A stretch of DNA of 64,000 bases from NCBI GenBank assembly GCA_951406725.2, contig OX597833.1, positions 1,798,001 to 1,862,000 on the forward strand. Reading direction: 5' to 3'. A program made the position numbers and the translations under genes. The stretch is from Octopus vulgaris (lineage: Eukaryota). Below the pieces are notes generated by a model. It ran no database searches. It worked only from the letters and a program-made list of their open reading frames with translations, and had not been told where the DNA came from. Below are positions 1 through 64,000 of this stretch, in pieces; within the stretch, counting starts at the first letter, position 1; each line of letters opens with the position of its first letter.

Positions 1-12924: not shown

Positions 12925-13250
12925 ATTTCAACATTTCTAAGTCCCTCTAAAGGAGACTACGGCAGCGGTACTGGAAATTAACAGTTATCGCCAAGCTAAT
13001 ATGGCAGTCCATAAATATAAGACTAAAGCTGCCGTTGATTAGCTCCAAGAGGCCATCGCCTCTAGCTAGCTATATGACACAGGAACCTGTGTCCATTATA
13101 ACCTTCGAACAGGGGAGGTCAGCCGCTTCCCCTTGTTGGTCAGGCATCTGCAGACATGTTTCAGGGGATTTGCTCTTTATCAATGCAGATTACCCAGACC
13201 CAGCAGGCGGCGCTGCTGACCGCCTTTCCGAAGGATTATTCACCTAATTT
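12925..13250 (-). mobile_element. Penelope-like terminal-repeat (pLTR) remnant
   Basis: Homologous to 15917-16228, abuts (TA)n, and carries a decayed minimal hammerhead. Confidence 0.6.
13146..13190 (-). ncRNA. Degenerate minimal type I hammerhead ribozyme
   Basis: Minus strand: atctgca-TTGATAA-agagcaaatcccct-GAAAC-at-GTC-tgcagat. Stem I is 7 bp; the core deviates from CTGATGA at two positions. Confidence 0.55.
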
Positions 13251-14194
13251 CAGTGGAATACATCCACTGGTTTTCAAAAATAGAAATATCAAAATTGTAG
13301 TCGAACCAGTTTTCGGTAGGTCTGCAAAAGTTCAGTTTATGGCAGTGAAATCGATACGGTTATTCTGCAGTTGTGGCTTGTAAATTTCTTGATATGTTAA
13401 AATTCTTTTGCGAAAACTAGCGATTTATTCTTAATATGCATGTCTGCTTAGAATTTTTAACATTGAAGATGAAATTAAAAACCTTACGTACACTCAAATG
13501 CCAAATAAAAATAGATCCATTTACAAGAATAGAAACTTCTCACTCAATATTGTTTAAAATAAAACTAAAATTACAATTTTCGCATATTTATTACCATATT
13601 TTTGAAAATTATATTTAATATCTAAAGAACATTTTCATATACATTTTTATTTTATTTTAATTTACTTTTACTAAAATGCTTTTATTTAAATACTTATTAA
13701 TCTAAATGGGTTTATTTAAATACACATTATTTAGAGTTTTATTTAAATCGATTTATTTAAACAGATGTTATATAGATACATTTTTGTTATTTAAATACTT
13801 TGTAGAATTTTTTACTCTGAAATATAATTCATTTCAACCGAATCGTCCATTTATAATTTTGATCTCCAGAAGGTTATTTGAAATATAAATAAAACAAAGG
13901 AACCATGATAAGATTCGAAGTTTAGCTTTTGTTTAATTTTTATTTCTCCTCAGCTTTATAAAAGACGATTATCTCATAGAAAAACTGATCGTATTATCGG
14001 TATATAAAGGAAGATTTACAGAAAATCGGGGCAGATAATCTCTTTATATGACAATGTATGCTATACTTTAGGTTATCAGATATACAAAAAAATGTTTAGC
14101 TAAAATCTTCTGCCAGGGAGATGATATAAATAAAAACATATACATATATACATATGTGTGTATGCGTATGTGTGTGTGTACGTGCGTTCTTGTG

Positions 14195-14250
<56 letters not shown>

Positions 14251-14467
14251 TTCTCAGTGAACATACAGAAAAATCTGCAGATAACAACAAACCGAATTTC
14301 ACAGTCTTCCTTTTCTACCAGTGCACAGATACAATCTCTCCACTAGAACTTTTAGATAAAGACACTTTTTTCATTGAAAAATACAGAACACGTCTTAATA
14401 TGCACGCATAACCAACTTTTATCTTTTTACATATTTCAATTCACGATTACTTCACTGTACATGAATC

Positions 14468-14517
<50 letters not shown>

Positions 14518-14610
14518 ATATATATATTTCTTTATATTATACTTATATATATATATATATATAAACTGTATATATTTATATATAAATATATGTATACATA
14601 TATATATAAA

Positions 14611-14675
<65 letters not shown>

Positions 14676-14719
14676 AAAGTCAGAATGCGATAAAATAAAA
14701 TTAATTATTATCGCTGGTG

Positions 14720-14775
<56 letters not shown>

Positions 14776-14969
14776 ATGTATGCATATATATACGCTCTTG
14801 GAACCAATTAGAATAGAATGAATTAAAGAAATATTCAATATAAATTTCATACATCTGAAATCTGGAAGAATTAATTAAATGAAAGGAAAATGCTTCGATT
14901 TACTTTTTACCTCCCAAATGTTTCTAGACAGGTTTATAAAACTGAATATGAATGTAAAACAGGAGATCA

Positions 14970-14972
14970 ATG

Positions 14973-15048
<76 letters not shown>

Positions 15049-15180
15049 TGATAATGATAATAATAATAATAATAATAATAATGATAATGGGTGTTACCTT
15101 AGTTTGCTAGTAGTGAATGGCTGGCACCGTAGTATATCTCCATGGTTAGAAGCTCTGCAAAACAAGTAATAATAATAATG

Positions 15181-15252
<72 letters not shown>
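14970..15252. repeat. (TAA)n array split by a ~78-bp unique insert (15090-15167)
   Basis: Read directly. Confidence 0.85.
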
Positions 15253-15254
<2 letters not shown>

Positions 15255-15551
15255 CACAATGATAATGGTATTTAATTGTTGACAGCAATTACACATCATT
15301 GATGCACAGGAAATAGGAAATTTTAAGATAGAATTTTTTCAGAAATCTGTGTTGGACGAGGAAATATAAACACATAATTTATGAGTGTAAGTGGAGTGGG
15401 TTATTTGTGTTTAAGAATTTGGACCGCCATTTGGACAGTGAATAACGTCTACCAAAGCAACATAAAGTACATGTTTTGTCTTATTGTTTACATTTCAACC
15501 TAAATATATTTATGTGTATACATATATCGATATATGCATATACATAAACAT

Positions 15552-15633
<82 letters not shown>

Positions 15634-15723
15634 GAGACACAGGAAATGCGTCGAGGCCGAAAGGAAGCGTCGATGCTTCCTAGGGCTAAACACTATCTGT
15701 ATATACCCTATACTGTCACGTTA

Positions 15724-15760
<37 letters not shown>

Positions 15761-15777
15761 GTGTGTGTGTGTATGTG

Positions 15778-15825
<48 letters not shown>

Positions 15826-15829
15826 GATA

Positions 15830-16222
15830 AAAATCCCGTTAATTATAATTATCAGGTAGTTAGCATGGAAAAGCATTTATAGCAATTTATATAGTATATT
15901 AATAATTATATATATAAATTGTTATCGCCATATTAATATGGCATTCTTATAGATATAAGAATAATCGCTGCCGCTGGTCAGCTCCATGAGGCCACCGCCT
16001 TAAGATAGCTATTGATACACGATCTGTATCCATTATAACCTTCGAACAAGGGAGGTCAGCCGCTTCAATAGCCATCTTAAGGCGGTGGCCTCATGGAGCT
16101 GACCAGCGGCAGCGATTATTCTTATATCTATAAGAATGCCATATTAATATTGCGATAACAATTAATTTCCAGTAAACGCTGCCGTAATCTCTTTTATAGA
16201 GACTTAGTAATTTTAATATTTC

Positions 16223-16228
<6 letters not shown>
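15830..16228. mobile_element. Penelope-like remnant with 99-bp inverted repeat between (TA)n tracts
   Basis: Arms 15917-16015 and 16065-16163 (2 mismatches), 49-bp spacer. Homologous to 12925-13130. Confidence 0.7.
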
Positions 16229-16260
<32 letters not shown>

Positions 16261-16456
16261 GGAGAAAGTCAAAAAAGATTTATCTCCTCCATACTGAATA
16301 AATGTTCAAGGATTACGGAGCTACCAAAGAAGAAAAATCCCCCATAAATACATGCGATTGAAAGCGGGCGGACAATATAAAACCGTAAAGGAAAACTTTT
16401 ATCTTTACTAAATATGTGTGACAGCACGGAAAGAAGCCCCTATATTACTAGCAAAA

Positions 16457-16688
16457 GGGCGGCGAGCTGGCAGAAACGTTAGCGCGCCGGGCGAAATGCT
16501 TAGCGGTATTTCGTCTATCGTTACGTTCCGAGTTCAAATTCCGCCGAGGTCCACTTCGCCTTTCATCCTTTCGGGGTCGATAAATAAAGTACCAGTTTCG
16601 CACTGGAGTCGGTGTAATCGACTTAATCCGTTTGTCTGTCCTTGTTTGTCCCCTCTATGTTTAGCCCCTTGTGGGCAGTAAAGAAATA
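16457..16688 (+). mobile_element. Family C SINE monomer
   Basis: Full head and tail. TSD tatatt(a/c)ctagcaaaa at 16441-16456 and 16689-16704. Confidence 0.92.
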
Positions 16689-16924
16689 TATATTCCTAGC
16701 AAAAAGAATTGAAGACGCTTAATGTTATACGAATGCGCAATATTAAAACACCGACAACAGGGTTGCTTCGGCAATCATACATTAATGACGATATTTTGCT
16801 TCATGGTATTATACTGCTCCTAGTATTTTATATGAACTTTTAGTATATGCATTAACGCTTCTCTAAACCAGCTATAAATCTTATGGTAAAGATATATATA
16901 CTGGCAGATAGATTTAGCCAACCT

Positions 16925-16974
16925 GTCGACCATTTGATGATGCCTACGAAATAGGCGAAACCAGTCTAGTCAAC
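16925..16974 (+). ncRNA. Degenerate minimal type I hammerhead ribozyme
   Basis: gtcgacca-t-TTGATGA-t-gccta-cgaaa-taggc-GAAAC-ca-GTC-tagtcaac. C3>T in the core and an imperfect stem I. Confidence 0.55.
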
Positions 16975-17120
16975 CGACTCTGGACACGGTCATGAGGTGA
17001 TTATCTTCTCTGTCAGTGTATAGATATCGGTCTCTTTTGCCGAACCGCTAAGTTACGGGGACGTAAACACACCAGCACCGGTTGTCAAGCGATGTTGAGG
17101 GGACAAACACAGAGACACAA

Positions 17121-17164
<44 letters not shown>

Positions 17165-17325
17165 GTACATATGTATGTATGTATGTATGTATGCATGTAT
17201 GTATGCATGTATGTATGTATGTATGTATGTGTTTATGTATGTATGTATGTATGTATGTATGCATGTATGTATGTGTGTGTATGTATATATGTATGTATGT
17301 ATGTATATATGTATGTGTGTGTATG

Positions 17326-17357
<32 letters not shown>

Positions 17358-17371
17358 CATGTATGTATGTA

Positions 17372-17402
<31 letters not shown>

Positions 17403-17659
17403 GTGCAGATTTATATGGTTTGTTTTATGTATGTACTCTTATGCATATAGCTACATATCTAGACATGCTCATATATATTTCACTGATCATAACTCGGAGG
17501 AAGATGAGTTTCTTCCTTAACTACATCTAGAAAGAATCTATTTACCTGTTCAGATGTTGTTGTCATTGTTCTTCGGTTGCGTTTGTGTGCGTACGTGCTG
17601 TTGTTGTTGTTGTTGTTGTTAAGCAGCAAGACGGGTAAGGGTGATTAGGTGATGGTCTA

Positions 17660-18080
17660 GGGCTTAGGGGGCGGGAGACCCCAAACCTTGGAAAAAAACA
17701 ACTTTGGTCGTCTTGTTGTAGTCGAGGGCTCTTCGTTGACGCCCGACACCACCGAGAGGTGGCGCTAGGGTTTAGAGGCGGGAGACCCCAGACCTTGGTA
17801 AAAAAACTTTGGTCGTCTTGTTGTAGTCGAGGGCTCTTCGTTGACGCCCAACACCACTGGGAGGTGGCCCTAGGGTTTAGAGGCGGGAGACCCCAGACCT
17901 TGGTAAAAAAACTTTGGTCGTCTTGTTGTAGTCGAGGGCTCTTCGTTGACGCCCAACACCACTGGGAGGTGGCCCTAGGGTTTAGAGGCGGGAGACCCCA
18001 GACCTTGGTAAAAAAACTTTGGTCGTCTTGTTGTAGTCGAGGGCTCTTCGTTGACGCCCGATACCACTGGGAGGTGGCCC
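17660..18080. repeat. GC-rich 105-bp minisatellite, ~4 copies
   Basis: Equivalent positions at 17679, 17786, 17891 and 17996. Units are nearly identical. Confidence 0.95.
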
Positions 18081-18769
18081 TCGAAGTCGCTGGAAATGAA
18101 GATCTCCACGTCCAAATTCTTGAACGGCTGCGTACCTGCTTGTGTATATGTATGCGAACGCACCTGCGCATGTGCGAGTGTAGTGAAGCGTTTTAATAAC
18201 ACTATCCGATTTCTGTTGTTTCAATCCATTCTCTTCAGAAATATCTAAATGTCTAAACATCTAAATATTTCTTTGGCGTCCACGATGACGTAATTGTTAG
18301 TATTATAGTTTTTCATGTCCTTTTAACGATATTGATTTATTTTATTTTAAGTCTTTTAGTGCATATTTCTGCTGTCCAGCATTAGACATAAAGAGTTTTT
18401 AGTTGAAAAACACTTCACATAAAAGCAGTAAATATATTCTGCTCTCGGCTATTGTCTAATGTAAACTAAATGCATTATAATTATTCTCCTTCGTTTTCTG
18501 TCTAGCCGAGCTAATTCTCCTAACTGTCAGCTGAGTATATTTATTATAGAATCTGTTGCATATATTGACACTTATTATTTTATTTTTGCCATTTAGTTTG
18601 GAACCAAGTATTAATTTAATGCGTCGAATATATTGCTTTATAGCTCTACCTTCATTAGGTAATGTTATTCTTTCGCTAGTTCACTCATACTGAAATAGTT
18701 GTTAGTTTGTCTATCGTTTTTTGTTATCTAGAATATTGCTTGCTTTCATTATTTAGATTCTGTATTTAG

Positions 18770-19700
18770 ATTGCAAGCTGGCTGAATCGTTAGCACACCG
18801 TGAAAAAATGCTTAGTGGTATTTCGTCTGTCGCTGAATTATGAGTTCAAATTCTGCTGCGATCGACTATGCTTTTCATCCTTTCGGGGTCGATCAGATAA
18901 ATACCATTTGAGCACTGTAGTCGATATGACCGACTTACCCCTCCCCTAAAATTTCAGGCCTTGCGCCTATAGTAGAAACGATTACTGGACTTCATAAGAT
19001 GGCGAGTAAGCAGAATCGTTAGCAACCTGGACAAAATGTTTATAAACATTTTATCCGGCCTTTTGTTCTGGATATAAATTTCGCCGATGTCAATTTTGTC
19101 TTTTATACTTTTGGGATCTTTAAAAGAAGTATCTATTGCAAACTGAAGTCGATGTAATCGACTAGCCCCTTTTTCAACATTTTACCCGTCGTTACATTTT
19201 AGATTCAAATACCGCCAAGGTCGACTTTGCCTTTCATCCTTTCAGGGTCGATCAAATAAGTACCAGTTGAGCACTGACCCTATGCCAAAATTTGACACTG
19301 TTGTTTGGACTCTGTAAGGTGAGGAGTCGGTAGAGTCATAAAATGCGCCGGAAAAAATGCTGTGTGATATTCCTACCGGTTCATTTCGTCCTCAGTTCAA
19401 TTACTACTGTGGGTGATGTTGCCTTTGTTCCTTTCGGGGGAAATACTTGAGTCGACAATATACCTGATCTCCCTTCCTTCTAAAATCCTCATTTGGCTTC
19501 TGTAAGGCGGTGATTTGACAGAAATATTAGGGTAGCGGGAAAAGCTGCCGTGCGATATTACATGGACTCCATTACTCAAATGGTAGTCATTTTATCGAAC
19601 TCGAATGGATGAAAGGCAAAGTCGAGGCCAATGGAATTTGAACTATAATCGAAATGCCGGAAGAAATGCTACTCAGCATTTTGTCCAACGCCTTAGATGA
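18770..19700. mobile_element. Cluster of old, degenerate family C-related SINEs (alternative tail aaatttcaggccttg.gcctatagtagaaa)
   Basis: Several diverged heads and tttcatcctttcggggtcga domains, mostly on + with the last on -. Confidence 0.7.
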
Positions 19701-19715
19701 TGATGAAATGATGAT

Positions 19716-19808
<93 letters not shown>

Positions 19809-19949
19809 AGTTTTAGGTACTAATGATATTATTTATGGTGTCCCATAATCTGCTAATTTCAGGCAATACCATGATGTCGGCCAATGTGATTTCCCTATAG
19901 GGTGCTATTCTTGTATAAACGGCCAAACACTCCTTTATCTCGTTTCTGA

Positions 19950-20570
19950 GTCGATAGAATAAGGTGGAGGCACACAAGGTGGTGCAGTGCAGCAGATCCT
20001 CGCATGAAACTGCCGCAGAATAAAATTAATAAATTAATAATGACCGAATTTTTAGCATTCTGCTAAATGTTAGCTCAGAAAATAATTATAAGCGACGGCA
20101 TCATGAAGACTTGTCACAATTTACGTCGGTCACTTAGTAGAGACAAATAAAAAATATGGATCAAACACTTTAGCTAAGTGCTATTGTGTTGTTCTGAAGC
20201 TGACAGTAATTGATGCTGTGAAACCAAAAAAATTTTCCTACATGATTTTGACATCCAGACAGATAAAAAACAAATGCACATCGTAAGCAAGATATCATTT
20301 GATATGACATACGGAAACAGAATACCTCCTAATAGACATTGCATTTCATTCACAGAGAAACATTACTACCAAGGAAATAGCGAAAGATCTGGAAAAAAGT
20401 ATTATTAGCTAGTAAGAGTTAACTTTGAAGCATTAGGTTCAATCTGCCACAATGGCATATTACAACCTGGATCGGTTGGACTCGCTCACAGATGTACAGC
20501 AGCTCCGTGCCAAATATCTATCATTCCTGGAATTGTTCATATTCTCAGAAAGATACTTTCTGTCTATTTC
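19950..20570 (+). pseudogene. Old, heavily decayed R4/Dong LINE C-terminal remnant
   Basis: Fragmentary peptides MLAQ..NYKRRH, DFDIQTDKK, LLIDIA, KE..KDLE, ALGSI and HILRKILSV follow the order of motifs in the 36059-36652 ORF. Confidence 0.55.
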
Positions 20571-20608
20571 CCTTTCTGTCTATTACCATCATCCTCATCA
20601 TCATCATT

Positions 20609-20757
20609 CGCTGTTTATCTTGATGTAAAATCGCCATGTCGCGCACACATGGTTGTGATGCATGTGTCTAGTGTACCCTTATCAGACGGGTAGTCACGAT
20701 GGGTATACTGGGCATCGTATATTTTATTTTGATGGCATGCACTGCTCTCTCACTCAA
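20609..20757 (+). mobile_element. 3' end of a (TAA)n-tailed element (same family as 36823-37372)
   Basis: gctgtttatcttgat...gatggcatgcactgctctctcactcaataataa. Confidence 0.75.
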
Positions 20758-20808
20758 TAATAATAAGAAGAATAATAATAATAATAATAATGATAATAAT
20801 AATAATAA

Positions 20809-21113
20809 TATAAAGACCTGGAAATAGAGGTAACTAGAATGTGGAATCTAAAAACAGAAACAATTCCTATCATAGTAGGTGCATTAGGCATGATAAAAAA
20901 ACATTCAGACAAATACATAACAAAAACACCAGGACTTACAAACACATATAACATACAGAAAATTGCACTACTATGCACTGCACACATCCTGCAGAGAACA
21001 CTTTCCATACAATAACCATCAGAGCATCACAACAAATCACAGCACATACCCAAGGCACACAGAGCTGCGCTCGGTAGTGAAGTGAAAGCACGCTATAAAA
21101 ATAAAACTACTGA
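20809..21113 (+). mobile_element. 5'-truncated R4/Dong LINE inside (TAA)n
   Basis: Near-identical to 36447-36754 (KDLEIEVTRMWNLK...LSIQ* plus 3' UTR). TAA repeats on both sides. Confidence 0.9.
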
Positions 21114-21148
21114 ATAATAATAATGATAATAATAATAATGTTAATATG

Positions 21149-21184
<36 letters not shown>

Positions 21185-21396
21185 GTCCTTTCTACTATAG
21201 GCAGCAGGCTTAAAATTTGGGGGACGGAAGCTAGTCTATTACATGGACTCCATTACTCAACTGGTAGTCATTTTATCGAACTCGAATGGATGAAAGGCAA
21301 AGTCGAGGCCAATGGAATTTGAACTATAATCGAAATGCCGGAAGAAATGCTACTCAGCATTTTGTCCAACGCCTTAGATGATGATGAAATGATGAT

Positions 21397-21474
<78 letters not shown>

Positions 21475-22173
21475 AGTTTTAGGTACTAATGATATTATTT
21501 ATGGTGTCCCATAATCTGCTAATCTCAGGTAATACCATGATGTCGGCCAATGTGATTTCCCTATAGGGTGCTATTCTTGTATAAACGGCCATTCAATAGC
21601 ATTGCAAGGCCTGTGAAAAGAAAGATTGGAACTCACCCTAGAATTTGTTTAATAAAGAACTGTTTCAGATAACTTTCGGCTTTGTGAGATTATCAGCTGC
21701 CTGCTCGGTGGTTAATTGGTAACCACAACACAAAGATTGCAGGGCGGCGATAACATTAAGTACGAAACGCATCGTTTTCCGAGGGATATAATTACGACGG
21801 CTTACGCATAATATGATACACAATAATATGAAACAGTAGAGCAATGTGAAGCGACATACAGCGCTCATTGTTGGAGAAACGCGAGATTAGCCGCCATTGC
21901 ATTTTCATTCTTACAAGCGACTTTCGCTTACTCCTTCTCTCTGTGTTTCATTCTGTCTATCTATCGGTTTACCTCTGTTTCTCTATTTCGGTTTCTTTCT
22001 GTCTATCACTGTTTCTTTTCGTTTCACTCATTATTCAAGTGGAGAATTGATACGACAGGAGTTCTCAATCAATTGCATATCTCGATTCGCAGCCATTATT
22101 AACTTTCCTTTTGAATGTGTGTATGTATGTGTGCAAGCATGTTCGTATCTATTGTGCTGCAAAACGTATAAAT

Positions 22174-22205
<32 letters not shown>

Positions 22206-22685
22206 GCACACACATGCATACACACATGTATATATATATACACACACACAAAGACGTATAAGTGTGTATGTGTGTGTGTGTGTGTGTGTGTGAAGTCTAT
22301 GTGTATTAGCGACGGAACGAGTATTAATACTGAGTGGCAATCATTATCTCGTGAAACATGAATGCCTTATTTGAACGCTGCATACCGCAGTATTCGCCTT
22401 GAAAGATACTCTCATACAGATGTACATTGCTAGGAGCACAGACAAATACGCGTAGCAGAAGAGAACCGTCTGGCATGTGCGTCGAAACTGCCACATCACG
22501 TGATTTCAGCGTACATACGATTCCTCAGTAGCAGGCGTCCGCTTGCCGAATACGAGCCAAATCTCACTGCGAACAATAGAATGACAGTGACTGATCAATC
22601 ACTGATGTCGCAAATACCCAGCAGGATCGTTAAGAAATAGGTATTACTGCACGGAAGCATGTATTAAAAATCTATTAGTAATATA

Positions 22686-22980
22686 TAGTGGCTGAGTGGT
22701 AAGTAGCTTGCTTACTAATTGCATGGTTCCGGGTACAGGCCCACTGTGTGGCACCTTGAGCAAGAGTCTTCTACTATAGCCTCGGGCCAAACAAAGCCTT
22801 GTGAGTGGATTTGGTAGACGGGTGTGTGTTTGTGTTCTGTGTGTGTCCCCTAGCATTGCTTGACAACCGATGCTGGTGTGTTTATGTCCCTGTTACCTAA
22901 CTTGCCCGATTAAAGGCGGTGCTCCAGCATGGCCGCAATCAAATGACTGAAACAAGTAAAAGAGCAAAAGAATAAAAGAG
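22686..22980 (+). mobile_element. Family B (CORE) SINE with internal deletions
   Basis: gtggctgagtggtaagtagcttg..ccttgagcaagagtctt..aaatgactgaaacaagtaaaagag. Confidence 0.85.
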
Positions 22981-23488
22981 TTTCCTCCATCGCTCTAACG
23001 ATTCTGTAACATACCATCGATGCAAATGTAAAGATAAAGTCCTGGGGACTTTACTATTTCCGAGTCCTAGGATCTCAGGGTCGTTAGCCATGTTTCCATG
23101 AGATACAAGAGACATGCGATTCCTGTATGTTGCAGGTTGGTATTCACAGGTGAGTGGACTGGAGCAACACAATGCACCGCCCGTGGAGAATCGAACCTAG
23201 GATTTCGCGATCGCGAGTGCAACACAGCAGGCGGCTGCATGCCTTCCCTTCAGTATGTCGGTGAAGTTTTATTTTATCGGCCAACACGAAATTATTGTTT
23301 CTACAATAAGCACATAACTTTAACAGTTTCGGAGACGGACAAGTCGATAACATCGGCACCATAGCTCAGCCCATATTAACTCATGGACCCCTGAAAAGAT
23401 GAAAGGCAAATTGGACGTGATTTGAACTTGAACTAAGAATGACACAAACTGGAAACAAGTATATAGAATGTATAGTTATAAATATATC

Positions 23489-24265
23489 TTATTTTTTTAT
23501 TACCCACAAGGGGCTAAACATAGAGTGGGACAAATAAGGACTGACAAAGGAGTTACGTCGATTATATCGACCCCATTGCGTAACTGGTACTTTATTTATT
23601 CGACTCCGAAAGGATGAAAGCAAAGTCGAACTCGGCGGAATTTGAACTTAGAACGTAACGGCAGACGAAATACCTATTTCTTTACGACCCACAAGGGGAT
23701 ACACACAGAAGGGACAGACAAACGGATTAAGTCGATTATATCGACCTCAGTGCGTAACTGGTACTTAATTTATCGACCCTGAAAGGATGAAAGGCAAAGT
23801 CGAACTCGGCGGAATTTGAACTTAGAACGTAACGGCAGACGAAATACCTATTTCTTTACTACCCACAAGGGGATACACACAGAAGGGACAAACAAGGACA
23901 GACAAACGGATTAAGTTGATTATATTGACCCCAGTGCGTAACTGGTAATTATTTAATCGACCACGAAAGGATGAAAGACAAAGTTGATCCCGGCGGAATT
24001 TGAACTCATAACGTAACGGCAGACGAAATACCTGTTTCTTTACTACCCACAAGAGGCTAAACAGAGAGAGGACAAACAAGGACAGACAAACGGATTAAGT
24101 CGATTATATCGACCTCAGTACGTAACTGCTACTTAATTTATCAACCTCCGAAAAGATGAAAGGCAAAGTCGACCTCGGCGGAATTTGAACTCAGAACGTA
24201 ACGGCAGACGAAATACGGTTACGCATTTCGCCCGGCGTTCTAACGATTGTGCCAGCTCACCGCCT
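23489..24265 (-). mobile_element. Family C SINE tetramer
   Basis: One head plus four bodies. Degenerate TSD tgtatagtta(t/c)aaat(a/g)tatc at 23469-23488 and 24266-24285. Confidence 0.88.
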
Positions 24266-25225
24266 TGTATAGTTACAAATGTATCGTACACCATTCAAAC
24301 AACACGAAATACCATCCTATTTAGATGAGAGGAGGCGGAGAAAACGGAGGAGCTGGATGAGAGAATACAGAAGAACACGGAGAAGAAATCAGTGGAGAAC
24401 GAGAAGGAGGTGGTAAGGCAAATATACAAATATTCATCTCCTCGTATTTCGTATACATTCGATTCAGTGAAACACAATAGACAAGGGGATCTATCTGCTA
24501 TCAACAACTCGTGGTTTTTAGATGAGATTAGCAATCACGTTATGAGGTTTGCATTAACAACGATGCATGTATTTATATAGCACGACGATAACGAAACCAA
24601 TAGAACGACATGAGTGAGTTAGTTATTTTATTCAATGTTACCAATGGACTGGAGCTTCTTATTTTGTCGCTGACATATATGATTAGATATGTGACAGGTG
24701 ATTTGGGACATATCGACTGAATGTAATGGACGCTGAATTGAAACGTGTAGGATAACATAACAAGTAATTTCTATTGATTAATGGCAGCGAGTATTACGAG
24801 TGATAGGCTCGGCTGTCAAATTGGGCAGAAAATATATGTGCTTCTATGTACACATGCGTACATACTTAGATACATACATATATACATACATACATATATA
24901 CATACATAAACATGTATATGATATATACATGTCGTTGTAAATATGTGTGTGTGTGTGTGTATGCGTTGTGTGTGTGTGTATAAGCACACAAACATACATA
25001 CGCACAGAGATGTGGACGACCATACGCACACATTTGTACATGCGTAAGCTATTGGGTCCTGTGTGAGTGTGTATATACACATACACACACACATATATAT
25101 ATTATATATATATATATATTTATGTATATATATATATATATATGCTGTTTTCATATGTATGCATATATCTGTGTGTATATACATATGTATATGTATATAT
25201 ACGTATATATATATCCATATAATAC

Positions 25226-25319
<94 letters not shown>

Positions 25320-26169
25320 GTGTGTGTGTGTATGTGTGTGTGTGTGCAGAGAGGAAGGAAGAGAGAAAAACTGATACAGAGACACCCATACACATATATG
25401 TGTACATCATCATCATACACACACACACGCTCACACACACACACACACACACACACATGCATATGCATATTTTCGTGTGTGTGTGTGTGTGGGGGGTATT
25501 ATGTGTTATTAGTAGATCTGCATGTCGTATGCGTCCGAAACCTGTCGTGCGTGCTTCTGTCTATGAAGAAATCCTATGTCGGTTTTTATTAATATTTCGA
25601 CACGAAGAACCATTATTACACATCTGTCATGTAGAGAACTCGATAATCTTTATGCATCAACAATCTACATTTAATTACGGCGTCTCCCATATTTGATGTA
25701 GGATTATAAACAAAATATTACACATGAATCTATGTTGTACAACATAATGTCTATCAACGTTTCTACTGTATTCACACGACTGAATAATGAATATGATGTA
25801 ATCGATTAGATCAATAGTTCTCAACTGGTCTCCATATAGCTCTTGGGGGTTCCATGAAGTATTAAAAAATTTTTTTTTTGTTAGAACCTATGTCCAATAA
25901 AGTGGTTATATATCAACATTATATAACATGATTTAGCAATGTTTTAGAAAATTCCTTTAATATTTATATATGAAAATAGATAATGTTTTTAAATGTCAAA
26001 TGGCAATCTAAGGAGTGAATACGAAAAAATGGTTGTGAAACGGTGGGTTAGTTGGATGTCTTATGCAAGAGAGGTAGAGAGTTCGATTCCAATTGACGGA
26101 TTTGTTTCAACATTCTATCTCGTAACACGCCTTATAACAAACACGATTTTGCTGTTGTTGTACAAATAC

Positions 26170-26244
<75 letters not shown>

Positions 26245-26275
26245 CGTATATATATATACATATATACCTATATAT

Positions 26276-26317
<42 letters not shown>

Positions 26318-26393
26318 TATATACATATATATATACATATATATATACATATATATATATACATATATATATACACATATATATATATATAAT

Positions 26394-26487
<94 letters not shown>

Positions 26488-26504
26488 TACATATATATAC
26501 AATA

Positions 26505-26589
26505 TTGGTGTCTCTGGAAAGTTACTACACAGTGGGTCAAGTGTTTCCTGGTAGGCAGAACCCAACACGCTGTGTGGCCAATAATGAAA

Positions 26590-26592
<3 letters not shown>
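26505..26592 (+). mobile_element. Tiny chimeric retro-insert: CR1-like RT fragment fused to the Tx1 3' terminus
   Basis: [19 protein letters not shown] (RT-domain-like), then ctgtgtggccaataatgaaacata and (TCTA)n. Confidence 0.5.
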
Positions 26593-26985
<393 letters not shown>

Positions 26986-27269
26986 TTTATTACTTGTTAT
27001 CACGATCTTTCATCCAATAATCAAGTGACCCAGACAACTTACGGACATCTTCGACATCATTTTCTCGCCATTCAATCATTTCAGAAAATACTTGAATGTT
27101 TATTTTCATTGATCAATTATAAAATTCATTCATCATTGAACAGAGTGTCATGAATGAACAAAATGAACATTAGGATCCTTCCAGCAGCCCCATCAATCAA
27201 AGGTTAAATTGAAATAAAGCAAAACATAATATACACTGAAATCATCAGATCGTCAAACCTTTGTGTTAA

Positions 27270-28280
27270 GCTTGCAAGCTATCAGAATCGTTACAACACC
27301 AGACAAAAGAATTAGCGGAAATTTTCCCGACGTTACGTTCTGAGATGAATTGCTGTCGCGGTTGACTTTACCATTCAACCGTTCAGGGTCGGTAAATTAA
27401 GTACCATTTGAGCACTGGGGTCGATGTAATCGACTTAGCCGTTCCTTCGACATTGCTGGTCTTGTGCCAACATTTGAATCCAACGTCTCGTTTATACCAT
27501 TTGTTGTAAATAATGTTTCTTATAGAAATATAAACTGTACTTCATTAAATAATTCATTTCAATTAAAATCCTAAAGTTCAATTGTGCTTTACCCGCTTTT
27601 ACTAAATGTTTTCGTACATAGCGAGTATTACGTATTCAGGGCATAAAACGATGTATCCTGTTCTAGTATTATCAGAAGTAATATCTGAGGGCAGTGAACT
27701 GGCAGAGTCGTTAGTAGGCTCGACAAAATGGTTGGCGGTATTTCGGCCGTCGTTACGTTCTGAGGTCAAATTCCATAGAGGTTGACTTTGACTTTCATTC
27801 TTTCGGGGTCGATAAATTAAGTACCGGCTGCGTACTGGGGTCGATCTGATCAACTGGCTGCTTCCCAAAAATTTTGGGCCTTGAGTAGAAAAAAAGTGTT
27901 ACTAGTAGGCTCGACGAAATGCTTGGCGGTATTTCGGCCGTCGCTACGGCCTGAGGTCAAGCTCCATCGCGGTTGACTTTGACTTTCATTCTTTCGGGGT
28001 CGATAAATTAAGTACCGGTTGCGTACTGGCCCGTCCCCCAAAATTTCGGGCCTTGTGTTTTGAGTAGAAAAAGAAAAAGAGTCGCTTGTAGGCCGGACGA
28101 AATACTTGGCGCTATTTCGTGCGTCGCTACGATCTGTGATCAAATTCCACCGTGGTTGACTTTGCCTTTGATATTTTCGTGGTCGACAAATTAAGTACCA
28201 GTGATAAACTCTCTGGTCGCTGAAATCGACTTTTTCTCTTCCCTATAATTTTAGATCCTATATATCTATAGTAAAAAGCA
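27270..28280 (+). mobile_element. Four degenerate family C-related SINEs (27270-27480 and three in tandem at 27688-28280)
   Basis: Repeated ggtatttcggccgtcg..ttcggggtcgataaattaagtacc with aaaatt..ggccttg tails. Confidence 0.7.
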
Positions 28281-28579
28281 TTATTAAATGTTATACAATG
28301 GCTGTCATTCCCGTAACTAAAGAGATCACGTCATTGCTATTATTCGTCCACATTTTTTGCGTCGACCTGTATTCTTCTTTGTGTGGGCAGCTGGAAGAAT
28401 GGGCTTCTTATTCCCAATCGAGGTCTTAATCAAAGATGGAGCTAATAATTTTGATCCTGATTCTTAACTGACAATTCTCCTGCGATTCCTTTAACAAAGT
28501 CTATTTTCACGGCAAGATTATATTTGTTTGCTAATAATGATGGATATGACTTCTCTATGAATACATATATGTATGAATG

Positions 28580-28612
<33 letters not shown>

Positions 28613-28625
28613 ACATGTATTTAGG

Positions 28626-28681
<56 letters not shown>

Positions 28682-28824
28682 CAAACACATATATACTTAT
28701 ACGCATGCATGTATACATACATATACATTTATATATATATAGGCATATATGCATATATACATACATACATACATATATATATACATATGTATATCCAAAT
28801 GCATAAATATAAATATATATATAT

Positions 28825-28865
<41 letters not shown>

Positions 28866-29673
28866 AATGGTATATATATATGTATATATAAATGGTATAT
28901 GGGCTTGTGTATGCATACATATATATATATATATTCATGCAAATATACTCGTATGCACACATGTACATGAGTGAAGTCGTATAAAATGTGTGTGTGTGTG
29001 CATGTGTGTGTTTGTGTGTGTGCATATGCATTTGTCTATGTGTGTCGCTGTGTGTGTTTATACCTGTGTAATCATCGGCGCAAGTGTCTGGTATAGAACT
29101 TCTACGTGAATTGTTTGTCCCAATTAATCTTCCTACATCACATCAAAGAGTTTTGGTCAGGCAGAACAAACACCTTGCGGCGTATATTCTGATTTTGAGA
29201 ATCCCGCTGAGATCAGCCCTACCTTTCATTCCCTCCACCCATTCCTCACCACCTGGTTTGATACACAAAAAACACCATTCGCATACTGGAGTGGATGGCA
29301 TTGCCTAAGCCCCTAATCTTAAACTGGCCAAACTTGTTTTTGTGCCTAATTAAAAAGTCAGTTATTTTTCGTCTAGTTTCATATTCAGACAAAACCTTTC
29401 TGCAATTTCATAATTTAAGGGTCGATAAATAAAGTTCCAGTTCATTACTGGCTTTCTATCAGTTTCTCTCACTCTCTCTCACTCTCTCTCACTCCCCCTC
29501 TCTATGTCTGTTTCTGTCTCTGTCTCTCTGTCTCTGTCATCTTTCTGTATTGTAACTTCAGATGCGGCGTTATTTCATTCAGCCACGCAAAATTCATGTG
29601 ATTACCTCTTCAGAGTACACATGCCTATGAGTGTCTGTGTCTGTGTGTAAGAGATAGAGAGAGAGAGAGAGAG

Positions 29674-29727
<54 letters not shown>

Positions 29728-29916
29728 AGTGGGCAGTATTCTAATGCTCAGCTGTTAACACATTGACCTCGCGAGAATATAATCTATCTCAACGTTCATC
29801 TTTAACGCCGATACTGATCATACGGCATAACACTTCCAAGAAATACTTTACCGCTAATAGCGCTATATATAGAGAGAGGGAGAGAGAGAGAGAGAGACAT
29901 ACATATTCTTTATATA

Positions 29917-29966
<50 letters not shown>

Positions 29967-30114
29967 ATTTACACGCCTACTAGCGACCATTTTGTTTCTG
30001 TTTGGTGTTTCTATGTTCTAATGTTAAACTACATTTTCTCGTCAATATTCAGTGAAAGCATATAATTATATTTAAGCTGTTTGCCAAATCTACACTCTTC
30101 ACCGTTTCTAAATT

Positions 30115-30169
<55 letters not shown>

Positions 30170-30238
30170 TATTTGTATTTATCTGATGCCATCGATATGC
30201 CGTTATGCATATGTATGTGTTTGAGCGTATATATATGG

Positions 30239-30319
<81 letters not shown>

Positions 30320-30465
30320 TGTGTGTGTATGGATGTATATATATAGGTGTGCATGTATATATCCTTTTATGCTTATCCGCACATTTTTAGTAAAAAAGGC
30401 ATTATTGTCTGTTTCTAAGAGTCATTTTTGTCTAAGTATAAAACTGTTCTCAAATACCTCAAATA

Positions 30466-30551
<86 letters not shown>

Positions 30552-30610
30552 CATATACATATACACATATACACATATATACATATATACATATATATAC
30601 ATATAGATAT

Positions 30611-30666
30611 GATGTGTTGTGAATTCATGGAAAGAAGTCCCTAAATCCATAAATTCACAACACATC
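30611..30666. repeat. 21-bp inverted repeat beside (TA)n
   Basis: gatgtgttgtgaattcatgga / tccataaattcacaacacatc, one mismatch. Confidence 0.85.
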
Positions 30667-31819
30667 TTATACAAGTTTTTTGATATTCGCAAATTTACGC
30701 CTGTAAACTACCACCAAAATACGAAGTATCAAGATTCGAAATCTTTTTCGGAAACCTCCAAATTAAATTCAACCTCTATGCTCCCCCCCCCCATATATAT
30801 ATATATATATATGTTTGTGTATCAGTAGCATTTGTTTCGACAAGGCAACGTATGCATCTTCGCGTCCGCACGATTCACCAGAAAGGAAGCAGCCTAATCT
30901 TTTCTTCATTCCCTTGGACTATATCTGTTCGAAGTAGTTTTCACGAAAAAATTCATGAAGTTCCTTCCATGACCATCCCGTGCTGGTTTACTCCAAGATC
31001 TCGAAAAAGATATAATTCCAACCAGACAATAGTAAAACAGAAATGAGAATTATTTAAAACAGAATTTTTAAAATTTAAAACATACTTCCCATTCGAAGTA
31101 TGTTCCAATTCATCATGATCTTCAGCTCTTGGACATTTCCGCTTCGTGTCCTAACATTAATAAGACCGGTTTCCGCTTCCCGTGGCGTAGAAGCGAATAA
31201 TGGTCACAATTTCTTCCCCGAATGGGAAGCCACTATGTTTCAGACATCTACAGCTGAATAGACTGGTCTATTCAGCTTCTTCAAGTTCCCCCAAGAAATT
31301 GCTTTTTTTTTTACTATACTGGCATACAAAACGTAAATCTGATTCATTTGAGATCTTCTTGAATTCTCGCCAACCAATTTTCTATGTACAAATTTTCCGC
31401 AACGGAATTAGAAACATTTAATTAGCACTCCCCACATAATCACTCAGATATATATATATTCCAATCAACTTTTATTTTAATTATTTTAATTATTTTCATT
31501 ATCACAACACCTACAGCTACTAACCAATCCTTAGATGTACAAGATAAGCAACTTTCTAGCGTGTTGGTAAATATTTATACTTATCAATTTATCGTTTTAT
31601 CTTCCAGCTCTTTCTATCAGACACTAAATTAAATTATTTTATTTTGATAATCTCGCTTTGCTACAACTGAAATAAACGTTTATATAATTTCGTTGATATT
31701 TTGTCTAAAAATACGTCATTCATTTTTATGTCTTCTTTTTCCTCATCGTTGTTTACTTCCAGATTATTCCATTGTTTGATTTTGTTCGGTGGTTAAATTT
31801 TCTTCAGTTACAAAGAGGT

Positions 31820-32047
31820 ATTTATCCCACTTACGTCTTCGTTCAATTAGCATTGACTAATATTTCTTTTTAAAATTCAGTATCAATTTTCCTTCCCCCA
31901 CCCCTAACCCTAACCCTAACTCTAACCCTAACTAACCCTACCCTAAAGTAGATTGAAATGCAATAGATTGATACTAGGGTCATAATTATGGGTGACAATT
32001 TCATATGACACCGCTAGAAAAAACTGCCGTTCAAACCGAAAAGATCT
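31820..32047. mobile_element. Interstitial (CCCTAA)n telomere-like tract, probably inside a non-autonomous DNA element
   Basis: ccctaaccctaaccctaactctaaccctaactaaccctaccctaa at 31902-31946. The segment ends in ccgttcaaaccgaaaagatc. Confidence 0.5.
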
Positions 32048-32528
32048 AAGTATTTTCCTATCAACAGCAGGATGCTTTTTCACTCCCTTCTAGAATTTCC
32101 CGATTGAGTCAAATACATTTGTCGTTACAGGTATGAAGAGATCGATAGAAGTAGTGCAAGGCTTAAAATATGTAACAGAAGGGATTTGTTCAAATAAAAC
32201 CCTTCAAGATAAAAATCCCAGCTTGAGAGCTGTCCAGTATCTGAAACAAAGGCATAGGTAAAAAGATTTGCGAAATAGTATTCTCTCATGAATGACCTAC
32301 AATGTCTGAGTCTATGTAATGGCGTGGTATACAAAGTCATCCAGAATGAATGAATTTTGTAGATTAGGAAAAGAACGTGACGTACTTAAATATGGAAATA
32401 ATTTAATTATTTGGTAGACGGAATTTACATCTAAAGCAAATGGCATTAACTGAATAAATATGCTCTCTCTTTAATCTTTACGACTATAAAATATAAGATA
32501 TATATATATATATGTATATATATGTATA

Positions 32529-32581
<53 letters not shown>

Positions 32582-32582
32582 G

Positions 32583-32619
<37 letters not shown>

Positions 32620-32675
32620 GTATGTATAATGGTCACATTTAGCTAATGCCCATTGCTTTAGATGTAAAAACTGAA

Positions 32676-32711
<36 letters not shown>

Positions 32712-32860
32712 TATATACATACTTATGTGCATATATATATATGTATATATATACACACATATGAATATATATGTGTATATATACATATATATACATGTAT
32801 ATATATGTATATATATGCATATATATGTATACATATTTATGTATATAAAGGTTTATATAA

Positions 32861-33345
<485 letters not shown>

Positions 33346-33371
33346 GAAAGAACATCTATATGTATACATAT

Positions 33372-34077
33372 AAACACCAAAGTTGACATGGCCCGCAGAA
33401 TGTGTTCCTGGATTCTCAGAACTTTCCAGTCGAGAGATATCCACACCATTATCCTTCTCTTCTCCACTTTTGCCCGACCCCACCTTGAATACTGTTGTCC
33501 ACTGTGGTCTCCCCACACAATACAAGGTATCATAAAAGTTGAAGCACCTCAAAGGGCAATCACAAAAAAGATAGATGGCATGACAGGCCTCGACTATTGG
33601 GGTCGACTAGAAAAGCTAAAACTCTATTCTCTCCAACGTCGTCGTGAGCGCTACATCATCTGCATGATGTGGAAAATATTCCATCAGCATTGCCCAAATG
33701 ATGTTGGCATCACCTTCAAGGTACATCCAAGGCTTGGGCCCCGTGCCATCCGCCCAAATCAAAAATCGCACTCTCATCTCATAACAACAATACGGCACAA
33801 TTATTTCACCTCAATTGGCCCCGCTCTCTTTAACATTACACCAAAACACATTAAAACAGAAACTGACCCTATAGGGTTCAAGAAGTCTTTGGACAGATTC
33901 CTTCAAGAAATCCCGGATAAACCCCCTACACCCGGATATGTCTCTGTAAACAATAACTCTCTACTTGAGTGGGCCATAGTGCCCAAATTCTGACTTGAAA
34001 GACTTCACCAGGTGGTGCTATTAAGTTAGACATGGCCTGGGTCAATAATGGCCGAAACCTATCAAAGTATCAAAGTA
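33372..34077 (+). mobile_element. 5'-truncated CR1-type LINE
   Basis: ORF2 C-terminus, a short 3' UTR and an (atcaaagt)2 tandem tail. Confidence 0.85.
33388..33993 (+). CDS. CR1-type LINE ORF2 C-terminal fragment (post-RT domain)
   Basis: RPHLEYCCPLWSP, EAPQRAITKKI.G and RLEKLKLYSLQRRRERY motifs. Confidence 0.8.
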   Translation: MARRMCSWILRTFQSRDIHTIILLFSTFARPHLEYCCPLWSPHTIQGIIKVEAPQRAITKKIDGMTGLDYWGRLEKLKLYSLQRRRERYIICMMWKIFHQHCPNDVGITFKVHPRLGPRAIRPNQKSHSHLITTIRHNYFTSIGPALFNITPKHIKTETDPIGFKKSLDRFLQEIPDKPPTPGYVSVNNNSLLEWAIVPKF

Positions 34078-34080
34078 TAA

Positions 34081-34130
<50 letters not shown>

Positions 34131-34135
<5 letters not shown>

Positions 34136-34175
34136 GGGCTCCTAAATAAGGTTGCCTTATTTAGGAGCCCTTAAT
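34131..34175. repeat. Perfect 21-bp palindrome with 3-nt loop beside (TA)n
   Basis: attaagggctcctaaataagg-ttg-ccttatttaggagcccttaat. Confidence 0.9.
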
Positions 34176-34284
34176 TATATTTCTATATGAATAATATTTT
34201 TCTATATGAACAATATTTTGTCTAATGACTAATTCGTCTCCTGTGCTGGGTCACTGGTAGTAATCTATGTTATTACCCTTTTTG

Positions 34285-34340
<56 letters not shown>

Positions 34341-34366
34341 TACATATATATATGTATATATATATA

Positions 34367-34402
<36 letters not shown>

Positions 34403-34742
34403 GTATGTATGTATAATTATATATATGTCTATGAGTGTATGTTAGTATAGCATGCGTGTTTGTAGGCACGTGTTTGTACACATGATTCTCTTCTTAAAAT
34501 TACGTCGAAGCTAAAGAGCTTTGTTGCACTTCCATCAAAATACTTAGCAATGAATTCCTGCCGAAATTAAACCTAAAAGCATCTCATTCACAAATGAGAA
34601 TATGTTCTTTGAGCAAATCTTCATTAGGAGAACCAATGTAATCTCTTACACACATACAAACACACACACATACACAGACGTATGAATGCATTCAGATAAA
34701 GCATTCATATATACATACATATATATGCATATGTATGTATAT

Positions 34743-34815
<73 letters not shown>

Positions 34816-34935
34816 AATAAAAAATATATATAAAGAAACAAGAACGTGAAATACACAAAGGGACGAACACAGAAAACATATATACTTATATGCAAACATA
34901 CATATATATACATACATATATGCAAACATATATAA

Positions 34936-35016
<81 letters not shown>

Positions 35017-35037
35017 TGCATATAAACACACAAACAG

Positions 35038-35070
<33 letters not shown>

Positions 35071-35734
35071 CACGTGCGTGTAGGTATATATGACTATAAA
35101 TGTCTTCCTTTTATACATGTGTGCATATGTGGGTGTTTGTGAGTGTGTAGATGTGTCAAAATCCTTCTCTGCGTATCTTAATCCTTCTTTGCGGAATCCG
35201 TAGTAGCATCAATACTCTCGGCGATGCAGCTAGTCAACACACGATCTCAATTATACGCATACATTATATACGAGTGTGCAGTGTGTATACCTGTATGCAT
35301 ATATGTACGGATGTATGTGTGGATAGACTGATGGTTATATATATATATATATATGTATAGCTCTGCATATGTATACTCTAAACATATAGGATTGTATATT
35401 TATCTCTATGTTGGCTTTGTACATTTCTGCACATTAATCTCTGTTGTGTTGTGAGCATTTAAAATTTTTTCAAACAAAGAGCTTTTAAATGTCTCTTATT
35501 TCACAAAGCGAATATCGATAAATTGCTCCAATTTATTATTACTATATTCATTGCTAAATACAATCACATGGAATGCGCCTTTTGTTAATGTTCATTAGCA
35601 TTTTTCCTCAAGGTTATTCTATGCATACTAAGTGATATTGGTGATTACCGATGATAATGATGATGATATTAATAACAATCCTTTTCAATATAGGTAGAAG
35701 GTCTGAAATTATAATAATAATAATGATAATAATG

Positions 35735-35797
<63 letters not shown>

Positions 35798-35803
<6 letters not shown>

Positions 35804-36753
35804 GAATAATAAAAATGAATAATAATAATAAAACAAATGAAATCCAAACTAAAAATAGAACTGCAACGAACCATGATAAAACAATGGCAAGAAAAGCCCC
35901 TTCATGGTAAATACTGCACTAAACTAAAAGCAAAAGAAATAGACAAAGAAAAATCCCAGCAATGGTTGAGAAGCTCAGGACTCAAAGCAGAAACAGAGGG
36001 ATTTTTAATTGCAGCATAAGACCAAAGCCTCCCCACCAGAAATTACCAAAAACATGTAATGAAAAGAAATATTACAAGTAACTGCAGAATATGTGGAGAT
36101 GGACAAGAAACAATAAATCATATTATCTCTAGCTGCCCAGTCCTAGCTAAGAAGGAATATATTCACAGACATGACAGAGTTGGAACCTACATACATTGGA
36201 AGCTATGCCAACATTATGGAATAACAACAGAAAAAAGATGGTATAGGCACACACCAGAAAAGGTCACAGAAAACGAGAAAGCAACCATACTCTGGGATAT
36301 GCCGATACACACAGATAGAGAAATTAAGGCCAACAGACCAGATATAGTTGTCAGAGATCATGAAGGAAAAAAATGCTTTCTAATTGATGTATCAATACCG
36401 GCTGATGACAACGTGTCTCTGAAAGAAATGGAGAAACTCTCAAAATACAAAGACCTGGAAATAGAGGTAACCAGAATGTGGAATCTGAAAACAGAAACAA
36501 TTCCTATCATAGTAGGTGCATCAGGCATGATAAAAAAATATTCAGACAAATACATAACAAAAACACCAGGACTTACAAACACATATAACATACAGAAAAT
36601 TGCACTACTAGGCACTGCACACATCCTACGCAGAACACTTTCCATACAATAACCATCAGAGCATCACAACAAATCACAGCACATACCCAAGGCACACAGA
36701 GCTGCGCTCGGTAGTGAAGTGAAAGCACGCTATAAAAATAAAAATAAAACTAC

Positions 36754-36754
<1 letters not shown>
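35798..36754 (+). mobile_element. 5'-truncated R4/Dong-clade LINE inside (TAA)n
   Basis: C-terminal CCHC and restriction-like endonuclease, short 3' UTR, TAA arrays on both sides. Confidence 0.92.
35837..36652 (+). pseudogene. R4/Dong ORF C-terminus (zinc knuckle + restriction-like endonuclease)
   Basis: KPLHG, ETEGFLIAA*DQ (one premature stop at 36017-36019), CRICG...HIISSC, RHD, RPDIVV..IDVSIP, KLSKY. Confidence 0.9.
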
Positions 36755-36822
<68 letters not shown>

Positions 36823-36824
<2 letters not shown>

Positions 36825-37372
36825 GTACCAGGCCGTGGCTCTCATGTCTTCTGATCTTAACTGATTAGAAGTATTATCATGTATATTGTTTTGTCTTGGT
36901 ATAAAAGATGGGTTACAGCAAATATTCTGCTCAATACCACAGATTTGCTTTCAATTGTTTGACCTTAACCAGTTGAGCATGTCCCTTAGAGGCTGACGAT
37001 ATGTGCATCTCTGATCACGAGCAGAAGTAATGGGGGAGCATCATAGCCATGTGTTGAGAGGTATTCTTTGGGGTTTGAATAATTCACCTCTGGAAACATG
37101 GGTGTTTCGTTCAACATCCTTAAACAACCCTTAATCAGGGACCTTTTGAGCGGGATGGGCTACTCGACCAGAAGAAAATTCTAACAGGGACCCACCTGCA
37201 AGGTCATGTGCTGTTTATCTTGATATGAGATCACCATATTGCGCACATATGGTTGTGATGCATGTGCCTGGTGTACCCTTATCAGATGGGTAGTCATGAT
37301 GGGTATATTGGGCTTCGTATATTTGTACCCCAGTGTCAACTCGATGGCATGCACTGCTCTCTCACTCAATAA
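36823..37372 (+). mobile_element. Non-coding (TAA)n-associated element (3' UTR or non-autonomous derivative of a Dong-like LINE?)
   Basis: Starts right after a TAA array and ends ctctctcactcaataa. The 3' end recurs at 20609 and 37552. Confidence 0.6.
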
Positions 37373-37700
37373 GCATTAGGTTCAATCTGCCACAATGGCA
37401 TATTACAACCTGGATCGGTTGGACTCGCTCACAGATGTACAGCAGCTCCGTGCCAAATATCTATCATTCCTGGAATTGTTCATATTCTCAGAAAGATACT
37501 TTCTGTCTATTTCCCTTTCTGTCTATTACCATCATCCTCATCATCATCATTCGCTGTTTATCTTGATGTAAAAATCGCCATGTCGCGCACACATGGTTGT
37601 GATGCATGTGTCTAGTGTACCCTTATCAGACGGGTAGTCACGATGGGTATACTGGGCATCGTATATTTTATTTTGATGGCATGCACTGCTCTCTCACTCA
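37371..37700 (+). repeat. ~330-bp near-identical copy of 20428-20757
   Basis: Direct comparison; only a 1-nt indel seen. Confidence 0.92.
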
Positions 37701-37733
37701 ATAATAATAATAAGGATAATAATAATAATAATG

Positions 37734-37794
<61 letters not shown>

Positions 37795-38376
37795 TAATAA
37801 TAATGATAATGATAATAATAAATATCTTGGAACTTGATATGTACAGGCCCAACTACTAACACAACTCGGCTCTATTTTGGCTTCCCATGCTGACACCAAA
37901 AATCTTCTTACGAATGTTTTTCACATGTTTCAACTAGTACCGAGAAGTGAACTTTACAGTACGGTCTTCAACTGGAAGAAATGACAGCCAAATGCCCTTT
38001 ATATTCCCCGGTACTGTCTCAATAAATTTAATGCACCGGCTGATATATTCCTAGATACAGCATATCTTAGTTATTATGGTGAAGTCACAGGTGAAATGGT
38101 TTTAATAATAATTTCACCGAACATGGTTCGATTTGGTGCTTAACAGCAATAACCCTAACCTGAGATTTCATCATCGAAGAATAAGAGGTATTCACAACTA
38201 AGCATTGTAAGAACTAAGATAGGGTTCCACAAAATTGGTAGAGCATTGCACAAATTACATTGCGTAATCTATTCTAAATCTTTGTACTCTGACTTCAAAA
38301 TTTTCTCCTGTGTCATCTTTGCTTTGGATCATTCTGGAGTCGTTAAAGTGAAATGCCAGTTCAGTTTTGGGGCTAT

Positions 38377-38690
38377 TCGCGCCTTTTCTTGCCTTTTCTC
38401 GCCTTTTCTCGCCTTTTCTTGCCTTTTCTCGCCTTTTCTTGCCTTTTCTTGCCTTTTCTCGCCTTTTCTTGCCTTTTCTTGCCTTTTCTTGCCTTTTCTT
38501 ACCTTTTCTTGCCTTTTCTTGCCTTTTCTTGCCTTTTCTCGCCTTTTCTCGCCTTTTCTTGCCTTTTCTTGCCTTTTCTCGCCTTTTCTCGCCTTTTCAT
38601 GCCTTTTCTTGCCTTTTCTTGCCTTTTCTTGCCTTATCTCGCCTTTCCTCGCCTTTTCTTGCATTTCTCGCCTTTTCTCGCCTTTTCTTC
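38377..38690. repeat. 10-bp minisatellite (GCCTTTTCTY)n, ~30 copies
   Basis: Read directly. Confidence 0.95.
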
Positions 38691-39050
38691 TTTCTTACTC
38701 AGTCACTAACTTCTTCCTCGACCTCGCTCTCTTTTACTCGGTTGGTCTAAGCTATGAGAATGAAGTAAAAATTCACTAGCAGTTTCTCTTCTTCTCCAAG
38801 ACAACACGCATTCCATGTTCCGAAGTGAGGAAATGTGGTCGCCAATTCTGGCCATGACTGTCACATCATAATATACGCCTCACATATACTATAAAAGGAG
38901 ATGCAAGGCTTCGATTAACAGAGATTATCTAAGCAAGTAGCAGACGGAAAAAATAAACATTTTATGAATCTAAATCATTTCACAAAGGAGATGAATCCAA
39001 GATTAGATGAATATATTTTATGGATGATATGAATATATATATATGTATAT

Positions 39051-39084
<34 letters not shown>

Positions 39085-39104
39085 ACGTATATATATATAT
39101 ATAC

Positions 39105-39177
<73 letters not shown>

Positions 39178-39201
39178 TATATATATATATTTACATATAT
39201 T

Positions 39202-39260
<59 letters not shown>

Positions 39261-39285
39261 GTATGTATATGTATGTATGTATATA

Positions 39286-40610
39286 CAGGGTGCGTGAGAT
39301 ATTGGAGGACAGATTTATGTTTATAAAAGCAAACAGATATAAAAACAGATGATAACTTTATTTATATGATGCGCAAAGGTCAATTTGTCAGAAAACAAAC
39401 AAAAGAAAATCACTATATCAGATCTAAAAGGCTCATAAACAAACTGAAAAATGCAGCAGCAGAAGATTTGATTTGGTTTCTCCTTAAACGAGAAAATATG
39501 AAGATGAAAATAAACCTTCTTTTCTCTAATGTTAGCCACCTTCAGCTTCCGCATCTGCTTCTATGTGGGATCTAAATCATCTTCATGCTCGAATCAAGTG
39601 GTCCTGGTTCATTTTGGACATTACTCTGACTATGGAAGCTTTCATAGAATCTTTGGTGTTATGGGCGAGTTCATTGACCTCTCCCTCAACAACGCACCGC
39701 ATGTAATAGTCCATTGCATCGGGAACTGGGGAATTAGGAGGCCAAATGTTAGGCGTTATGTGATCAGGGAAATTTTCAGCCATCAATTCCAGTGTTACTA
39801 GAGCCATGTGTGATAGCGCAGAGTGTAACTGAAACACACATGGCCTCCCATTGAATATACTGTCTATCCAGGGCATAACAATTATTTCCAGGGCCTCAAT
39901 GAACACGGCAGAGTAAACGCTAATGTCCTTCATTGAATACAACCCTTAAAACCATGACAATTTCAGGAAATTTTGAATGGAAAGCACTTGTAATTTCTGA
40001 AGGCTTTGAACATGACATTTTGTCATGTTAACGTTTTGATCTTGTTTTTCTCGTTTGAGGAGAAATCAAATCAAATTTTCTGCTGCATTTTTCCGTTTGT
40101 TTATGAACCTTTTAGATCTGATGTAGTGATGTTCTTTTGGTTTTTTTTCCTGACAAATTGACTTTTCCGCATCATATAAGACTTTTATCTGATGTCTTCG
40201 TGGACAACATTTCTGACAATTATTTCTGACACATGGAGATCTTTTGCAACTGACGTCATGGACTTTCTGGGATTGTAATCAAAGGGCTGTTGAACTTGTT
40301 GGATAAATTCAGGTTTTCTAAGGATTTCAGAGCATTTAGAATGTTTTTTATGCTTTGATACTGGTGATACGTTTCCATCTTCAGTCTCTGTACAAACTTT
40401 GTAGAGGAAAGATCTGGCAACTTTTAAAAATCGAGATATTTCTAAATCCCTATGCTCAGCCTTTATAACCACAATAACAGCACGCCTCTTCAATTCTTAA
40501 GTAAGCTGAGGGTCTGCCATTATTATTTTCTGAAACAAAATTTATCAAGAGTTAGCAAAAATGCAGCAATGCCCCCCAAAAAGATGTCCTCAAATAACTT
40601 ATGCGACTTG
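39286..40610 (-). mobile_element. Decayed Tc1/mariner DD37D (maT-type) DNA transposon
   Basis: TA-flanked degenerate TIRs (cagggtgcgtgagatattggaggaca / caagtcgcataagttatttgaggaca). HTH region at 40185-40493. Catalytic region FQLHSALSH...WPPNSP....DY at 39583-39942, with 37 residues between the second and third acidic positions. Confidence 0.85.
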
Positions 40611-40633
40611 TATATGTGTGTGTGTGTGTGTGT

Positions 40634-40703
<70 letters not shown>

Positions 40704-41272
40704 AAGTATTTTCATATATATATGTATATCGATAAATAACTTATGGTTAACTGTTATCATATTAAGTTCCGTAACTCGCGGTACATTGATTTTTCAATTT
40801 ATGACCTAATCAAAATACTCCGACAATATTATATATTCAACTTACGTCGGTAGTAAATCCTCGCCCACCCTCTATATAAGTATGTACTACACTGATTATT
40901 ATAACTATTTTAATTCTGTAACTAAATTTTCCAGTCGGTCGAAAGGTTTTCAGAGGGATAGCATGTAGCGTTAATTGGTATATCCTAATTTTCTCTCTTT
41001 CTCTTTCTTTTTCTTTTCTTTTTCTTTCTTTTCCCGCTCTCATGAAGATCCACTATTTAAGCTGGTATAACTATTCACTGCCATAATTATCATTATTGTA
41101 AGAGTTATGCCTAATTATGCACAAAATAGATGAAATATTGTTTGTTTTGTAATCAATAAATATAATTGATGTTTATGAATTATCAATTTTATCTCCACTT
41201 TCTTATTTTTCCTTTTATATAGGCACACACACACATATATGTGTATATGTATATATATATATATAAGTATAT

Positions 41273-41417
<145 letters not shown>

Positions 41418-41805
41418 TGTACATATATATATATAGAGAGAGAGAGAGATGTACATACATACATACATATATATACATGAAAGCTGATATACATATATTA
41501 TACAAATATACTTGCATATACATTGAGATAAATATATATAAAAATAAATGCAACTATAAAACAAACGTAAAATTAAGAATGAATCTATAATTATAATTGT
41601 AATTCTTACAAATTTAAAACACACTATTTAAAATAATTATAGCTAATATAGAATTATATTATAGCATAATGGAATTTGTGTTATTATAAATAAATGTTAT
41701 TATAAGATAATTTACTCACAATAAACTTTTAGATTAATAAATATTTAGTATTATATTACTTAATAAAATATTCATAATAAATAAATGATTCTAATCAATT
41801 TACTA

Positions 41806-41848
<43 letters not shown>

Positions 41849-41877
41849 TTAATAATGATAATAATAAATTTACATAC

Positions 41878-41937
<60 letters not shown>

Positions 41938-42029
41938 TTATATACACACATACATATACATATAAAAAATCACAAATCTAAAACTAGTTATATAGATATA
42001 TATACATGCATCTGCATATATACAGATAT

Positions 42030-42102
<73 letters not shown>

Positions 42103-42943
42103 CATTCTAATAATTATGTAGCAATTTAACATTTAATTATGAAAAACAGTTTATGCTTTAATACCCAATAATCCTCCACATAATCAAATGAAATTAATTA
42201 TATTTCCTGTTCGCATATTTTGAAGAGTGTTTACAAGATAAAAAAATATATTTTGAAGTGTGTTTACAAGATAAAACAAGTTCTTTTTTATGTTAAAATT
42301 TGATATCTTTCCTCCGCACCCAAGTTACATCTATTATCAGCAATTTTATAAGATGTATAACGAAATATTTTTCATTTAAGCTTATACAATTTATTAATAT
42401 TCTTTAGCTTAAATATAAATTTAATTAGACTGGTGCTACACAACTTATTTCTGCTTCAATAAATATATTCATGGTTTGCGATATGTCGTTTAATGAAATT
42501 TTCGTTCGACCCAATATAAAAATAACACTTTCCTTCACATTCTACTTGGATACAAACATTATTGAAGTAACATTTACCCTACAATTACAACTTCTAGCTA
42601 CACGGTTTCAATTAGGTCCATTATTATTATAATGAAAGTATTATAATTTTTATTACTATAATAGAATATCGAAATCATTCTAAGTAAGTTTTTAGATGAT
42701 ACGAAAACAATTTTAACCGTTTTATTATTATTTTATCATACATATTTTCCTTATTAAAATATTAAGATATAGATCTGTAAAACGATTTCACCAAATTAGT
42801 TTGTATTTGTCTTACAAAAGAAATATTAAACCAACTATTTTACCTTTATCAAATGTGTTTTTTTTGTTATGAGACTTATCCAAATTAACATATGAGCTAT
42901 ATTTTATAACATTAAATTGAAATTTATCATTATTATTATTATT

Positions 42944-43024
<81 letters not shown>

Positions 43025-43255
43025 GTTCTTATTATTATTAAAAATAGATTTTCCCAATCTGCTGTGTACAGATATAGTATTAATATATTTTTATTGTCTT
43101 TATCCTTTGCGCTTTATGAAAGGGGTATCTTTATAGTATTCAGCATTACTTTATAGTATTCGTCTTGGAATATTTTAACCCAAAGTACGTGTAATTGACT
43201 TAGGAAGATTATTAAAATGAATATATTTCAAGTTAGCATTGGGTTCATGATATGG

Positions 43256-43341
<86 letters not shown>

Positions 43342-43719
43342 GTATGTGTATGTATATGTTTGTTTGTCTATGTTTTTTACCTCCAACATCACTTGACAAC
43401 GGATGGTGTATATATCATCGTAGCTTGGTGGTTCGGCAAAGGAGACCGATAGAATAAGTACTAGGCTTACAAAGAATAAGTCCTGGGGGCAATTTGCTCG
43501 ATTAAAGGCGGTGATCCTGCATGGCCGCAGTCAAATGACTGAAACAAGCAAGAGAAATAAAACTACACACACACACACACACACACATAACTTTTCCACT
43601 TACATGAGCCGGTTTCTAACCTAGATCTCAGGTCCCTTCGTTGGAATTTCACCAACATCAACATGGTATTTTTGTATGTATATACTCAGATTTGTATCTT
43701 TGTTTATCTATATCCCAAC

Positions 43720-44335
43720 ATACATACATTTATAGATACATACATACATACATACATACATACATACATACATACATACATACATACATACATACATACA
43801 TACATACATACATACATACATACATACATACATACATACACATACATACATACATACATACATACATACATACACACATACATACATACATACATACATA
43901 CATACATACATACATACATACATACATACATACATACATACATACATACATACACATACATACATACATACATACATACATACATACATACATACATACA
44001 TACATACATACATACATACATACATACATACATACATACATACATACATACATACATACATACACACACACATACATACATACATACATACATACATACA
44101 TACATACATACATACATACATACAGACATACATACATACATATATACATACATACATACATACATACATACATACATACATACATACATACATACATACA
44201 CACATACATACATACATACATACATACACATACATACATACATACATACATACATACATACATACATACAGACATACATACATACATACATACATACATA
44301 CATACATACATACATACATACATACATACATACAT
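43720..44335. repeat. (TACA)n microsatellite, ~600 bp
   Basis: Read directly. Confidence 0.97.
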
Positions 44336-44559
44336 TACTTATGTGTGTCATTGTTTAGTTGTGTTTCAAGATTTTTCGCCAATAGAAAAAGAGCCGGTTT
44401 CTAACCTAGTTTCAATTCTCCTTCATTGAAATTGCAACATCAACAATGGGATATTTTTGTTTCCATGCATGTATGTATATACGTATATATTTATGTATGC
44501 GTGTATGTATACGAGCAGATTTGTATGATAAATTTCCGCTTGTACATATGTATGTATAT

Positions 44560-44924
44560 ACGTATATATGTATGTGTGTATGTATGTATGTATGTATGTA
44601 TGTATGTATGTATGTGTGTATGTATGTATTTATGTATATATGTATGTATGTATGTATGTGTGTATGTATGTATGTATGTATATGTATGTATGTATGTATG
44701 TATGTATATATGTAAGTATGTATGTATGTATGTGTGTATGTATATATGTATGTATGTATATATGTATGTGTGTATGTATGTATGTATGTATATATGTATG
44801 TATGTATATATGTATGTGTGTATGTATGTATGTATGTATGTATGTATGTATGTATGTATGTGTGTATGTATGTATGTGTGTATGTATGTATGTATGTATG
44901 TATGTGTGTGTGTATGTATGTATG

Positions 44925-44958
<34 letters not shown>

Positions 44959-45056
44959 TGTATGTGTGTATGTATGTATGTATGTATGTATGTATGTATG
45001 TATGTATGTATGTATGTATGTATGTATGTATGTATGTATGTATATATGTATGTATG

Positions 45057-45087
<31 letters not shown>

Positions 45088-45224
45088 GTATGTATGTATG
45101 TATGTATGTATGTATGTATGTATGTATGTATGTATGTATGTATGTATGTATGTATGTATGTATGTATGTATGTATGTATGTATGTATGTATGTATGTATG
45201 TATGTATGTATGTATATATGTATG

Positions 45225-45260
<36 letters not shown>

Positions 45261-45300
45261 TGTATGTATGTATATGTATATTGTATGTATGTATATATGT
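44560..45300. repeat. (TATG)n microsatellite, ~740 bp
   Basis: Read directly; it is the reverse complement of the preceding array. Confidence 0.97.
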
Positions 45301-45601
45301 ATATTGATGTCTGTTGCTAATGGATTGTTGGGAAACTTTACGTAGGTTTCCGTCATTCTGACTTTTGAATGTTCTGTCATATATATATACGTGTATATAT
45401 ATATATTCATGTATATGTATATATGTATGTATATATATATATGTTGTATATATATATATATATATGTATACATATATATGTGTATATATATATATATATC
45501 TGTATGTATTTGCATATGTATTGTATACTAATATATATACATATATATGCGTTTGTGTGTGTGCATATATAAACGTATATATATATATGCATATATATAC
45601 G

Positions 45602-45641
<40 letters not shown>

Positions 45642-45999
45642 TATAGGCATTAAAATAAGCATAGATAATTATATATATTATATTCTATTACATTATATTA
45701 TATTATTATATTATATTATATTACATTACATTACATTATTTTACTTTATATTCTTTGCTTTAGTTTGAATACAGTATTCGTTTTCTTATGTGGCCTTCAC
45801 AGTTATTTGATTTCCAGCCCCTGGCTATGTTTTCCTCCATTTTCTAATAATCAATATTTTTACAATTTTTGAAACTTGTTACTTTTATTTTCGGTCGATG
45901 ATGTTTCCGCTGATACAATATCTATACAGAATACTTCCGACCTCTCCAACGGCCTTGGAACAAATTTCATTTCTTACAAATATTCTGTGCTATAAGAAC

Positions 46000-46063
<64 letters not shown>

Positions 46064-46067
46064 ACTT

Positions 46068-46131
<64 letters not shown>

Positions 46132-46319
46132 GCAACCTACCTATCTATCAATCTCTATATATCAATTTATCTACCTACCTACCTATCTATTTATCTATCT
46201 ATCTACCTATTTACCTACCTATCTATCTACCTACATATCTACCTAAGTATCTACCTACCTACCTATCTACCTATCTACCTATCTATCATCTATCTATATA
46301 TCTATCTAAACATATAACA

Positions 46320-46697
46320 ATATTGACCAAGGTTACCGTGGTCTTTTTCGTAGACTTTTCTTCCCACGGATAAACCTTACTTGCTTTCCCCTTTACACCA
46401 TACATCATAACACTGTGATACACGATCCCTATTGATCGTTTTTTTCCCCTCTTCCCCTTTTTCCCCTTTTCTTCTTTTTTTTCATTTCTCTTTTCTTTTG
46501 TTCCTTTTCCTTTTCTTCTTTTTTTATTTTTTGTTCTTTTTTTCCCTTTTACGATCTCTTTTGATCGAAAACCTACGCCACGTTTTTTTTTGTTTCTTTT
46601 GTTTTTTGTTTTTTGTTTTTTTCATCCCCAAAAGAAAAGCTCTACCTTGTAACTTGTCCCATCTGTGTGCAACCCTGTGTGGCCAATAAAGAAACGT
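46320..46697 (+). mobile_element. Tx1/L1-clade LINE 3' UTR fragment flanked by (TCTA)n
   Basis: Homologous to the 3' UTRs at 49192-49500(-) and 51760-52010. TCTA array at 46000-46310 upstream and tatctatcta downstream. Confidence 0.8.
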
Positions 46698-47113
46698 ATC
46701 TATCTATATCTAGCTATTTATCTGTATATGAGTGTGTATGTGTCTGTGAGTGTGTCTGTGTTTGCGTGTTCGTTACGGAAATGTATGTCTGTTTGTGTCT
46801 GTTTCAGTATATGTATATAAGTGTATGTGAGTGTATATGTAAGAGCGTATGCATGTGTGAGTGTATGTGTAATTGCCAATTACATTGTGAAAGAGCTATA
46901 CTCGTTCCAACTAACGAAATGGTTGATAAACTCAATCAGGAACTTCTTCACGAGTTAACAGATACAGCAGAAATGATTTTTCCATCAATTTACACAACAG
47001 TCGATCAAGATCAGGCCGTTCAATACCCTGTTGAATTTCTGAACTCACTTAAACCCACTGGGACGCCACCGCGTTACCTGACACTAAAGCTGGATACTCC
47101 TGATAGGTTGCTT

Positions 47114-47446
47114 TTTAAACATCGGATGGCTGCGAGAAAACGCAGAAAAATAAAGAGTGATGAAAGGGAGATAATCTTATTCAAAGAAATTAAAATTCTG
47201 AAGAGCTCTCATCAAGTCCAGCGAACGTAAAGAAATTAGAAAATATTATTACTATTTATAGCAGGTGAATCATTCTTTTAGTGGCTATTCCTAATTTGGA
47301 GGAGGATGCTCAATGTAAATAGAAAACCTTTAACTATAATATCAATTTTATTAAATAGAAGCTAAGCAACGGCCCTTAAATATCAATGTGTTCTCCTTTC
47401 GTTTCAAGACGCCATGCTGCGATGCTTATATAAGAAGCATTTATTG
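47114..47446 (+). repeat. ~333-bp copy of 55241-55574 inserted in the Helitron helicase
   Basis: Only a few substitutions by eye. The whole insertion is bounded by gttgctt at 47107-47113 and 47694-47700. Confidence 0.9.
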
Positions 47447-47681
47447 AGAGGAGAAATGGAAAGAAAGGAAGAGACATAAACAAGAGACCATTGCACTACA
47501 ACCAGCCAGGAACAGTCTTCGCTACATTTGCAGTACCTGCCAGAGGGAGTGTTTGTCCAGGATAGGACTATACAGCCACAGCAAGAAATGTAACAGGAAA
47601 TAAAATATAACAGCCGGACTAGACCTAGAAAAAAAAAATGCGCAACTCCATTGTCTCCCGAGACAGAGAGGATGCCAAACA
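47447..47681 (+). mobile_element. RTE-clade LINE 3' end
   Basis: C-terminal zinc finger CSTCQRECLSRIGLYSHSKKC and a 3' UTR ccattgtctcccgagacagagaggatgcc. Confidence 0.75.
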
Positions 47682-47956
47682 ATTGTTTGTTCTGTTGCTT
47701 AGTAATCGTGATCCACCTGGCCTGTGTAATGGAACTCACTTAACTGTTATCATAAAGTCACATGTTCTACAGGCAACAATCATAACAGGTACTCTCAAAG
47801 AATGGCTTTATTTCAAAATTTCAAGAATGTCTTTATTCACAAAGAATGTCTTTATTCCAAAATTTCCTCTCCTACCAAACGATGTTCCATTCGAATTTAA
47901 GAGGCTTCATTTTCCAGAGAAACTAAGTTTTCCTAATTCAATTAGCAAATCTCAGT

Positions 47957-48343
47957 GGTGGAAGCATTCCGTCGGTTACGACGACGAGGGTTCCGGTTGA
48001 TCCGAATCAACGGAACAGCCTGCTCGTGAAATTAACGTGTAAGTGGCTGAGCACTCCACAGACACGTGTACCCTTAACGTAGTTCTCGGGGATATTCAGC
48101 GTGACACAGAGAGTGACAAGGCCGGCCCTTTGAAATACAGGTACAACAGAAACAGGAAATAAGAGTGAGAGAAAGTTGTGGTGAAAGAGTACAGCAGGGA
48201 TCACCACCATCCCCTGCCGGAGCCTCGTGGAGCTTTAGGTGTTTTCGCTCAATAAACACTCACAACGCCCGGTCTGGGAATCGAAACCGCGATGCTATGA
48301 CCGCGAGTCCGCTGCCCTAACCACTGGGCCATTGCGCCTCCAA
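47957..48343 (-). mobile_element. Family A SINE, full length
   Basis: 13-bp TSD agcaaatctcagt at 47944-47956 and 48344-48356, splitting the helicase KSQ motif. Confidence 0.93.
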
Positions 48344-48700
48344 AGCAAATCTCAGTATCGAACACTCAATGTAGTTGGACCTCATTTCTCTCTTACACGC
48401 TTCTCCCACGGCCAGCTCTATGTTCGTTGCTCTCGAGGTGGAAGCAACGACAGTTTATCTATTGGACATCAAATAAAAAAAAAAAAAAATCACAGAATGA
48501 ATATTGTTTACGCTCAGGTGCTTCAACACTGACGTATTTTCAGTTCTAAATTCTATTACCACTACAACTTGGATGTTTTTTAATAAAATATAGATGTTTT
48601 GAAATAATTATGAGAAGAGATATAACTTCATATTTTTGTTTACTAATCTGAATAAGAAAAGCAGTTACCGGGCAACAAGAGTTGATTTAGCTAGTACATA

Positions 48701-48779
<79 letters not shown>

Positions 48780-48992
48780 TCACAGATGCACACGCACACA
48801 TATACATACATATCTATCTATCTATCTATCTCTGTATATGTATTTATCTTTATCTATCTCTGTATATATATATATCTTTATCTATATATATATATATATA
48901 TATATATAGATATATAGATATAGATATAGATAGATAGATAGATAGATAGATAGATGATAGATAGATAGATAGATAGATATAGATAGATAGAG

Positions 48993-49173
<181 letters not shown>

Positions 49174-49191
49174 TAGAGAGATAGATATAGA

Positions 49192-50522
49192 TATGTTTCT
49201 TTATTAGCCACACAGGGCTGCACACAGATAGAACAAATTACAAGGTAGAGCTTTTCTTTTGAAGGTTTAAAAAAAAAAAAAAATAAAAAAAAAGTGGGGG
49301 TTTCGATCAAAAGGGATCGTAAAAGGAGAGAAAGAGGACAAAAAAAGGGGGGTTAAAAAAAGGGGGAGAGGAAAAAAAAATTGATCAATAGGGATCGTTA
49401 TCACAGAAATGTCAATATGAAGTGTAAAGGGGAGGACAGGTGAGGTTTACCCGTGGAAAGAAAAGCCTACGGAAAAGACCACGGTAACCTCGGTCAATGA
49501 AGTCACTTTTTATATTTCTTTTTTTTTTTTTTGCAAATAAGCAACTCTCTGTATTAATTTTTATGGTTCATAGAATCATAGCTCAAGGTGGCTTCGTCAT
49601 TCATACGTGCCATCCTTGCTACATTCACCCATCTTTTTTTAAAACATTCACTAGACAAAACTTGCCTCTCTACTCTCACTTTCCTCTTCAAGTGGTACTT
49701 GAAGAAGTTGATGAGAGATTGACCAGAGAGGAAAGTGTTTGTCTCTAATCCTTTCAGACGCGTCCACCAGATACATTCTTTCGCCATAGCCACAAGGATG
49801 ATAAAAATAGCTCTTCCTTCCCGTTTGAAGGAAGGAGGCGTGACAATATTGACGATAGACTCGGCTGATAAACCGACTCGTCCCACACGTGACAGCAGTT
49901 GTTCGACATAAGCCCACAGGTGGGAAATTGTTGGACACTGAACGAGTGCGTGCAGAACGGTTTCGTCGCTCTGCCCGCATCTCGGGCAGGTCGGCCCCGT
50001 GTTTCTCGAGCCATGCCTATAGAGCTTATCCCGAACGGGTAGCGCTTCTCGGTAGCACCGCCAGGCCAGGATCTCTGGAAGTTGTCCATAGGTCCCGGGC
50101 CGAAAGTCGTCCTGAAACAGGCGGGTCAGGTATTCCTCGTCGACGTCCAGGTTCGCCCCGAGCTCGTCGTCGTACCTCCCCTCCACTAATCCCCTATAGA
50201 ATGCTTTGGTTGTGTTGAAGTCACTCAAGGTCGACCCGGGACGGCAGAGTTGCTTGAGAGCAACGCGAACGCCTCTTTTGATCCACGACTGTAGTTCGGT
50301 CATGGAGACGAGTTGCATTGCGCGACCACACCTGTTCACTCGGCCGGAGATGTCTCTCAGCGCGTGTCTGCGCATCATCAACCACGGCATCCCCAGCCCT
50401 CCTCGGGTGTTGACAGCAAATGGATCATGACCATCGGGACGCATCCTTTCCACAAGAAGCGGAAGAGGATGCGTTCTAGTTTGGTGATGGTAGGGTCGGG
50501 ACAAGGTACGACGGTCAGGCGG
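49192..50522 (-). mobile_element. 5'-truncated Tx1/L1-clade LINE inside (GATA)n/(TCTA)n
   Basis: ORF2 C-terminus plus 3' UTR. GATA arrays on both sides (48920-49192, 50526-50600). Confidence 0.88.
49554..50504 (-). CDS. Tx1/L1-type ORF2 C-terminal fragment (zf-RVT), probably with internal deletions
   Basis: GGLGMP, LAWRCYREALPVRDKL and CPRCGQSDETVLHALVQCP (CCHC). Confidence 0.8.
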   Translation of the reverse strand: MSRPYHHQTRTHPLPLLVERMRPDGHDPFAVNTRGGLGMPWLMMRRHALRDISGRVNRCGRAMQLVSMTELQSWIKRGVRVALKQLCRPGSTLSDFNTTKAFYRGLVEGRYDDELGANLDVDEEYLTRLFQDDFRPGTYGQLPEILAWRCYREALPVRDKLYRHGSRNTGPTCPRCGQSDETVLHALVQCPTISHLWAYVEQLLSRVGRVGLSAESIVNIVTPPSFKREGRAIFIILVAMAKECIWWTRLKGLETNTFLSGQSLINFFKYHLKRKVRVERQVLSSECFKKRWVNVARMARMNDEATLSYDSMNHKN

Positions 50523-50525
50523 TAG

Positions 50526-50601
<76 letters not shown>

Positions 50602-50618
50602 CAGACAGTTAGATACTA

Positions 50619-50850
50619 TCATCGTTTTACGTCCGATTTTCATGCAGGCATGGGTTGGACGGTTTGTCTGAGAACTGAACTGGTGAGCCAGAGACTGCAC
50701 CAGGCTCAATCTGATCTGGCAAAGTTCCTACAGCTGGATGCCCTTCCTAACGCCAACCACTCCGAGAGTGTAGTGGGTGCTTTTTCGAGCCACCGGCACG
50801 ACGGCCAATCAGGCCATTCTGGCAATGAGCACGCTCAAAAGCTGTTTTTA
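50619..50850 (-). mobile_element. Interspersed repeat / SINE fragment
   Basis: Minus-strand motif ggttggcgttaggaagggcatccagctgtag, typical of RTE-associated repeats; ends in gatgat. Confidence 0.5.
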
Positions 50851-51156
50851 CGTGCTATATATGTGTGTGTATTAAGAATGAGTAGTACCTGCATTTCAAA
50901 GGTGCAGCTTCGACACACTCTGCATCACCCTGAATCTCCCTGAGAATTACACTACACGTGTCTGCGGAGTGCTCAGCCATTTGCACAATAATTTCATGGA
51001 TAGGCTGTTCTGGTGATTGGATCAACAGGAACCCCCGTCGCCTCCTTTATTAATTAAATTGAGCCGCTTGAAACGGCCGTAATTCCCTGAGCAGGCTGTT
51101 CCGCTGACTGGATCAACTGGATCTCCCGATGTCGTAACTGACAGAGTGCCTCTATC

Positions 51157-52139
<983 letters not shown>

Positions 52140-52161
52140 GTCTGTCTATCTGTCTATCTAT

Positions 52162-52302
52162 CTCCTCTTTCTCTCCTTTTACGATCCCTTTTGATCGAAA
52201 CTCCCCCTTCCTTTTTTTTTTTTTTTTAAACCTTCAAAGTAAAAGCTCTACCTTGTAATTTGTTCTATCTGTGTGCAGCCCTGTGTGGCTAATAAAGAAA
52301 CA

Positions 52303-52303
<1 letters not shown>
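52162..52303 (+). mobile_element. Tx1 3' terminal fragment inside (TCTA)n
   Basis: Near-identical to the reverse complement of 49192-49338. TCTA on both sides. Confidence 0.88.
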
Positions 52304-52363
<60 letters not shown>

Positions 52364-52390
52364 CTCTATCTATCTATCTATCTATCTTAT

Positions 52391-52424
<34 letters not shown>

Positions 52425-53122
52425 CATATATATAGATAGATACATGTGTGTGTGCGTGTGTGTGTGTGTATTCGTGTATATATATATATATATATTCATC
52501 TATCTATCTGTCTCTCTGTCTATCTATCCATTTGTCGGTCTGTCTGTATGTATGTATGCATATGCGTTTTTATATATTTAAACACACCCCCTCAATCTCC
52601 GTGTTTTTTTATGTAAATAGTAATAAGGCCATTATTTGTGCATTATCCACAATATACGACTATTTTTTTATAGATTGTTCAATAAGAGGATGAGTAGTGG
52701 TTGTTTCTTTGACCTTATGCTTGGTCCCTCGAGCCTCATGTGATCGATAGATGTATTTTTTATATCTTTTTAATGTGTAGATTAAACATCCATCAGTGGC
52801 CGTCAGTCGGAAATGTGTTGGTATGGAGCGGGGTTGCGTGTCCAGAAGCTTTGATGCTCGGTAAAAACGATTAAAGAGAAGTGGTTAATGCAGGGGGTAT
52901 GTGCAGGAAATATGCTTTCAGGACTGTGTTTTCTGCTGTGGGTGTGTATATATAGTAAAAACGGGTGGTTACTTCAAAGTAGTTGATGTCGCTGTTATAT
53001 CAATTGAGGAAAGATAGGAAGACAGAAAAGGATAGAGAAACAGTAAGAGAGACAGAGGCAGATAGTCAATAAGTGAGAGAGAGAAAGAATAAACATTTCT
53101 GACGACTATAATGTAATGATTA

Positions 53123-53310
53123 TTTTTCGGAAGAGTGGATCTCGAAGTGCATAAAGCTATATAAATAACTGTATATAAATACCGAGTTGAAAAATCGTTT
53201 TGGAAATTTGTAAACAAATCGACTTGTTATGTGCAAAAGGTTTTTCAATCCAATATTTGTATGCTTTTATTTGTAGCATCATGTGCTTCGAGATCCACTG
53301 TTCCAAAAGA
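53123..53310. mobile_element. Degenerate fold-back (palindromic) MITE
   Basis: ggaagagtggatctcgaag... versus ...cttcgagatccactgttcc; imperfect symmetry continues to the centre acaaatcgacttgt. Confidence 0.65.
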
Positions 53311-53549
53311 GAGTTGTTCTCTGTGTTATGCTATACGAATGAATGAATCAGTGTTTTTCGTTTTCGAAACGATCCTTTTGGCCTGGAATTTGGGGATGCG
53401 TAGAAATATTCGCATAGGCAATTATCCACACTTTTAGGTACACAGAATATTGGTGGAATGTGCCAATAGTGACAGCATTACGATTTCTCCACAACAGGCC
53501 CGATAGAGTTATATAAGAGACAAAGCAGAAATCGTTCACCGTTTTAGAT

Positions 53550-53877
53550 TAAAAAGACTCCGCCGGTTACGACGACGAGGGTCCCAGCTGATACGATCAA
53601 CGGAACAGCTTGCTCGTGAAATTAACGTGCAAATGGCTGAGCATTCCACAGACACGTGTACCCTTAACGTAGTTCTCGGGGATAATCAGCGTGACACAGA
53701 GAGTGACAAGGCTGACCCTTTGAAATACAAGTACAACTCATTTTTGCCAGCTGAGTGGACTGGAGCAACGTGAAATAAAGCGTCTTGCTCAAGGACACAA
53801 CGCGTCGCCGGGAATCGAACTCACAACCTTACGATCATGAGCCGAATGCCCTAACCACTAAGCCACGCTCCCTCACC
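53550..53877 (-). mobile_element. SINE with family A 3' half and a different tRNA head
   Basis: TSD ccgttttagat at 53539-53549 and 53878-53888. Head gagggagcgtggcttagtggttagggc..gagttcgattccc. Confidence 0.88.
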
Positions 53878-54085
53878 CCGTTTTAGATATCAGCTACCGA
53901 ACGGATATTTCCAGGGTTTGTTCTAGGGGAACACAACAAGCACGTTATCACACACACAGACTCACATGCACACAAACACAGACACACACATACTCACCAA
54001 ACACAAACACACACTCATACATATAAACACACTCATAAATGTATATATATATATATATATATAAATATATAAATATATACACATG

Positions 54086-54138
<53 letters not shown>

Positions 54139-54177
54139 TTATATTATATATATATATATATATATATACATACATAA

Positions 54178-54236
<59 letters not shown>

Positions 54237-55967
54237 AGAGTTACCGCTATGACCGATAACTCTTATATTTAAGTATAAATTTGTATTGTCACCCTGGTTT
54301 TTTATGTGCTAAACCACTTGGTGTTAAACTGATGGTATTATTAAATTAATATCTAATTTTTCACCCTCATTTATGTATATATATATCTTACTCGTGTCTG
54401 CGCCCACGCTAGGGTACCGCCTCAAATAATTTTAGTTGATGTAATCTGCCCAAGTATTTACATTTTGTTATAAGATCCTTATACTTATTCCGTCGGAATT
54501 TTTGCCGAATGGCTAAGTCACGAAGACGTTAACTGACCAACACCGGTCGTCAGGTGGTGAAGGGGACAGATATAGAGATAAAGACATATTCACACACATT
54601 CACACGCACACACACATATATATATATATTTGTGTGTGTGTGTGTATGCATGTATATATAAAACTATATATATGGATGCGTACACATAAACAGTAATGGG
54701 CTTCGCACTTATGTCCTAATGTCACGCACAATACGAGTGCAAGTTTATCCACACACATGTAGACAACATGCAAAGATATTAGCATTCATCAACCAATTTA
54801 GGTAACCAAAATCTGTAAATGCTCTCTTTTTTGCCTTAAACCAGTATCACCCGAGATCCCTATGAACCCTGGTGGGGAATGACACATAAGATTTTACATA
54901 TCTATACATAATTCTTTAAAACATAATAAAAATATTCTATCGGTCTCTCTTGCCGAACCGCTAAGTGACGGGGACGTAAACACACCAGCATCTGTTGTCA
55001 AGCGATGTTGAGGGGACAAACACAGACACACAAACATATACATATATGCATATATATAAGTACCTTTCATAGTTTATATATATATATATACCTTTCATAT
55101 GTGTGTGTGTGTGTGTGTGTTTGTGTGTGTATTATGTCAGGTCACTTTCGAGTGCTACTGGTAACATGTAACCCAGTATAATCTGTTGCATGGTCGGGTC
55201 GTCGTCGACTAAACCGGCAACCCCACCAAAATATTAGATTTTTTAAACATCGGATGGCTGCGAGAAAACGCAGAAAAATAAATAGGGATGAAAGGGAGAT
55301 AATCTTATTCAGAGAAATTAAAATTCTGAAGAGCTCTCATCAAGTCCAGCGAACGTAAAGAAATTAGAATATATTGTTACTATTTATAGCAGGTGAATCA
55401 TTCTTTTAGTGGCTATTCCTACTTTGGAGGAGGATGCTCAATGTAAATAGAAAACCTTTAACTATAATATCAATTTTATTAAATAGAAGCTAAGCAACGG
55501 CCCTTAAATATCAATGTGTTCTCCTTTCGTTTCAAGACGCCATGCTGCGATGCTTATATAAGAAGCATTTATTGTTTGTCCTACAAAATACCAGCAAAGA
55601 ATGTCAATCAAAAAAGCGACGATGGAATGACAGAATCTTCCTCGAAATCTCCTTTACGCAGAAAATCCTTGAGAATCTTAGGAAATTTTGAAGTAGCGGG
55701 ATGTTACATATAACAGCTTTATCTAAACCAACATGGTTGTTGAATAATGAAAAGCCAGTGGAATGTAAATTATTGAGCCGTCGGCTAAATGAATTAGAAA
55801 TATAACTGAATCTTACAATGTAGCGACAAAAATTTGAAACACCTAAGATAATTGAGTGTACAGGTGGACGTACTAAATTAGTATCTGCTTCATATTTTTT
55901 TTCTTACTTTTATCTGGACCTCGGGGGCTTCTGGAAGTGTGGGACGTATCGGTAACCATGCGGTAAA

Positions 55968-56565
55968 AGGCGGCGAGCTGGCAGAAACGTTAGCACGCCG
56001 GGCGAAATACTTGGCGGTATTTCGTCTGCGTTACGTTGTGAGTTCAAATTCCGCCGAGGTCGACTTTGCCTTTCATCCTTCCGGGGTCGATAAATTAAGT
56101 ACCAGTTACGCACTTGGGTCGATGTAATCGACTTAATACCTATGTCTGTCCTTGTTTGTCCCCTCTGTGTTTGGCCCCTTGTGGGTAGTAAAGAAATAGA
56201 TATTTCGTCAGCCGTTAAGTTCTGAGTTCAAATTCCGCCGAGGTCGACTTTGCCTTTCATCCTTTCGGGTCGATTAAACAAGTACCAGTTACGCACTGGG
56301 GTCGATGTAATCGACTTAATACCTATGTCTGTCATTGTTTGTCCCCTCTGTGTTTGGCCCCTTGTGGGTAGCAAAGAAATAGATATTTCGTCAGTCGCTA
56401 CGTTCTGAGTTCAAATTCCGCCGAGGTCGACTTTGCCTTTCATCCTTTCGGGGTCGATAAATTAAGTACCAGTTACGCACTGTGGTCGATGTAATCGACT
56501 TAATACCTATGTCTGTCCTAGTTTATCCCCTCTGTGTTTAGTCCCTTGTGGGTAATAAAGAAATA
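55968..56565 (+). mobile_element. Family C SINE trimer
   Basis: TSD ggtaaccatgcg at 55951-55962 and 56566-56577. Confidence 0.9.
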
Positions 56566-56819
56566 GGTAACCATGCGTCTGACTCACTTGGAGTTCCAGG
56601 TGATAGTGGTATTAATCTCTGCGCTGCATGAAGTATATTACTCAAGTAAACCATGGCGGGATTTTAACTCAGAACACAACGTTTCGGAGTAAATACCAAT
56701 AGGTATCCGGTCCCATATTCTCGCGGGTCTGCAGATCTACCTCACTCGATTGGTGCTTCTTTTTGTTTGTGAAACTCAAAACTATGAAAGGTATATATAT
56801 ATATATGCATATATGTATA

Positions 56820-57020
56820 TGTTTGTGTGTCTGTGTTTGTCCCCCCAACATCGCTTGACAACATATGCTGGTGTGTTTACGTCCCCGTCACTTAGCGGTT
56901 CGGCAAGAGGGACCGATAGAATAAGTAACTAGGTTGACAAAGAATGAGTCCTAGGGTCGATTTGCTCGACTAAAGCGGTGCTCCAGCATGGGTACAGTCA
57001 AATGGCTAAAACAAATAAAA
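56820..57020 (+). mobile_element. Family B SINE, 3' half
   Basis: gtttgtccccccaacatcgcttgacaac...cagtcaaatggctaaaac. Confidence 0.8.
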
Positions 57021-57041
57021 AATACAAACACACACACATAC

Positions 57042-57121
<80 letters not shown>

Positions 57122-58316
57122 ACACACGACACGCACAAGGACAGAAAGAGAAATTGATAAATAGACAATTGAATAAAACAGGGAAATTTTAGTCCCGGAC
57201 ATCCTTGTCCTGGATTGTTTCTAGAACATGTTAGTAGGGTGGAGAGGATCTCTGCGGTTTTGTGTATGCATTATTGGACCTAAAATGTTAGGTTCTGCAA
57301 TCGCAAGAGAGCTGACTTTCTGATGGCCGGGTGGTGAGCACAGAGGCCTCAGGCGCAGGCTCGGATGAAATGGAGCGGAATTACAGTAACCTCATGCATA
57401 AGGATTCTGGTATTTTGTATGAGCACTGGTTTGTGTTGGTCTTATTCGGTCACGAGTGGACAGCCATCGTATATACGAGCTTCGATATATCATTAGTTTC
57501 GATATATCATTACCCAGTGGAAAGGATATTCCGGTTGTCACAAGCTACCGACGTTTCCTAGTATGCGACATAATGTTACTTCTAGAACCAGTAATGCCGG
57601 AGACAGCTATTCTTCTATTCCTGAATTGAGTATGTCCATTCGGAACGCAAAAGATAGTAATCTACAATATCAATTCTTATGTTCAATGTACCAGTATTTT
57701 ATTTTGTTTAGGAAAGAATTCGTATGTAAAGAATCTGCATTACTTTCATTCCGGGCGATTACACTGGACACTAACGTAGAGTAAGGAATTATGTTGTTAA
57801 GAATCTATTTACTAATGATTATTATATCAGATTTTGGTAGCGTTAATAAGTTTAGATGTTGCTTTCGATTAAACTCTATCTTTTGTATCTTAACGGCCAC
57901 AATCTTCTCTTGTTTCGGCGTTAATGTCGTCGAAACAAGTGAAATCATTTTATATGTTGTAGTGATGGTGTTGGAGATTAAGCTACGGTAGGTTTGTTTA
58001 TCTATTTCTTAGAGATCTTTTGTTATCTCTGTCAGTACGAAAAATATTTTCTTTATTCCATTTGTTTTTCTTTTTAGATTTTAATTCTTACTATAGTTCA
58101 TGTGTTGACTGCTTCGATTTAATGTTTTATAGAATTCAGAAAAGACTTTTCTGCGTAGGTGAAGACATACTCCTATTTAAAGAAAATCGAACTCACATAC
58201 ATAAGGTGTGTGTTTTGTTTATACACCTCGAGCTATTTCTCATTCGTATTTGGACACTCCCATCTGTTTCATTCGGTGGACCGTACCAGACCCCCTGCCT
58301 ATTAATGTTGTGTATA

Positions 58317-58729
58317 AGGCGGCGAGCTGGCAGAATCGTTAGCACGCCGGGCGAAATGCGTCGCCGTATTTCGTCTGCCGTTACGTTCTGAGTTCAAATT
58401 CCGCCGAGGTCGACTTTGTCTTTCATCCTTTCGGGGTCGATAAAGTAAGTACCAGTTTTGTACTGGTGTCAATGTAATCAACTTAATCCGTTTGTATGTC
58501 CTTGTTTGTCCCCTCTATGTTTAGCCCCTGTGGGTAATAAAAAACAGGTATTTCGTCTGCCGTTACGTTCTGAGTTCAAATTCCGCCGAGGTCGACTTTA
58601 CCTTTCATCCTTTCGGGGTCGATTAAACAAGTACCAGTTACGCACTGGGGTCGATGTAATCGACTTAATACCTATGTCTGTCCTTGTCTGTCCCTTTGTG
58701 TTTAGCCCCTTGTGGGCAGTAAAGAAATA
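58317..58729 (+). mobile_element. Family C SINE dimer
   Basis: TSD tattaatgttgtgtat at 58300-58315 and 58730-58745. Confidence 0.92.
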
Positions 58730-59690
58730 TATTAATGTTGTGTATCTGACTTTCAAATCCGTGCCCGTGGTATATTTAAAACATTACATAGATTTACGTA
58801 AGACACATTTTAAATATTTCGCTACATTCAGAATAGTTGGAATAAAGGTGCACAGTGGCATAGTGGTGAGGATTCGCACTCACGATTTTCGGAAACTGAT
58901 TTCGATTCCTGGTTCGGCTAGTACGTTACTTTCACCATATTTCAACTCCACTCATCTGCAGATAAATTCCAGAAATACATGGTAAGTTTAGTCTGCGACT
59001 AACTGGTGTACTGTTCAGAGCGAATGTTGGAATCTCAGTCAATTTTTACCTTATAAAAACCAGGGTACTGTACGGGTTTATGAGGCCTATGGCTCAAGAG
59101 AGACCCAAGGCCCAGTAATCACAACTGAGGCAGCTAAGCATTTGAGAGGACACGCAATACGTTGCTTTTGACTCAAGCCATTTTTAGGTTAAGTTGAAAC
59201 TCTAACTCTATTTCTGGTTTAGTGTGATGGCAGTATTTCTTCCAACTCTTCGTGTTCTGAGTTCAAATTGCCCCGATGTCAACTTTGTTTTGCGTTCTTT
59301 CGCAATACGGAAAATATTGGTGATACAAAATATATTAACAAGGATATACTATATTTGTAACTTCATATTTCATTAAATTTTCTTGTCATTTCTGAATACT
59401 TTAAGTGGAGAGATGGCAGAATCTTCAGAGCATAGGAAAAATAAAGCCTTGTGGTATATGTTCCGGTTCTTTACGAGGGGTGTATGAAAAGTTTTGAACC
59501 TTCAAGACCTTTGAGCCTTGAAATCTTGTACCTTCATCAGAAGTCTTGTTCCACTTTTTTTTAGGCTCAAGACTTCTGACGAAAGTCTTTGTATATTAAG
59601 TTTTCTTAATCCGTCGTGGTTAACTTTGCCTCGCGTCATTTTCCAAAACACAACCCCCCACCCCACCCCAGAAATATATGGGCGTTTATC

Positions 59691-60994
59691 TGTTACTTTA
59701 TTACCCTCAAGGGGTTAAACATAGAGAGAATAAACAAGGTCAGACAAACGGATTGAATCGATTACATCGACCCCAGTGCGTAACTGGTACTTAATTCATC
59801 GACCCCGAAAGGATGAAAGGCAAAGTCGACCTCGGCGGAATTTGAACTCAGAACGTAGCGACAGACGAAATACCTATTTCTTTACAACCCACAAGGGGCT
59901 AAACACAGAGGGGAAAAACAAGGACAGACAAACGGATTAAGTCGATTACATCGACCCCAGTGCGTAACTGGTACGTAATTTATCGACCCCGAAAGGATGA
60001 AAGGCAAAGTCGAACTCGGCGGAATTTGAACTCAGATCGTAACGGCAGACGAAATACCTATTTCTTTACAACCCACAAAGGGCTAAACACAGAGGGGAAA
60101 AACAAGGACAGACAAACGGATTAAGTCGATTACATCGACCCCAGTGCGTAACTGGTACGTAATTTATCGACCCCGAAAGGATGAAAGGCAAAGTCGACCT
60201 CGGCGGAATTTGAACTCAGATCGTAACGGCAGACGAAATACCTATTTCTTTACAACCCACAAAGGGCTAAACACAGAGGGGAAAAACAAGGACAGACAAA
60301 CTGATTAAGTCGATTACATCGACCCCTGTGCGTAACTGGTACTTAATTTATCGATCCTGAAAGGATGAAAGGCGAAGTCGACCTCGGTGGAATTTGAACT
60401 CAGATCGTAACGGCAGACGAAATACCTATTTCTTTACAACCCACAAAGGGCTAAACACAGAGGTGAAAAACAAGGACAGACAAACGGATTAAGCCGATTA
60501 CATCGACTCCAGTACGTAACTGGTACGTAATTTATCGACCCCGAAAGGATGAAAGGCAAAGTCGACCTCGGCGGAATTTGAACTCAGATCGTAACGGCAG
60601 ACGAAATACCTATTTCTTTACAACCCACTAGGGGCTAAACATAGAGGGGACAAACAAGGACAGACAAACGGATTAAGTCGATTACATCGACCCCGAAAGG
60701 ATGAAAGGCAAAGTCGACTTCGGTGGAATTTGAACTCAGATCGTAACGGCAGACGAAATACCTATTTCTTTACAACCCACAAGGGGCTAAACATAGAGGG
60801 GACAAACAAGGACAGACAAACGGATTAAGTCGATTACATCGACCCCAGTGCGTAACTGGTACTTAATTTATCCACCCCGAAAGGATGAAAGGCAAAGTCG
60901 ACCTCGGCGGAATTTGAACTCAGAACGTAACGGCAGACGAAATACGGCTACGCATTTCGCCCGGGGTGCTAACGGTTCTGCCAGCTCGCCGCTT
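59691..60994 (-). mobile_element. Family C SINE heptamer
   Basis: One head plus seven ~183-bp bodies (one with an internal deletion). TSD tatgggcgtttatc at 59677-59690 and 60995-61008. Confidence 0.92.
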
Positions 60995-62209
60995 TATGGG
61001 CGTTTATCGTAACCAGAAGGGATTTATTGAACTAGCTGCGGAGCTTCTTCTTCGTTGCTCGTTGCAGTAGAAATAACGATAGCAATAACAACAACAACAA
61101 CAACAGCAACAACAACAACAACAACAACAAAGTCAAATTACTTTATAGACAGAAGCTGAAAACTTACGAATTTTTAACGAAATTCTTCTGTAAAAGTAGT
61201 TGGATAGTTTTGTCTTTTTCTCGTTTTCGTCATTGAAATAATTTAATATCCATGCTTCGATGACCTTGTGGCAAATACTCAAAAAGATCCTTTTTCTTGT
61301 TATTCATCATCTGCTTCTTTACTTTTTACGTTTTGTTCTTCTTTTCTTGCGTTTTGTTCTCTTTCTACTTTTGTTCCATTTTCCTTATTCTTTTGGTTTT
61401 CGCATTTTTCTCTATCCTTTTTTTTTTTTGCTCCGTCCATTTTCTTTATCTTCTTTGCCTCCATCATGTTCAAGGTTTTCTACATTTTCGTTTTCAAAGT
61501 TGTCTTTGTTATTTCCGTTTTCTTTTTATTTTTTACTTTATTTCTTCCATATTCTTCTTCTTCTTCTTCTTCTTCTTCTTCTTCTTCTTCTTCTTCCTCT
61601 TCTCCTCCCCTCTCTCCCCCATCCTCCTTCCTTTCTCATTCTCATTTTTTATCCTTTTGTTTAGTCTCGCTTCTTCCAACAAACAACGAATTCTCGCATG
61701 TACGTAACAAAATTATTTACAAATTTGTTTAAGACATCGTTGATATCGATATAATTATGTTTTCCAGCGAATAACGAAATTTCATTTCCGAACAATGCGT
61801 TGCATTAAATCGAGGCGAAATGGTTTTAGCGAAAATTGCAGAAACTGTAAATATCCGCCGGAAAAAAGAAGCAATTTTTTAGCCTTATCTTTTTCAAAAA
61901 TTTTCAGCGAAAATACATCGACTTTACTAGTTCGATATGTATTTGTGCGTTTGGTTTTCTATTCTACTCTCTTCCATATTTTCATTTTATTTCTAATTCC
62001 AGAATTATAGACCTTCCGAGTGTTAATTTTAGAATATTCAAAATATGTAAATGATATTGAAAAGTACGAATAAAAATTAAAATAAAATTACCGCGGTAAT
62101 TGTGTTCACACGTACGCATGCTTCGATGTGTATGTGTGTGAGTATGTGCGTGTATATGAGGGGGTGTAGGTCTTCGTAGTTCTTTCATTTCAGTTATTCG
62201 TGTCAAAAC

Positions 62210-62547
62210 AGAACTCCGCCGAGGTCGACTTGGCCTTTCATCCTTTCGGGGTCGATTAAATAAAGTACCAGTTTCGCACTGGGGTCGATGTAATCGACTT
62301 AATCCCTTTGTCTGTTCTTGTTTGTCCCCTCTGTGTTTAGCCCCTTATGGGTAGTAAAGAAATAGGTATTCGTCTGCCGCTACGTTCTGAGTTCAAATTC
62401 CGCCAAGGTCGACTTTGCCTTTCATCCTTTCGGGATCGATAAATAAAGTACCAGTTTTGCACTGGGGTCGATGTAATCGACTTAATCCCTTTGTTTGTCC
62501 TTGTTTGTCCCCTCTATGTTTAACCCCTTGTCGGCAGTAAAGAAATA
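62210..62547 (+). mobile_element. Family C SINE dimer, 5'-truncated
   Basis: No head. TSD tattcgtgtcaaaac at 62195-62209 and 62548-62562. Confidence 0.9.
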
Positions 62548-63533
62548 TATTCGTGTCAAAACGGCATTTCTTGTTTAACCAGAGGTCAGCCGAACTCAGC
62601 ATATCTATAATCATAGGCGTCCCAAAAGAAATTATCCTGTCTCCTACTCTTTTGCATTTCTTTTTTTTTTTTTTGTATTTCTCAAACTACAATCATTAAC
62701 AAGTCTTTTTTTTAAAGAATTAGTTTGTTAGTTAAAAGAAACTGGTTGTTATTGCAAGGGGATATAACGACCATCTAAGCCAGGATGTTGTATTAATAAC
62801 GTTCGTATTTTCTCTAATCTAATCCCGAACAATGTTCTTATAAGTACATCTAAGAAGGGGGAATGGAATAGATATATTTTTTAATTAATATAACGGCCAT
62901 CATGTGTATAATTGCTTATGGAATTATACCCCATGCCTCCCTAAAATTTTTGATTTTCAAATTGTTAATATTTCTGGTTCAAAATACAGCATTCATTGAG
63001 CTGGTCAAATAAAACCAGTACATGTTTCTCGCATCCACTGATTGGTTTAAAAATAAAATAAATTTCTATTTCTACAGCAAGTTCTGATTTTGAACGATCC
63101 TCAGGACACACGTGACCGGTTTCTGCCGGAATAGTTATACATATTATAATAAAACATTCGTCTTGCATAATAGCTCGTCATAAAGTTTCTAATTCTGGAA
63201 GGAATAATATCAGTTAAAGGATTTCTAGTTTAAGGAGGGTTTGTTGCATATGACTTTACAACGAGGTAGACTCAGCCAATGTCATACACATTTCTGAATT
63301 TTACAGCTGCCGAGAGCAGAAGAAACAACATTGACCTCTTTGGAGGTGTTCGACATTCAGTCTCATCAAGTGTCAATAAATCGATCGATATGTTTCTTGA
63401 TATACAAACAAAGACAGATGTATCACAAATATAAAAATCGATCGTGGAACACTTTTTTTTTTCCTGTGGTTCTAACATATTGATTTTTTTTTCAGGTTTA
63501 CATAATACTGTGCGTGATAATATTGTCTATGTA

Positions 63534-63586
<53 letters not shown>

Positions 63587-63625
63587 TTACAGACAAACAA
63601 AAGACGAACTATTTATATATTTAAA

Positions 63626-63671
<46 letters not shown>

Positions 63672-63735
63672 GTATGTACGTATATATTATATAAGTATAT
63701 ATATATATATATATCCATGCATATATGCATATATG

Positions 63736-63786
<51 letters not shown>

Positions 63787-64000
63787 TGTAGGTAGATAGA
63801 AAAATTAATCGTTGAATCGTTCGTTGTGGCATAGGAAAACTATTTCATGCGAGTTCTTCATATCTTCCGGTTCTGCATTGCAAGTTCGTCTCCCACAATT
63901 GCAGACTTAGTCGACTAAAACATTAGCTCCCAGATTGCTGGCCTCGTATCGATTTTCGAATGAAATACAATCACAAAGTATGGAAAGCCAACCGATGTCA

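Follow-up and report, generated by a model that had tools for sequence, protein, structure and literature searches.

How does a SINE come to lie in head-to-tail arrays that are joined at a recurrent point and bounded by a single TSD? The question is posed by a seven-unit array in a stretch of 64,000 nt from Octopus vulgaris (GCA_951406725.2, contig OX597833.1, positions 1,798,001 to 1,862,000 of the forward strand), to which we refer as the window. A preliminary description of this DNA counted six multimers of one SINE, with 2, 4, 3, 2, 7 and 2 units, and all six are present with these unit numbers (Table 1). The single TSD of 12-20 bp that it gave to each array was likewise recovered; five of the six are exact and occur twice in the window, and that of the array at 23490 has mismatches.

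Table 1. Copies of the SINE, their TSDs and LINE fragments in the window
Feature	Position	Strand	Remarks
SINE monomer	8758..8975	+	more diverged
SINE array, head and 2 units	10594-11009	-	both units from one small sublineage (15 loci in the G000 genome)
TSD of the 10594 array	10579 and 11014		13 bp, exact
SINE monomer	16458..16688	+	with TSD
SINE array, head and 4 units	23490-24266	-	mixed subfamily
TSD of the 23490 array			20 bp, 2 mismatches
Second LINE 3′ fragment (zf-RVT)	49195..50525	-	related tail and (TATC)n
3′ fragment of young LINE (zf-RVT)	51083..52008	+	last ~50 nt align with SINE tail, then (TATC)n
SINE array, head and 3 units	55967-56565	+	mixed subfamily; GA junction variant
TSD of the 55967 array	55951 and 56566		12 bp, exact, begins GGTA
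SINE array, head and 2 units	58316-58729	+	units dissimilar
TSD of the 58316 array	58300 and 58730		16 bp, exact
SINE array, one 50-nt head and 7 units	59691-60994	-	units ~184 bp each
Seven-unit array, TSD, 3′ copy	59677..59690	-	14 bp, exact
Seven-unit array, unit 7	59691..59873	-	separate, more diverged copy from a different source
Seven-unit array, units 1-6	59874..60945	-
Seven-unit array, 5′ part of tRNA-like head	60946..60994	-	single copy; A-box-like motif and 5′ arm of long hairpin
Seven-unit array, TSD, 5′ copy	60995..61008	-	14 bp, exact
SINE dimer without head	62210-62547	+	starts at about unit position 32
TSD of the 62210 dimer	62195 and 62548		15 bp, exact, directly adjacent

The element and its LINE relatives

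Judged by its sequence features, the repeated element is a tRNA-derived SINE with a LINE-like 3′ tail and putative Pol III transcription. The monomer is a non-coding sequence of 233 nt, dispersed and high in copy number (an unselected 600 kb holds 47 elements), and it carries TSDs. Its majority sequence has an A-box-like motif at position 13 and a B-box-like motif at position 77. ARAGORN called no tRNA, and folding of the whole monomer was no better than that of shuffled sequences (z -1.29). The single head attributed earlier to each array corresponds to the first 50 nt only, which comprise the A box and the 5′ arm of the hairpin, whereas the B box is kept in every unit. As regards named octopus repeats in print, OR1 is listed as a CORE-SINE (PMC4824008), and four motifs of the SINE had no match in two supplements of that paper.

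The last ~50 nt of the SINE align with the 3′ end of a LINE that encodes endonuclease, reverse transcriptase (RT) and zf-RVT domains. A 1159-aa ORF at one locus (L422) carries PF03372, PF00078 and PF13966, that is, an endonuclease, an RT and a C-terminal zinc finger, and the label Tx1 for this LINE is suggested by its domain order and by microsatellite targeting. The young LINE fragment in the window is a relative of the tail donor, and as a partner it is a candidate only. As a site-specific partner it is not supported: 28 of 30 copies of the LINE with this tail end in (TATC)n, not in the SINE site, and a search of this one LINE family for the tail followed by the SINE site gave a single match, itself a SINE.

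A junction shared by the tail and an insertion target

The exact junction, queried as a 20-mer, occurs 39,269 times in the G000 genome (reversed control, 0). The restart had been described as fixed and as lying at the hairpin loop of the head. Its location agrees, and the fixed point is borne out by these counts except that a second junction exists, in which the tail is joined to head position 17-19 (23 cases). In 600 kb of DNA not chosen by pattern we found 30 monomers, 17 multimers and 24 junctions, so that chains make up about one third of SINE copies (17/47); a rough extrapolation gives ~10^5 junctions genome-wide. Most other samples were enriched by exact patterns, and adjacency counts from them are therefore not genome frequencies.

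The sequence at the junction is GGTAT, which is common to the 3′ tail and to the restart site, where it stands first. Of 153 junctions at loci not chosen by junction pattern, 144 read GG, whereas at head boundaries the corresponding base varies (G 147, C 64, A 46, T 13). Elements that end with a C unit are followed by GGTA in 44 of 134 cases and by NNTAT in 59 of 134, and in one sublineage GGTA follows the element at 13 of 15 loci. The SINE tail is thus preferentially followed by GGTA(T). Pairing of the tail with the restart site had been put forward as the basis of the junction. The complementarity is real, but at -3.6 kcal/mol, compared with -12.7 kcal/mol for the native hairpin arms, fold-back was rejected as the cause; the junction is better explained by the identity of GGTAT in tail and restart site.

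The restart site is also a genuine DNA insertion target, a point that the preliminary description had missed. A nested-insertion pattern, consisting of a unit start followed by a new full head, has 308 matches (control, 0), and inspection by eye of 29 distinct loci found an internal TSD and the old body downstream in ~21. Truncations at the 5′ end show some clustering at the restart, which is confounded by undetected head remnants and by alignment ends.

Circles, masters and local duplication

Loop cleavage and ligation, followed by rolling-circle reverse transcription of the resulting RNA circle (184 nt), had been considered for these arrays by analogy with retrozymes, whose short non-coding units likewise lie in head-to-tail arrays. 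The fixed junction and the restart at a hairpin loop would suit such a process, as would the near-identity of units within some arrays (differences below 4% in 26% of adjacent pairs). A retrozyme-like origin, however, implies identical units from one template and nothing from outside the circle. The head, which the circle would lack, is present in 214 of 249 arrays; neighbouring units differ in the two-base subfamily marker in 26 of 95 pairs, and units are mosaic in subfamily, family and age; and the homogeneous runs consist of nested variant subsets, not of a star pattern. The hammerhead core CTGANGA is absent from both strands of the doubled unit, as the preliminary description had noted, and Rfam returned, over positions 55500-63000, six miRNA-family matches below gathering scores and none on the SINE arrays; a ribozyme of undescribed type would escape both searches. 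Reads across the junction would not reveal a circle, because genomic chains contain it as well. With a single Pol III-type head, mosaic units and no hammerhead, the octopus arrays differ from retrozymes, and we regard the circular route as highly improbable; as the principal mechanism it is refuted by the mosaic structure.

In the seven-unit array, units 1-6 share variants in nested subsets, and their private junction occurs five times in the G000 genome, each time at this locus; the array was thus enlarged on the spot by duplication at the DNA level. Its unit 2 lacks 32 bp. Long arrays have 7, 14-15 and 17 units, and most chains have 2-4 dissimilar units; at least four tandem, homogenising units derived from part of a SINE, as in an sSat, are found in the long arrays only. 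Such later growth of long arrays is absent from the preliminary description. We also observed that arrays often combine units that were not copied from each other.

Local duplication being real in long arrays, all chains might have come from one or a few multimeric masters, or solely from DNA-level duplication with unequal crossover at the GGTAT repeat; unequal recombination has been proposed for clam arrays (PMC11481361). For the chains in general this is very unlikely. Rare variants are shared by both C units in just 2 of 24 two-unit cases, and position-specific variants shared between loci, the sign of a single master named in the preliminary description, amount to three weak alleles. Moreover, chains mix families, have unique last units and make use of the second junction, and the 62210 dimer cannot be derived by duplicating its truncated unit, since unit 2 carries sequence absent from unit 1.

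Mosaic chains and their assembly

The subfamily differences between neighbours fall short of random mixing, under which a fraction of 0.48 would be expected. At the level of families, adjacencies number 257 for C followed by C, 108 for C followed by D, 7 for C followed by E and 0 for D followed by C; where a C unit adjoins a D or E unit, it is thus always on the 5′ side. Approximately 40% of junctions look same-source.

Before the ages of the parts were compared, we excluded arrays lying less than 60-100 bp from the end of a locus, arrays that contain internal heads or an incomplete last unit (267 out of 717 clusters remained), and low-complexity TSDs. In 59 C-D1 chains head divergence is 0.077, the value of C monomers, compared with 0.102 in D1 monomers (p=0.009). 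In the same chains CpG decay rises from 0.072 (first unit) to 0.136 (last unit; p=1e-5), and in D1 monomers it is 0.160. The chains carry C-type head alleles, and a D-type unit start is rare in their first units (4/59 versus 29/34). Among outer TSDs with at least 10 of 12 matches, mismatches number 15/312 in chains, 32/552 in C elements and 20/192 in D1 monomers (p=0.02), and perfect TSDs 14/26 in chains versus 3/16 in D1 monomers (p=0.05). C-D chains, then, look young in head, C unit and outer TSD, and old in the last unit. Two further comparisons are less informative: markers for head-unit allele linkage are too weak to separate the first from the last unit, and very old last units offered too few cases for the TSD test, 13 in all, of which three (L193, L201 and L209) are classical nested loci.

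Template jumping by the partner RT had also been proposed, and in the following form it has become our leading explanation, although it is reached by inference and rivals remain. We tentatively suggest that most chains are each one mosaic cDNA, made by microhomology-guided template switching at GGTAT. The reading is favoured because head, C unit and outer TSD are young and the last unit is old, with no sibling found: of 1711 D-unit pairs, none has two rare variants in common, and two genome searches for siblings of last units, each scoring 40 of ~4,000 candidates, gave at best 90% identity with 3/13 and 4/15 shared sites. The tail of the SINE RNA would run on to GGTAT, and a LINE RT, presumably of L1/Tx1 type, on arriving at the internal GGTAT in one SINE RNA, would probably switch to the GGTAT tail of another. 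The switch may occur within one target-primed reverse transcription, through stalling at the hairpin or re-nicking of the new cDNA at the preferred site, and later duplication at the DNA level would produce the long homogeneous runs.

One-cDNA synthesis accounts for GGTA(T) after the tail, for the GG junctions, for the mosaic of subfamilies and families with its one-way order, and for the combination of a C-aged head, first unit and outer TSD with an old and unique last D unit. It also accommodates one sublineage that occurs with different partners at four loci (L175, L179, L181 and L185) and the 62210 dimer, whose 5′ truncation lies within unit 1 and directly adjoins the TSD, as would be expected of the multimeric template envisaged earlier. 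In vitro, L1 ORF2p forms concatemers by template jumping (PMC10830420). Several observations weigh against it. RNAs from many old, decayed D copies would be needed to initiate insertions, and D1 monomers with young TSDs are few (the three perfect cases above). The TSD age signal is modest (two previous forms of the test gave p=0.12 and 0.11), and TSD score is uncorrelated with the divergence of either unit. A TSD above threshold was found in only 2 of 21 headless multimers; a correlation of head with first-unit divergence, seen in 19 chains, was gone in 59; and the same-source junctions could be explained by local duplication without a switch. Finally, since insertion into DNA at the restart site is established, a fixed junction does not require a switch between RNAs.

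This last point leads to growth in place. Here reverse transcription would put a C copy into the GGTAT site of a SINE already present, the cDNA end would anneal to the resident head, the whole old head would be replaced seamlessly, and the outer TSD would be that of the old element. Its target is documented by the nested loci, and annealing of R1 cDNA to the upstream target, which yields precise junctions with target deletion, provides a precedent (PMC2718515). Decay in the last D units is on a par with that in resident D1 monomers, and these units are unique. D-type starts, furthermore, are found 4,400 times behind a C tail and 3,034 times behind a head motif, and the older unit type 470 and 545 times (the latter behind an intact head motif), for which growth in place is a simpler explanation than a single cDNA. 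We nevertheless consider it somewhat unlikely. The outer TSDs of chains look C-aged, not D-aged (p=0.02-0.05), and old heads and unit starts are not kept, although simple annealing at the TSD overhang would keep them. The seamless form would have to exceed the TSD form more than 50-fold, with 0 nested cases against 21 multimers in the unselected sample, and the 62210 dimer is left unexplained. A variant with seamless nesting and the old head retained was rejected, as heads and first-unit starts are C-type.

The nested loci could also have acted as precursors. A C copy would insert classically into an older SINE, Pol III would read from the inner head into the old body, and the composite RNA would retrotranspose as head-C-D with a new TSD. 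Such precursors exist (L172 among them) and would yield precisely this product, and read-through would account for the young head and TSD, the old last unit and the order of units. Four consecutive T occur nowhere in the consensus dimer, and at one CpG last units show a TTTT-creating change less often (6:21) than monomers do (18:14; p=0.016, found post hoc); pooled TTTT-creating changes, however, are not depleted (33:141 versus 41:155, p=0.70). By eye, a single outer TSD at L196, and likewise at L206, encloses part of a head, the start of a unit and a complete new copy. Against this, the excess of products over precursors predicts tens of siblings per chain, and none was found among the 40 candidates scored per search; the CpG ratio at junctions (553:764) equals the head-boundary baseline (17:24). 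We judge read-through to be distinctly unlikely as the general route.

Returning to the one-cDNA reading, it is possible, though far from certain, that a LINE RT, in the course of a single insertion, regularly joins RNAs from different SINE copies and families as one cDNA, using a fixed five-base match of the tail, with ~10^5 chimeric junctions as the outcome, and that a young SINE thereby remobilises old relatives and lends them its promoter. If so, template jumping would be a main route of SINE amplification in vivo.

Comparison with known systems

Every surviving explanation makes the SINE's own head both landing site and joint, an arrangement for which no description was found for any SINE in the literature searched. 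If the switch occurs within one insertion, the chains would be a genome-scale record of template jumping, an activity shown in vitro (PMC10830420), and also a route for shuffling of SINE modules and for seeding of satellites; if chains grow in place, they would allow homology-directed 5′ joining during target-primed reverse transcription to be tested in nature.

Close counterparts are the TSD-(SINE)n-TSD arrays of Scapharca broughtonii, where 3% of high-scoring SINEs lie in tandem or palindromic structures and 64 elements lie in arrays of 4-15 that are ascribed to unequal recombination (PMC11481361). There, too, one outer TSD encloses a first unit with a full tRNA head, later units are cut at one head position, and some arrays hold other families. 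The non-terminal units of the clam have cut tails, whereas octopus tails are complete, and the octopus is further distinguished by the proportion of elements in chains (about one third), by a junction that matches tail and target, and by the one-way order of families. Squamate sSats resemble the octopus arrays as tandem repeats of part of a tRNA SINE, with few to many units and greater uniformity in longer arrays (PMC10702118). They are ascribed to DNA-level duplication and fit only the secondary expansion of the long octopus arrays; the words TSD, target site, template and rolling do not occur in the main text of that paper.

SINEU-3 of crocodilians also has tandem copies, which arise by sequential insertion, and a target preference attributed to a Tx1-clade partner (Tx1-Mar); Kibi and Koshi are microsatellite-specific Tx1 families, like the octopus (TATC)n LINE (PMC4494074). 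SINEU-3 tandems, however, sandwich a TSD and target a Mariner element, whereas in the octopus the SINE targets its own head, and neither an internal TSD nor a second head is present at most junctions. In Drosophila rDNA, R1 stacks at a regenerated target, and annealing of R1 or R2 cDNA to the upstream target yields precise junctions, but R1 arrays consist of autonomous elements separated by a 14-bp TSD in the 28S gene (PMC2718515), unlike the octopus SINE. In template jumping by L1 ORF2p, finally, one cDNA continues on a second template to give a concatemer (PMC10830420); that reaction was observed in vitro, whereas the octopus jump would start from a fixed internal position and would have occurred on the scale of a genome.

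Arrays of family C in the window and genome

A monomer of the tRNA-derived SINE family C consists of a 50 nt head, which carries an A-box-like motif, and a 183 nt unit; a B-box-like motif is present in every unit. Its relatives, families D and E, have the first 118 unit bases in common with it and different tails. The six family C arrays of the preliminary description, with 2, 4, 3, 2, 7 and 2 units, are all present in the window, an AT-rich sequence with abundant microsatellites. Each had been described as bounded by a single target site duplication (TSD), and this holds: in five arrays a 12-16 bp duplication occurs exactly twice in the window, and that of the sixth carries 2 mismatches in 20 positions.

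The tail-to-restart junction between adjacent units had been considered fixed. A junction 20-mer occurs 39,269 times in the searched genome (2.8 Gb, 227 contigs) and its control 0 times, but a second junction type exists in which the tail is joined to head position 17-19 (23 cases). In 600 kb selected independently of the pattern there are 30 monomers, 17 multimers and 24 junctions, which extrapolates to roughly 110,000 junctions genome-wide from a sample in which small contigs and DNA near the window are overrepresented.

Coordinates of arrays, related elements and neighbouring repeats
Feature	Location	Strand	Remark
Focal 7-mer	window 59691-60994		
32-bp deletion between two internal GGGGTCGAT unit repeats	window 60610-60761		recurs at L015, L144, L157, L166
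Older related SINE copies	window 18773-19276, 27274-28202, 19557-19667, 21238-21348		69-84% identity; clustered, some mutually adjacent
LINE fragment, tail-related	window 51083-52008	+	alignment
LINE fragment, tail-related	window 49195-50525	-	alignment
Short LINE-type tail fragments, then (TATC)n	window 46645-46694, 52259-52300		also many loci (C-tail-only hits)
Minisatellites unrelated to the SINE	window 12432-12805, 17657-18081, 4989-5354		periods 100, 105, 117 bp
C element within antisense SINE copy	L094 1271-2051	+	at/near GGTAC-like site
C element within antisense SINE copy	L017 7274	+	at/near GGTAC-like site
Three successive heads, then four units	L212/L213 (G000:C1:194001253)		same 16-bp unit start between heads
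D-family chains	L066; L170:5321-6463; L304		full heads directly after D tails; tandem restarts at unit position 75, six times
D-tail end and flank	L342:1351-1610		flank may itself be repetitive, because its contig has about tenfold depth in run X5 (other material)

The restart site as an insertion target

The terminal GAAATA is followed by GGTA in 44 of 134 elements and by NNTAT in 59 of 134, and the match fades after about five bases. In one sublineage GGTA follows the tail at 13 of 15 loci, and there it often opens the TSD. The restart site's own first bases are GGTAT. Among loci chosen independently of the junction pattern, GG is found at 144 of 153 junctions; the same base at head boundaries varies (G 147, C 64, A 46, T 13). 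The restart site serves as a DNA insertion target. The pattern of a new full head at most 12 bases after a unit start gave 308 matches (control, 0), and about 21 of 29 distinct loci, judged by eye, have a nested structure of old head/tail, 13-20 bp duplication, new copy and old body. G precedes GTAT at 25 of 30 loci with the nested pattern. The proposed fold-back pairing of the tail at the restart exists but is weak, at -3.6 versus -12.7 kcal/mol for the native hairpin.

C insertions into antisense SINE copies at GGTAC-like sites agree with the GGTA preference. At L196 and L206, near a pattern match, one outer TSD surrounds part of a head, the start of a unit and a full new SINE copy, an arrangement suggesting that a nested precursor was copied or that a jump occurred after the 5′ end.

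Origin of the chains

Rolling-circle copying of circular SINE RNA, one of the mechanisms proposed in the preliminary description, is highly improbable. A head opens 214 of the 249 junction-bearing arrays, the unit has no hammerhead core and no relevant Rfam match, and copying from one template is contradicted by units of mixed subfamily and family. A two-base subfamily marker is unlike at 26 of 95 adjacent pairs, where random mixing predicts a fraction of 0.48, so that over half of the junctions join different sources and the remainder are an excess of same-source joints (p = 5e-5). Of 24 two-unit cases, 2 have rare variants that occur in both C units. In a pattern-enriched sample, a C unit stands before D in 108 cases and before E in 7, and D stands before a headless C unit in none; seven D-to-D contacts, six within one array, use other restart points.

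The 5′-truncated 62210 dimer had been read as fitting a multimeric template, and in our analysis it requires a multimeric cDNA; a TSD is detectable in only 2 of 21 headless multimers. Alternatively, chains might grow in place by insertion of a C copy into a resident older SINE, which we regard as somewhat unlikely. D-type starts occur 4,400 times after a C tail and 3,034 times after a head motif, and an older start type 470 and 545 times, respectively; such counts behind C tails are easier to picture as hits on residents than as reuse of old RNAs. The heads and TSDs of the chains, like the sibling comparison below, speak against a purely in-place or single-founder origin. In 59 chains joining C to D1, the younger D type, head divergence (0.077) equals that of C monomers, and D1 monomers are higher (0.102, p = 0.009). 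Head alleles are C-type at C frequencies and only 4 of 59 first units have a D-type start, indicating that the old head was not retained. TSD mismatch in the chains (0.048) is near that of C elements (0.058) and below that of D1 monomers (0.104, p = 0.02), counting only TSDs in which 10 or more of 12 positions match; the p-values obtained in two previous forms of the comparison were 0.12 and 0.11, and that of the first, with 8 chain TSDs, was 0.08. CpG decay rises significantly (p = 1e-5) from 0.072 in the first unit to 0.136 in the final one, where it resembles that of D1 monomers (0.160). When adjacent cores are compared within the 59 chains, divergence is higher in D than in C in 45 and lower in 8.

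Nesting followed by Pol III read-through, for which the odds appear poorer still, would convert nested precursors into a head-C-D product. The consensus dimer lacks T4, and a terminator test gave p = 0.016 at one CpG, but the pooled test gave p = 0.70 with a junction ratio at baseline. Precursors are also rare (0 nested versus 21 multimers in 664 kb), and sibling chains should then be plentiful. Among 1711 pairs of D units, 0 had two rare variants in common (null mean 1.4), and two genome searches for siblings, each scoring 40 of about 4,000 candidates, yielded nothing above 90% identity; shared sites did not exceed 3 of 13 in one search and 4 of 15 in the other. Within one sublineage of 15 loci, the partners are arranged in four different ways and one copy is nested. 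We therefore tentatively prefer a microhomology switch within a single insertion. More than one route is probably active.

Founding multimeric masters or DNA duplication alone are very doubtful sources of the chains. The private junction of the focal 7-mer occurs five times in the genome, always at this locus, its variants nest (units 1-6, 2-6, 3-6, 3/5/6 and 2/4), with unit 7 distinct at many positions. Together these features point to a short mosaic that would have been enlarged afterwards by local DNA duplication. Arrays of 14-17 units probably expanded locally in the same way. The long arrays L084, L089 and L108 (14-15, 17 and 8 units) are candidate incipient satellites.

A LINE with a related tail and known multimeric SINEs

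The last ~50 nt of the C unit align to the 3′ end of the tail-related LINE fragments in the window. A full LINE copy encodes endonuclease, RT and zf-RVT domains within 1159 aa, and its family is very young, with at least 150 matches of 96-100% identity at the protein level; in many of them the 1159-aa ORF2 is open (window and L392-L422). (TATC)n terminates 28 of 30 copies, and several matches are spaced by just a few kb, which gives a stacked appearance. A search for the LINE tail before the SINE's target site gave 1 match, itself a SINE. The young (TATC)n LINE is a relative of the tail donor and, as partner, a candidate at most; we infer the Tx1 label for the tail-related LINE. C-tail-only fragments before (TATC)n are probably 5′-truncated copies of sister LINE families.

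Such chains are unmentioned in passages of two octopus repeat papers (PMC13282606, PMC12988792), and no description of self-targeted mosaic SINE chains was found in the literature searched, which lay outside subscription journals and Repbase. Excerpts on other systems describe SINE-derived satellites in squamates (PMC10702118), tandem SINEU-3 copies with a target preference driven by Tx1 (PMC4494074), stacked R1 insertions with annealing to upstream target (PMC2718515) and template jumping by L1 in vitro (PMC10830420). The octopus chains resemble the TSD-(SINE)n-TSD arrays of a clam, which likewise have a single full head and an outer TSD and are attributed there to unequal recombination (PMC11481361). 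The chains are real, abundant and not the product of rolling-circle copying; they represent SINE multimers of a known type in a new variant, whose mechanism is testable.
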